Shown here: one piece after another, positions 1 through 64,000 of the stretch
Position numbering within the stretch: position 1 is the stretch's first letter
Layout of the letters: every line of letters begins with the position of its first letter
Assembly (NCBI RefSeq): GCF_035594765.1
Contig: NC_085843.1
Coordinates: forward strand, 145,305,971-145,369,970
Length of the DNA stretch: 64,000 nucleotides
Direction of reading: 5' to 3'
Source of the DNA: Anolis carolinensis
Taxonomy: Eukaryota
Made by a program: the position numbers and the translations under genes
Notes under the pieces: model-generated
Seen by the model: only the letters and a program-made list of their open reading frames with translations
The model's database searches: none
Told to the model about the DNA's origin: nothing

Positions 1-637
1 GGAGGCTCTTGAAAGTTGAAAATAAAATAACAATTTATTTTCTTAAAAACAGGTAAATGATTACTTCAGAGAGGTTCATAAGCGTAATCAGTTACAGATG
101 TTCTTCAGCTTAACTTAGTTGTATGTTTCAGATTTACTTCACTCAGTTTCAAACAGTTCCAACCAACCTATCTATCTATTGGTCACAAAACCCTCACCCT
201 ATTTGCTGAGAATAGTTACGAGTTCCCCTGGGTTGTTAATTAACTCTAACCTAAAGTCCTTCTATTAACCAACCCAGTAGTGAGAGACAATCCCTTGAGT
301 TATCTTTCCCCCCAAGAGATCCAAACTGCCTGACTTAGCCTGTCAGTTTCCACAGCTTTCAGTTCTCTCTCACACACACACTCTCCCAACTCCAAAACCA
401 AACTGCTCTCTTCAAACCCCCAAACAGAACTCTCTGGAGCTCTTTTTTTTCCTGCACTCTAAGACTTGGCTCCTCCCATCTGCTCTGGTTGGCCAATCCT
501 AAGAATCTCTCTCTAAGCTCCTCCCCCTTTCTAACCACACTCAAGATGGCTGCCTGGCATTCCTCAACAAAATGAAGTCTGCCTCACTCACTGTTACCAA
601 GGCTTCATTCTCAGCCTAATAGGCAAGGTTCACTACA
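1..637 (-). mobile_element. LTR-like element (probable solo LTR), 3' end runs off the window
   Basis: Minus strand begins TGTAGTGAACC at 637, with an AATAAA on the minus strand near 34-39. TSD cannot be checked. Confidence 0.45.
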
Positions 638-799
638 GATGCTTTGCCTGGCCTTTGTGATTATGCCCATATTTACAAAGCAATCGATCACATAGTGAAG
701 AGGATGAACCACTAAACCATTTGTTAATTACTGAGTCAAGTCATAGGTAAATTCCATGGACATACAAATATATTTCTCCATGCTTCAAAAACAGCCTCA

Positions 800-1770
800 G
801 CTAAGGATAGTGTGTCTCCTTTGAATGAATGCCTGATGGAGGTAATGGACTGAATTAGGAAAAACAAATTTAAACTGAATTGAGACAAAATGGAGGGTGC
901 TTGCCATGAAGGGTCCTAATCTGGGGACAGAGATATGTCAACCAATCCTGGAAGGGGTTACACTCTCCTAGAAAGACTATGTCGCTAGCTTGGAAGTGCT
1001 TCTGGATCCGTTTCTCCAAATGTCATCCTAAGTTTGTGTAATGGTCAGGAGTGCTTACTATCAGCTTCGGCTCATACAACAGCCGTGCCCCTTCCTAGAT
1101 TTGGAGGACCTAAAGATGGTAGTTAACGAGCTGGTAACCTTAAGGTTGGACTTCTGCAATGTGCTTTACATTGGGCTATCTTTGTACCAAGTTCAGAAAT
1201 TCCAGTTGGTTCAAAATATGTCAGCCAGATTGGTTACAAAGCATTCAGGAGTGAACAAATTACACCCATACTAAAGTTCCTTCACTGGCCACCAATATGT
1301 TTCTGGGCACCGCACAAAGTGTTGGTTTTGACCTTTAAACCCCTACATGGTTTGGATGAAGGATTTCTAGAGAATCACCTTCTCTCTTACAATCCACCCT
1401 AAACATTTATGTCCTCTGGGGGCAGCTACGGCAACCTGCCAGAACCCAACTGGTGCCCATCACCTGCAGGACCTTTTCATTGATCACCCTAAGACTGTGG
1501 AACAACCTGCAAGAAGCATTCCACCAGCTAAATGAGCTGTCTGAATTTAAAACACATTTGAAGATTATCTCTTCCGGCAGGCCTAACCAGCCAGTTTTAA
1601 TCATGAATGTTAAACTCATGTCTTATGTTTAATCTTTTTTCTGCATATTTTAATATGTATTTTGTAGAAATATGTTTTAATATGTGTATTTATAGAATAT
1701 TTTAGATTATTATATATTTTAATGGTGTTGTAACCCGTCTTGAGCCACGAGGAGAGGTGAGTAAGAAATA
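800..1770 (+). mobile_element. L2-clade LINE 3' fragment (ORF2 C-terminus + 3' UTR), degraded
   Basis: ORF 1041-1274 (AYYQLRLIQQ..LVTLRLDFCNVLYIGL..KFQLVQNMSARL) is homologous to the L2 copy at 47937. AT-rich 3' UTR; the TTA tail resumes after 2983. Confidence 0.85.
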
Positions 1771-1984
1771 AGGTAAAAAGGTAAAGTTTTTCCCCTGACG
1801 TTAAGTCCAGTCATGTCTGACTCTGAGGGTTGGTGCTCATCTCTATTTCTAAGCTGAAGAGCTGGCGTTGTCCATAGACACCTCCAAGGTCATGTGGCCG
1901 GCATGACTGCATGGAGCGCCATTACCTTCCTGCCAAAGCGGTACCTATTGATCTACTCACATTGGCATGTTTTTGAACTGCTAG

Positions 1985-2852
1985 TGTCAAGACCCAGGCT
2001 ACAGAACACCAATAACCATGCGCAGAGGCCAGATTCTATCTAATATCTTTATTAAAGGAATATATAAAGTCAATAAAAACAAGTGAAGAATATAGTTCAG
2101 AAGTAGACCTTTCAGGAAAGGTCAAATATAGTCCAGGAAAATAATGTCCAATATGTGATATTAGAGTCCAAAGTTATAATCCACTAACCGAAACACACAC
2201 TTTGCCAAGCAATAGTGTGGGGAGATGACAAGGTCTTTTAGTCCATTGAAGCTTGACAACAAGGCTGGAAAACAAACTCGATTCTTGGCTAGAACAAGAC
2301 TTGAAACGGGGCAAACAAGAAGCAAGAACAAGGTCCGCGGTGAGGTCCGCGACAAAACTTGAAACAAGGCAGGCTTGGAACTTGGTCCGGGAAACAAGGA
2401 ACTGGGGTTACGAAGTCCACACACGATCTCACTCCTCAAGCTGACAAGTTGACTCCGCAAGGTTTCCTTTGCGGGGAAACTCCTAAATAGGGTCTCGCTT
2501 CCCGCCAGAAGAACACTTTCCCTGGAGAACGAGAAGTGAAACCCAACTCTGTCTAGATGCATGACTCCTTAGAATTTCCCAAGGGAAGCAGACCTAATCA
2601 GCTAGTTGTTTGGCTGCGATTCTGAGGCTCCGGCGATTAGCCTCCCTGGCTCCTCTATCTCTATTATAATTGTCCTTTCGGGAAAATGGGGGAGAATTCT
2701 GCCCAAGGCTTGTTTGGCTGACTTCTTGAGGGCAAACATCCTCCAGGTGCAGGGGCTCCGATTCTGGCTGAACCGGTGGAAATCCCATGTTTTCCTCCTC
2801 GTCTGCCACAATAGTACTAGGAACGGGACTACAAGGCCCATTAGACATCACA
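1985..2852 (-). mobile_element. Solo LTR, family A (Gypsy-like), 868 bp
   Basis: TG...CA termini; 5-bp TSD GCTAG (1980-1984, 2853-2857); minus-strand AATAAA near 2048-2053; closely similar copy at 34095-34982. Confidence 0.95.
2594..2851 (-). CDS. Putative LTR(U3)-encoded acidic peptide or pol read-through tail with RRSLRIAA motif
   Basis: Frame is open from LTR base 2. Same length (258 nt) and open in the second copy (34724-34981). Motif is shared with other LTR families in the window. Confidence 0.45.
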   Translation of the reverse strand: MMSNGPCSPVPSTIVADEEENMGFPPVQPESEPLHLEDVCPQEVSQTSLGQNSPPFSRKDNYNRDRGAREANRRSLRIAAKQLAD

Positions 2853-5338
2853 GCTAGGTTGGCAGGAGCTGGAGCTAACAGCGGCTGCTCACGCCACTCC
2901 CGGGGATTGAACCTGGGACCTTTTGGTCTCCAGCTCAGTGCTTTTAACGCATTTTGCCACCAGGGCTCCTCGAGTAAGAAATAGTTATTATTATTATACT
3001 TTTTTTCCTCCCCCCTCCTCCCTTTACCTGTATCAAGAATATAGTAATCCTTACAACCTGTCAGCAGGGGAAATGCTTAAGGAATATATAGAAAACTCGA
3101 TTCTAGTTAGATGGCTAAACTCAAGATCTGCATTTAAGCTGTGAGGGGCTAAAATATAAACACTCAATACCTATATCTATTTCCCTTTTCAACAAGTTGT
3201 TGGCAATGCACAGAAAGTTTCTCCATCACTCATAAATGTTCATTCTTATAAAATTATCTTGTTCCCTAGGGGGAGTCATCATGTCACAGGACATTAGGAA
3301 ATAAAATCATAGCTTGACACAGCATATTCGATTGTCTGCCTGACAGTATCAGGTTTTTAAATGTGAATATTAAAAACACATACATGTTTTGAAATAAATA
3401 GCTAAATCCTATAAAATGATCCTATGTCTTTTAACTGAGCAAGAAGATTTCCCTTCCTTCCCCCTTCCTGGGAATGAAAAAGGGTGAGTCTGCTCCCCAA
3501 ACAGCATAACTTGCCATGTGTAGGCACGGCATTTCCCACTTCTAAGAGATGTCACAGTTTCTAATTCTCGGATGTTCACCTAAGTAGAATTTTTGTAGGT
3601 ATCCCCAGTGTGTATATATTAACCCTGCAATTGGTGACAAGATGGCTAAGATAAGGTTGTGCCAACTGATCTGTTTACATGCATACAGATACTTGGGCAT
3701 TGGGAAAGACGTTCAAGCAGGTTTGTTTGGCACATGGATGCATTCATAGGATGTTCATCCACATGGCTCTTCACAAATTCCTAGTATGGTGACCATAGCT
3801 TCACATGGTCCTCAGAGCCAGGATGCTTATCACCCTTGGCAAATTAACAGGGAGATCAATTCCCCAACTTTATCCCAAATATTAGAAACCTATACTGATT
3901 CTAGCTATTAATTCACTGCAAGATTTTTTTTTTTGCAATGTTGAGCTATTAGAATCTACAAGTCCTATATTTATTACTTGATTGGGGAGGAGGGAGGCTG
4001 TGACAATGGAGAAGCAATTGTCTTGGTATTATTGAAAGTGTTTGTGAAAATGACAGGTGTCAGACTGAGGACCTCTTATCTTTAATTACTTTTACTATTA
4101 TCCAGCGTATTGGACTGCTTGTTGCCCAACAAACAATGTTTATGGGACTCTTTGGGTGAAGAAAAGTCTGCAATAGCACTCTTGGGGAAGTAATAAGCCT
4201 TCAAATAGGATGCCTGAACTATAAGTCATATAGTAGCATTGAAGGTACCATATAAAAACTGAATGTGATCAAAAACAACCCATATCATGGTCTTTTACAT
4301 GTAATTTAATCAGTGATTCCATCAGTAACATGTGCCATGTACCTGGAGAAACATCTAACTATTGTTCATGAAATATAGTTCCACAATTTTAAAAATATGC
4401 ATGTATTTCTCCCTCACAGTAAATTCTTATGGAAAACCTTAGTATATCCAATTAAACATATTATTATAAAATCCCGACTGAAGCTCATCCTTCTTTTTAA
4501 AAAGTAATCACCTCCCTTGGAGTAATGTATTATCACCTTGAGCCATTACTTTGATGAAATTAATCAGAGAAGCCACCTGTGTGACAATGGAAATGACACT
4601 CGAGTGATTCATCATTATGGACCATCATTATACTGACAATCTGTTAATAGGTTGATGTAAGAGTGGCAGAATTTCAAAAGAATGAAGCTAAACCATTTTC
4701 TTAAGGTAGAGGAATGAGCAATGGAAAACATTAGTGCATGTCTAGGGAAACTTTAGCCATATAAACATGGCTGGGATTTATTTGCCAACTTCCTTGACTA
4801 TTGGCCATACACACTGATAGGGGTTATAGCCCACACGTTGACATAGTTCATGAACATGGTAGTCTTTACTTAAGTAGCATTTGTCCATACTACTGACATA
4901 TTTTGAACCATGCATTGAAAATGAACTTCCATACTCAACCACATTCTGCTCATCATTATATTTGTCTTGGTCCTTCAGTATTCCAGTGCTCAGAATCTTT
5001 TAAAAGTTGTTCTCAGTAAATATAATTCACAAGGAAGCATTTAGTCAGGGCTCTTTCTTGTCAAAGTCTGAACATTGAACATCAATTGAGACCATGCCAA
5101 TTTAGAGTACACCTTTCTCTCATTGTTGCAGTTTCCAGAAGTTTGTATCTGTTTCTATCTGAAAGAGAGCAAATGTTTGTACCAGACTGCTTTTCCCCCA
5201 TGTCTGGCACTCCATTGTTTTCAACTCCCTAGAATACCTGAGTCATTACCAAAGTGAGACAGGCAGAGGTTACTTTCACACCTGTTCTTTTACACACTGA
5301 GCCTTCTTGCACATGACACATAAGCTCTGCATTTGTTA

Positions 5339-5428
5339 CTCAAGTACCACCTCCCAGCAGTAAAGAACAGGTGGGATCACAAACCTGCAAAAGTATTGGA
5401 AAATGAGCATGCAAAGATATTGTGGGAC
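5339..5428 (+). mobile_element. Isolated ~90-bp internal fragment of R4/Dong LINE
   Basis: Matches ~52886-52975 (LKYHLPAAKNWWDHKPAKVLENEHAKILWD) with about 4 mismatches. Confidence 0.85.
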
Positions 5429-5849
5429 AATTTAAAATGTGATATAGTTAAAACATATAAAAGGTAAAAATTGAAAGGGAATTAAATTAAATTAAAATAG
5501 AATTAAACAAAATCAATTATTAAAACAATTCAATTAAAATACAATTATAAAATAAACAAAAAGCTGTTTAAACCATTCAGCACCCCCACCCCCCATGAAC
5601 CAATCAGCTTCCCAGACTTTGAACATGAAGATTTTAAAGGATTCCATGACTATGTTTTGTGCAATGTTGAGGCATAATGTCTTGCAAAGGCTTCCAGATA
5701 TACGGTTGAGATACTGTTGAGATACTGTCAGGCATGTAGTGACACTCATGTTTAATGTTTATGTATACTCCAGGAGATATGTTTGTTGTCAGTGGAATCA
5801 ATGATGCTGATTTTGAACAGACTGGGTCAAATTTCACACCAAATCCAAA

Positions 5850-7480
5850 GGCTTATTGAGTTGCATCCCCCACAGTGTTTCCAGGGAGTTGGTAGTGCAG
5901 AGACGCCCAGGCATTCACACGGGACACTCCTCGGACCACAGCAGTTGTAAATCACAGTCTTAAACCAGCAGCTGAACCCAACGCCTGTCTCACTCTACAA
6001 AAAACCCAGATAGTGTTGCAGCTCAATCAAAAGGCTTTGGGCTGGAGCCATAAACAAAAAATTGTAAAATCACTGGCTTTCTTGCTCAGAACCCAGCCCA
6101 AACTTATTGACTTAAAAGATCACAATTTCCTTCCAACACAGAATGGTGTAAAATGAATCCTACTTACCTTCCATTCCCTTGAAATGCCAGACCGGCTAGC
6201 TCAAATTAAGGACAACTTACAGAGCAAGCACAGTATAACTATCAGCAGGGCATTTAAGGATTTGACAGTCTATAACCTCTTTTCTCAAAACACATCAGAT
6301 ACACAAGGACAAATAAGAAATCCAACACAGACAACACAAATAACATAGCTCCAAGACAGGAATTGTCAGCTAGCAGTTGTTTCCATTGATCTGGAACTCC
6401 AATCAGACCCTAACACAGATTCTTCCATGACTCCTCCCAAGATGAGCCCTCCCTTCAAGACTATTATAAAAGAAAACAATGATAGAGATCCATCTGTGAT
6501 CCCAATAATGACTCAAGTAACAGAAAAGCAGAACACAGACATTTCTGCAGGTGCTGCTTTAAACTATGGACTCCCCTCAATCACAGATGGAGCTTGCCCT
6601 TATATCGAACATATGTGAGGGCTCACAAACAGTAAATGTGTTTGGCTCTCTATTCGCCAATGATCCACAATTTATTACTCACATGGCACTCACAGCCCCT
6701 TCATGAGAAGGACAAGTTTCTTCCCTAACAGACAAGGATCCAGACCTGATGCAGATGGATTGTGACCAAGCCATAGAGCCCTTGGGTCTATGACAGCTAC
6801 AGAGCCAGCATGGGGCCAGCCTATAAATGTTTATTTGCTCCCAATGAGGAAGAAAGCCCACTAGAGCTCTCTAGTCAGAATTACGCTGCAGACCTCATGA
6901 TACAGAACCCAAACATTTATGTAATCATGAGAGGGGACCTCAACACAAGAATGGGACCTGATGATGCCAACACTCTTTAAATACCACAAAAGCCTTCCTC
7001 CCACCACTGAATATGAGGTCCCACTTCTAACCCGGCATTCCAAAGATATTAAAAAAAAACTTTGCAGGGCTGTGTTTGGCTCAATCAACATCAAGATTGA
7101 ATCTCCATATCCTAAATGGTGCTCTGGAAGGCGATCACCCAGCCAAATTCACATATCTTTCTGGCTCTAAAATGAGCGCCATTGACTACATTGACTCAAG
7201 GGACCTCCTTCCATATATCAAAACCTTGGAAGTTAAGCCCAAGTTTGACAGTGATCATTTTCCTGTCCTGCTGCACCTAAACCCTTTTACTCAAAATAAC
7301 CACATAGTGGAATGCTTCCAATCCTCCAGACTTACCTTAGTTGCAGCAACTTTGTTTAAACGTTGTTATTCAAGTTATTTCTGAATAACTGTTTATTTTA
7401 ATTTCTGGTTGTATGTTGTATGTCTATGTGTTAAATGTTTTGATACGGCTGATGGGCTAATCAATAAAACATGTTGTCGC
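5850..7480 (+). mobile_element. Degenerate APE-endonuclease LINE remnant (clade uncertain)
   Basis: Endonuclease motifs GDLNTRMG (~6933-6960), LNG..GD..FTY.S..S.IDY and SDHFP (ORF 7076-7384); many frameshifts; followed by a short 3' tail with AATAAA. Confidence 0.6.
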
Positions 7481-7499
7481 TTGATGGAACATTTTAAGG

Positions 7500-7628
7500 T
7501 TACTAATTGGAGCCAGCTATAGGGAGCACACAATGCCCCTATTAAAGCAGCTCCATTGGCTGCTGATAAGTTTCCATTACCAATTCAAAGTGTTAGTTAT
7601 CACTTATAAAGCCATAAACAGCTTGGTA
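7500..7628 (+). mobile_element. L2 fragment
   Basis: Similar to the 48240-48365 region (LHWLP..QFKVLV.TYKA). Confidence 0.7.
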
Positions 7629-7956
7629 TGACTGGCAGAGAAGATAACATACCATAGTACTTCAAAGTGTTAGTTTTTTCCCAACCTACTACTTTCAAAA
7701 TATGTCCAACTTGACCCTATATCAACACCATGCCACAATGGCTTCAGCCAGGTGTTCCTGGTTGCCTCTTGGTCCAATTTGGAGCATTTATGAACATTTA
7801 GAGGCTAGTGTAGATTCACTCAGTGCACACACATGTAGAAGAGAGAAGAGGGAGAAAAGAGTTATGTTACTGCATGTGACTGCATTGTTTTGCTGTCTTC
7901 AGTCTCTACTCGCTTTAGGGGCTGCACCTCTATTTCCACATAGGTGTTCAAATGAA

Positions 7957-8416
7957 GGTCCGCATAGTCAAAGCAATGGTATTCCCCATAGTAACCTATG
8001 GATGCGAGAGCTGGACCATAAAGAAGGCTGAGCAAAGGAAGATAGATGCTTTTGAACTCTGGTGCTGGAGGAAAATCCTGAAAGTGCCTTGGACCGCAAG
8101 AAGATCCAACCAGTCCATCCTCCAGGAAATAATGCCCAGCTGCTCACTGGAGGGAAGGATATTAGAGGCAAAGTTGAAGTATTTTGGCCACATCATGAGG
8201 AGACAGGAAAGCTTGGAAAAGATCACGATGCTGGGGAAAATGGAAGGAAAAAGGAAGAGAGGCCGACCAAGGGCAAGATGGATGGACAGTGTCCTTGAAG
8301 TGACTGGCTTGACCTTGAAGGAACTGGGGGCGGTGACGGCCAACAGGGAGCTCTGGCGTGGACTGGTCCATGAGGTCACAAAGAGTCGGAGATGACTAAA
8401 CGACTGAGCAGCAGCA
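7957..8416 (+). mobile_element. Bov-B (RTE clade) LINE, 5'-truncated
   Basis: ORF reads VKAMVFPIVTYGCESWTIKKAE..IDAFELWCWR..KLKYFGH..WRGLVHEVTKSR; (GCA)n tail; 11-bp TSD GTTCAAATGAA at 7946-7956 and 8417-8427. Confidence 0.95.
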
Positions 8417-10296
8417 GTTCAAATGAAAATGAGCATCACACAAGTGTTTGCTATTTACTGAGAACTTGTTTCTTGTTCAGTGGGCTATTTTACATCTTTA
8501 CCATCACTATGACTGCCATCCTTGGTCCATGCAACATGATTAAGAAGGACATTCATTATAATATGCCACCTAATACTTCATAATGCTGACTTTGGTGCAC
8601 TTTTTAGACATAGCCATGCATCATATTCTCTCATGGTGTGAATCTTTTGCTCTCCTGTAGCTTGTGAGACTGCTTTTGGTTTTGTAAATAATGTTTATTG
8701 GACTCTTTGAGTGAAGAAAAGTCTCCAGCAGTTTTCACTAAAAAACAATAAGTCAGAAGTCACACATTACATTTAAAAATAAGTGCTTGGTAAAAGATAA
8801 TTGTTGGGGTGTTCCAAAATCACTGAACTGAACTTTGGCTTTTGGCTAGGACTGTGTGGAAACAGTTTTAGAACTAGGTTACTGAATAGAAAAATTATCT
8901 ACAATTTCAGATGTTTATAACTGTACTTCTCCCTCCCCTTCAACTTACAACATTTTGAACTATAAAAAAACAAAGAAAAATGGAGAAACATGGATATCAG
9001 GAACCCAATGGAATAAAGATGATCACAATAACAGCGATTGCAAATATAATTTAAAATACCCTGGTGTGTTGGAGAGGACAGAGAGGAAAGGTGAAATAAT
9101 GTATAAGATAATGGATGGGGGTAGGAATGTTTTTAGCTCTAATGTTTTATTATGAAATAAAATCAGTTATAGATACTCAGTATCTCTATAGAGCATTTGG
9201 GAGCAGTAAGTGCATTATTTTGTTTCAAAAATGAAAGCAACTACAATAATACAATATAAAACATTGTATATATTATAAGAAATGCAGAAGAATTTATGGC
9301 TGAGTCAAAACTACTTCTTTTTATATGAATAATCAAGGCAATGTCCAAAAAAGTGCCCCTTTGGCAATTGGTTTTTTTTTGTTTTTTAGCAATGATGGCA
9401 AAAATATTTTCATATTACATTCCCTCATTTTTCATTCCCAATTGGCCTCCTTTGCCCTGTTATTATTTAATCAAATCAGATTGGCTACATGATTCAGCGA
9501 TGTCTCCCCATTTACTGCTTGATATCAGATATGCTGGAAGTGGCTTAATACTGATCCAGAAGCAAAAGCCAGAAGGGACAGAAAAACCAACTATTGGGGC
9601 GGAGGGAGCCAAACAGGATGGAAAGAAGGTCTGTAATCTTGCCAACATAGCCAGACCTAACAGCTATTTTGTTGGATACAGTTTTGGTGGTATGTCAATC
9701 AGACTTAATAGATTTAATGGGATTTAAATCATTACTAACATGACTAATGTTGATTAAATGAGTCTACTCCAAGCATGAGAACGACCTAAATCCAATGTCA
9801 TACTAATGGCTTTCATCCCTTACACTCTGCAATCCTCTGGGCCATGCAGAAACAAGCCCCCAAAAGGTTTCTGAGCACACTTTTTATTTATAAATATAAA
9901 TTTAGAAAGACTTTCTGTATATATTTCGGATTTCAATATTAATGTCAAAAATATGTAGCATGATTTTATATAGGATTTGTGCTACATTAGAACAGTAAAT
10001 TCAAATATCACTTAAGGAAAAGAAATATTAAATAACCCCCCACCCCACCCAAAAAATAGTGTAAACAGTAAACTAATCTGGGAACCTACTATTGAAACAC
10101 ATCCAATGAAGTGGTTTAAAATCAGTATTAAAAAGATTAGGACTAAGTACATTCTAGTCTACTTGGAATACATGAAGCTCATATTTATACCTGTCCAGCT
10201 TCAGACATCCCTTTAAGAATGTTTTGAGGGAACACAGACATCATGAAGGACAGAAAATCACCCCTCTTCATTCTGCTGCAGATGGTATATATTCAT

Positions 10297-11310
10297 TAGG
10301 GTTGGGCATGGATCAGTTTGAATGAAAGTTATTTGTAAAATTTGGTGGTTCGATTTGTAAGGTAAAGGTAAAGGTTTTCCCCTCATATTAAGTCTAGTCG
10401 TGTCCGACTCTGGGGGTTGGTGCTCATCTCCATTTCTAAGCCAAAGAGCCAGCATTGTCCGTATGACTGCATGAAGTGCCAATACCTTCTTGCTGGGGCA
10501 ATGCCTATTGATTTACACAAATTTGCATGTTTTCGAACTGCTTGGTTGGCAGAAGCTGGGGCTAACAGTGGGAGCTCATCCTGCTCTCTGAATTTGAACT
10601 GCCAACCTTTCAGTCAGCAAGTTCAGCAGCTGAGTGATTTAACCTGGTGCATCACCAGCTGCTCCTTGATATCCCCAAAAACAGGATTGGGGGGAGGGAC
10701 TGGAAAGCTGGCCGAAACAAATCAAGAAAGCAGGATATTTCAGCTACTGGAAAGGATGTAGGTAAGTTTGCAATATACCTGAGGCAGGGATCTGCCATGG
10801 GGGCTCCTAGAAAAGATGGGATTAACTGAAGTGTCTTTTCTCTCTCCCTGGCAGTGGCATTTCTCCTGGAAAAGTTCCCTAGGTTCCTCCTCCAGAGATG
10901 GCCCTGCTGGGAAATCATTTTCCCAGCAACACTTGCATGGGGCAGGCATTAAAAAGTATCCGAGTTCCTCTCAGAGTGTGATGGAAATTGAAGTTCTTTT
11001 CTCTCTCTGTTTCTCAACCAATAAAAGGCCTGATTGTGTCTATGCTCTGATTGGCTGAGAATGGACACAGCTGGTGACTACAATCCCAAGAACCCTCTCT
11101 TATGCTTTGTCTTATTTGAAAAAATGTAATAGTAAAAACTCAAAATAATTCTAAAACATTGGTAGATTGGTGAATTGTTTTGAAACTTGGCAGGCCTGCA
11201 GTTGTAAATGGGGTCTAAAAGCGAGGTAGGTTTCCTGCAGATAGGCCTTAACATGACGGAGGATTGAGCTTCTAAATTTTCCCATTGTAGCCAATGGGCC
11301 CAATCTTTGC
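10297..11310. mobile_element. Non-autonomous hAT-like element (degraded), hosting a Sauria SINE
   Basis: Starts TAGGGTTGGGC. Internal blocks 10875-10950 and 11160-11210 are inverted homologues of 23052-23130 and 22765-22817. Confidence 0.5.
10359..10665 (-). mobile_element. Sauria SINE
   Basis: AAGGTAAAGGTAAAGGTTTTCCCC tail and a body matching the other copies, with an internal deletion. Confidence 0.9.
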
Positions 11311-12894
11311 CAAATGAAAACGGCAAAATGCCTCCTGCTTTGAGTAACTTCTTAGTAAACAAAATGAGTGGTTATCTGAAAACGGAACCAAAAGCACATG
11401 CTTTTTGGCCAAATTGCATAAGCCTAACATTCATCAATATTAATCGATCTCGATGTAAATTAAAGAGTATTGGTACTCTATTTAAGTCATCTTTTTTTCT
11501 TTTCTTTTTTTTTTAAAAAATGATGCTCCCTGGGAGTACAAATGAGAATGCAGGAAATGCATCAGAACAATATGTATTCTCCCAGTGTTGCTTCTATCAG
11601 TGGTTTGCCTGGTTTTAGATCTTGTAAGCAGATACAAGGCAAGAGCCCTCATAAATTTCTCAACTAATTTCTTGATTTTGTAGCAAGGCTTTTACCGACT
11701 TACAAATTCATGCAAGGGAACCTTGAGGAAATAACAGGATTAGATATTCTGAACTGCTTTACAGCATGACATAGAATATGAAGCAAGAGCAGAAAACAAT
11801 GTTTAAAGTGCAAGTTTAGCCAGCTTTGATCAGTAGCAGCATTTTCTTGGCTGAGGTTGTAGTTGTCCTCAAGGCAGCATAAGTACTGAAAATGTATAGG
11901 CAATTTGTGAATACAATTTTTATTACTAAGTTATGACAGTGGTATCACTAATTATGAAGTGTTTAAAGATTTCTTCAATCTTAGAATTAGAATAAGCAAC
12001 ATTATTGGGAAGGTTTGTGTTTTCCACCACATTCGCCTGTAGCATGACAGAGAGAGGAAGATATTTTCCTGTAAAAAAAAAAAAAAGAAAAGAAAAGTGC
12101 AGGTCACAAGTTTGCTTTGTGTTCAAACTAATTAATGATACTTGAGAACCTTTTAAGAAATAGCAATATTTTGAAACCAAGGCATGTTTTCACTGGACAC
12201 CTTATTTTTAGGCAAGTCCTTGAGCTTACCATTACTTTCACTACCTTACCACGTTTTTGTGGAATAGCAGCAGATGGAGAGGGAAGCTGCTGGGAAAAGA
12301 CACTTCCAAGGAGAGTAAGCAGTCTGAATTCAAGAAATCCATGCACATCGCATTTACAGGAAAAAAAATCTCACACCAACAAGCCACTGAAATTCAGTGG
12401 CAGCAGGAAATTTGCCTTGGAGTTTCAGGGACCAATGTAACCCTACCTTAGGGTCACTTTGAAGCATGAAGTCAAATTAACATATGCCACCTGTATCACA
12501 GTATGCTAATAGGATTTAATAAGGGCACAGTGGCTATCTGACTAACAGTTGCTGCAAGTTAATTATGAGAAAGGAAAGTTGTCTTCATAATATAATTTGA
12601 GAAATCTGTCAATTGTTGGTTTTTTTCACACACATGAGGTTTTTAAAGCTCCAACTTCTTCTTGTCCTTAATACAAAGAACTATATACATTTGGTAAATT
12701 ATTTTCAAAAAAACAGAAATGAGACCCTTTACCCTCTGCTCAAACCAAATTCAAGAAGTATGACTATTCTTCACAATAAAGAGAAATATGTGGTGACTTT
12801 ATAGCAGATGGATGTTAAAGGATGAACATCCCAAACCCCCCCCCCTCTCAAAAAACAGAGGCCACAACCCTAATTCGGCCTCACAAGCATGATG

Positions 12895-13240
12895 AATGTA
12901 GAGAAGACAGATAAGGAGAAGTTTATCTTTCTCTCGCTCATAATACTAGAGGTTCACTTCAGGGTCATCCACTGGAGCAGACTGACTGGAAGTTCAGAAC
13001 AGATTACAAAAAGTAATTCATAATTGTATAGTTAAAAACCTGGAACAACTTGGATGGTTTTAAAATGCGATTAGAGAAATTCATGGAGGAAAAGGCTATC
13101 ATCAATAGCTTCTCGATATGTTGTATATAATCTCCATTGCCAGAGATTGCCACTCTGTTGGTGGGTTCCCCATAAGCATTTTGCTGATCTTTGTGAACAA
13201 CATGTTAGACTGAACAACATGGTTTCCCTTATGTTCTTAC
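12895..13240 (+). mobile_element. CR1 LINE 3' end, old
   Basis: CR1-type 3' ORF2 text (CATAATACTAGA..GGTCATCCACTG..GATGGTTTTAAA..TTAGAGAAATTCATGGAGGAAAAGGCTATC). Confidence 0.6.
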
Positions 13241-14122
13241 GAAATACTCTGGTGGAAACACAAGCAGCAAGGACTATGATTTTAAAAGGATTTAAAAGCC
13301 CAATGATAAACTCATTGAAGGGAAACCTGGTGATTGTGTGTTTATAAGGAGAAGCCATTTGCGTCTCCTTATAAGCCCACAAGGGATAGAATATTATATT
13401 TTCTGAAAGAGTTCTATGTATTTCTTACCAGTCATTATTTTGCAGCAGCTATTTGGCATCCATTTAGGCACACAGTTCCCCAGGCAACGTGATACACAGA
13501 GAAACATGAATTCTAACTCCCATGCTCATAATAACAGGACACATTGTTGTGAAAGAGTAAGCCAAGGACACAATCTGCATGCATACATTCACTTTGAGCC
13601 CATCCCCACAGTGATAAAATGCAACTGGAACTGGTATAAGAATGCCAGCTACGAGCTTCATAATGTCTATACTAGGCTCTTTAAGCCACCTCCACCTCTG
13701 GAGACTAGCCACCCATCCCAGCCCTGCTAAAGCCAGTTTGGAAGGGAAGAGCATCATCTGGCTTTCCTACCTGCATCCCCGTTTCAGCAAAAAAACTACG
13801 GAAAACTGTGCCTTACCATTGCTTAAGGTTCTTCCTTTCCTGCATCTCTATCATTAGGCAGCAATGGAACCCAAAAGCAGGAAGCCCTCTTCCTTCCTCC
13901 AAAGCTCCTGTAAGTTTTGCATGAGGCAGATTCAGGAAGGGAAGAAGCTGCAGACATGATAAGTTTTGCCTGGAATGGGGGTGCTGGAGGGTAGGAGGAA
14001 ACTGCCATTTCCCTTTCCTAAGCTGCCTGAGTTCAGGGAGTACAGGATGCATATGGGAATATGATCGGGGATCATCCATGCCAATCAGAGATGACAGTCT
14101 TGTCAGAGTATTTGCAGCACAG

Positions 14123-14499
14123 CAGTAGTTGGATGGAATCAGTGGAACGCAGAATGAAGTGACACCCAGAGACTTTAGTAAAACTATATACAAAGTTTTA
14201 TTGTACAAGACAAACAGACTTGCAGACAATAGACACAGGACTTGACTCTCACTCTAGGCAGACAGCACTGAACTCAGAACTGAACTGATGTAATCAGTAA
14301 TGCATACACACACTTGTGTCTGGACACTCCCCAGCTCCAGCCACACATCAAGGTCATCACAGCTTCTCAGCAATTAACTCTTTCCAGACTATATTACACT
14401 CTGGATGATGCAATCAGTATGCAATACAGGCAAGACACAAATTGCATTTAAACACTATCAATACACATATCCCACATTAATAAGTCTCCACTGCCAAAA
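14123..14499 (-). mobile_element. Possible solo LTR
   Basis: Minus strand starts TGTTTTGGCAG; AATAAA on minus near 14197-14202; imperfect ACAGC/CCAGC flanks. Confidence 0.3.
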
Positions 14500-15649
14500 C
14501 ACCAGCACAGTTAAGATAATCCTGGAAGATTCAGACATTTGCTAATGGCTTTTTAACCTGTGGGCAAGCTGGATTAAATGACTTGCTCTGGGTTGAAGCA
14601 CATTTACCTGTGTGTGTGATATGGATGAACCAGGCTAATGTGTTTCCTACACTATATGGAAGTGTGGATGTAGTCATACAAACTAACTGACCCCAATGAT
14701 CATACAGAGAGACCATACCTATTGTAGAATATCAGGAAGAGGCAAGAATCACAACCCGACTCCACCACACTGCTTGAATGGATATCAACAGTCAAGCAAC
14801 CACTAGCCAGCTTCTTTAGAAACATCTACCCAGTTTTTTGCCCTTAAAATTACAATTATTTAATGGGAAATTAAGTCCACGTTGGCCTCAAAGGCCATTG
14901 TTCACAAGAGCCTCTATATCCTGTGGCCCAATGTGCTGGTTTAAATAATGCATAAAAGAACATATTCACCAAATGTTTTGCTGCTTTTTTTAACTGCCCA
15001 CTAACATATGTGACCAAGTAGCCAAGTAGCCACCTCATCTGTCCAACACTAGGGCCCCATCCATATTGCAACATGATGCAGTTTAATGCTTTTTTTTTAC
15101 TTGGGCATCAAAACAAAATGCTCTGCCTTGGATCTGTGGTGAGGAGAAAGCCCAGTCTACTCCCTCATCATTGATCTCATGGTTGGGCACCCCAATCCTG
15201 ATTGTAAACATGTAGCAAGACAAAGCAACAGACTGAATTTTCCTTGAAACTGTGGATCAAAAGCTTTGGTATATCATATTAAAGTCTAAAAGAAGCACTT
15301 TCACCACCGAAAAAGCAATGGGGTATGTATCAGGATGAAGGAAATTAAATGGTGAGTATATTTTTGTTTGTCCATATAGACAGACAAAAGATTTTCAAAG
15401 ATGTGACAATCATGAGAATAGCAACCAGAAAGAAAAAGGTGAAAGTCAACCTGAGAAAAAAGCAACTGTATTTAAAAAATCAAGGATCATTTTATTCATC
15501 ATATAATAGCACTAAATGCTAAAATAATTCTAGCAATTTTGTTTCCACTTTGAGAAAATCTGAAAAAACTGCTGCTCACGAGTACCATTCACACTTCCAG
15601 ATTATCATTATACCTTCAAGTCATTTCCAAGATAAAGTGTCTACTATGG

Positions 15650-15772
15650 GACTCTCAGAAGATTTGTTTAAGGGATGGGGGTTGCCTTTGCCTTCCTCTG
15701 AGGCTGAGAAAATGTGGTTTGCCCAAGATCACTGACTGGTCTGATGTTCAAACCACTGCATCATGCTGGCTC
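15650..15772 (-). mobile_element. Old tRNA-derived (MIR-like) SINE fragment
   Basis: CTGAGGCTGAGA..TTGCCCAAG..CAAACCACT..CATGCTGGCTC; a related fragment lies at ~16965-17052. Confidence 0.45.
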
Positions 15773-16256
15773 TTAATTCAAGGCTTATCCTGCTGAAAAA
15801 TTGAACACTATGAGTGCAAACATAAAAATTGATTTCACTATTGATTTCATTGTGAAATATTCACTCCTTTATAATATTTTAAGCAATTATCCCAAACAAG
15901 CCAAAATAGACATAGCCTAGATGTATAAAAGCAATGAAACAAGTTATTTGTCATGTAACTTAGAGAACATTATGTTCATTGTCACTTGACAATTTTTTTC
16001 AAATTTATTTGAACTGAAAGCAATTCACTTATATTTGATTTTGTGACTATACTCTTTTTAGAAATAGTTTATCCCCAAAATTGAGATTCAAAAGGGCTCA
16101 CTGTTTTTTTTTTAAACAAAAAAAAAAGATAAAAGTGAGCATTAAAATAAAATTTTACTATCCCCAGTATGAGAACAACTCAAATCCAGACTTAAAATAA
16201 CAAAATACTTTTTAAAAGATAAAAAGTGATTAAAACAAAGTCAAAGCTGTGCTTAC

Positions 16257-16870
16257 TAGGCATGCGCGATCCATGAAAAAAATGGTTCAGTACTAAAGTA
16301 GGGGGCACTGGCGCTTCGTTTCTGAAACTACTTCTGAATTTTGACCCAAAATGTTTTGAAACTTAATATTCAGAATATTTGTAATTAATTTGTTAATGGC
16401 AGACACGCATGCACAATGGCAAAAAACAGCACAGGGGAACTTTACAGGACTCTCCCACCCTCATTTTTTGACCTATCATCTTCAAACTTGGTACAGTGGT
16501 GGAACATATTTAACACTGCTAGCTCACCAAAATTCAGACATTTCCACTATCCTCTGATTTTTGGAGAATTTTCATAGCTTATATAAGAAACCATTTTTTA
16601 ATAATTGCAGAAATCTGTTCCTGGTTTGAAAGTCTTATTTCCTGTTTCATTCAGTTGTCTTCACTTTGAAAGTCATTGTTCTACTTCAGAAACTTTGTTT
16701 TTGTGGCTGAAATTTTGTTAAATTGGTGGACAGTGTCCCAGCAAACCATTATGTGCTATCATAGCACCATGTCCCTTGCACAAAGACAAAGTTTTGGCAA
16801 TGTTACATGTTTTGACATGTTTCTATGACAGAACCAATTAGGAAATGACATTTATCACCCAGGAACAGAA
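16257..16870. mobile_element. Non-autonomous hAT-like element, left end
   Basis: Starts TAGGCATGCGC, like the TAGG-TIR hAT copies at 22625, 43499 and 51525; internal AAACTTGG..CCAAAATT palindromes; right TIR not found. Confidence 0.5.
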
Positions 16871-17114
16871 ATCATAGTACAGCATCAAATCACTCCTGAC
16901 AGATGGCCACCAGCCTCTGAATAAGGAAATCTGTTCCTGGTTTGAAACTGTTTAATTGGGTTTTCTGGGGCTGAGAATGTGTGACTTTCCCAAGTGGGTT
17001 TCCATGGCTGAGTGGGGAATTAAGCCACAATTGGAGTCCAACACTCAAACCTCTCCCTCCCTCCCTCTCCCCCCTTTCACTGAACTTCTCATACCTTCCT
17101 AGAATTCACATGTA

Positions 17115-17869
17115 TGTCACACCTCAGACTAGTTCACCTTGCTGTAGACACCAGGCAGCACACAGTAGATAGTCTTTTGTAATTTTATTGAGCAAAAGCA
17201 GAATATATATAGTATCAAAGCAGGCAGAAATATAGTTCCAAAAGTAGTTGCAAAATAGAGTCAGTAAATCCAATAATCCATAGACAAGAAGCAATAGTCC
17301 ATTCCCAAAGATACACAAATCCAAAGGTTACAAGGATTCACAAACAAGAATATATCCAAAGCAGAAGTAGCATGAAGACATAGACCACCCACCCTGATGA
17401 AGCGAGAATTTGCTTTGACAAAGATTTGCCCTTCAACACACTGTTTTAAAAGTAACCCAAAAATGCATTCTTTTTCCCTTCACTGGCCTCCTTTTCCCCA
17501 GCTAATCTAAGACTTCTCCATGGCATTCCTTTCCATTATAAACTATCAGCCCAAGAGAGCAACAGGCGTTCAGACTCACCCTGACCATCAAGGCCAAACT
17601 CCTCATTACCGTTATCTTGCACCTGAGCCTGAGCCTGAGACAGATCAAGCTCCTTATTTCCCATGGGAATCTTTCCTTGGTTCTCATCTGTGACAAGCTG
17701 CATCTGGAACTCATCAACAGGCTGCACTTCTGAACCAGCCTGTGTCTGAATTCCATAATTCCCCACAGCATCATCCTGAAACTCATCATGCATCCCATCA
17801 TCTGACATCTGCATCTGTAATCCAAAATCCCCTTCCTCATCTTCACTCCGGAACTGCTGCTGAGTCACA
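17115..17869 (-). mobile_element. Solo LTR, family B (Gypsy-like), ~755 bp
   Basis: TG...CA termini; minus-strand AATAAA near 17184-17189; acidic ORF from LTR base 2; flanks ATGTA/ATATG match only 3 of 5. Confidence 0.8.
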
Positions 17870-17972
17870 ATATGAAAATTTGGTCAAGATGGTCAAGTGA
17901 GGACAAAAGGGGATGGGGAATGTCAAGAGGTCTGTTGGAAATGAGGCAAGTGGAGTGTATAGCATATGGCTT

Positions 17973-18379
17973 CTCGCTTCCCAGTAAATAAAGGGAAAAT
18001 TCAGAGGCTCTGTTCTCCTTCATTTTTAAAGCTATTGGGGTGAAATTTTCTATGATCACCGAAAATATTTACCACTCTTTTCCTATCAAGTTTCATAATG
18101 TTTCACCCATCAGCTGATTTTTTATGAATTTTCAAAGTTTTTTAAAACAACATTTTTTTTAAAAAAAAGGCCCTCGCCTCTCCCTCCCTCTTCCTTCAAC
18201 CCTGTTTGGCTTAGCCCAAGGCTTCTGGGAAATGTAGTTTAGTGCCAATGTGACATCTCCTCGCTTCCCAATAAATAAATGGGGAAGATTCAGAGGCTCC
18301 ATTCTCCTTCATTTTTAAAGCTATTGGGGTGAAATTTGCAACAATCGTGGAAAATATTTACCACTCTTTGCCTATCAAG
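17973..18379 (+). repeat. Direct repeat pair of ~118 bp (17973-18090 and 18261-18379), probably internal to a DNA transposon
   Basis: Both copies read TCGCTTCCCA.TAAATAAA..TTCAGAGGCTC..TTCTCCTTCATTTTTAAAGCTATTGGGGTGAAATTT..TTTACCACTCTTT.CCTATCAAG. Confidence 0.8.
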
Positions 18380-18808
18380 GCCCTGTTCTTGGTCCCACCT
18401 CTTTTACAGGTGCGCTTGGTGGGGATGAGAGACAGGGCCTTCTCAGTAGTGACCCCTCATCTATGGAACTTCCTTCCCAGTGAAATTAAATCACCGCCCT
18501 CCCTCCTGACCTTTAAAACCCCCTAAAAATGTAGCTACGGGACCAAGCCTTTGGTCAGTAATTTTTCTATCAGTGCAGTAAGGGATTACAAAAAAGTACA
18601 ATGATGAATGGAATATTTCTGAATTATGATCTTGGACTATGTGGTTTTAATTATTTGTTTTAATGTTTGATTTTTAAATTTTTGGATTTAAATATATTTG
18701 TTTATTTGTATGTGCGGTATCAAATTGTTGCCTATTGTAAGGTCGCTCTGAGTCCCCTTTGGATTGAGAAAGGTGGGGGTATAAATACGGCAAATAAATA
18801 AATAAATA
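18378..18808 (+). mobile_element. L2 3' end
   Basis: ALFLVPP..VRLVGMRDRAFSVVTPHLWN; 3' hairpin and (AAAT)n tail as in 48430-48881. Confidence 0.85.
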
Positions 18809-18879
18809 TGCATCATCCCTTAGCCTGTTCATTAAAAACTTCCTGTTTGAAAACCCTGTCGAAATAAAAATGATCTACC

Positions 18880-19200
18880 CTGCTGATAGGAGGACAGAAG
18901 TAAGGTGGCATTCAGTCCCTTTTGAGAAAGGGGTTCCACAGTCTAATGGCAGCCACCAGGAAGACTTTTGTGTTCCCACTAATTGCACTTTTGATGATGG
19001 CAGGACTGATAGCCTTGACCTGAGCCATATACGACTTTATAAGTCATAACAAGCACTTTGAATTGTTCCCAGAAACAAGCTGGCAGCAAGTAGACAGGGG
19101 TGTCATGTGTCCTCTTTACCTTATCCCAGTTATCACAACTATTGTGCAACTATTTAAACCAGATGAAGTTTATGAGCAGTCTTCAAATATATCTCTAAAT
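18880..19200 (-). mobile_element. L2 fragment, old
   Basis: Reverse complement of L2 ORF2 3' motifs (CTTTATAAGTCATAACAAGCACTTTGAATTG). Confidence 0.6.
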
Positions 19201-19289
19201 CTGGTTTGAAGGTTTACTACAAGCCAAACTGGGGGATGATGTCTTTTTAGAAGACATGACCACACATTCACTAAAGTTAGGTGTAATAG

Positions 19290-19858
19290 TAATGTGAGAT
19301 TTTAGCTATCCTGATATTTATTGGAAAACAAATTCTGCCAGGAATATGAAGTCCAACATATTCCTCACTTGCCTTGCAAACAATTTAATGGTCCAGAAGG
19401 TGGAAGAAGCAACAAGGGGATAAGCTAATTTAGATCTGATCTTAAGCAACAGTGATGTCCTGGTAAATGGGGTGGATGAACTGGGTTCCTTAGGTGGAGT
19501 GACCATGTTTTTGGGGAGTTTGTTATACAGCAGAAAGGGGAAGTCAAGTGTAGTCAACCATGTATTCTAGACTGTAAGAAATCTGACTTAAGTAAATTTA
19601 GGCAATAACTGAATGTCATTTCATGGTCAGGAACACTAAAAGAGAAAGAAGTTTATGATAGATAGGAGTTTCTGAAAAGTAAGATTATGAAGGCATGGCT
19701 TCAAACTGTTCCAATGAGGAAGAAAAACAGGAGGTGTCTAAATAGACCAGAATTGATGCCATGGGAACTTCAGTTAAGCTAAGATTTAAAAGAGGTTTGT
19801 GCAAGAAATGTAAAAAAGGAGAAATCACGAAAGAGGAATTCAAACAAATAGTCAGCAT
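19290..19858 (+). mobile_element. CR1 LINE ORF2 endonuclease/linker fragment
   Basis: Degenerate DF.YPDI.W..NSA..SN.FLTCLA.N..VQKVEEATRG..LDLIL..LG.SDH. Confidence 0.8.
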
Positions 19859-22069
19859 ATTAGATATTTGCATGTGTGCATATATGGTCCAGTGCATAAC
19901 AGATGTTTTTTTTTTAAAAAAAACAACCCTTCTGCTGGATGTCCCATGTCCACTCTCTATCTTGTTCCAATGCAAAAGAATGGTGGGGGAATAAATACTG
20001 GCATCCACATGTCTGTGTGGGGACATGTTTTCAGGTCCCAGGTTGTATTGTCCTCCATTAAAAACCTGCATTTTCGTGCTGCCTGGAAGCACCCTGGGTG
20101 GGGCAATACAATGAGGAAGTGGTATAAAATTCCCATGAGAAATAATGCGACTCTTAACAAGTCTCTAGGAAAGCTCAAAATTCCATGTGAGTGTTTCATT
20201 AGGAATACCTAACCTCTGGATTTCAGGTGACATATGAAAGTAATATTAATCCCAGATCTTTCTTAATTTTATTCTTGATGTCTATAAGAGGTCCAGTAAC
20301 AAGCAAGGCATCTAGTACTGAAAGAGGAAGAAAATACTATTTACATGGATTGTGAAATAAAAGGTTCCCAGCTGTGTAAAATCTCCCTAACAAATTTCAC
20401 TGGAAATTCTTTTTTGTGTCCTTCAAAATTTCTGTGATCTTCCATTCAGGCAGTGTGCTTCAAATTCACTTTGAAATGTTGCTTCAGGCAAAACTGGATA
20501 GGTCTTGAGAGTACATAATGGATGTTGAAGTTCCTTGAAGTTGCCTGCATATTGACCATAGAAATGTTGAACAATATAATGAGCAGACTTATACATATTT
20601 CTTCACAATAACTCAGTGACAACAATGTTAATAGCAAAACACTAAAAGAAGTCACTGAGTAGTTTTCAACAACTTTTTAAAAGAAACCCAACCTCAATGA
20701 CATGCTAATTTGGAAATCAAAGAGATAGCTGAATTGCTTTAGTTAAAGACCAGAATTTAATGGAAGCCAGCATATTACAGGTAAAACCATGAATTCGATT
20801 TCTTGAAAGGAAAGATCATTTTTGTCAATCAGTCCTGCTTTATCAGCTTGGTTTTGCCTTGCTAACATTGTATATAAAGAAGCCAGCTTCCCTAATATAT
20901 TAGCCTTCCAGAAGTTCATATTGTAACGGATTGTTAAGTGGTGCTTGAAAGTCATTAAATGGGCATAGCTTTAGCAAAATTTTGTATGGCTATCCTATAC
21001 CAAAACAAGTCTTCAGTAACAAAGTGAACCATTTTCATGAAAACTCCGTGGATGATTTCCTCACATATTTATAGCAATTGGATTATAACTTGTTTTAATC
21101 AGTTGTGGTGTAAATCTTGTTTGTCTCTCAAATAAGAGGGCTATACTATGTATACTATACTATTGGATCAAGGTTTTTGTATACACCATTTTAAAAATGA
21201 TTTTAGAATAAATAATAATAAAAATATACAGAATTCTGCTGTTTAGGCAGTCCTTTAATGAACCCAGATGATTGATAGGGTTTTCTATAAGTAAACAGCT
21301 ACACAGAAACAGTAAAATGGAGAAGAGTATTCATAGAATAACATTATGCTAATCCCAGGAAACTAATTCTGGTGATGTACTGCTGCTACTGCCTATGTTC
21401 CATTCACAAACACACAGAGAGACGAAAAAGCACCACAGAGACAATTCAAAAGTTTACTGCCACCTCATCCCAGTTTACAGTGAATCAAAGCAGGTCCAAT
21501 TACTTGGGGCACTCTAAAAGTTTGTTGGCTTCAGAAACAAGAAAAAATATCCATGTCTTTTGTATCTCAGTCCTCAAGTTATTTTGTGCAGCAGAGTAGA
21601 TAGAACAGCAGAATTCTATGCACATTAACCAAGAAATACATTTTACTGGATAAAAAAAGCTTACTTCCAGAAAGCATTGATAGTATTATGACCTGAATGT
21701 ATGAATATGTAAACTTTCCAGTTAGGAAGAAATGAGAATCATGTGGTTTGTGGTTTATAATTAAAGGTAATGTTGAAGATGAAATACAAATATATTTATT
21801 TTAATATAAAGATACAACCTCTGATGAATTTTCAATGGCAATAACTTAAGAACGTATAGACTTTTGCCCAATGGATTTCAAAAGAAATCATCTTAATCGA
21901 TTCAGAAGACAATGGCCAAGAACTAAATTTGTTGGGGCAGGGAGCCCAATCACAAGCCAACTACATGAGGTTCCCACATACACAGTTTAGTTTTCTTCAA
22001 GGCAATTCTCATTTTTATTCATTATCTTTCTAAATTGTGGTTAAACCCCTAACCATCCTCAAAGACTGC

Positions 22070-22109
<40 letters not shown>

Positions 22110-22333
22110 TCTATAGTATTTTAAGCAACTCCACATATGAACTTTCCCATAAAGATAAAATATAGAAAAACTCAAAAGTGTACTTCTAAATGTAAAACTC
22201 CTAGTGATACCAGACCAAAAACATTTTTCCAACTGAATAATGTTATTTATGTGTGAGAGTATGGATGAAACTGAAGAAAAAAGAAGGAAAACACAACAGA
22301 CCATGATAGTCTTGAAGCTCTGGGAAAATATAT

Positions 22334-22957
22334 GGGCCTTTCTACACTTATCTAAAATCTGGGAGGAAGTAGGTTAAAATAACCTTCCTACTCCTAGATT
22401 TGACTCCCCACCCCCTCCCACAACCCCAGGCTTTCTCCTGGTGGGTGACTAGATGCCATCCTGCAGCTCCCCATCCCCCCCCCCCCCAAAAAAAAAACAT
22501 ACCCAAGGGGCTTGTCAGCAGCTCAGACCCCTTCGTAGAGTAATTCAGATACTTGAAAAGAATGCGTCAGGAGGTGGGGAGGGAAATCCTTAGCTTAAAG
22601 TCCAAATCTTTTCCAGGCATTTAATAGGTGTGTGCACAACATCCAAAAATTGTACCATTTTTGGTTCAGTTTTCAGCTACATATGTTCCAATTTCTGGAA
22701 ATTCCTGAAATAAGAAGGAGGGGGTGCCATTTTTGTTTCAGTAAGATTTGGTCCATTGATTGTATCACTTGTAGACCACAAGCCTACCAAGTTTCAGAAC
22801 ATTTTACCAATCCACTGATTTTTACCATAACATTTTTTTAAAAAAATCCACAAGAGGGGGATTCTGGGAATTGAAGTCCCAACCAGCACACATCACAAAA
22901 AGGAAGAGAATTGACACAGTCAACCAGGCCTCTGATAGACTGAGAAAGAAACATGAG

Positions 22958-23008
<51 letters not shown>

Positions 23009-23603
23009 ACAACTCCATTCATGCCCCAGGAAGGAGCGCAGAGGCTCCTTCAATGCCTGTGCCATGCAAAATGCTCCTGGGAGAGTGATTTCCTGGCAGG
23101 GCCCTCTCTGGAGGAGAGGCCTAGGGAAGCCTCCCCCCCCCCTCTTTCTTTCTGGCCTTATTTGCCCCAAGCAGGCACTCTTCTGGGGAGTGAGGCTTAG
23201 GAAAGGAATGATGGAAGTGGCTGCTAAGAAAGCAAAAAGAGGAAAGCCACTGCTGCCATGTTCTTGCTCTTGCCTGATATCCAAGGTTGTTCACACGCTG
23301 CAGCATCCACCTCAGGAAGACTGCCACTGAGCCCCATCACCCTATTAGTCAAAAAATCTGGCTGCTTGTTATCTGTTCCAACTAAGCCTTCTGCTACCCC
23401 CCCCCCCCCCCGGATCATTTTCAGCAATCCAGAAGCCAGATTGCAGAATTTCCCTGAACCCTGAATTGTGAAACAGAATTGTGCACACCCCTAGTGTTTA
23501 ATTAACGCTGAGTACACCCAGTTTTCTCTGCATTAATTCGCATTTGAATGCCTCAGGTAAAAGCGAGACAGGTCTCACATTTTGGGCCTGTCTGGAAGGA
23601 CCC
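22334..23603. mobile_element. PIF/Harbinger-like MITE hosting a hAT element
   Basis: Imperfect TIRs GGGCCTTTCTACAC / GTCTGGAAGGACCC; 3-bp flanks TAT/TAA. Confidence 0.6.
22625..23493. mobile_element. Non-autonomous hAT element
   Basis: TIRs TAGGTGTGTGCACAA / TTGTGCACACCCCTA; 8-bp TSD GCATTTAA / GTGTTTAA; contains (GA)n at ~22962-23006. Confidence 0.85.
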
Positions 23604-25199
23604 TAAGATAAAGGAAAACGAATTTTATGATCAAATTCTTATTGGCACACATGTGTGTACATATTTGTGTATATATGATGGCTGAGTTGTATAATAATTA
23701 GTGGATGTCCATTGCTGTAAGATATAGAAGAATCCATCAGTCACTTTCTATCAAATTCCTCAGTTGCACATTTTAAAGCTCCCTTTTCCACTAAAATAAT
23801 TCAGAAACAGTTTATCTGGATAAGTTCCTATCAAAACTAAACAGTACAATCCTCATTTTCTTTGGTCAGTTCAATAGGTACACTGTTTCCAATATAGATA
23901 TGATCATGGCTTTCCTATTTGCTATATAACTGATTAACATGAGAACCATACCAGAAAAAAGTGGCTACTCTAGTACCATAAACCTGTTGCATAAACAGGG
24001 ATTCAAAGCCAGGTTTTAAAGAGCTAAGAGCAAACAAAGATTTTGTCATGGACAAATCTATCAATTTCATATGTTGACCATCCATGAAATGAGAACAAAC
24101 ATGTAGACCTGGGTTGAAAAGAGGTCACTTTATTTTATCTAGATTTTATGTAAACTAAGTTAAGCCAGGAAAAAAAGGGGGGAGCAACCTAGCATGGGAT
24201 CACATATTGACTTCCTCCTCAGCCTTTTTCTGGGTTAATTACTTGAGCCATGGTAGCAATCCAGTAGCTGAATTTTTCTTTGGCCATCTACTCGAAGAAT
24301 CTCACCATCAATTTGCAGGACTTAAGTGAAAGCATTATGCCCAGGTCAGCCCTAAAAATTATCTTGTTCCCTATTTCCTAGATCTCACAACTTAAAGAGA
24401 TAGTTGTAGAGCCCTCCCTGTCACAGGTTGGTCCTTTTCCCTTAAAAGAGGAGCTACAAAAATTTTGGCTTCCATGGTGACAGCAGTCCCTTTGCCATGT
24501 GGGTCAATAAAGCTCTGTCAAATAAACAAAGCATTCAGGCTTGTAAATTTACTTACAAAAGATCTTTTACTCCAGCTTCCTCACAGCAAGATTGAAAGGC
24601 ATCTCTTCCCATCCTTCTCCTCCTCCTTTCTGTCTCCTCATTTTCCTTTTCAATATTCACCCACCTCCCTCACAATCGCTCAGCTGATCATCATTGACAT
24701 GTTTCAAGCCTTGGCTTGCATATCTCTCCACTGAAGTAAGGGAGTATGTTTTCTTTCACTTAAGGGTAGTTCTCACCTCACTTTACTGCCAAAGTGTTAG
24801 CCTCCCAGCTGAAAAACTAAGATGTGATGAGTAGATCCATTGCACACACACTCACACCCCAAACAACAGAGGCAATAAACCATGCTTCCAAAGTCCAAGC
24901 TAAGCATCAAAATGATCATGTTGAGCTTGATGTGGCTGCAGATCATGACCCATCCCCTTACCAAACAAAACATAGAGTATGGAAAATACAATAACATTAG
25001 AAAAAATGAAGTGTCTTGTATGTAACGGGATCTCTCACACCCAGTATTCTGGAGCCAGACGCATGTTGAAAATAATACATGGTTTTACTGAACTCAATGC
25101 TAGTGTGGGTAGAAGAGGTAAATTGATACTCTGTAAGTGTTCTGAGTAAAACATTTATCTAGCACCTTGCACAGGGCAGATATAAAGACAAACTACAAC

Positions 25200-25720
25200 A
25201 TCTGCCATTGCTAATCGGTGTGAATTTGCATTTGCATTTCAAATTAATCAGCAAGAGCTGTTTCTTTTCTCCTCCCCAAATCGGTCTATCTGGATTGTAC
25301 AGCATAACCTGCATTGTTCTGTGGAAGAACGCACACGGCTTTTCACTAAAGTTTTAAGCTGTTGTCACTGTTGCTTTTTTTCCATTTCTCTTCTCATGGC
25401 ACAGCAGAGCTGGGTGATTGACGCAACCAATAGTGACATATCACAATAGAATATGTTTGCTCCAAGGGGAACAGTAACAAAAGCTGCCTGTCAACAAGGC
25501 GTGATCAAAGTATCCAGTTTCTCCTGAGTTTTGTTTCTGAAAATAAACAGGGAGAAAATGAAAATTAAATATTTTAGACTTACCAGTCTCCATTTGCATA
25601 AACAAAAGAGGAAAAAACTCCTTTTGAATGATGTCTGTTTGCCACAGCCCCAAGATAGAGAATTACATATGTGGCCTTTCATTGTACATTCCATGTGACA
25701 TACATAATGCCAAATAGTTA
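25200..25720. promoter_or_regulatory. Candidate enhancer / conserved non-coding element
   Basis: Repeat-free. Octamer ATTTGCAT at 25224, 25230 and 25592 (the last followed by Sox-like AACAAAAG); TGATTGAC at 25415; CCAAT at 25427; ATCAAAG; CATTGT. Confidence 0.3.
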
Positions 25721-26048
25721 ATTATAAATTATCTCTATTCTTACCTCACATATGAAATACCTGCCTTATTTAATTATCTTTTTTTCTTAGATACTAAGCA
25801 GATAAACAAAACCCCAGAAGCACAAGACTATAGGGAAAAAAGAAGTCAAGGACAATATAACAGATGTTTTTTAGAGATTACAGGAACAACAAGCACATTT
25901 TATTTTTAGTGGAATAATGTTTAGAAGCACCCATGACTCATTTTATTTTACTGTTATGGGAATGGCATGGTTGTCACTTCAGTGACATTTCAAAAGTCAT
26001 ATTGGTAACTGACCTAGTCAGAGCTTTGGCTTCTTCATCTACTTGGGA

Positions 26049-26238
26049 ACAGAGTCGGTTGTCCACATCCACAGATCCCATCATCCACAGCTTAAAAATC
26101 TAGAAAGAAATTATGGATTTTGCCACTTTATGACAGGAACACCATTTACTGTGCCTTTGGAACTTGAGCATTCAGTAATTTAGGTATACCAAGGAGGTCC
26201 TGAAACCTAATCACAGCAGATATGAATGCCCAACTGTA
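26049..26238. mobile_element. Old Tc1/mariner (Tigger-like) MITE
   Basis: CAG..TCCACATCCACAGAT.. start and ..GCAGATATGAATGCCCAACTG-TA end. Confidence 0.4.
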
Positions 26239-27193
26239 TTTGTTTCCTTATTTATAATGTGTTTATCTTGTATAAAATATAGACAGAGATGTAAAATTGG
26301 GTAATTTTATACACTAGGTACACAACTATACTACCAGCACTCACACCCCCCCCCCCCCCGTATTTTTTCTCTCTGTGGATGCTGCTGCAAAACATTTTAC
26401 AATGTGATATGCTTTGAAAATTGAAAGATTGTGATTAGTCTTGATTACATAATTGCATAACTACATAATTCTTCATTTGAAACTTGCTTGGATCTTACAC
26501 CATTCATATTGCAAAGGCCACTGTAGTATCTTAAGAGTAAAGTCTCTTGTGCATTATGATTTATTAATCTAGGGATTTAGGAGCCATGACGATGGGGTGA
26601 GGAACCCCACATCAGCACAAGGCTCCTCATAATTTGGCCTGAGACATGTGTTGTTTGTGTACCTGATTCTTCTCCATGGTTTTGCCAGGATCCATTTTTT
26701 ACCTAGGATTTGACAGGTTTGCTTTAGAATGCACTTCCTGGTCTATCTTTTGAAAGCACTTATTTTGTACACCTGAATTCTTACAGTGATGGATGGTAGA
26801 AGATATAGCTGGGGCAAAAAAGTGCACATTTGAAAAGGACACACACTTCAAATGTTTGCAAATGTTGCTTCAATGTGCTTCTGTTGATGGAGGAGGTATG
26901 TTCAAACACATGCTGGGGGGGGGGATAAAACAAAGGATGATTCATATCACATACATATACAACCCACACAAAAGCATGGGTCAAACCTGGGAGTGGATAT
27001 GGGAGGAATTCCACAGATGTGCACTTTAAATTATGTACATATTCCTAATTCATGCACAGAGCTGGCTCTAAAAAAGCAGATGCATGGAATCAAAATACTG
27101 TAGGCAAAGTCTGTGAGCCACATTTCTCATTCCATATCCCCAAAGCTAGCCTATAGTCTTCAAGCACAATAGACGATGATGTTCCTGAAGTTA

Positions 27194-27448
27194 GGCTTTA
27201 AACAACAGGAAAGGAGATTCAACCTGAACATTAGGAAGAACTTCCTCACTGGGAGAGCTGTTTGGCACTGGAACTCTCTGCCCCGGAGTGTGGTGGAATC
27301 TCCTTCTTTGGAGGCTTTTAAGCAGAATCTGGATGGCCATCTGTCAGGGGTGCTTTGAATGCGATTTCCTGCTTCTCGGTAGGGGGTTGGACGGAATGGC
27401 CCATAAGGTCTCTTCCAACTCTATGATTCTATGATTCTATGATTCTAA
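27194..27448 (+). mobile_element. CR1 LINE 3' end
   Basis: GFKQQERRFNLNIRKNFLT.RAV..WNSLPRSVVESPSLEAFKQ.LDGHLSG; (ATTCTATG)n tail. Confidence 0.9.
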
Positions 27449-28952
27449 TGCTTAGTTTCCAGCTTAAATACATGAAATGGAAAGGAATACCACCTTCTCT
27501 TTGCACCAAAATCTTGAGGTAATCCTGATTATTTCTTACTCCACAATTAACCACAAAAGAGAAAGAAGTGTTCTCTGCTTGAACCAAAATATTTGCCCCA
27601 TAGCCTGCACCATTAAAAATCCATGCCAAAAAGATATTCTGCCACCAGATTTAACTCTGCTGTCTGTTTTCACGAATAAAAAAGAAGTCCAGTGCTGTCC
27701 CACAGTGCAATGGGAGAGGTCAGCAGGTAGCTAATCCAAAATATTTTTCTTCCTGCCCTGCTGTATTGTGTTAAAACGCTGATAACACTAATAAAGTGTG
27801 ATTTAATACCTTGCCAGTAATGGGGTCAGTCAGAGTGCTTCTTATCCTGCTTGCCCACAGGTGAATTTGGGGAGATATAAAAGGGTGAAATGCAGGTCTG
27901 GAAGAAATTAGATAGAAGGGAATGTAAGTTTACTTTATAGGGCTTGTGTAACTATATCACAAGCTGCCTTTATTTTGATAGAGTTTAACTCTTTTGCCAC
28001 AGACAATCCCTTCTTGCTTTGAAAATGAAGAGTAATAAAAGAAAAATGTCCCACTTTTGACTATTCCAGATTAGAAGTGTACTGATATGACTAAATCAGT
28101 CAAATCTGTTCATTCATAGCCTGTAAGCTGCCATGCATTTGCTTTCTAGAGTCAGTCCTGTTAGAAAGGTTTATTTAGTTAGTTGCTTCTCAGCACACCT
28201 CTTCCTAAAAAGTCCTTAGGATAATGTGCAACAAACTTTAAAAAATGTGGGAGTGGCTCCAGTGTCAATGTGGTGGTAAACCCATTCCAGAGGTCATTCT
28301 GAACTTTAAAGGAACTGAGATAGTAAACTTACTTGGCAAAGTACTAGTTAAAAACATTCAGAGGTGTTTTTTGAATTTTGAGAAACCAGAGGAATCCTGG
28401 ACTGGCAGGATTCTTCATAGTTTGGAATCTAGTATCTGCAAAATTTGCACATGACTGTTTTGCACAGAAAATTGCATATTCAGCACAAAAATTACTATCT
28501 AACTGCACAAATATAATTTATTGTGCAGAAAATGCTACTTACTAATGATGTTTACCATACAAATTTTACTCAGGGTTTGATCTGAATAGAAAACAGCATT
28601 TTCTGCTCAAGGAATAATATGGTTTGCATACAACATCTTTCTTTGCAGGAAATAACATTTCTGCATTGAAATATTATTTTGTTTCTATGCAAAACAATAA
28701 TATGTAATATTTTGCACAGAATAAGTACTGAATTACATACAACCTATGAAAATGTAATGGGTTTTGAAGACTTTCTTTTATTGGGAAAATTATTGAAATG
28801 ACTCTTTTCTACCTTTGAGAAGAAGCATAGTTTGTTTGTTTCAGAAAATCTATATCTAAGCCTTATAGTGTTTCACAGCTCTTTAAATTGTGCTTGGAAA
28901 AAATGGCAGTCAGTGAAGCTATTTTATCAATAGACTTCTATGCTCCCTGTAA

Positions 28953-29100
28953 GGATCTTTCCACACAGCAATATGAAATCCCACATTACCTGCTTTGAAC
29001 TGGATTACATGACAGTGTGGACTCAGATAACCCAGTTTAAAACAGATATTATGGAGTCTCTGGCTTGATATTCTGGGTTATATGGCTGTGTGGAAAAGCC
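28953..29100. mobile_element. PIF/Harbinger-like MITE
   Basis: TIRs GGATCTTTCCACACAGC / GCTGTGTGGAAAAGCC; flanks TAA/TGA. Confidence 0.7.
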
Positions 29101-29104
29101 TGAA

Positions 29105-29480
29105 GTCTCCCAGTCATTATTCCAGGCACAACACTTTGGACCCACTGAAGTTACCAAACATTTTTCAAAGGCAGCCACATATAAAATGTCCTATAATCAT
29201 CCAAATGGAATGTAGTCAAGGCAAGTGTACCAGATCTGACATTTCATAGGCTGTAACTGCTGCATTGCTCTTAGTTTGTAATGCACTCCTAGATACCACG
29301 GAAACTTTGGCATCCAGTCTCAGAACTGAGTCGAGGAGAACAGTCAGTTGAAAATTCAACCCCTTAAATCACTTTTGGGTGAACAGGAACACCTCTGTCT
29401 TGTCAGTATATAAGTTTAATTTTGGTGTCCTCATCCCAAGTAAGCAACATTGGTTAAGCGCTGAGATAGCTTTCTCAGAA
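29105..29480 (-). mobile_element. L2 ORF2 fragment, old
   Basis: Minus strand LNQCCL..M...KLNLYTDKTEVFL, an L2 RT C-terminal motif. Confidence 0.55.
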
Positions 29481-29496
29481 TGTCTAAGATGTAGCA

Positions 29497-29534
<38 letters not shown>

Positions 29535-30215
29535 TAAATTTGTACCCCACCTTTCTCCCTGTGGGACTCAAGATGGCTAACAATCCCACTCTTAGTCAAG
29601 TTTAAAAAGTGCTATACAAAAGTTTTTAAAAAATTAAATAGTAAAAGGTAAAGGTTTTCCCCTGACAATAAGTCCAGTCGTGACCGACTCTGGGGGTTGG
29701 TGCTCATCTCCATTTCTAAGCCAAAGAGCCGGCATTGTCAGTAGACACCTCCAAGGTCAGGTGGCCGGCATGACTGCATGGAGCGCCGTTACCTTCCCGA
29801 CGGAGCGGTACCTATTGATCTACTCACATTTGCATGTTTTTGAACTGCTTGGTTGGCAGGAGCTGGGGCTACCAGCGGGCGCTGATTCCGCTCCCAGGAT
29901 TTGAACCTGGCACCGTTTTGTCCACAAGTTCAGCAGCTCAGCGCTTTAACATGCTGCACCACCAGGGGCCCTCTAATTAAATAGTAGCACTGTGGTAAAA
30001 ACAGATTAAAATTCAAAAAATACACTTAAAGAAGCCTTTAAAATTCACAGCCCCCTCCCATCCCACTTCCCCAATGCCTGCTCCTTAGACTTCCCTTAAT
30101 GCCTGTTGACAGAAGAAGGTCTTTGACCTATCTGTGGAAGGCCAGTAGGGATGAGGCCATCCTGAACTTTTTTGGGAGGAAGATCTACAGTCTGGGAGAC
30201 GCCACCAGAAAGGCT
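29497..30215 (-). mobile_element. L2 3' end hosting a Sauria SINE
   Basis: (AAT)n tail 29497-29532; TACCCCACCTTTCTCCC..GGGACTCAAG terminal hairpin; ORF2 end near 30100-30215. Confidence 0.75.
29644..29974 (-). mobile_element. Sauria SINE, full length
   Basis: tRNA-like head GGGCCCCTGGTGG on minus; ACCTTT tail; 12-bp TSD AATTAAATAGTA at 29632-29643 and 29975-29986. Confidence 0.95.
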
Positions 30216-30528
30216 GAAAACAACAACAAAAGAATTACAACTAAAGAAATATCAGAGAACTTTTAAAAAAGATAATAGACCAAGGAAAGAGTTTAAATAT
30301 AAAAGCCTCAGCCTTTTGTAATCACAAATATACTACCTCCACATATGGAAGTTTCCATTCAATAGATATCCATGTAAGACTTATCTGCCATAAATAACTG
30401 TGACCCTTTTTGGAAGGCATATATATTAGTGCATATATTTACTTATACTGTATAGTAGCCAATTCCATATTCTTAAAATCTGTTTTTAAGAATTATTACA
30501 TCAATTCTTCAATGGATTTCAGGATTTT

Positions 30529-30833
30529 TTTAAAAATATTTTTATTGAAACAAAATAATAAAATTTTAAGTACATAAAAAGTGGGAGAACAATTGGATAA
30601 AGAAAAGTAGGAAAATAGGAGAGTAGAGAAAAAGAAAAAATGAGAGAGAAAAAGGGGGAAGGGGAAAATGGGGTAAGGGAGGGGAATCAAGGGGAAGGGG
30701 AAATAGGCAGAAAAATGTTTGTAACTTCCATTCTTCTTCCTTCCGTTCCATTCTTTTTGCATTCTGAGAATAAAAATGGTAATAAAAAAGAAAAAAAACC
30801 ATATAAAAATTATTTCTTTCCTTTTCATGGCCT
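30529..30833 (-). mobile_element. L1-type insertion (5'-truncated 3' UTR)
   Basis: 16-bp TSD TGGATTTCAGGATTTT at 30513-30528 and 30834-30849; minus-strand AATAAA plus A-rich tail; pyrimidine-rich UTR. Confidence 0.7.
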
Positions 30834-33053
30834 TGGATTTCAGGATTTTAGAGCTAGTATAGTGTAGTGATGTGAGCATTGGACTATGGCTCTGGAGGAC
30901 AGGTTTCCCAGCTCAGCCATAGCTATCCACTATATGCTGTCACTCTCTTTCAGCATCTGAAGAAATTCTGTGATTGGGGCTTTCTGTTGCTGAGTAGAAT
31001 TCTTGGAAATGTAGTTTAGGGCAGGGTCTTTTGAATTCTTTGGCATAGGGCTCCTCACCTTCCCAAACTACATTTCCCAGAGTTATGTGCTTTCTTTCCC
31101 AGTGAACACTGCTCCCTACTTTCCCTCTCCTAATGGCAAGAGGCCATTAATTTAAAGAGGAAAGGCAGCTTTTTCAATGAATTTGACATGACTTCAAGGC
31201 TTAATGAAAAAAATGCACACCTCTAATACATACTATAACATGGATTATCCTTGCTATTGCATTTAATGATATATATCTACTCTTGAAGATCTAGTCTAGC
31301 TCCTTTATAGTTGCCCTTCCAAGTCCTATTCATCTGATTTCTTGATTACAGCTTATTAATAACTCATAAATTTCTTAAAGACAGCAAATTCTATCTTGGA
31401 AGGTAAACAGTGTCAACTTAGCACACCTGGAAGGGAAACTTCAATGATTACCAACTGATGTAGCCTATGTTTCAGATTGAAATGACAAATCCCCTCCAAT
31501 TCTATCTTTGCCTAAGAAAATTCCATAAAATTCAGGAAAAAAAAACCATAACTTGACAGGTAAGTTGAAGGCACACACATGCACACATTCACATGATGCA
31601 AAAAGAAAAAAAAACTTTCTGACAAATAAAAAATTGGAAGGGAGCACCATAAACAGGTTTGGATAGTAATTTCTGGTGACTGAAATTACTACCAGCATAG
31701 CAGTAATGTGCAGAGAAGATGATCTTGTTAAATGTTATCTATTCAAAACATGCCATCCATAAAATCTATTTTCAAATCACAGAAAAAAATGTAATTATCT
31801 TAGTACAAGATTTTATCAAAAATCTATATTAACAAATAGCAATAAAAACATTCCTGGCTGCAATGACTACAGCAGTTACAATCAGTTTGGAAAATAGCCA
31901 ACATTACTGAATGCTATAAGGCTCTTTCTGAATAAATTGACTTGACACAACCATCTAAAGGCCAGGAGAGAGGCATAAAACAGCCTCTCCTGTAGAATAC
32001 CACACTGAAGTCCAGAGGCTCCTATAAAAAAAATCTGCCTTTCTGCAGATACCTTCACTCCCATAAATATATATGTATCCTCCATGTTGTTGCTGTTGTT
32101 TTAAAGATTGTCATTAAATATAACAGCATAGCCAGAGATAAAGAGGCCAGCCAAGGGCAGGGCATGGCAATGAAAAACTATTGCTAAGAATCTCAGAAAG
32201 ATAGGATTTTCCAGAGCATCACAAACTCATTATAATAGTTTCCAAAGATCTCCACAGGTTTTTTCTCTCCTTCATTGTCCTTATCTCTTCATATGTCACT
32301 GTCAGTGACCTATCTTTCTCCAGCTTTGCAGTTGCCAAAAGCTATCCTGATCTCTCAAGCAATTGTTTTTCTTCCTATATTCCATCCTAAATGTGTGTCT
32401 CTTGCATAAAATCATTGAATCAAGTACTGTAGACCCTGTAATCTAAGTAAGGAGTCTACATCATCCACTATCCCATGTTAAGAATTCCCCTGTATTTTAT
32501 TTATTTAAATTCTTTAAAAAAATTGGTACCAAAATGTAAGCGCCTATAACTGCAGGTCTGGTATACATTCCCTCAAGTTTGGAGCACATTTGACCACCAG
32601 AACAATTCTGAATGCAAACTTTGCACTACTAATGGAAACTTCATTTTCCCCTTTCCTTTTTCTTTTCCTTTCATGTTGTTGTCTAGCCACAGCACCCCCT
32701 CCCTAATTATTTGTGGACATTAACGAGACTTCATGCAAGATGTATGATTTTTCTCCTTTATTTTTAAACTGTTTTTGCTCTTTTGAAGTTCCACTATACT
32801 GAAGCCACTGGAGGGTCTGGGAGGCCCAAGGAGAAACTGTATCACATTGATGATAGGAATTGGCTTTTAGAGGATAAATAGTTTTTAAATTCATTTTTAT
32901 TAATGGTGATGCTATTGACTTATTTTGTTGTATCAAGTAATATGTGTTTATTGTCTGTATTATATTATTGACTGTGTTTGTTTGTTATAGGCCACCCCGA
33001 GTGCCTTTGAGGTGAGGGGGTGGGATATAAATAAAGTTTATTATTATTATTAC

Positions 33054-33093
<40 letters not shown>

Positions 33094-33538
33094 CCAAACT
33101 ATGTTAAATCCAAGCCCTTTAATAAATGTACTAAATGATATTTTCTGTGTAATTAATTGTGTACTGTATCTATTCTTAAAGATATAAAAGTATATGAAGT
33201 GTACTTTGAAAGCATCCACTCCCTCAATGCCCCCTATTTATATAAGTTTATGAGAATTGAGATTGCTGAACTATTAGCAAGGTCCTTCCAGTAATTTCCC
33301 AGACTTGATAAGACAAATTGCTTTCTGCATGTATGAAAGACAGATGATCACCAAGGGTGTATTTAAATTGTTTTCCCATTTAAACGTGACTGGAAGCTTA
33401 TAGTTCCCACAGAAGATAAGTCTAAGACAAAGATTAATATATTAGCCTTCTGAAAGGGCGGCCAATCCTCTGGTTACCAAAAATTGCCACCTTTTGTTTT
33501 CCAGGTCTTGCAACTTTTTCTTCCCAGAACTGGATATG

Positions 33539-35320
33539 TGTTGCACCCCAAGACAGCGCGAGCACCCAAAAACCAGGCAGGGACCAATATAACACACAAG
33601 CTGTTTATTGAAGCAGAGTATATATATGTCTATGCGCATTTAAGGTGGAAAGTCAGAGTAAGAAATAGTCCATAATATATAGTCTATTGCAATTCAGAAA
33701 GAGTTCATCAATGTCCAATTTGTAATCCACAAGTGGAGCTCGATAGCTTCCTTTAAGAAATCAAAGTTTGTCCATGAAACAATAGCAGGAACAAAGCGCT
33801 GCAAATCCATTTGAAAAGTCCAGTAGCAAAAACAAGGAAACAAGGTAAACAAGGCAGAGTCGATCTCAATTCAGGAACAAGGAAGTCACTGTAACAAGGC
33901 AAGGTCTACTCAGGAGTCGTGGCTTGACGCGGCTCACCTGGAACTGGGAACTCGGCACAGATTCAGGAGACAAGGCAAGGAGCTGGAAATTGGAACCTCT
34001 TCCGAGGAAAGGCAAAGTTGACACTGCAATGAGAATAGTGTGAGGAGTACTTTTAACAGAATCCCAAGTCTGCAAGAATTAGGGAGTACAGGGCTGTCAG
34101 GACCCAGGCTGCAGAGCACCAATAACCATGCGCAGAGACCAGAATCTATCTAATATCTTTATTAAGGAAATATATAAAGTCAATAAAAACAAGTGAAGAG
34201 TATAGTTCAGAAGCAGACCTTTCAGATGAGGTCAAATATAGTCCAGGAAAATAATGTCCAATATAAGATATTAGAGTTCAAAGTTATAATCCACTTGACC
34301 GAAACACACACTTTGCCAAGCAAAGTGTGGGGAAATGACAGGGTCTCTAAAGTCCAAGGTAGCTTGACAACAAGGCTGGAAAATAGGCTTGAATCTTGGC
34401 TAGATCAAACTTGAAACAAGGCAAACATGAAACAAGGACTGAGTCCATAGAAGTCCGTGAAACAAGGCAAGGCTGGAATCTTGATCCGTGAAACAAGGCT
34501 AGGTTGAAACTTGATCCGTGAAACAGGGAACTGGGTACGAAGTCTACACACGATCTCTCGCCTCAAGCTGAACAAATTGACTCCGCAAGGTTCCCCTTGC
34601 GGCAAAACCCCTATATAGAGTCTTGTTTTCCCGCCAATAGAACACTTTCCCTGGAGAACAAGAAGTGAAACCCAAACTGTGTCCAGATGCATGACTCCTT
34701 AGAATTTCCCAAGGGAAGCAGACCTAATCAGCTAATTGTCTGGCAGCGATTCTGAGGCTCCGGCGATTAGCCTCCCTCGCCCCTCTATCTCTATTATAAT
34801 TGTCCTTTCGGGAAAACGGGGGAGAATTCTGCCCAAGGCTTGTTTGGTTAACTTCCTGAGGACAAACATCCTCCAGGTGGCGAGGCTCCGATTCAAGCTG
34901 AACCGGTGGAAATCCCAAATTTTCCTCCTCATCTGCCACAATAGCACTAGGAACGGGACTACAAGGCCCATGAGACATCACAAGGGCCCACAAAGTCTCA
35001 TGGGAAAATTAATATTATCCAATTTGAGAGGGAGTCTCTTACTTCTTCTCACTCCTTGTTTCTTGCTCCTATCGTTTGTAACAAAATCTCTCTGATTAAA
35101 AGTTCCATTATTCCCCAAGTCTGTACCATCTGGTATGGGTAACACTGGAGAGATTTTGGAATGTTCGTCAATTAGCGGATCCTGTGATTCCACCATATCC
35201 AGCACCTGCAAGGCCATGGGGCCGGGAACTGAAGTAGGAATGTCCTCGAATTCCATCGCCTCATCTGTTTTTAATTCTAACTCTCGATGAAACCTGGGCT
35301 ATGATGGCTGAGCCACAACA
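33539..35320 (-). mobile_element. Solo LTR, family C (~889 bp after removing the nested LTR)
   Basis: TG...CA termini; perfect 5-bp TSD ATATG (33534-33538, 35321-35325); minus-strand AATAAA near 33604-33609. Confidence 0.9.
34095..34982 (-). mobile_element. Solo LTR, family A (888 bp), nested in the family C LTR
   Basis: TG...CA; 5-bp TSD AGGGC (34090-34094, 34983-34987); homologous to 1985-2852. Confidence 0.95.
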
Positions 35321-35392
35321 ATATGTAAATCAATATAAAGAATCATCTGCATACCCACGTAATCACCCTCTTCAGTTTTGTGCCCTCCATGG

Positions 35393-35774
35393 TGTTGTGT
35401 ACTCCTCTTCTGAGGAGGAGAAGGAGGTAGAATAGAAGGCCGAAGATGTAGGAATGGGGGATTTGAGGCCAAGTGTTGAGAAGGAAGAAGAGGGCAAAGA
35501 AAACATACTGCCGGTTCTTACATTCCAGGAATGCTGAAGGCCAAAAGAAGAAGGAGGGCAGTAGATTGGCTGCAAGGACACTGAGCAATCAGACTTTTTT
35601 CCAAATACTTTTGTTTCCTGTCTGATTTAAGACTTTTTGCTTTACTTTTGGAAATTACATTCTGTCCCCTTGCTGCTGTTTGTTACATTAACATCATTTT
35701 GCTGAAGTAAAGCTTTTTTTTTTTTAGTTACTTTAACCCTGTCTGTAAAGCTGTTCCTGGGGCAAAACAGGACA
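35393..35774 (+). mobile_element. Solo LTR, family D (382 bp)
   Basis: TGTTGTG...CAGGACA termini; perfect 5-bp TSD CATGG (35388-35392, 35775-35779); AGTAAA poly(A)-like signal near 35706. Confidence 0.85.
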
Positions 35775-37849
35775 CATGGGGGTATCTTTGCAATGGACTG
35801 GATCTTTCAACCTACTAGTTATCAGATGTTCTTCTTCCGACCATGGGACCCCCTCCTCCTATCCGAAATGAAAGGAAATCCCCAGCCAATCACTGCAACG
35901 ATTCACTGCACAGATTCTCTGTAGTTTGTCTTCAAACCTGGAGTGCTTTGTTCTCTGTCCTGGCTTATTTGGTTCTTGACCACAGTCCTATCTGAAGTCA
36001 CTACCGTGTGACTGGAAAAGATGTCTTGAAGAAGGGAGAGGGACTTTTTGCTCTCACTCCTACCAGTCTCCTTTGCCAATTACATGGCACAAAATGAGGA
36101 TGAAGGACAGCCAAACATGAGGTTAGTTGCTATGTCACCACTATAGTCAGTAGTGACAGGGTGGGAGAAACAATTGGGCCCCTCCCTAACAGGAACAAAA
36201 TAGGTCCAAAGCAGTGGAGCAGTAGGGATTCTCTCCCACTACCAAAGCAGCTTAGGACATCCTTTTTGCACCTCAGTGTTGGATAGAATCAGCATTTTGG
36301 ATGCTGCTTCAAGCCTGCCTTATGTGGCAGTGCAGAACATCCCTTAGTTGCCTTCATATCTTTGCTAGTACCCTTTCTGCCTCCAGCTCTTTTTAAAATA
36401 TCTCTTGAGGCTTCTTTATGCGTTATTCACATAAAAAATGTCCCCACATAATGAATGGCAGCAGTACCACACAGTTTGTCCCACCCTGATGTTATTTCTC
36501 TTCCTGGCCCTCCGACATGCACATTTGTTGAACATGGATAAGCACCCCTCTTTATGAATCCATGCTAAATGTGATTATTTGTGATGATGGTGAAGAATGA
36601 GGTATATATTAGAATAACTACGACTGCATGAGTGTCTAAATAAACATGACTTTAGACAACTTTACAAGAAAAAAATAAAATCCCCATGCATGGTGAAGAC
36701 AAAATTAGCCCTTATTCTATGTCATTCCTCACCATGCTCAGAGAGTGACAAACTGAAGAGAACCATCTACATGTGGAGTCTCTGCACACAAATCAGAAAA
36801 GCGCTCCCACCTTTTTTTCCAGATTTCTGATTACACCTTCATGCATTGCAGAGGTTTTGGTCTTTAGACTATGATTCACCATGCATTGAGAATTGTGAAC
36901 ATGACTTAAACTCTTTCTCTCCCTGTATGCTAGTTTTGGGTGTTTCTGTGAATGATTTATTAGGGCTTAGGTTAAGAACCCACCATGGGTTTTAGTGACT
37001 TGCCTTGTTGGGTTGCTTTGAAAACAACAACTATAGAAGCAATTGTATGTGAGAGGAAAACATGGACATACAAAAACATTCCACCTAATTAAGAGGTGTG
37101 TGTGTCTATATGTTTGAATCAGTATTAATTTGTGTGTAACGGACACCAATTAGAGACAAGTTTACAACAATCAATTGTTGAGCATGCATCTATCTACGGC
37201 TTATGAATAAGTGAGGCTATTTGTATCTTCCATTTAGAAGTATTATACATCAGTTCTCAAGTGAGCAAAGTCAGCCATACCAACAATGGGACTTTTTATT
37301 GCTACAGTTCTAATTGCTAGTCTAAAGTTTATGCCAGTGTTATAGATAGATAAATTATTTAAAGCAAATAAGTTGGATCTGTGTGAGCTGACACTTTGGA
37401 TTGCTCTAGGAAAGATATTTACTAAAATTAATTTATACTTTCAGAATCAGACCAGCCAATCAGAAAGTATTTTCATACAAAGCTGTTTTAAAATATTAAT
37501 ATTTATTTTGCACAAAGTCTACAGTTCAGGCTTTATGTGACTTTTTTCCTGCTTCGATAAAAGTCTCCAAATGGTACGATCAAAGTAGAAAGATAATTAA
37601 AAAAGACAATGCTGATGTTTTATTTAAGCACTTCTCCCTGCTCTTTGCACATCATACAAACCAGTTTAACTGTTTGGAAGCCAGACGTTTCTCTCTCTCT
37701 CTTTTGTAAAGCTCCAAGTTATTAGAGGCTTTAGGTAGTGATTTTCCCCAAAGCAATAACAAAAATGAAATACAGCATGGAATTAAAATGGCCACTGCCA
37801 GCATACATATATTACCAACAATAATAATCAAATCTACACTAGAATCAAA

Positions 37850-38158
37850 TAACAGATGTCATATTGAAGATGGAGCAAGCTTGTTTTCTGTTGTTTCAAA
37901 GACTGGGACACAACGCAATAGATTCAAACTGTAAGAAAATGGATTGCACTTAAACATTAGGGAGAACTTCCTGATGGTAAAAGCTGGTAAAAACAAGGTG
38001 ATATGCTGCCTCTGAATGTGGTACATTCTCCTTGTTTGGATATTTTTAGCAGAGGCTGAATGGCCATCTATCAGGATTGCTTTAACTGTGTAATTTCTGC
38101 ATAGCAGGTGTTTGGACTGGATGGCTCTTGGGATCTTTCTCAATTCTATTATTTTATG
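37850..38158 (+). mobile_element. CR1 LINE 3' end
   Basis: GATGGAGCAAGCTTGTTTTCTG..AAACATTAGGGAGAACTTCCTGA..TGGACTGGATGGC..TTCTATT, the same pattern as 27194-27448. Confidence 0.8.
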
Positions 38159-39129
38159 AAATATACTGTATTATTACTGCAAGCAAAACTGGTTGATAAT
38201 ACAACCATAATATTAATATTCTCTAGAGCACTGAAGTATCTTTATGTGTCAGGATAGAATCTGTTTGTGTTCAAAGCCTATGCTCGCATTTCCCAGTAGT
38301 GAACAAGGCCTGTGGCTGCTGCTGTTCATGTTTCCAATAGCACCATCGATGACTGAAAAAATTAAAAGTAGCCCTGAGAAACAGGAGACAGGTACATCTA
38401 TTTTGATCTACACATATGCCCTGTTCACATACAAAATGAACACAGGGAAGCCTGGTATCAGCTTAAAAATTACCACGTATAGAAGGCTGACAAAGGCCAC
38501 CGTTCCCCAGACTATCCTGTTTGACCATTTTTTGCTCTAAGAAATTTTATCCCAACCCAGTTCAGTTCTGATATTAGTATTTGAGTGGGAGGAAATTGTT
38601 TAAGGTTGTGGTGGGTAATTTCAGTGATCCGATTTTTATTCCTACACACATACAAACCTCACACTTTGCTAGCTAAAACTTGCACCCATAATTCATTTCT
38701 GGTCATGATGCCCAGTTTCTGGTATGGCTATCATTTTGGGCGATGATGAGTGTGTGATAAATTGCCACCCCAATAGCAGCAACTGTCCTTATATTTGGCA
38801 TGGTTGGGTGGGAGGGATAAGAATCACTTGGAGAGTTGGATAATGAGTTGTGATCTTTCAAGGTACAAACAAAAAAGACCCTTAAGAGATGCATGAGAGT
38901 CCAAGGGCCTGTTCACACTGTATGTGCTATAATTCATTTTAATCATCATGATTCTAGTTTGTGGAATCTTGATATCTGCCGTTTATTTTGAATTAGGTAT
39001 TTTGAATTTTCAGCTACAGGGTGTTAATACCTTATATATTAAGCCGCTTGTGATGAGCTAAGGTCATGGTAATAATGCTATTGCATGGCTGAGCAGAATG
39101 ATGAAATATTTTACATATGTATAAAACAA

Positions 39130-40030
39130 ATGTGATGCCAGGATAGGGGCAACAACTGAGAAGGCCCTTCTCAAGTTCACACATGTAAAAAAACATGGGC
39201 CTCTCATGTCTGTCTCAGGGCCCAGGCAGACAAATATGTGGTTTTTAAGATAGACCCAATGTAAACCATTTAGTGCTTTATAAGTCATAACCAACACTTT
39301 GAATTGTGTCTAGAAACAGACCAACAAACAGTGGAAGTATTTTCGTGGGGAACTTGTGTGGTTTCTGTAAACAGCTTCAGAGAGCACTCTTGCTGCAACT
39401 TTTTGTGGGAATGGAAATTTCTTCAAATGCAGCCCAACATTAAAAATGTGCATAGATATTCCTGACCACCACATTAACATGGACCTCCAGGTTCAAGGAT
39501 GGTTCCTGGATTATGCCCAAACCGAACAAAAGAATTCAAAGGGAGATATTCCCATCCAGCATAAACAGTATTCCTACTCTCTTATCTGACTGTGGAATGA
39601 TCAGAAGCACCTCTTTATTATCTGATTTGAATTTGAATTTTTTTTGCTCTAATCCAAACCATTAATGATGCCAGACCCCGGTTTTAAACAAAAACAACTT
39701 CCTTGGAGATAAGTGGTAAAGATAAATAGAATTTCATTCCTTGAGGATACTGATATTATCAGTCCTCCTGTCTAATTCCTGGCAAAGCTTAATCAAATTA
39801 TCAAGGTTATTTCCATCCCATAACTAAACCAGGAACCAGACTGAAATGGATCAAGACAGTCCATTTCATCTGTGAATCTCTGAAGCTGAGAGGCAGCCAC
39901 ATACTCTATTACCTTGACTAAAAATGGAATTTTGGGCACTAGCAGATATCTATCAATTACTAAAATATCCAGGGAAGGTGTTCTCCCCCCCCCCCCCAAT
40001 AAAGAGCTCACAACTGTCTTCTTTAGGCAT
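39130..40030 (-). mobile_element. L2 ORF2 fragments, old
   Basis: Minus-strand peptides IPFLVKVIE.VAASQLQRF.DEMDCLDPFQSG and LVMTYKALNGL. Confidence 0.7.
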
Positions 40031-40596
40031 GTAGAATCCCTTTCTTCTTGTTAGGATTTATGATGTCTTTGTTGACTGAAGAAAATTTGTCCCCATTTAA
40101 GAAACATGGGTAGAATTTTCAAGAATGTTTGTAATGTATGTAGTGTGTGTAGTAGTAGTAATAGTAATAGTAGTACTAAAGCACATTGCAAGTCCAGCAA
40201 TGAATGGTTTTCTGATCATAGCATGTGTCTAATTCTTGTTCAGAATGTTTGTTCAGAAACAGAGTTAGGTTAGGGTAAATCTATTTTTTAAAAAATGAAG
40301 GAATCATGAAACACACACAGAGAGAAAGAGTCTAAATCTGCCTTTGGCACATACAACAACACCCTTGCTTTTCTCCATCTACTTTCTAAGCTAAATGTGG
40401 CATAGCTCCAACCTTGGCTATCTTCAATACATAAAGATCAAATGGACTTGATTCATACTTTATTGAGGACTTAGGCAAAAAAGAAAGATGTTAAGTCTGA
40501 AATGAAAGTTTTTGATAGCTAAATCTTACAAGCCAAGTTCTTGCAAATGTTTACATTTCTGGTCCAAAGACAGGTGAAAAGGTGTGACTACTTAAT

Positions 40597-41608
40597 CTAT
40601 GATAGATCATAGAATCATAGACTAATAGAGTTGGAAGAGACTACATGGGCCAATCAAAGTACCTCTGACAGATGGCCATCTAGCCTCTGTTTAAAAACTT
40701 CCAAGGAAGGGGCTCCACCACACTCTGAGGTGGAGACTTCCACTGCTGAATAGCTCTTACAGTAAGGAAGTTCTTCCTAATATTCAGATGGAATCTTTTT
40801 TCCTGTAATTTGAACTCATTGCTCCTTGTCCTAGTTTCCATGGCAACATAAAGCAAGCTTGCTCCCTCTTCCTTATGGCATCCTTTCACATATTTATACA
40901 TGATTATGTTTCCTCTTAACCTTCTCTTCTGTAGGCTAAACAGATGCTTCTCATAGGGAATGATCTTTTATCATTTTAGTTGCTTATCAATGGGCCTCAT
41001 TACATGAGGCAGATTAAGTGTTGTAGGACACTTTCAAGACACTTCCTCCTCACCACCCACTGAATGCCATCAAATGTTTATGGCAACTTCTGACGAGGCC
41101 CAGTAAAGGAAGTGTCCCAAAAGTGGTGTGGGAGGCTTCCTGTGTTATGTAGAAAACTATGGGGTCAAGCTGGAGTGGTAATGCTTCCCCACATGGGATA
41201 GCTGTGAGTGATGTGGGGCGTTGGGCACTGGTATTACCTCGATTCATCAAAATCACTCCGTGGGACCTCATCCATGTGATGAGGGCAAATATCACTTTTA
41301 AATTGTGGTGCCAAGAATTTGACACAGTATTCCAGGTCTAACCAAAGCAGAATAGAGAGGCATCATGACTTCCCTCAATCAAGCCAGGTGTCACCCATCC
41401 TGTATCCTTGCATTCCATTTTTTTTTCTCTGTAAGTGTAGTATCTTACATTTGTTCTTGTTGAACAATATTTTGTTAGTTTGGCCCAGCTCTCTAATCTG
41501 TTAAGGTCATTTTGAATTCTGAACCTATCCTCTGGACTATATGAAGGTTTAGAGGGCATGCTTATCAAGTCTGCAGGTGACACCAAATGAGAAGGGATAG
41601 CTAATACT
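40597..41608 (-). mobile_element. CR1 LINE 3' part with inverted 5' segment, interrupted by a MITE
   Basis: (CATAGAAT) tail near 40600-40625; ORF 40680-40901 KYVKGCHKEEGASL..RFHLNIRKNFLTVRA; PEDRFRIQNDLNRLESWA on minus; 41540-41608 is inverted. Confidence 0.8.
40993..41286. mobile_element. PIF/Harbinger-like MITE
   Basis: TIRs GGCCTCATTACATG / CATGTGATGAGGGC; splits the CR1 copy. Confidence 0.6.
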
Positions 41609-43498
41609 AGGTCAATCAATTCATCCTTAGTTCACATATTTGTATACTTGTTCAACATGGCAACATAATCCAGTGACACACCATGTGTATGATAAAGAAA
41701 TTTCAAAATAGTTGTGAGATCAAGTAATTTCAGATATTCTGATATTTTTGCCTTGCTATTCCATAGTAGGGTTATTTGGTAATATTTATTCTAATCAATT
41801 TAGTTGGTTGATTATGAAAATATGTGCATGTATGTAAAACTTTTTATTTAATGGGACTTAATTGCTGGTGGCAGGAATAAAGAAACACTATACCATGAGA
41901 TATGATTAAACACAGTTTTATTGAATTAAATCAAGGTTGTTATTGGCATGACCTATGGACTTCTACATACAGACAAAAAAGGAGAAAAGGAGTGGAAGAA
42001 TTAGCATGCTTGTCCTTCTTCCATCTCTTCATATGTAATCTCTACATGTATTTTGATCCCTGAGTAATTATCTGTAGTATTAATGCAACAACAAACACAT
42101 TTTAATAAGTCTGTTCAGATCACCATACAGTGAACCTCTTGATGAATGGAAGGTTAGGAGTTTTTAATCACAACTTGCCATTGGAACTGTTTTATTTTAA
42201 AGTAGACATTTTAGAGTCAGTGATAGACTTTGAAGCTACTGTCTATAATTTAGCACTCTGTTCCTTTTTCAAAATCATTCATACCATAGGAGTGTTGTTT
42301 GGATTCTGGCCATGAAAGCATTCAGCAATACATTCATACCATAGTTTGTCCCCCCTGGAAGGGCAGATGTTCTATTTTAAATGTTCAACAGATATGAACA
42401 ATTAATACCAGCCTACATGATATATTAAAATCAGTTACCTTTAAACAACTATTATTCTGTCATTCTCAATTATGAATTTGTTCTTTGTATTATCATATTT
42501 TAATAGAGGGTGTATTTTAAGATAGTGAGTCATATTTCATATACACTAGCATCGAAACATACAGAAGCCATACCATTTTAAAAACAATTTTCAGATGCAC
42601 TGCAGTTGAAAACTATATTCCAGTTGATTGGTCAGATGTACAATTATTTGACACTTAAATGATGCCTTCAGAAGTGAAAGTCCATATGAAAGTGCAAATT
42701 TACTTGACAAATTCAAATTGCACTTAAACTGAAAATAGTCTGTACCCTTTTCTCAGCAACAGAAAAAGAATGATACTTTTTAAAATCCAAATTGGGAAAT
42801 AACATTTTAATCACTACTAACAGGAAAAAAATGACATCATTATGGAACCTGAATATATCCAAGGAGATTATCAACATATGTGTAAACCACATTGGAGGTG
42901 CCCTACACATGAATGAAATGATAAATAAGTACACATTCTATGTATAGTGTCATACTTATCTTGTCCCAATCCAAGCTTCAACTTGTATCAAAGTTATATT
43001 AACTGAAAATAGTTTTATTGTCTTTCAGTGAACTTTAGAAAGCTCATTTTACAATGTGGCAAGTGAAATCTGGATTAGCTACTTGTTTTCAGGGATGTGT
43101 CTCTCACTACAGACTGTCCTTCTTGGAACTTAGGCTTGGTAAGTGATTAGATTAATTCTCACTGGAATATTTGGAGCTGGCCTGGAACTAAGATCTGTAA
43201 AAATATGTCAAAAATATATCATTATTATCAGAGGAGCAGGGTGTTAATTTCTCAATATCAAGGGCACTGTCTAGATCCATTATCAGAAGTGCACTTTCAT
43301 GTTTTACATGCAGATTCTGGTGGCAGTCAATTGGGTTGTGAATGTGCAGAACAAAGACAACAATTGACAACTCACAACAGTTGGACAAAGCATACATGCA
43401 CACATAAAGTGGAGGAAAATGATACAGCCAGGGACATATAGCTATGATTAGTATAGATTCACAAATCAATGCAAAGCATGAATGATGCGTATAAACAC

Positions 43499-44232
43499 TA
43501 GGCTTGTGCACAGATTCGGATTGGTCAATTTGGCCAATCCGACTTGTTGGGTTTGTTCAGATGGCCTTAATGGCAAGAGCTCAGCATCCATGTTTTTGTT
43601 TTGTTTTTTGGCTGCAACAGAACCGTGGCTATCAAAAAGCAGCTGCCTTTGATTACAAGTGGAGTGTGGGAAGGAGGTAGCTGCTAGAAGGAAAAGTCTG
43701 GGGGGGAGGGGAGGCACCACTCCAGAGCATGCAAATCAAGAGAAAAGAGAGGGCTTTTAAAAAGGAAGCCCAGGATAGGATAGCTCCAGGTCATCACTCT
43801 TCCTTTCCTGGGAAGTGGGAAACCTCCTTAAAATATTGGAAAGCTGTGTGCTGTAGGGAAAGAGTGCCACATGTGCCTGCAGCGCATGTCTCCTCTAAAC
43901 AACTTTAACTAAGTATTAAACCTGGTCTCCTCTACAGACAGAAGGGAAAGGATCACAAAAGGAGTAGTATGTTAACTCTGATACTTTTAATCCAGGTCAT
44001 AATGAAGGATATAAGGACAAACAATGCCTTAAGTGACAGAAAGGGGAACCCAGGAAATCCCCCCCCCCCCCAAAAAATGGGCTGGATAGAAAACAAATTA
44101 TTCGGCTTCTTGGTTTCAAAAATGAATTTCTGGCCTTCCATATTTGGGAGGCTCTCGAAAAATGGATTGGGACCCCCACCAAAATCTGGGACACTGAAAT
44201 GGATTGCAGTTTACCCAGATTGCACATGCCTA
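43499..44232. mobile_element. Non-autonomous hAT element
   Basis: TIRs TAGGCTTGTGCA / TGCACATGCCTA; perfect 8-bp TSD ATAAACAC (43491-43498, 44233-44240). Confidence 0.9.
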
Positions 44233-45574
44233 ATAAACACCAGCTATGCCTCACTCTGATTCCATGGCTGTAGATCTGGATATAAGTATTGTTGATTACA
44301 CTGGCCCATATTGCATGGATCTGGAGTATGACTCCAGTGACAATTAGGCCAACTGTAATTTGAAATAAGTAGGTTTGAGTGGATTATAATACTGCAAGAA
44401 AGAAATATTTCTGTTGATGATAGATCTTGAGGTGATAGATCTGTCTCTAACTATGAACATCTATTAGTATAGGTATCTATTTTTCTAAATACTTTCAGAG
44501 AAAATTTCAGCACTTATTTTCTTTTTCTGATGATAACATTTTTATGCCACCTATTTTCCAAGGCACCTAAGCATGCTGCTTGAAATAAAAGCTTATAGTT
44601 AGATTTGTGTTTCATGTTCAGATGAATCTTGTGTCTAGAACTGAAATTTGAGAGATTCAGTTCTCTAGAACTGAAATATGGGAGATTTGGGAAGAGATTC
44701 AGATTGAAGTGATAATTCTTAAAAATTGTCCAAATTTGGATCTTTACAGTCCTTAGCTATTTTAATACAGAATAATGCAGAGACTAAGGCAGTGGAAGCT
44801 AACACATTTTTTGGAGTTTATAATTTAAACAATTGAACTGTGAATATGCTATATTATTATGAAGACATGAAACTGGGAAATTGCAAGTAACATCAAATGC
44901 ATTACAGTACATCTTTTCATATTTTTCTTACAAGGTAAGATGTAACAGCATTGGGACAACAATTCTAGTGCATTCTTTATATATTCTCTATGGAAACAAT
45001 GTTAAAAGATAATAAAACTTTCATTTTACCTGAAGTGCTTATTTTGGAATGTCTTTTCTGTCATGTTTTTAAAGTCATGTTTTCAGAGAGAATGCATCTG
45101 TTGGTACTTTAGTTATTTATTCCCATGGAAGCTATCTAAGTGTACCTTGCATTGTCTCACATGAAATATGCAGACAAGGACACAGCATCACTTATAGGTA
45201 AAGGTGCAACTGCTGTTGAAAAGGTGTTCTTTGATTTTTCACCAGATCATTTCAGTGATAGCTGAACTATGTTCCAAATGACAATATTTACCATTGATTT
45301 TTGTGTCTGTATGTGCTTATAAGTCACCTGTTTACTTATAGAGAGGAAGAAATTTTGCCAGTGCCTTCCTCTGAAATATAGGCTATAGTTATATTTTGTT
45401 GACAATCCCTTATTCAAGTACTAACCAGAATTGAGGAAATATCAACTCAATAACATTTGTTGTATTCTGACTAGCTTAATCTGCCCTCAGACCCATTCAG
45501 ACTTTTCCTGAATCCAGAGCATCATTTTAGCCAATTGTGAAGAGGCTTGAGTGTTGGGCACTGGAAAAACAAGG

Positions 45575-46332
45575 TTCAAATTCCATCATCTGTGGTCTGT
45601 CCTTCTCCAAACTGCACCAGGATATAAAGTGGGACATGGGGGGTGGTCTGTGTGCCAAGTTTGGTTCTTATCTGTCATTGATGGGAGTCATAGTGGTCTG
45701 TGAGAGCTGAAGTAATTGAAAGTACTGCAAATCCCACCATCCGTGGTCCATCCTCCCCAAACTTCACCAGAATGTGAGGTGGGTCATGGGGTGTCTATGT
45801 GCTAAATATGGTCCAGGTGTCATTTGCCAGGGTTTCAGTAGTTTGTGGGAGCTGAATTGGGTGAAGGTACTGCAAATCCCATTATCCACAGTCCATTCTC
45901 CCCCAAACTGCACCAGGTGGGCCAAATTGGATCTGTGTGCCAAGGTTGGTCCAGGCTCATCATTCATGGCAGTTGCAATGATCTCTGGAAGTGAGTGAAG
46001 GTGCTGCAAATCCCATCATCCGGCGTCCATCCTACCCCAAACCACACCAGGGTGTAAAATGTGTCATGGAGGTAAGTCTGGTCTTCATTCGTTATTGTTG
46101 AGGGTCACAGTGGTGTGTGGGAACTGAAGTGGTGGAAAGTACTGCAAACCATATCATCTGTAGTCTATTTTCCCCAAAACTGCACCAGGACATAAAGTGT
46201 GTCATGGTGGTTATGTGTGCCAAGATAGGTCCAGGACCATCATTCGTGGGAGTCACAGTGGTCTGTAAAAGTGGGGGCCAATCAGAAAGCTGCCACATAC
46301 ATACACCCCCACATATAAACATTGACGTTTAT

Positions 46333-46367
<35 letters not shown>
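45575..46367 (-). mobile_element. Non-autonomous Helitron-like element with five ~135-150-bp tandem units
   Basis: Units anchored by CCAAACTGCACCAGG at ~45607, 45757, 45903, 46037 and 46174. Minus strand begins A|TCTATC..ATAAACGTCAATG, like a Helitron 5' TC end. 3' CTAG end not seen. Confidence 0.6.
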
Positions 46368-46370
<3 letters not shown>

Positions 46371-46502
46371 TCAAAAATAGTTCTGAAAAATTGAGGAGCC
46401 CTGATAAGATGAATTCTGGATTGATGAGAATCTTTGAAATTTGTGACCAATTCTGCACAAAATTTCCTTGAAAATTGTTTTGTACAGAAATTGTACTACA
46501 TA

Positions 46503-46935
46503 CAGTAGAGTCTCGCTTATCCAACATTTGCTCATCCAATGTTCTGTATTATCTAACACAGTCTGCCTCCCGCCCGGATCCACAGCTGTTTATCTAGGAA
46601 GGCAAGGATCACAGATTTTTTAAAATCTTCACAGGATTGAACTTTTTACGGATTTAACTCCCAACAATGTTGTTACTGTAAATTCATTTTATTCAATCCT
46701 ATCTTTATTTGTGGTCAATTTTCTAGTAGTCAGTGTTTTTGTAGTCAATGTTTTCAATACATTGTGATGTTTTGGTGCTAAATTCATAAATATGGTAATT
46801 TCTACACAACATTACTGTGTATTGAACTTTTTCTGTTGATTTGTTTAAAACATGATGTTTTGGTGCTTAATTTGTAAAATCATAATGTTATTTGACATTT
46901 ATTAGGCTTTTCCTTAATCCTTCCTTATTATTCAA

Positions 46936-46971
<36 letters not shown>

Positions 46972-47066
46972 TTATTTATACCATCTCCCTATGGGGACTC
47001 GGGGTGGCTCACATGGGGCAAGGCCTGACTAGCACAATTTACAAAAACAACAGCATAAATACATTG

Positions 47067-47118
<52 letters not shown>

Positions 47119-47299
47119 AAAAATAAAACACAGTAAGACAATAAAACAAGAGTTAATACAGCAATAATTATATCAATCAACCACCAAGTACAATTCAGTT
47201 GACTTCATTGGTGGGGGGACTGCAGCAGCCATATAAAAGCATTTTCGCTTATCCAACATTCTGCCAGTCCATTTATGTTGGATAAGAGAGACTCTACTG
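46503..47299. mobile_element. Tc1/mariner (Tigger/pogo-like) non-autonomous element
   Basis: TIRs CAGTAGAGTCTCGCTTATCCAAC / GTTGGATAAGAGAGACTCTACTG; TA TSD on both sides. Confidence 0.9.
46936..47235 (-). mobile_element. L2-type 3' tail inserted in the Tigger-like element
   Basis: (AAT)n tail; CCATCTCCCTATGGGGACTCGGGGTGGCTCACATGGGG hairpin; (AT)n inside. Confidence 0.65.
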
Positions 47300-47936
47300 T
47301 ACATATAAAAATTATATTTTGTTCCACTTGCCTGATTTTTGCATAAAACCTGTTCTCCAATACAGCAATTTTAGTGCAGGGAACATCTCTCTTTTTTTGG
47401 AACATACTTAATATTATCTTTTGCATAGAAAATGCTTATTCCAGAACAGAAAATTCTGTTTTCTAAGCATTTTTCACATAATACGTCCCAAATTGCAAAT
47501 AGTATTTGAATACCCGGTATTTTTTGAAGACTTTCTCACAGCAGGAAGAAAATTGTTAAAACTACTCATTGTTTTTTTGGGGGGGAGTAAAATTAGTGAA
47601 GAGTCCCATCCCTACTTTGCATACAAATGCAAAGTAAGTGTTTCAGCCACTAGAATTGTATGGTGAAGTGAATCTATTACATTAGCTAAAAGTTGTTTCA
47701 TTAAATGCAAACAAATAGTTTCAAATATTTCTGAAATATTAAGACGGATCAGCAAATCATCACAAAGGCTCCTCTCTCTTTCCTATATTTGAGAATCGTA
47801 CAATATAGACTAATTATCCATTACAATTCATGTATAGCACTGAGTGTATCTCTTAGAGCAAGGTCTATTAATATTATTTTCAAAAATGTGGACAGAAGCA
47901 GAAGTGATAAGCTGAGCTGATAATGATGAATATCCC

Positions 47937-48881
47937 TAGGGTTACAGCCTGTGTTGGATGGGGTCGCACTCCCCTTGAAGACACAGGTTCGCAGTCTGGG
48001 GGTTCTCCTGGACTCATCGCTGAGCCTGGAGCCCCAGGTCTCGGCGGTGGCCAGGGGAGCCTTTGCACAACTCCGCCTTGTGCGCCAGCTGCGCCCATTC
48101 CTTGGGAGGTCTGACTTGGCCACGGTGGTCCACGCTCTGGTTACAGCTCGTTTGGACTACTGCAATGCGCTCTACGTGGGGCTGCCTTTGAAGACGGCTC
48201 GGAAGCTCCAACTAGTGCAACGGGCGGCAGCCAGACTAATAACAGGAGCAGCTTACAGGGAGCGTACTACTCCCATGCTGAGCTAGCTCCACTGGCTGCC
48301 GATATACTACCGAGCCCAATTCAAAGTGCTGGTTTTGACCTACAAAGCCCTAAATGGTTCTGGCCCATCTTACCTGTCCGAACGTATTTCCCCCTATGAG
48401 CCTTCTAGAACTCTTAGATCATCGGGGAGGCCCTGCTCTCGGTCCCACCAGCCTCGCAGGTAAGGCTGGTGGGAACGAGGGACAGGGCCTTCTCGGTGGT
48501 GGCTCCTCGGCTGTGGAACACCCTCCCCAGCAATATACGGCAGATACCAACTCTCCTAGGCTTCAGGAAAGCCTTAAAGACATGGCTGTGCACACAAGCT
48601 TTTAATGAATAAGAACATGGACTTTACATGACCTGTACGAAGACTTGAGGATTCTGGATGAATGGATTTTAATCTTGGACATTCTTAAAATTTTATATAA
48701 TGTGATTTTATTTTGTAATGGTACCTGTTTTATATGAACTGTTGTTTTGTAGATTGTTTTATATGAATTGTTGTTTTTACATTGTTTTTAGGCATTGAAT
48801 TTTTGCCTATTTACTGTAAGCTGCTTTGAGTCTCCTCGGAGAGAAAGGCGGGGTAAAAGTGATGCAAATAAATAAATAAAT
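47937..48881 (+). mobile_element. L2-clade LINE, 5'-truncated, relatively young
   Basis: ORF 47951-48286 VRSLGVLLDSSL..AFAQLRLVRQLRPFL..RLDYCNALYVGLPLKTARKLQLVQ; CpG-rich; (AAAT)n tail. Confidence 0.92.
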
Positions 48882-49299
48882 ACATACATCATATTCATAT
48901 TAAACCATAGAGCATGATATTTGTTTTCTTTACATATCTAGACCATGACATATAATCTTTTTGAACACTATACATGTGCTTCTTCACCTGAGCTTTTTAC
49001 CATACCACGACAATTGCAAACCAAATGGGGGCTTTCAATGCAGCTTACCAGTCAGAAAAAATATTAAGTGAACAAACCAGACATCAGAAATTCTCATAAT
49101 CATAATAGGCAAGGGTGAAATATGATATGACATAAAAATACATCTGAAGGACCAAATAATCAGTGGCTGATCACATATATAACTCCTCAGTTTTTGATTA
49201 TTTTCGGGCCTGATGTATTGTTTTCTCACCCTTATTTGAAAATAATTCTGTTTACCCCACCTCTGAATTCTCCTATTACACTACAGCACTTTATTATCT

Positions 49300-49566
49300 A
49301 CCTCATCAGATTCTAATTATGCTCTCCTCATACTACCGCCCAGTCTTTTACTAGTTTAATTTGTTATATGCTCTTATTTGGTCGGTCTTACTTATTATTA
49401 TACTGTTGTCTAAAATGGTGAAATTTTGTATAATTTTAATGTTGATGATACTTGTTTTGCTCTGAATTACATTTTTTTCTCTTGTTGCATTGTGGACATT
49501 TGGGCATGGCCCCATGTTAGCTGTCCCGAGTCCCTGTGGGGAGATGGAGGCGGGATACAAAATTAA

Positions 49567-49616
<50 letters not shown>
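49300..49616 (+). mobile_element. L2-type 3' UTR/tail with (TTA)n
   Basis: GGGCATGGCCCCATGTTAGCTGTCCCGAGTCCCTGTGGGGAGATGG..(TTA)n; the same tail type occurs at 32940-33090 and 59410-59884. Confidence 0.6.
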
Positions 49617-49617
<1 letters not shown>

Positions 49618-51758
49618 TTCCCCATCTCAGACACTGGGATGAAGATTCAAAGCTACCATAACAAAGAACATACACAAGCTTGCGTGTGTGTTTAGAGACC
49701 TCACTATTATTTAATCTCTAATGAAATGTTTGAAAGACATCGTGTCATTTTATATCCTGATTCAAATTAAACTCTGCAAAACCAGGTCATTGGATGTTGT
49801 TCTGGTTTACATCCAAATTACTGTCACATCAGTAACACATAGGGATGTCCTATTATTATAGGGCCAAGGCTGGCAAAGCAAGGAAGCATTAGCATATAGA
49901 CCTTCTGGCAGGGATGCTTTCCACTTAGCACTGGGCATTCTGATGGATTTCTCAACTCTCAGCTGCCTTCCAACTCATTATCCCATTTGTCTTCGTTAGA
50001 CTAAATTGGCAGTTATGTCTTCATGGCAAATGTTAGGATTTTTTCCCAATGATCAGTGAGGAAGGAGCAAAAGACAAATAAAAAGGGCTTCCTCCACTGC
50101 CAACCATCTCCCTCCAATGTAACCTGTAATCTCTCTATTATAAATACAAGGGATTGATTGGCACTATATTCTAGATGTAAATTCATTATCAAGGTCCAAT
50201 ATAGTCAGTAAAGGTATACATACCTTTACATAAAAGTGTTGTTCCTCTGTCCAATTTCTATGACAGAAACAAATTTACTGTGTGACCTGGCATCAAAATA
50301 ATATTTACCACTAATTCAGTAGAACAAGACATTTTATCTCCACAGAATTTTGATACAGAAGTCACACAGAATATAATGTTGAAGCTACTAGACATCGTTC
50401 AATATTGTCAACTGAAAATTTGGTAATCATATGTCCAGGTTTCAATCATCTGGACATATGATTGTTTGTTTGCTGTGCTGAGACAAAAAAAAAAGGCACT
50501 ACCTCAAGAAATATATTGCATTTTGCTGACGGTCTCCCCCACCCTCTCTCTACATAAACAACAATGTACTCTTTTTTCATTTTGTGGGTTGATCATGAAG
50601 CAGATGGCAGAGTGAGAAGTCAAAGTAGCTCCTCCTTTATTATTTATTAATATTATAAAAGGCATTATTCCTGATGTTCTGAATACTGCTGTGCTTGGCA
50701 ATGATGATTTGCTAAGATAGTTAGATTGTAGTGGAACCTATTTCTATGGTAGCACCATCAATTATAGCTGTGGATTTGTACAGAATGCTTTTTTAAGGGA
50801 TCCAGATAGCAGCACGATGTAAATATGTCACCATATTATCCCACACTGAGAGGATTGAGAAAGCCATTTCCCACTGGTAAAAATAGGGATGCAAAAGTAG
50901 CAACTTAGCATACCCAACTGTATAGAGAGAGAGGAAGTGTCTTTAATTCTGTACCTCCAGGCACTCCTAGAGGCATTGTGAAACCTTGCAATATGTTGGA
51001 ATTCCCATAAAATCAGAAAATATTCCAAATGTCCCTGAGTGTTTTTAATCAACCTCAATAAGGTTTGAAACACATTTGGAGAAATTTCCTTAAGTAAAGC
51101 ATTTCTGGTAAACCAGTTTCAGTAAGACCAGGGGAGGGTGGCTTTTATTATTGAGGTGATGGTGGTTCGCATATACAAGAATAAACAAATCATTTTTCCC
51201 ACAAGTTACATGAGCTGTGGAGGATTTTTGTGCATTTCTAATCCTTCCAAGACTTTTCTACTCACAAAAGAAGTTTCAATTGTGCAAACACCTTGAATCT
51301 CTGGAGAAAAGACAATCTCTAAATCCAATGAATATAATAATAAGTACACACACACACTCACCATGCTGCTTACAATGTAAAAGAAATTCTTCTTCCCAAA
51401 AGGGTCCTGAAATATTAAAAATGTCATGGTAGTTGACCATTTTCTCAACTGCATAGTATCTCAAAGTTGCTAGGTTCCATCAGAAGATCCTTTAAATCAG
51501 CTGTCCCTCCAAATGACTAGATATTAGGGATGTGTGCGAAAATGGTTTCTTCGTTTACTTCATGCTATTGTTTCATTTTGACCGTTCGTTTACACAAAAT
51601 GAATATGACATTTTCATAGGAAACGAGAGGTGGCACGAAAATGAAAGCTGCACAGTCATGGTGCTTACTTTCAGTTTTCTTTCATTTCTGCCCTGTAACA
51701 ATAAGCGGGTACTGACAGAGGGCTGCTTTCCCATTACGCTTGATGTGTACCAATGGGT

Positions 51759-51807
<49 letters not shown>

Positions 51808-51899
51808 ATCCACACGCTAGGTAGCTACTCTGGGAATCTAACGCTGAGCCTGGGAGAGGAAAGCCTCCACATTACATCTGATGTGTGTGGAAATGGGTG

Positions 51900-51944
<45 letters not shown>

Positions 51945-51946
51945 TC

Positions 51947-53415
51947 TTTTTTGTGCGGTTTTCTGGCATTGTATATTTTTGCCGCTTCTGTGACTGTTCA
52001 TTTGGGTTTTGATGATTCCGTAGCCCACTTGTCGATGGATGTCCAGAATCAGCAGCATCCACCGCGGTCCTTTTTATCCTGGGCGACGACCGAGCCAGTA
52101 TAGACTTCGTTTGGGTTTGATTCTCCATAATGCTAATGGGTTAGGTGCTCTTGGTTGTGCTCCTCAGCTGAGGCCTCTCTGGCTTGGTTGGACCTGCCGG
52201 TAGTTACACTACCGCCAGCACAGCCCTCAGTCATCATTGGAGCAGCTAAGCCCCCCCCCCACCACCACGTCAAGGTGGCACCTGCGGGGGACAATTTGGA
52301 CAGAAAAACAAGAAAACTCATGACCATTCATCATTCACTGCACCCTCGCAGTGATGTTGACCGGCTATATCTGCCTAGAAGATCAGGGGGCAGAGACTCT
52401 TACAAGTAAAGCAAGCAGTCAAAGAAGAAGAACATGCCCTGGCAGAATATGTCAAGCAAAGTGAAGAACCTGCTTTGATTGAAGTCAAAAATCAGAAACT
52501 CCTCAAAACACAGCAGACAAAAAACCAGTACAAGAAAACCGCACTACAAACTAGAGCTGACAGCTGGCACAACAAAACACTGCATGGAAAGTTCCTTGAC
52601 AAAATTGAAGGAAAAGCTGATAAGGAGAAGACCTGGCTCTGGCTCACGAATGGGACCCTGAAGAAGGAGACAGAAGGCCTGATCCTTGCAGCCCAGGAGC
52701 AAGCCATCAGAACAAATGCAATTAAGGCCAAGATTGAAAAATCAGCTGATGACCCAAAATGCAGACTGTGCAAGGAAACCGACGAAACCATTGATCATAT
52801 CCTCAGCTGCTGTAAGAAAATCGCACAGACAGACTACAAACAGAGGCACAACTATGTGACCCAAATGATTCATTGGAACTTATGCCTCAAGTACCACCTC
52901 CCAGCAGCAAAGAACTGGTGGGATCACAAACCTGCAAAAGTATTGGAAAATGAACATGCAAAGATACTGTGGGACTTCCGAATCCAGACTGACAAAGTTC
53001 TGGAACACAACACACCAGACATCACAGTTGTGGAAAAGAACAAGGTTTGGATCATTGATGTTGCCATCCCAGGTGACAGTCGCATAGATGAAAAACAACA
53101 GGAAAAACTCAGCCGCTATCAGGACCTCAAGATTGAACTTCAAAGACTCTGGCAGAAACCAGTACAGGTGGTCCCGGTGGTGATGGGCACACTGGGTGCT
53201 GTGCCAAAAGATCTCAGCCGGCATTTGGAAACAATAGACATTGACAAAATCACCATCTGCCAACTGCAAAAGGCCACCCTACTGGGATCTGCACACATCA
53301 TCAGAAAATACATCACACAGTCCTAGACACTTGGGAAGTGTTCGACTTGTGGTTTTGCGAAACGAAATCCAGCATATCTATCTTGTTTGCTGTGCCATAC
53401 AACGTCGTTGTGTTG
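51947..53415 (+). mobile_element. R4/Dong-clade (RLE) LINE in a (TAA)n target, with inverted 5' end
   Basis: Forward part ~52289-53415. Inverted 5' UTR plus ORF start at 51947-52288 (MENQTQ..RQKYTMPENRT on minus). TSD ..ATAATAATATC on both sides. Confidence 0.9.
52475..53326 (+). pseudogene. R4/Dong ORF C-terminal fragment: CCHC zinc knuckle + restriction-like endonuclease
   Basis: CRLCKETDETIDHILSCC, RHN, PDITVVEKNKVWIIDVAIP, KLSRYQDL. The upstream part (DRKTRKLMT..RLYLPRRSGGR) is offset by a frameshift near 52395. Confidence 0.9.
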
Positions 53416-54948
53416 ATAATAATAATATCAATAGTATTCATGTTAGTACTTAAATGTTTGGAAGATCCAAACATTTAAAAAGCTGGTTGGCTAAAAGGAA
53501 TTGAAATGCCCTCCATGTGTCATGATTTTCACCCCTCTAGCACAAAAACCAAGGGGGGGGGGATGAGCCTCGAAAGTCCTCCCATTGCCGCCAATAGCAT
53601 GATAATTTTCATGTTTTTTGTTAACCAGATGAAAATTCATGTCATATAGGTGGCCCATTTTCGTTAGTGGGAACAAAATACAAAAATGAGACAACATGAT
53701 TGAAACTACACAAAACGAACAGCAATTCCATATACAAGCACAACACTAGAGATAGTTCCTGGAAGGGGGATATCATTTTCCATCCTGGCTAAGGATAATG
53801 TGGTCAAAGTTTTGTGTGTAACAAGAATAATATACAGTAAAAAGTAAATAGAGAGCTTAAGGTTTCCCAGACAGAGCTCCTTATGCTAGCTCTTAAAAAG
53901 CACTAGGTAACATTTCTCCTCAACAGATTGTTTGTGGCAAAGAAGAAGATGTAGGAAATGGTGGAAGAAACAATAAAAGGTTGTGAAGGGACAATGACAT
54001 TATCTGAAGCTCCTGTAAAAGTCAGTGAATGAGGTAGCATGATGGTGTGAAAAAGTACAATAAATAGACTTAAATACAACCTGAATAGAGTTGCCATGTA
54101 ATAAACAAGGCTATAATGATGTGACCATGGCTGAATATATAATGTTTAGAGTGTTAAATAAATAAATGTCTTACAAATACGACAGCTGGAAACTACATTT
54201 TTAAAACTATGCATTGAAATTAGGGAAGATGAATCCAAACTTTGCCCAGCCATGCTTTCAGGTTTTTTTTGCAAGCATTTCATTTATTCACGTTATTTAA
54301 CAACATGTGTGTTGTAGTCTCTTATATTGTTATTAAAGGTCACCCAAAGCTAGCTTTGAATGGCAGTGTGTGTGTGGGGGGGGGGGGAGGGGTGTCTCTA
54401 TCCCCCCTTTAAATTATTTTCCAATAATAGTTCTACACTGGGGCATGCATTCATCTGAAAGGAAATTTTCTCATTTTTAATGGATGGTTCCCATTAACCA
54501 GTGCCAATGTTAATGCCTCATTCTTATCTTCTTCCGTTTTCTTTTATAGTCAGAGTTGTGAAATTCTCATTCATTCTCCAAATCATAGCCATCATAATTA
54601 TATTAACTAGTTACTCTCTAAGGTGCTACAAGATCCCTTGCATAAATCATATTGTAATAAAGCTAGTAATAACCACCACATATATTGGGAAGAAAATGAT
54701 GGTGATAATGATGATGATAGATCAGCAGGGCAGTATTGATCAATACATCAGTTCTATCTATGCATGTTTATTTGTGGTTAATATAAGATATTACTTTAAA
54801 ATGCTGAAAATGTAACATCTCAGCTGTAGTTTCAAGGTTTTCCTTGGGAGCAGAGAGGCAAAAGAAGAGACATGGGGGAAAGGGCACAAGGATGGATGGA
54901 AGGAGGAAACATGCAGAACTAGAAGCCAACCATAGCAAGAAGGGTTTA

Positions 54949-55414
54949 TTTATTTATTTATTTATTTACAGTATTTATATTCCGCCCTTCTCACCCCGAA
55001 GGGGACTCAGGGCGGATTACAATGAACACATATATGGCAAACATTCAATGCCAACAGACAACAACATACATTAGACAGACTCAGAGGCATTTTTAACATT
55101 TTTCCAGCTTCACGATTTCGGCCACAGGGGGAGCTGTTGCTTCACCGTCCAGTAGTGGCTGTACTTCCGCATTCCTTTCTTCGTGTTTTGCTAGCAGTTT
55201 TTTTTATGGTGTTGTAAATTAGCCTCCCGCATAAAGCGTCCCTAAATTTCCCTAACTGACAGGTGCAACTGTCTTTTGGGGCTGCAAAGGTCAACAGCAA
55301 GCCAGGGCTATTAATGGTCGGAGGCTTAACCCGACCCGGGCTTTGAACTCATGACCTCGGTCAGTAGTGATTTATAGCAGCTGGTTACTAGCCAGCTGCG
55401 CCACAGCCCGCCCC
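54949..55414 (-). mobile_element. Anolis-type SINE2 (tRNA head, L2-like tail)
   Basis: Minus head GGGCGGGCTGTGGCGCAGCTGG (A box) and GAGTTCAAAGCC (B box); L2-like hairpin with (AAAT)n tail; possible TSD GGTTTA. Confidence 0.85.
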
Positions 55415-55662
55415 GGTTTAAGAGAAAGCATTTGAGACTTCGGTTTGCAATTGGTTTGGGAGAAAACGATTTCATTGTAGTTGTAAAATTTGTTGATTTC
55501 TCCATTGCCAAAGAAACTCTAGGGACTGGTATAGCTGTATAAAAAGCAACTTCATTGTGTGGATGATTACAATGTCATGAAATAAACAGGAAGACAATTA
55601 CATTAACGATGGAACTGTTTACAGTATTGAAGTAATTTTAAAAAAATTATTTCTGATTGATA

Positions 55663-56081
55663 CCGTGTTTCCCCGAAAATAAGACAGTGTCTTATATTAA
55701 TTTTTGCTCCCAAAGATGTGCTAGGTCTTATTTTCAGGAGAGGTCTTATTTTTCCATGAAGAAGAATTCACATTTATTGTTGAACAACAAAATGAACATT
55801 TATTATATACTGTACAGTAGTTGTCATCACAAACCACCGTATCCAGACAAACTGTGAATCCTATCAAGAATTTCTTGTTACTACCAATATTTCTATGTAC
55901 AACACTTTATGGTACATACATTTACCGATCCTGCATGCTCTGGTGTTCTGTTCGGCAGGCATGCTTCCAAACAAAAACTTTGCTAGGTCTTACTTTCAGG
56001 GGAGGCCTTATATTTAGCAATTCAGCAAAACCTGTACTAAGTCTTATTTTCTGGGGATGTCTTATTTTAGGGGAAACAGGG
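55663..56081. mobile_element. Tc1/mariner (Tigger/pogo-like) MITE
   Basis: TIRs CCGTGTTTCCCCGAAAATAAGACA / TGTCTTATTTTAGGGGAAACAGGG; TA TSD. Confidence 0.9.
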
Positions 56082-56339
56082 TATGTGTACCAGCACTCCC
56101 GAGGCATAAGAAGTAAAAAAAAAAAAAAAAAGGGGGGGTGTATGATATCAATTATACATCCCAGGGGGTCGGTTTGCCCTCTGCTGCCTCTTGGAGCATA
56201 TTTGGCAGCCCCCTATCCTCTCAATCTTAATTTCAACTCCAATGTAGACAAGTGTATTTAAAACACTTTGCATTCTAAAAAGCCAATTTTGCTATGCAAT
56301 GTGATTTAGATTTAAGGTTTGCCAAAGCACATTAAGGGG

Positions 56340-56344
<5 letters not shown>

Positions 56345-56398
<54 letters not shown>

Positions 56399-56620
56399 GA
56401 CACAAAGACATAGTATGACACAGCAAACAAGATATATATGCTGGATTTCGTGTCACAAAATCATAAGTCGAACACTTTCCAAGTGATGTATTTTCGAATG
56501 ATGTGTGCAGATCCCAATAAGGTGGCCTTTTGCAGTTGACAGATCGTAATTTTGTCAATGTTTATTGTTTTCAAATGCTGGCTGAGATCGTTTGACACGC
56601 ACCCAGTATGCTGATTACCA
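56345..56620 (-). mobile_element. R4/Dong LINE 3' end with (TAA)n tail
   Basis: Reverse complement of ~53175-53415 with a small deletion; (TTA)n at 56345-56398. Confidence 0.85.
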
Positions 56621-56668
56621 CAAACAATTAATGACTGTGGATAGATGTGGGCAGAAAAGCAGATAGAA

Positions 56669-56790
56669 ACCTGTGGTCCCCAGGTGTTTTGGCCTACAAC
56701 TCCCAGAAATCCCAGCCAGTTTACCAGCTGTTAGGACTTCTGGGAGTTGAAGGCCAAACCATCTGGAGACCCACCGATTGAGAACCACTG
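56669..56790. mobile_element. hAT (Charlie-like) MITE, left TIR missing
   Basis: Near-identical to 62926-63060; ends TTGAGAACCACTG. Confidence 0.85.
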
Positions 56791-58803
56791 GATTAAAGGA
56801 AAGGATAAGTTGCCTAAGCTAGGAGATGAGAAAAGAGGGGGTGGTATAGGGGACAGAAGTGAGGATGAGGAGATAAACAGGTAGGAGTTGTGGGAAGTGG
56901 TGTGTTCACTGTTAAACCATGCTATTTATTTACACTGAGTCTTAGTGGTGGCTATGGTTTGAGAAACTTTGAGACAGGGAAAAGAGATGAAAAAAGGGGA
57001 CAGATAGTTCTCCTGGAGAGTTTATAGCAGGAGTTACAAAAGCATTCTGCAGCAGAGGGCAACAGCAGTATCTCTGTGTATATGCATTTACTAGTGCATG
57101 TAGATTATATGTTTGTGGAATATACACACATTATTTTCAATACAATGATCTTTCTCTGAGATTCTTCCCATTTGTTTTGAGGACTAGATAAAGAAGACAC
57201 AATCTGAGCTCTGGAATCCCTATGCTTAGAAAATATTCAGAGAAATACATACAGAGAGTTATAATTGAAGATAGAACATTTCTGAATTTCAAAATGTAAT
57301 CTCACTGTTTTTTGAGATGCAGGAGTGTGTTTTTTTATTAGAGTGGCAAGTGCACAGGTGAATAACCAAGGAGAAAACTAGCCAGTTGAACATCATACAA
57401 GAGAAGCAGCTTGAACAGAATTGTAGTTCAGGCACTCAAGGATCTAGACACAAAAGTCATCCAACGCCTGACAGGAAGTAACCAAGAATAATTATCCAAA
57501 ATCCAGAAACCAGAAACCAGTATAATAAGACATCAAACTAAGCAATGTGGAGGCCTTGGAACTATCATTCACAGCAAGGGAATTGTCTTGGATATGTAAT
57601 ATTTTGTTCCTTTTGAGACCAGCAGAGTTTTTTCTTCTCTTCTGCAGCTTGTTTCACTTAGTGGCATTAATGATGATGATTATCATAATCATCATTATTA
57701 ACCTGGGACACAAGATAGTTTACTCACTGCTGATCTCTCTCTCTTTCTACACACACACCAAATACAAAAGTTATAAAGTTCATTAAACTAGACATAAATG
57801 AAAGCCAATTAAAAACCTAGTGATTTGGAAATAATAAAAACAAACAGGAAGCCCACACAGATATAGACAGTACAAAACAATTCTGCAAGATCCAGTTCCC
57901 AAGCATTAAGTCTTGAAAGGTCTGTTAGGAGGAAAAAGTAATAATAAAATAATAATAAAATAATGTGGAATACTCATTTACTTCAATGTGATCAGTTTCC
58001 ACAGGCATTACAATGTGCATTTACCCACATGCAATAATACTAACAAGAAAAGCAAGCAAGAAACTTTATCCCCCTTGGAAATAGTGTCATGTTGCATTTG
58101 GGGAAACAATGTGGAAATGGGAGCCTTTTTGCAGTTAATCAGCATGGAAGGCCATTGCAGAAGAGAAAGCTATAAATGCTTCAGGATGCACTGCTTAACT
58201 TAGTCACATCTGGCACTGCAGCTTCTCTTCCGTTCAGTGACACTTCTAAGACCCATTTGAACTCTAATAGCTGCTGCCAGGTATTAGTAGCATTCTTCCC
58301 CACCGACTCATTTCTTTCAAATTATCACATGTCTGCTTGGCTAATACTGCATTTCAGAATAATTACAAGTGAACAAACAGAACCCGTCTGTCAGAGTCAT
58401 CACTCCTCAAGAACTCCCAACTCCCTCAACCTCCCAAATTAAATCTAGTTAAGCTCACAGACAATCTCTCCCATGCTTCCCATTGCAAGTTTGAAAAATA
58501 TGACTGAAAGGTTAAAGATAGGAATTAAATCTTGCATCTGAAGGTCACAAAGAAAGTTGAGCAGCTTAAGTTGACTTCTCATCAAGCCTAATTGGGAAAA
58601 AAATTGTAACATTCATTCTTAGCTCTTACGTGCACTTTCCATTCTTATATTCTAATGCTCTGTGTCTGGCCAATCAATTTCCAGGATTGTGGGGTTCATC
58701 AACACTAGGCACTTTAAAACTACACAATTATGCTACTACAGTTTCACTGCCATGGCTGCATTCTTGGGAATCCCAGGGTTTGTGGTTTGGTGAGGCACTA
58801 GAG

Positions 58804-58969
58804 GGCCCCATCTACACTGCCATTATAATACAGATTGAACTAATCAGTGTAGACTCACATAATGCAGTTTAATTGTATAGAACCAAATTATATGACCATA
58901 TAATCTGGTCCAGTGCAATGATTGAACTATATGACTAATTTGCATTATAAAGGCAGTGTCGATGGGGCC
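58804..58969. mobile_element. PIF/Harbinger-like MITE inside another palindromic MITE (~58740-59060)
   Basis: TIRs GGCCCCATCTACACTGCC / GGCAGTGTCGATGGGGCC. Confidence 0.8.
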
Positions 58970-59437
58970 AAGGAGCTCTCTGGCTGCAAATTCTAAAGGC
59001 TTCTCTCTAAACTGCAAATCCTAGGATGCTATAGCTGCGAAATGTGAAAGTAGCTACTGCTAAGGGTAGTATTTTTCATTCTGTTGCAGTGAGAAGTATG
59101 AGTGATGTTAAAAAGACAGCAACTGCTTAGGCCTATAGGAGAATGACTGTATGTTGGTCCGTATGTATACTTGACCCCATTTTGGGCACATATGCTGGTC
59201 TATATATGTACTTGTGCCCATATTTGATTATACGTGCTTATAATAGCATGACACTTATTCTCTTGAAATGTTTATACTATTTGTAAATTGTTTTATTTCT
59301 ACAAGTGAGATATATGGCAGGGTATTTTAATGTTAATAATGGGCTTGTCCCCATGTGAGCCCATTATTAACATTAAAATAACCTGCCATATATCTCACCT
59401 GTAGAAATAAAACAATGGGCTTGTCTCCATGTGAAAT

Positions 59438-59770
59438 GGGGCCCCTGGTGGCACAGTGTGTTAAAGCGCTTAGCTGCTGAACTTGTGGACTGAAAGGTGC
59501 CAGGTTCAAATCCCGAGAGCGGAATGAGCGCCTGCTGTTAGCCCCAGCTCCTGCCAACCAAGCAGTTCGAAAACATGCCAATGTGAGTAGATCAATAGGT
59601 ACCGCTCCGGCGGGAAGGTAACAGCACTCCATGCAGTCATGCCAGCCACATGACCTTGGGGGTATCTATGGACAACACCAACTCTTCAGCTTAGAAATGG
59701 AGATGAGCACCAACCCCCCGAGTCGGTCACGACTGGACTTAGTCAGGGGAAACCTTTACCTTTACCTTAC
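59438..59770 (+). mobile_element. Sauria SINE, full length, inside an L2-type tail
   Basis: Head GGGGCCCCTGGTGGCACAGTG; B-box GGTTCAAATCC; (ACCTTT)n tail; CCATGTGA on both flanks. Confidence 0.95.
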
Positions 59771-59831
59771 CCCATGTGAGCTGCTCTGAGTCCCTTCAGG
59801 GAGATGGAGGCAGCATACAAAAATAAAATTA

Positions 59832-59886
<55 letters not shown>

Positions 59887-59979
59887 CCTTTAATGTTTAA
59901 AGAAAGAAATAAAACCACTTTCTCAAACAACCTGCATGTATACACTCAGGTATTTTAAAAATGTATGACCTCTTTAGTG

Positions 59980-60220
59980 AATAATAGAATCATAGAAGTG
60001 GAAGAGACAACATCTAATCCAGCCCCATGTCATGCAGAGATACACAATCAAAGTGCTTTTGAGAGTTGGCAATCCAGTCTCAGTTTAAAAGCCTCCAGAG
60101 ATAGAAATACCATCACACCTGAGGCAATGTATTTCTCTGTCAAAAAACCCCCCTCCCCTCTAACCTGCTCCTCATAGGGTATGATTTCCAGACCATTGAG
60201 GGGGTTGGTCCTTCCTCTGA
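59980..60220 (-). mobile_element. CR1 3' end, degraded
   Basis: ATAGAATCATAGAAGTGGAAGAGAC tail and CR1 3' text on minus. Confidence 0.65.
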
Positions 60221-60224
60221 ATAC

Positions 60225-60745
60225 ATTTATTTATTTATTTATTTATTTATTTATTTCCAATATTTGTATCCCACCCTTCTCACCCAAAGGGACTCAGGGC
60301 GGCTTACAACAATGGTAACAATTCGATGCCTACACAAAAACAATATCAAACAATACATAAAATCAATTAAAACTATTAAATACAATATAAAATTACAATA
60401 TATAAATTTAAAACATTTGATCAGATCCGTTCACCCAGAAAACCTCATGCTGTATCCATAGGTCCATCCGTGTCATCTTTATCATTTATTCCTTGAAAGC
60501 CTGGGCACATAGCCATGTTTTTAGGGCTCTTCTGAAGCCCAAAAAGGTTGGGATTTGTTGGATATCTTTGGGGAGGGTGTTCTACAGCTGGGGAGCCACC
60601 ACCGAGAGGGCCCTGTCCCTCGTTCCCACCAGCCGTGCTTGCAAGGCAGGTGGGACCGAGAACAGGGCCTCTCCAGATGATCTTAGGGATCATAGGAGGA
60701 GATATGTTTGGACAAGTAGATTGGGCCAGAACCATTTAGGGCTTT
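60225..60745 (-). mobile_element. L2 3' end
   Basis: (ATTT)n tail; reverse complement of 48340-48610 and the 3' hairpin. Confidence 0.85.
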
Positions 60746-61831
60746 ACATTCCAGCTTGTCCTTATCCTTCTTGAACTGGACTCTATTCAGGAGACATCTG
60801 ACCAAAGCAGCATAAACTGCTACTCTCCACTCCCCCCCCCCATGCCTTCTCATTCACCTTCCTTGATTACGTTTTGGGGGACTGAGTAGGAATTTTATCC
60901 CTTCCACCTCCTCTGCAGTAGGAGGTAGCTCACCAACTCTGCACAGACTTATCAAGATGGGTATTAGTTGTGAGGTTACCATATTTGAAGAGATAGACAG
61001 GCATATTCAGAAAAATTGTGAAAGGCAGTGGTCTTGCAAGGCTTTGGGAGAGTCCTGAAGGATCCAGGAAAGGGTACTAGACCAATGAAGAGACCTATTC
61101 TCAGAGTCTGCATGATCCATGGGCAGGATATGTAGGGGGAGGGCTTTTTGCAGAAAATACCAGCATCCACTTAAATCTGTCAAGCCTAAAGCAAAGGTGC
61201 TGGTGAAGTCTTCCTTCCCCAATTGTAATAGTGGAGTGAGATTCCATTCTGAGTAAAGGTCCATCTGGCGAAACTATATGCCTCAAGAATGGGGATAGAT
61301 TTCCCTGCTTATTGGTTTCCCATCACAAATCTTTTGTTAAATTAATAAAGTGGCCTGAGTTCAATCCCAATGCACTTGTCTCACTTCGTTATTCCATTTC
61401 TAAATGCAATGACTTTTTCCTCTGAATGCAATTAAGCAAACCAGACATTTGTGATGTCTCACTCTGAAAGGGAATCCTGATCAGCTGCAGCTTCCTGTTG
61501 AATAGATTGTTCTGTTGAATCGGGAGGTTCCATAGCAAGTTTAATTGCCACTTCTCTGTTGTCTTTCTGCCAACAGGGAAAGGACTTTTATTTAGGAAGC
61601 CCTTGGTGGGATGTGCTGTATTTTTATATTGTTAATTTTATATTGTATTTTTATATTGTTTTATATTTTAATTATGTTTAAAGCATATTTTAAAACAATT
61701 ACAAACTATATGCTATGTCCCTTCCTATGGAAGAAGACAGGATACACATTAAATATAGACATGCAAACAAATAAACAAATTTTTGCCATGTTTTACGTGT
61801 TTATAATAAGTGGAAGGAATCAGCATAACGA

Positions 61832-62260
61832 GACCCCATTTACACTGCCATATAATGTAGTTTGAAACTCCATTCTATGAAGTGTGTAGACTTATATAAT
61901 GCAGTTTAATTGTGTTGAGCTACATTTTATGAGTTTACATCAGAGCTTTCCAAGTTGTGTGTCAGCACACATTAATGTGTTGGTTGCAGTGTATAGGTGT
62001 GTTACCTGAACATAACAAGAATTGATAAAAAAAAATCTTGGAAATATATGTTATTATCTTAGAAATCATATATTTGCCAAAAATATAAAAAGAATTTTCA
62101 TAAGATTTCTTGTGTCCCCAGACATTTTGTTATTAAAATTTATGTATGTGTCCCTATCTTTTATAATATCTGGTTTGCCAGTAAAACTGTGTTGTGAAAG
62201 TGTGCCAGCAACATAAAATGTTTGGAAAGTTCTGGTCTACATTGACTATGTAATGCAATA
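61832..62260. mobile_element. Harbinger-like MITE (family of 58804) split by a hAT insertion
   Basis: Starts GACCCCATTTACACTGCCATATAATG; resumes after 62242. Confidence 0.6.
61941..62234. mobile_element. Non-autonomous hAT element
   Basis: TIRs CAGAGCTTTCCAA / TTGGAAAGTTCTG; 8-bp TSD GTTTACAT / GTCTACAT. Confidence 0.8.
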
Positions 62261-62925
62261 TCATAAGATAGAACCTGAATAGAAGGGACTCTGTTCCTAG
62301 AGTCAGAAAAAAGTATGACACATTGGGTTGTTTCAGCCACAACAATGGTGCAGTGAAAGATTTTAAAGAACAGTTCTCTTAGTATTAGTTTCTATAGCCA
62401 GTTTCTCCTGAATTAATGGAGCTCCTATAATACAATGTCTCTTATCATTTTGCAGAGTTAACCCAATAGGATACAATATGCAATTCAATTGAATTAAATA
62501 GTTGGTTTCCTTCCTCCATTTTTATGTCTTCTTCCTACTGGTCCAATCCTGCTTCACATATATGTTCAGCATACAAGTTAAACATACAGGGTGATAAAAT
62601 GCAGGCTTGCCTGACCCCCTTGTCAATTCAAAGCATTCAGTTTCTCCATATTCTGTCCTAACAGTGAACAAAATGGCACAATTGTATGCTTTGATTCAGA
62701 AGACTGAAATAGATAACTTGAATCAAAAATTTCCACTTATTGAACTCCGGAACATGAAAGTGAACAACCTGAAATATCCAGAGGTGTAGCGTTCCTTAAA
62801 GTTTTCCTCTCTAGTCCTTATCTACAAATACATTTGGAATACTAAAGCCACACCACTGTTTTGGTATTTGATTAGTATTAGTTGTTTTAGCATTAGCATT
62901 AGTTGATTTGTGTTAAGCTCTACAG

Positions 62926-63060
62926 CAGTGGTTCTCAATCTCTGGGTCCCCAGGTGTTTTGGCCTACAGCCCCCAGAAATGCCAGCCAGTTTACCAGCTG
63001 TTAGGATTTCTGGGAGTTCCAGGCCAAAACGTCTGGGGACCCACAGGTTGAGAACCACTG
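62926..63060. mobile_element. hAT (Charlie-like) palindromic MITE, 135 bp
   Basis: TIRs CAGTGGTTCTCAA / TTGAGAACCACTG; 8-bp TSD CTCTACAG / CTCTACAC. Confidence 0.9.
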
Positions 63061-63529
63061 CTCTACACAGTAGATCTTAACACTTGAATTATTTTAGCAT
63101 GTTATATAAGGCTACAAATTAAGAAAAACATATGGAAGAAAGCAGGGCCATAGCTAGAAAAAAATGGGGGTGGGAGGGTGAAACTTTTTTATTGAATCAT
63201 GAAAAGTAGTTCCATAAAACACAATAATTTAAATAGTATGGTTCATTCTATGTTTTTATATAGACTTAAATAAATCTATTTTGTATTTTAGTTACAAACT
63301 TTCAAGTCTTAAAATAACTGAAAATGACTGTTAATTGGTAATTTATAGTTACAAAAAAATACCACAATGTCTATTGGAAATGCTTGAAAACTGTGTCAAT
63401 AAACTTTGACAGAAATCAGGCTCCATTGATAAACTTCAGTGGACACTCAAGAGTACAAGTAAAGTCAGTCTTTCTTGCCCCATTGTGCTTCTTATGTATG
63501 TTTTCAAACATTTAGGAGTTGAAAATGAC

Positions 63530-63536
63530 ATACACA

Positions 63537-63567
<31 letters not shown>
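63530..63567. repeat. (CA)n microsatellite
   Basis: Direct reading. Other microsatellites: (TTA)n 22071-22108, 33038-33090, 49567-49616, 59834-59884; (GATA)n 46333-46367; (AT)n 51762-51804. Confidence 0.95.
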
Positions 63568-63877
63568 TTTAAATTGGCATATCTAAAAATCAAAATCAAT
63601 GATCCATACATATTGTGAATTTTTTAGAAATTACATAAAATACTTTAATCTGATACCTAATTATTCAAAATTACTTGATAGTTTAGGAGAAATTAAAGTA
63701 TAAACTTGTTAAGCAAGTGCAAATTATCACAGTTGTTATATACCTGGAAACATCATAAAGTGTATTTAAACTTAAGTTTTTCTCATGGAGTTTTTTAGGA
63801 CTACAATCGCCAAAATGGATGAGGCTTTGCATAAGACAAAAGCACAGTCCTGAAAGACACCTCCAGGACATTTACCA

Positions 63878-64000
63878 TTTAGTAGCCAGCTGCAATAAAT
63901 CACTATGACAAGAGGTCATTAGTTTGAAGCCAGCCCATGTCGGAGTGAGCATCCGACCATTAAAAAAATAGCCCTGCTCATTGTTGACCTAAGCAACCCG
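63878..64000 (+). mobile_element. Anolis-type SINE2, 5' part, truncated by window end
   Basis: Reverse complement homologue of ~55275-55395. Confidence 0.75.

Follow-up and report, generated by a model that had tools for sequence, protein, structure and literature searches.

[quoted passage not shown] The integrase is predicted to end with a chromodomain, an acidic linker and an RRSxR[LI]A motif and, judging from its residues, this motif probably holds the integration complex to the acidic patch of H2A-H2B (probability roughly 0.6). The tail is under purifying selection.

The window, a stretch of 64 kb, contains five LTR stretches, which are solo LTRs of self-priming Tf1/sushi-type chromoviruses. 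Their features are as follows:

1985..2852, minus strand: solo LTR of family A, copy A1; TG...CA ends, 5-bp target duplication GCTAG
2594..2851, minus strand: U3-encoded integrase C-terminal tail of A1; 85 codons plus stop, in phase with pol in full elements
2609..2635, minus strand: HMGN-like motif RRSLRIAAK of A1
2482..2489, minus strand: TATA-like box of A1 (predicted promoter), downstream of the tail stop codon
2449..2458, minus strand: 10-nt site of A1 that serves self-priming by complementarity to the primer-binding site; the RNA is predicted to start here
2048..2053, minus strand: polyadenylation signal of LTR A1
34095..34982, minus strand: second solo LTR of family A (copy A2), inserted into LTR C; 5-bp target duplication AGGGC
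34981-34724, minus strand: tail frame of A2, with motif RRSLRIAAR at 34765-34739
17115..17872, minus strand: solo LTR of family B; flanks without a clean target duplication
17871-17446, minus strand: tail frame of B, with a premature stop at 17538-17536 and motif WRSLRLAGE at 17520-17494
33539..35320, minus strand: solo LTR of family C, interrupted by A2; target duplication ATATG
from 35319, minus strand: tail frame of C, with a stop at codon 7 and motif RRSKRLPLK at 35049-35023
35393..35774, plus strand: solo LTR of family D, decayed and internally deleted; target duplication CATGG
from 35394, plus strand: tail frame of D, broken; SRLAAR at 35560-35577 in a shifted frame

The frame that begins at base 2 of A1 (2851-2594) comprises 85 codons with the C-terminal end RRSLRIAAKQLAD, and the corresponding frame of A2 has the same length and the end RRSLRIAARQLAD; both tails finish with RRSLRIAA[KR]QLAD before the stop. 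The first 55 residues of the family A tail are acidic and free of K and R, and the last 30 are basic with 9 K/R. An earlier sequence-only reading of the window had described the frame as free of indels between the two A copies, which is correct: the 20-bp length difference of the LTRs is the net of nine indels after the stop (one of 19 nt, eight of 1-2 nt). The same reading placed a base-2 frame in all four LTR families. This holds at the level of the families but not for the window copies of B, C and D, in which stops or a frameshift break the frame; within the window, only the two A copies retain an open tail. The D copy shows stops, a frameshift and an internal deletion when compared with locus L067. 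For B, the proposed frame was right but the LTR starts 3 nt further out, at 17872, in the same frame, and the WRSLRLAG motif is present but preceded by the premature stop.

Target duplications of 5 bp are found at A1, A2, C and D in the window and at most listed copies of families A, B and C. Three of the window LTRs lie within 2.3 kb (33539-35774): A2 sits in C just past the tail motif of C, and D follows 72 bp from C in opposite orientation. A1 is hosted by another dispersed repeat (1776-1982 and 2850-2928), copies of which occur near 10364, 29643 and 59438-59741.

Whether the frame belongs to the families can be read from further copies. LTRs were collected by DNA search (30 loci per family), duplicates and loci without a 5′ end were dropped, and the copies kept (30 for A, 28 for B, 29 for C and 19 for D) were read as they lie; for family A, 40 of 5607 first-look candidates in genome G000 were scored. 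An uninterrupted base-2 frame spans the entire tail in 27/30 copies of A, 11/28 of B, 11/29 of C and 5/19 of D, and each of the other two forward frames is open in 0-1 copies per family. Moreover, in all four families the base-2 frame has zero codon columns with a stop in more than half of the copies, compared with 2-18 such columns in the other two forward frames. RRSxR[LI] occurs in some forward frame in 26/30 (A), 9/28 (B), 22/29 (C) and 6/19 (D) copies, numbers that rise to 30, 19, 28 and 10 if one change in the six positions is allowed. Copies outside the window carry RRSARIAAR in D, RRSLRLAGK in B and RRS[QR]RLALK in C. In the six frames of the window the motif appears three times, always inside these LTRs, against 0.57 times per 64 kb in base-shuffled windows. 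The lack of obvious DNA similarity between the families in the tail region, noted from the window letters, is borne out (best E 0.03). As proteins, the A and C tails are alike (40% over 35 aa, E 2.5e-6 in a comparison of four sequences).

Complete elements show how the frame is used. Pairs of A LTRs at a distance of 5.3 kb delimit elements of 6.2 kb that contain gag and pol. In one of these (L033), Pfam detects gag, zinc knuckle, protease, RT, RNase H, integrase, SH3/GPY-F and a chromodomain (PF00385, E 9.5e-10, above the cut-off), the last at residues 700-748 of an open stretch of 860 aa whose end is the tail. Two of the three full-length A elements are in phase: in L032 and L033, pol crosses the G-rich tract, resumes at LTR base 2 and ends at the tail stop; in L031, a shorter G run shifts pol out of phase. 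A search with the chromodomain gave 30 loci; the phase is kept in 28 of them, the frame stays open as far as the motif region in 20, and 17 have the exact motif. Of 66 distinct junctions collected from G000, 63 are in phase and 52 open to the motif, in a set that was gathered by likeness to intact copies and therefore leans to young copies, which favours the in-phase count. The sequence-only reading had proposed that pol extends across the PPT and thereby acquires a tail from the 3′ LTR, and these natural junctions demonstrate it. Pol runs on into the LTR without a prior stop in family A and in close relatives of B and D. In a young subfamily, 49 of 150 matches lie within a 1261-aa open frame (hand count), and one of its members (L243) has an LTR pair that is 99.8% alike. 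The tail is already present, without annotation, in database proteins that carry the label Anolis carolinensis (P0001-P0006). Contigs of four runs that might be RNA cover the whole element, with low-depth joints (three in one run, one in another). Tandem elements or LTR-bearing blocks were seen at L151 and L152, at G000:C1:258869561-258880666 and at L043-L045, with spacings of about 5.5 kb, 5.4 kb and 20 kb.

MMTV sag and HIV nef are separate proteins encoded in the U3 of the 3′ LTR. By analogy, the lizard U3 had also been suggested to encode a small accessory protein of its own, made from its own start or from a spliced RNA. Family A has ATG triplets at codons 2 and 22 of the frame, and some database gene models fuse the A tail to other sequence (P0008, P0010 and P0065), as such a protein might lead one to expect. 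However, B, C and D begin with V-V and lack an initial ATG, the frame is continuous with pol in the 63 in-phase junctions, which a separate protein would not keep, and the layout of the LTR is unfavourable. In family A, LTR position 259 holds the tail stop, a TATA-like box follows near 364, and the RNA is predicted to start near 395; at position 395, 31 nt past the TATA-like box, 4/4 elements have the 10-nt self-priming complement. The frame thus stops some 135 nt upstream of where the RNA is predicted to start and is contained in the RNA only at the 3′ end, behind pol, which makes it an integrase tail and not a separate U3 gene. Hence, sag and nef share with the lizard elements the coding use of U3, but they are proteins in their own right whereas the lizard frame is the end of pol, and a separate accessory protein is very improbable. 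That the 5′ LTR and solo LTRs also carry the tail codons is due solely to the copying of U3 from the 3′ end. As for the three fused gene models (an ATPase, an RT-domain protein and an uncharacterised locus), all of which end in the family A tail, they represent solo LTRs modelled as last exons, which may be annotation artefacts or real exonisation.

An integrase tail encoded in this way could still be a neutral run-on of pol, or its open frame a by-product of constraint on promoter DNA. Across 10 pairs of A copies, dN/dS of the tail is 0.14-0.51, compared with 0.09-0.12 for the preceding 400 pol codons, so that the tail is much less constrained than the integrase. The tails of A1 and A2 in the window differ by 7 nonsynonymous and 13 synonymous changes (dN/dS 0.17, 0.05-0.41). 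A comparison of C with its sister set C2 (27/30 loci, found by protein search) gives a net dN/dS of 0.37 (0.23-0.60) for the tail and 0.18 for the last 32 codons, against 2.2 and 1.2 in the other frames. Further values are 0.26 for D v D2, 0.45 for D v D3 and 0.40 for B v L373. Some single comparisons of decayed copies give the weak or absent signal that a neutral frame would produce: B v L129 reaches 0.78 (0.47-1.24) and L373 v L129 1.03. The interval of A1 v Am touched 1 in one bootstrap (0.25-1.02). Variants shared within B, C and D have pN/pS of 0.54-0.67, not distinct from the other frames (0.57-1.01); they look mostly neutral, as expected after insertion. Nevertheless, dN/dS below 1 is confined to the base-2 frame. 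Indels in the tail between A subfamilies measure 15, 21 and 36 nt only, all of them frame-keeping, whereas indels of 1, 2, 4 and 5 nt are numerous elsewhere in the LTR. Furthermore, the motif is synonymously recoded between families, with serine as AGY in A, B and C and as TCN in D and arginines as CGN or AGR; this points to constraint on the protein rather than on the DNA. Neutral run-on and promoter constraint are both largely refuted by these data, and we regard them as hardly credible. The dN/dS and indel comparison across LTR copies that the sequence-only reading had called for thus comes out in favour of a coding tail, and the observations that it named as fatal (stops or frameshifts in the consensus, dN/dS of about 1, pol ending before the PPT) do not apply to family A.

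For B, C and D, the exact PPT-plus-LTR patterns yielded no junction of these families themselves, and relatives stand in for them. The B primer site was predicted from the self-priming site of family A, and 3/13 pattern matches carried it; of these three B-type LTRs, only L373 continues into gag-pol, and its junction is deleted. The true B LTR of L388 likewise has a deletion across the junction. Two B relatives (L387 and L389) are open from the chromodomain to RRSARLARK...GKRNA[FL]LGCF and the stop, the same ending as in B; L390 is in phase but with stops, and the junction of L386 is in phase. A D-type 5′ LTR stands ahead of gag and protease in L311, which has an 11-nt self-priming complement. 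Pieces of gag/pol lie behind 5′ LTRs of both the B and the D type. The junction of L377, a D-sister element, is in phase, and the tail of this element ends with RSARLAARN. In the C-like element L171, the same junction codons, E-E-G-D-S followed by V-V of the LTR, stand behind a decayed chromodomain; a frameshift upstream places this element among the three out-of-phase junctions. L125 is cut by an insertion.

An integrase tree of 31 rows (pieces shorter than 110 aa left out, three rows less than half filled) unites A, B, C-like and D2 in one clade with support 92/86, apart from fish and frog relatives; Sushi-ichi, Amn-ichi and L231 are outside this tree. The convergence implied by four families without DNA similarity thus gives way to a single lineage, in which the motif was most simply inherited once; four independent origins are unnecessary. 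L231, a chromodomain element, has no motif in any forward frame.

Next, we consider what the motif might do. When 16 family representatives are aligned on the motif, which leans the count in its favour, positions 2 and 3 are invariant and positions 1, 5 and 7 are kept at 81-88%, while 19 of the 20 preceding positions are at 44% or less. The motif is short, with A, L, R, K, Q, V or E at position 4 and with A at position 7 where HMGN has S. It lies about 100 residues behind the chromodomain, and the acidic linker between them varies freely in length. A tail that is a real part of the integrase could use its basic end as a nuclear import signal or as a general DNA/RNA-binding patch, with the likeness to HMGN being incidental. 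The 9 K/R among the last 30 residues suit such a role, as does the RGRP that follows the chromodomain in fish relatives, which makes a basic C-terminus common in the group. On the other hand, the serine is invariant and positions 6 and 7 keep a hydrophobic residue and alanine, respectively, while the surrounding basic residues vary. A classical nuclear import signal requires a lysine-led basic cluster, which is missing from most versions of the motif. Import or unspecific nucleic acid binding is accordingly an unlikely explanation.

An anchor on the acidic patch accounts better for the retained residues. The lizard tails read RRSARIAA, RRSARLA[RE], RRSLRIAA or RRS[QRK]RLAL. RRSAR is the part of HMGN2 seen by cryo-EM, with acidic-patch contacts through the second and fifth residues, and Dsup binds the acidic patch through RRSSR (PMC12487698); nucleosome binding of yeast Dot5, with the motif RRSARIAT, needs R6, R7 and R10 as well as the acidic patch (PMC13347269). 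RRSARIA in subfamily Ay and family D equals 7/8 residues of the Dot5 motif, RRSARLA in B2 and A4 agrees with HMGN through position 6, and RRSAR followed by L or I, as in the HMGN core RRSARLSA, occurs in several families. Lizard tails and the HMGN family have the RRS-x-R-hydrophobic core in common, but the tails contain no other HMGN region, and six tail sequences gave no Pfam match at E up to 10 and no match to HMGN. Moreover, HMGN is a small stand-alone chromatin protein whereas the lizard motif is the end of a retroelement Pol. By its residues, the tail is best classed as bearing an HMGN-like motif only; it is not a member of the HMGN family.

Structural searches add little to this comparison. 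A complex prediction of the 34-aa tail end with H2A-H2B of G000 scored 0.02 and counts neither for nor against binding; according to PMC12487698, predictors of this kind fail on HMGN2 itself. An Atlas search of the tail was also uninformative (best score 0.82), and a PDB sequence search with two tails gave best E values of 0.36 and 0.67. Profile searching of three A tails against 1.84 billion representatives returned 7 matches, among them four labelled Anolis (P0065, P0010, P0066 and P0070) and a repeat-rich protein (P0068).

RRS followed by R and a hydrophobic residue also suits basophilic kinase sites. The motif might accordingly be a phosphorylation or docking site for a non-histone host protein, a basophilic kinase or an adaptor, that regulates the integrase, and the invariance of its serine in 16/16 representatives fits this idea. 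Yet 14/16 representatives keep arginine at position 5, the residue that acts as anchor in HMGN2 and Dsup, and the best match among the tested motifs is Dot5. We regard a regulatory site of this kind as quite improbable.

If the tail acts as an acidic-patch anchor, the following sequence of events is feasible. Pol would be translated and the protease would leave the tail on the integrase. The two outer arginine positions would engage the acidic patch in the manner of HMGN2, Dsup and Dot5, while the chromodomain, which has F/W/F at the cage positions, would read a methylated histone tail. The motif could then hold the same or a neighbouring nucleosome, resulting in two-point capture or retention on chromatin, and its serine might permit release via phosphorylation.

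The elements described here have TG...CA LTRs, a 5-bp duplication, gag followed by PR-RT-RNase H-integrase, a chromodomain and self-priming, and the vertebrate V-clade (Sushi-ichi, Amn-ichi and Amn-san) is likewise built from gag, PR-RT-RH-IN and a C-terminal chromodomain with self-priming, TG...CA LTRs and a 5-bp duplication. Family A may be Amn-ichi itself, and a full-length anole chromovirus has reportedly been described earlier, in an account that may show the extended frame. In the literature on V-clade elements, whose self-priming is covered in PMC2774666 and PMC6317226, we found no description of a U3-encoded tail or of the motif. A polyprotein that runs on into the 3′ LTR and has a targeting domain there is known from plant CRM group A and from some Reina elements (PMC3059260, PMC3605345). 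The lizard elements resemble CRM group A in this read-through. However, CRM group A elements carry the CR motif where the chromodomain would be and are primed by tRNA-Met, whereas the lizard tail is added behind the chromodomain of self-priming elements and, unlike the CR motif, is a short arginine motif without a Pfam match.

Short arginine motifs are also employed by the CBS of foamy virus Gag, KSHV LANA, HCMV IE1 and MLV p12, and the lizard version would likewise hold the incoming genome on nucleosomes. According to a review (PMC9040877), the arginine anchor of foamy virus Gag shapes integration sites and MLV p12 probably also holds chromatin from Gag; retrotransposons go unmentioned in this review (0 occurrences). 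The viral acidic-patch tethers sit in Gag or in nuclear antigens, whereas the lizard motif is in the integrase. Reading of pol into the 3′ LTR is known from plant CRM, and for an HMGN-like or acidic-patch motif in a retrotransposon integrase we found no paper in a search that had subscription journals and Repbase notes outside its range. The combination of a CENP-C motif with an integrase returned 0 papers.

The PPT pattern search also retrieved a separate lineage (100/100 in the tree; L172, L182, L224, L226, L228, L234, L238, L246 and L247), whose integrase has no chromodomain and runs into the LTR in the same phase. In its tail, a unit made up of a helix-like stretch, an acidic linker and FxGF occurs once or twice (IREILTAPTEDETFEGF is an example), and dN/dS of the tail is 0.32 in one pair. 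Intact database proteins (P0197-P0199, from clusters of 46, 4 and 75 members) end in the same way. LEDGF/HRP2 is an H3K36me reader that HIV integrase hijacks. PMC9987994 defines the motifs bound by LEDGF and HRP2 by a helix, an acidic linker and FxGF, and the tails of the FxGF lineage appear to resemble these TND-interacting motifs. The acidic stretch of families A-D (DEEENLGF and similar) was considered as an FxGF motif and rejected; the first phenylalanine is absent in A. Tentatively, and with some doubt, U3 might be regarded as an exchangeable chromatin-targeting cassette of vertebrate sushi-type integrases, in which each lineage mimics a different short host motif, namely an HMGN-type anchor in A-D and a LEDGF/HRP2-type FxGF in the sister lineage.

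More distant relatives differ in their tails. Fish proteins (P0017, P0018, P0020, P0022, P0032, P0094-P0099 and others) have RGRP, which we take to be AT-hook-like, right after the chromodomain. It precedes a G-G-G-[SNT]-V junction, behind which a short tail, often ending in SP[ED][YF], apparently comprises only about 20-40 aa as judged from protein only. These tails suggest that LTR read-through might be general in the group. A frog protein (P0108, Leptobrachium), one among 109 new matches, has GVRRSRRL after the chromodomain like family C, and a plant gypsy protein (P0194, Hibiscus) ends in EPRRSARVKKTPQALTDF, hinting that RRSxR tails may be spread more widely among integrases.

The choice of chromatin targets by vertebrate LTR retrotransposons has been little studied beyond the chromodomain, and a 9-residue motif at the end of the integrase, kept across a radiation of families, allows a peptide-level test of acidic-patch binding. 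If the anchor reading is true, an integrase would use the acidic patch in a way known to date from Gag and herpesvirus proteins, HMGN-like motifs as in HMGN, Dsup and Dot5 would extend to mobile elements, and the design of plant CRM, with a targeting domain written in the LTR, would recur in vertebrates. Thousands of solo LTRs would then each represent a ready-made nucleosome-binding exon. Should the cassette reading hold as well, the tails encoded by their LTRs would direct two related lineages of the same genome to opposite chromatin.

Follow-up and report, generated by a model that had tools for sequence, protein, structure and literature searches.

The HDV double pseudoknot is built in the order P1-P2-P3-L3-P1'-P4-J4/2-P2'. 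In its consensus, L3 has a U...G spacing, J4/2 carries a catalytic C with an A three bases on, and P1.1 pairs a C of L3 with a G of J1/4; variation is tolerated at J1/2, at position 4 of L3 and at an optional last U of L3. An HDV-like ribozyme of this kind is used by the retrotransposon Dong of the silkmoth (Bombyx mori), which self-cleaves at the TAA junction; P4 is described as highly variable, and in R2 ribozymes a C and a G of L3 are conserved (PMC3774820, in the parts available to us). In active fungal variants of the HDV ribozyme, the first pair is C-G, an extra C separates P2 from P3, and P4 carries a loop E (PMC5640933, likewise available in part). A kink-turn (k-turn) is not mentioned in the accessible parts of the first paper, and neither "kink" nor "k-turn" occurs in the second. 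From the accessible parts of two further sources, k-turns of box C/D type generally need the protein 15.5K to fold (PMC5579392), and C:G at -1b:-1n together with G at 3n favours ion-induced folding (PMC8191799).

Here we describe a lizard 5' UTR that we read as a probable HDV-like ribozyme with a real k-turn as its P4 arm, giving this reading a probability of roughly 0.72 on the strength of sequence comparison. Like the ribozymes of B. mori Dong and Ascaris R4, as far as the available parts of PMC3774820 describe them, it belongs to the R4 lineage with a TAA target, folds from the first base of the element with a P1 of 6-7 bp, and has a P4 of the highly variable kind. Unlike them, the lizard RNA has a C at the predicted cut site and a P1 made of homopolymer runs; its P1.1 is flipped, and its 87-nt P4 contains a k-turn. 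If the conserved L3 C of R2 ribozymes is the P1.1 base, the lizard RNA departs from these as well. With the fungal variants, as described in the available parts of PMC5640933, it shares the C-G at the cut site, the additional C that separates P2 from P3, and a recurrent RNA motif in P4, which is loop E in the fungi and a k-turn in the lizard. In the open literature searched (subscription papers, Ruminski 2011 among them, lay outside this scope), we found no natural k-turn described in an HDV-like ribozyme and no analysis of the 5' UTR of the lizard element.

An R4/Dong-type element and its copy in the window

The source stretch lies in 64,000 nt of Anolis carolinensis DNA, hereafter the window, and corresponds to the 158-nt 5' UTR of a (TAA)n-targeting non-LTR retrotransposon of R4/Dong type that has hundreds of copies in the genome searched (G000). 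Scoring 40 of 2013 candidates from a DNA search of this genome gave 40 full matches at 97-100% identity and one partial match. A full-length copy has 3661 nt and a single ORF of 1137 codons that begins with an ATG at nt 159. The 1137-aa product, which a UniRef entry labelled Anolis carolinensis matches at 99% identity, contains a reverse transcriptase (RT), then a CCHC motif, then a PD-(D/E)xK restriction-like nuclease whose motif was read by eye; Pfam reported RVT_1, a weak zf-RVT and no AP endonuclease family in the ORF. This single-ORF layout without an AP endonuclease, combined with insertion into (TAA)n tracts, fits the R4/Dong lineage, in which we place the element by ORF layout and target. 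The assignment of the 5' UTR to that lineage in the original prediction is thus borne out.

The copy in the window consists of the following parts.

51900..51943, plus strand: (TAA)n target tract, left flank
51951..52128, minus strand: first ~59 codons of the single ORF, truncated at the inversion break near element nt 336
52289..53415, plus strand: 3' fragment of the same element (nt 2534-3661), with RT thumb, CCHC and restriction-like nuclease motifs, 3' UTR and a short TAA tail

Element nt 3-336 is inverted at 51951-52290 and abuts forward nt 2534-3661 at 52289-53415, the latter fragment being 99.6% identical to the full-length copy L034. The window copy is therefore a dead fragment: its 5' part is inverted, its 5' core has slipped, and in this rearranged state it is unable to yield full-length RNA. 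The ORF starting at the ATG at 52128, which had been taken for that of the retrotransposon downstream of its leader, is not a live gene: it belongs to an inverted 5' fragment lying head-to-head with the 3' fragment. Such 5' inversions recur (L002, L005, L006, L016, L018, L019, L022, L028 and L029, in addition to window 51900-53415). In these 10 of 30 loci the inverted piece spans the 5' end to about nt 336, and the position of the junction with the body varies. Near nt 336 the element RNA contains the sequence ATTAT, which is complementary to the TAA target; the recurrent inversions look like twin priming off the target tract combined with a large internal deletion.

Two other features of the window were seen in passing. 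A (TA)n microsatellite at 51745-51824 adjoins the insertion and accounts for the spurious miRNA matches that, together with noise, were all that Rfam returned on the window. A 111-aa ORF at 47951-48286 (plus strand) matched no Pfam family; we presume that it resembles the C-terminal part of an L2/CR1-type LINE RT.

The kink-turn and its variation between subfamilies

The k-turn and the helices around it map to the minus strand of the window as follows.

52158..52244, minus strand: P4 arm, 87 nt, a k-turn capped by a multi-helix domain
52244-52239 / 52163-52158, minus strand: C-stem
52238-52236, minus strand: 3-nt bulge of the k-turn
52231..52237, minus strand: box C-type k-turn strand; of the four subfamilies, only A and D retain the consensus
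52164..52167, minus strand: box D-type strand of the k-turn, GA in 113/118 copies, CUGA in 3/39 copies of subfamily B
52230-52225 / 52173-52168, minus strand: NC extension stem, 6 bp
52218-52214 / 52183-52179, minus strand: inner helix
52213-52199, minus strand: inner hairpin
52283-52278 / 52148-52143, minus strand: closing stem (= P2)

All of the predicted elements, that is box C, box D, their flanking stems and the further helices, were found where they had been placed. By sequence, the arm has what defines a k-turn, namely a Watson-Crick C-stem, a 3-nt bulge, tandem G.A pairs and an NC stem, the full order being C-stem, bulge, tandem G.A, U.U, G-C and a 6-bp extension. A descriptor consisting of box C and box D at most 120 nt apart, with six Watson-Crick pairs on each side, found a single match in the 64-kb window, whose two strands together contain 29 box C sites, and gave 0 matches in 100 dinucleotide-shuffled windows. 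The 87-nt k-turn domain alone folds with z = -2.9 relative to 300 shuffles. The wider 181-nt stretch, at z = -1.75, is unremarkable by energy alone, and the k-turn is absent from its MFE structure.

Copies of the element fall into four subfamilies. Counted as exact-pattern matches, with reversed-pattern controls at 0 every time, there are 718 copies of A (box C/D type), 129 of B and 154 with the C pattern, and two D-directed patterns gave 21 and 20; no clear fifth subfamily emerged, a further-subfamily pattern yielding 10 single-copy variants. We parsed 118 fetched copies (A 48, B 39, C 18, D 13; one unclassified copy was excluded), a non-random sample made up of best or first-listed matches. 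The box C core RUGAUG is present in 48/48 copies of A and 13/13 of D, in 0/39 of B and in 3/18 of C, and the box D sequence CUGA in 47/48, 11/13, 3/39 and 13/18, respectively. The description "canonical box C/D" therefore holds for subfamilies A and D and fails as a property of the family. Subfamily B includes copies with intact 1137-codon ORFs. By comparison, the 3' GA of the k-turn is found in 113/118 copies and the 5' GA in 118/118, the latter partly by construction of the search patterns. The pair type is U.U (box C/D-type) in A, C and D and U.G in B, and -1b:-1n is C:G in all four subfamilies. One small copy with an internal deletion, noted at L033 (minus strand, just upstream of the full copy) and with L010 and L039, has a subfamily B 5' UTR fused within the 3' stem of the k-turn to the 3' end of the element and a TAA tail; this arrangement was seen in that copy only.

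When subfamily majorities are compared, changes are seen in four pairs of the C-stem and two of the NC extension, and all six stay paired. The comparison of A with D shows 11 changed bases in 32 pairs, with five double changes (p ~1.5e-5), and that of A with B shows six, with three double changes (p ~7e-5), both values coming from a simple random-placement null with hand-entered change counts that ignores CpG decay. The stems that flank the k-turn covary between subfamilies, as would be expected of the kink-turn originally predicted. In a 24-row alignment 96.5% of cells are paired, compared to 93.1% in shuffles and 28-41% in slid controls. P1 and P3 are omitted from this pair count because MAFFT misplaces the P3' strand of D. 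In the same alignment the six pairs changed on both sides are not in excess over shuffles (318/500), and neither the inner helix nor the inner hairpin has a double-sided change.

The leader as a whole has also changed little. A and D differ at 19/120 UTR positions vs 119/276 ORF third positions (up to 43%), and A and B at 10/121 UTR positions vs 10/280 third positions. The A-B changes in the UTR cluster on the k-turn, a pattern that may reflect a block swap. Divergence between A and D far below the synonymous level indicates that the 5' UTR is under purifying selection, and stem changes without broken pairs, taken together with this low divergence, show that the k-turn itself is selected. Because D, the most distant subfamily, has the consensus of A, the box C/D-type k-turn is probably ancestral. 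All of the k-turn evidence comes from one genome, and model R1, run on the window and 22 distant loci, matched in the window only.

These comparisons bear on two alternatives. In the first, k-turn-like boxes arose by chance in a GC-rich UTR without selected structure. The whole-region z of only -1.75, the single genome and the one shuffle measure that was not exceeded are what such an origin would predict; 100 shuffled windows without a match, six k-turn stem pairs that change with none broken, and UTR divergence far below synonymous are not. Chance is thus largely refuted, and we regard it as very improbable. The second alternative starts from the likeness of the motif in A and D to the k-turn of box C/D snoRNAs bound by 15.5K/SNU13, which has RUGAUG/CUGA with U.U and G-C above tandem G.A (PMC5579392, in the parts available to us). 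The main function of the UTR, possibly a captured snoRNA, would then be to form a snoRNP-like particle with SNU13, NOP56/58 and fibrillarin. The canonical boxes, the 87-nt span, the terminal stem and a consensus that A, with its 718 exact matches the largest of the subfamilies, has in common with D, the most distant, are consistent with this idea. However, unlike a box C/D snoRNA, the lizard motif is internal to a long coding RNA, lying 42 nt inside 3.66 kb, so that RNA ends do not flank the boxes. Inspection revealed no C'/D' boxes, pair probabilities left no free guide since the bases ahead of box D are paired internally, and the Rfam matches were to the boxes only and far below threshold. 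Boxes C and D are also not conserved across the family, the consensus being lost in B (0/39), whose ORFs are intact, and in most of C (3/18). We judge a snoRNP-like main function decidedly unlikely.

A probable HDV-type double pseudoknot around the kink-turn

In the window, the parts of the fold outside P4 are the following.

52286..52290, minus strand: 5' strand of P1, with which the element begins; 5 C remain instead of the usual 7, at the inversion junction
52277..52283, minus strand: 5' strand of P2 (6 nt) and the extra C between P2 and P3
52264..52276, minus strand: P3 (3 bp) and L3, a 7-nt loop whose position 1 is U and whose positions 3 and 6 are G
52251..52263, minus strand: 3' strand of P1, slipped here, with an extra GGT and 10 G vs 7 G
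52245..52250, minus strand: J1/4, whose first C is predicted from HDV topology to pair with an L3 G in P1.1
52149..52157, minus strand: J4/2, with a candidate catalytic C at 52154 followed by Y-A-A-G, their roles being putative
52143..52148, minus strand: 3' strand of P2, which closes the fold

In unslipped copies the 5' UTR begins with C7 (P1) at the RNA's 5' end and continues with two nucleotides, P2, the extra C, a 3-bp P3 with a 7-nt loop, G7 (P1'), a short joiner, the k-turn P4, a C-Y-A-A-G joiner and P2', which ends 14 nt upstream of the ATG. This is the helix order of the HDV double pseudoknot. The outer P2 pair is A-U in subfamilies A-C and G-C in D, and the same holds for the outer P3 pair, so that each helix has one double change; these changes sit at or beside CpG sites, which raises the rate at which they would occur by chance. 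By sequence, the L3 spacing and the C and A of J4/2 agree with the HDV consensus, the candidate catalytic C being kept in 110/118 copies and AAG in 108/118. Variation in the UTR falls at J1/2, at position 4 of L3 and at the last U of L3, where subfamily D has one extra U. A k-turn within a ribozyme fold, raised in the original prediction as a second possibility, has become the best reading; the UTR fits an HDV-type double pseudoknot, and P2 and P3 covary. The proposed 5-bp "CCACC" hairpin gives way in this fold to the 3-bp P3 of the pseudoknot.

Several features are not those of a canonical family member. Instead of an R-Y pair, the predicted cleavage site has C-G. P1.1 in all four subfamilies is a flipped G-C plus U.U, both bases of the G-C being unchanged in the majorities. 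P1 is a homopolymer pairing without covariation, and in nested folding the preferred structure has a longer P1, at the cost of P3. A strict fold descriptor passes 25/64 copies and fails 39/64 as well as the window copy, and looser descriptors match unrelated DNA too. Rfam gave no HDV-class match at E <= 10 for either the window or an unslipped copy. It is likely that the RNA functions in the manner of an HDV-like ribozyme; on account of the flipped P1.1 with U.U, however, we do not file it as a canonical member.

Other arrangements of the core were considered. A CAC/GTG register for P3 was rejected, as it does not hold in subfamily D. Another register, in which the P3 loop is 10 nt long, has a canonical CC/GG P1.1 but a P2 of 4 bp; it leaves the joint A-to-G/U-to-C change of D unexplained and is less favoured. 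Loop E was not recognisable beneath the k-turn.

The C run, the G run and the GGT repeat are slippage hot spots (L001-L068), and full-length copies keep G7. In the window copy the extra GGT and 10 G break the P1/P1.1 register, and its core is probably misregistered. Comparison of copies suggests that slippage may have cost most genomic copies their cleavage.

We then examined the element's 5' end. Among 30 full-length loci, the start was located in 28 and the core parsed in 23, with G7 in 23/23 and a 7-nt C run in 19/23. The 84 fetched copies with the P2-P3 core comprise 64 direct and 20 inverted ones. Exactly C7 is found in 40/64 direct copies, and 49/64 follow directly after a microsatellite; such a tract is upstream of 0/20 inverted copies. 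The 5' boundary is thus the first base of P1, and C7 is complementary to the G7 directly after P3. Inverted copies without a microsatellite, together with C7 ends, point to an RNA template whose end lay at the C run or inside it. Such template ends are predicted by cleavage at the P1 base and would equally result from a precise promoter.

The latter point belongs to a third alternative, a structured but non-catalytic leader that is transcribed from an internal promoter at the first C and uses its helices and k-turn for translation or for binding the element's own protein. Besides uniform 5' ends, it would accommodate the non-canonical P1.1, the missing Rfam HDV match, and inner hairpins whose sequence is conserved without double changes, as promoter DNA could be. 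However, Pol II initiation on a C run is atypical, and such a leader fails to explain the ordered P1-P2-P3-L3-P1'-P4-C-N-A-A-P2', the match of C7 to G7 and the covariation of P2 and P3. Moreover, silkmoth Dong uses a ribozyme (PMC3774820, available in part), and the fold is found in a distant relative, L183. We consider a non-catalytic leader unlikely and retain the HDV-like ribozyme with a P4 k-turn as the favoured reading.

Distant relatives came from three scans. The metagenome scan gave 20 loci, 0 with a usable full 5' end; the genome-contig scan gave 21 loci, one (L184) with a 5' end; and the viral-contig scan gave one locus, L183. At L183:1857-1939, a Dong-like element in an IMG/VR contig with 31% protein identity has, by eye, a near-canonical HDV-type fold starting at the first base after (TAA)n. 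It has a CC/GG P1.1, the same extra base at P2/P3, a hairpin ahead of the ATG, a P4 without a k-turn, and one mismatch in P1, which is why the fold descriptor missed it. Its Rfam HDV match is weak (E = 3.2) and likewise begins at the first base after the TAA tract. At L184:132-350, a Dong-like element lies in a contig that was binned with a bacterial MAG and is probably eukaryotic contamination. Its 5' UTR follows (TAA)n and has a possible HDV-type core near the ATG; Rfam returned nothing on L184, and we take the head of this UTR to resemble Pol III RNA genes.

Possible roles of the folded 5' end

If the RNA is a ribozyme, host transcripts would read through into the element and be cut where the TAA tract meets the first C. 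The uncapped, folded 5' end would then shield the RNA and, sitting 14 nt ahead of the start codon, could have a role in starting translation. Ruminski and colleagues reportedly suggested in 2011 a translation-start role for such ribozymes. In subfamilies A, C and D, folding of the U.U k-turn would depend on a protein such as SNU13/15.5K, and the U.G k-turn of B would fold in Mg2+ alone.

By analogy with known k-turns, host-protein binding might be a functional step in this pathway, although we hold this to be rather doubtful. In its tentative and more specific form, the P4 k-turn might load SNU13/15.5K, or an L7Ae-family protein of the ribosome, in place of a cap after release by the ribozyme. 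The bound protein would gate folding or cleavage and would steer stability, nuclear routing or cap-independent translation. Subfamily B would represent a switch to a protein-independent k-turn, and hence an escape variant of a host-protein-assisted ribozyme. An engineered k-turn tag is tolerated in P4 of an HDV-like ribozyme, where an L7Ae-binding k-turn proved compatible with ribozyme function (bioRxiv 10.64898/2026.10.01.755752, available in part). That construct is synthetic, whereas the lizard k-turn is natural and under selection.

The surprise is capped, as the basic ribozyme role is already known for Dong. If the favoured reading is true, the HDV variant with C-G and an extra C extends beyond fungi to a vertebrate element missed by Rfam, and the element is a new natural host of a k-turn, one absent from the open literature searched. 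Modules of this kind at the 5' end matter to RNA-templated gene insertion by R2-type proteins (PMC13708176, in the parts available to us). For the stabilisation and translation of uncapped, ribozyme-released retrotransposon RNAs, the lizard element offers a direct handle: a defined, predicted protein-binding motif in P4, with natural variants that are predicted to need the protein (A, C and D) or not (B).
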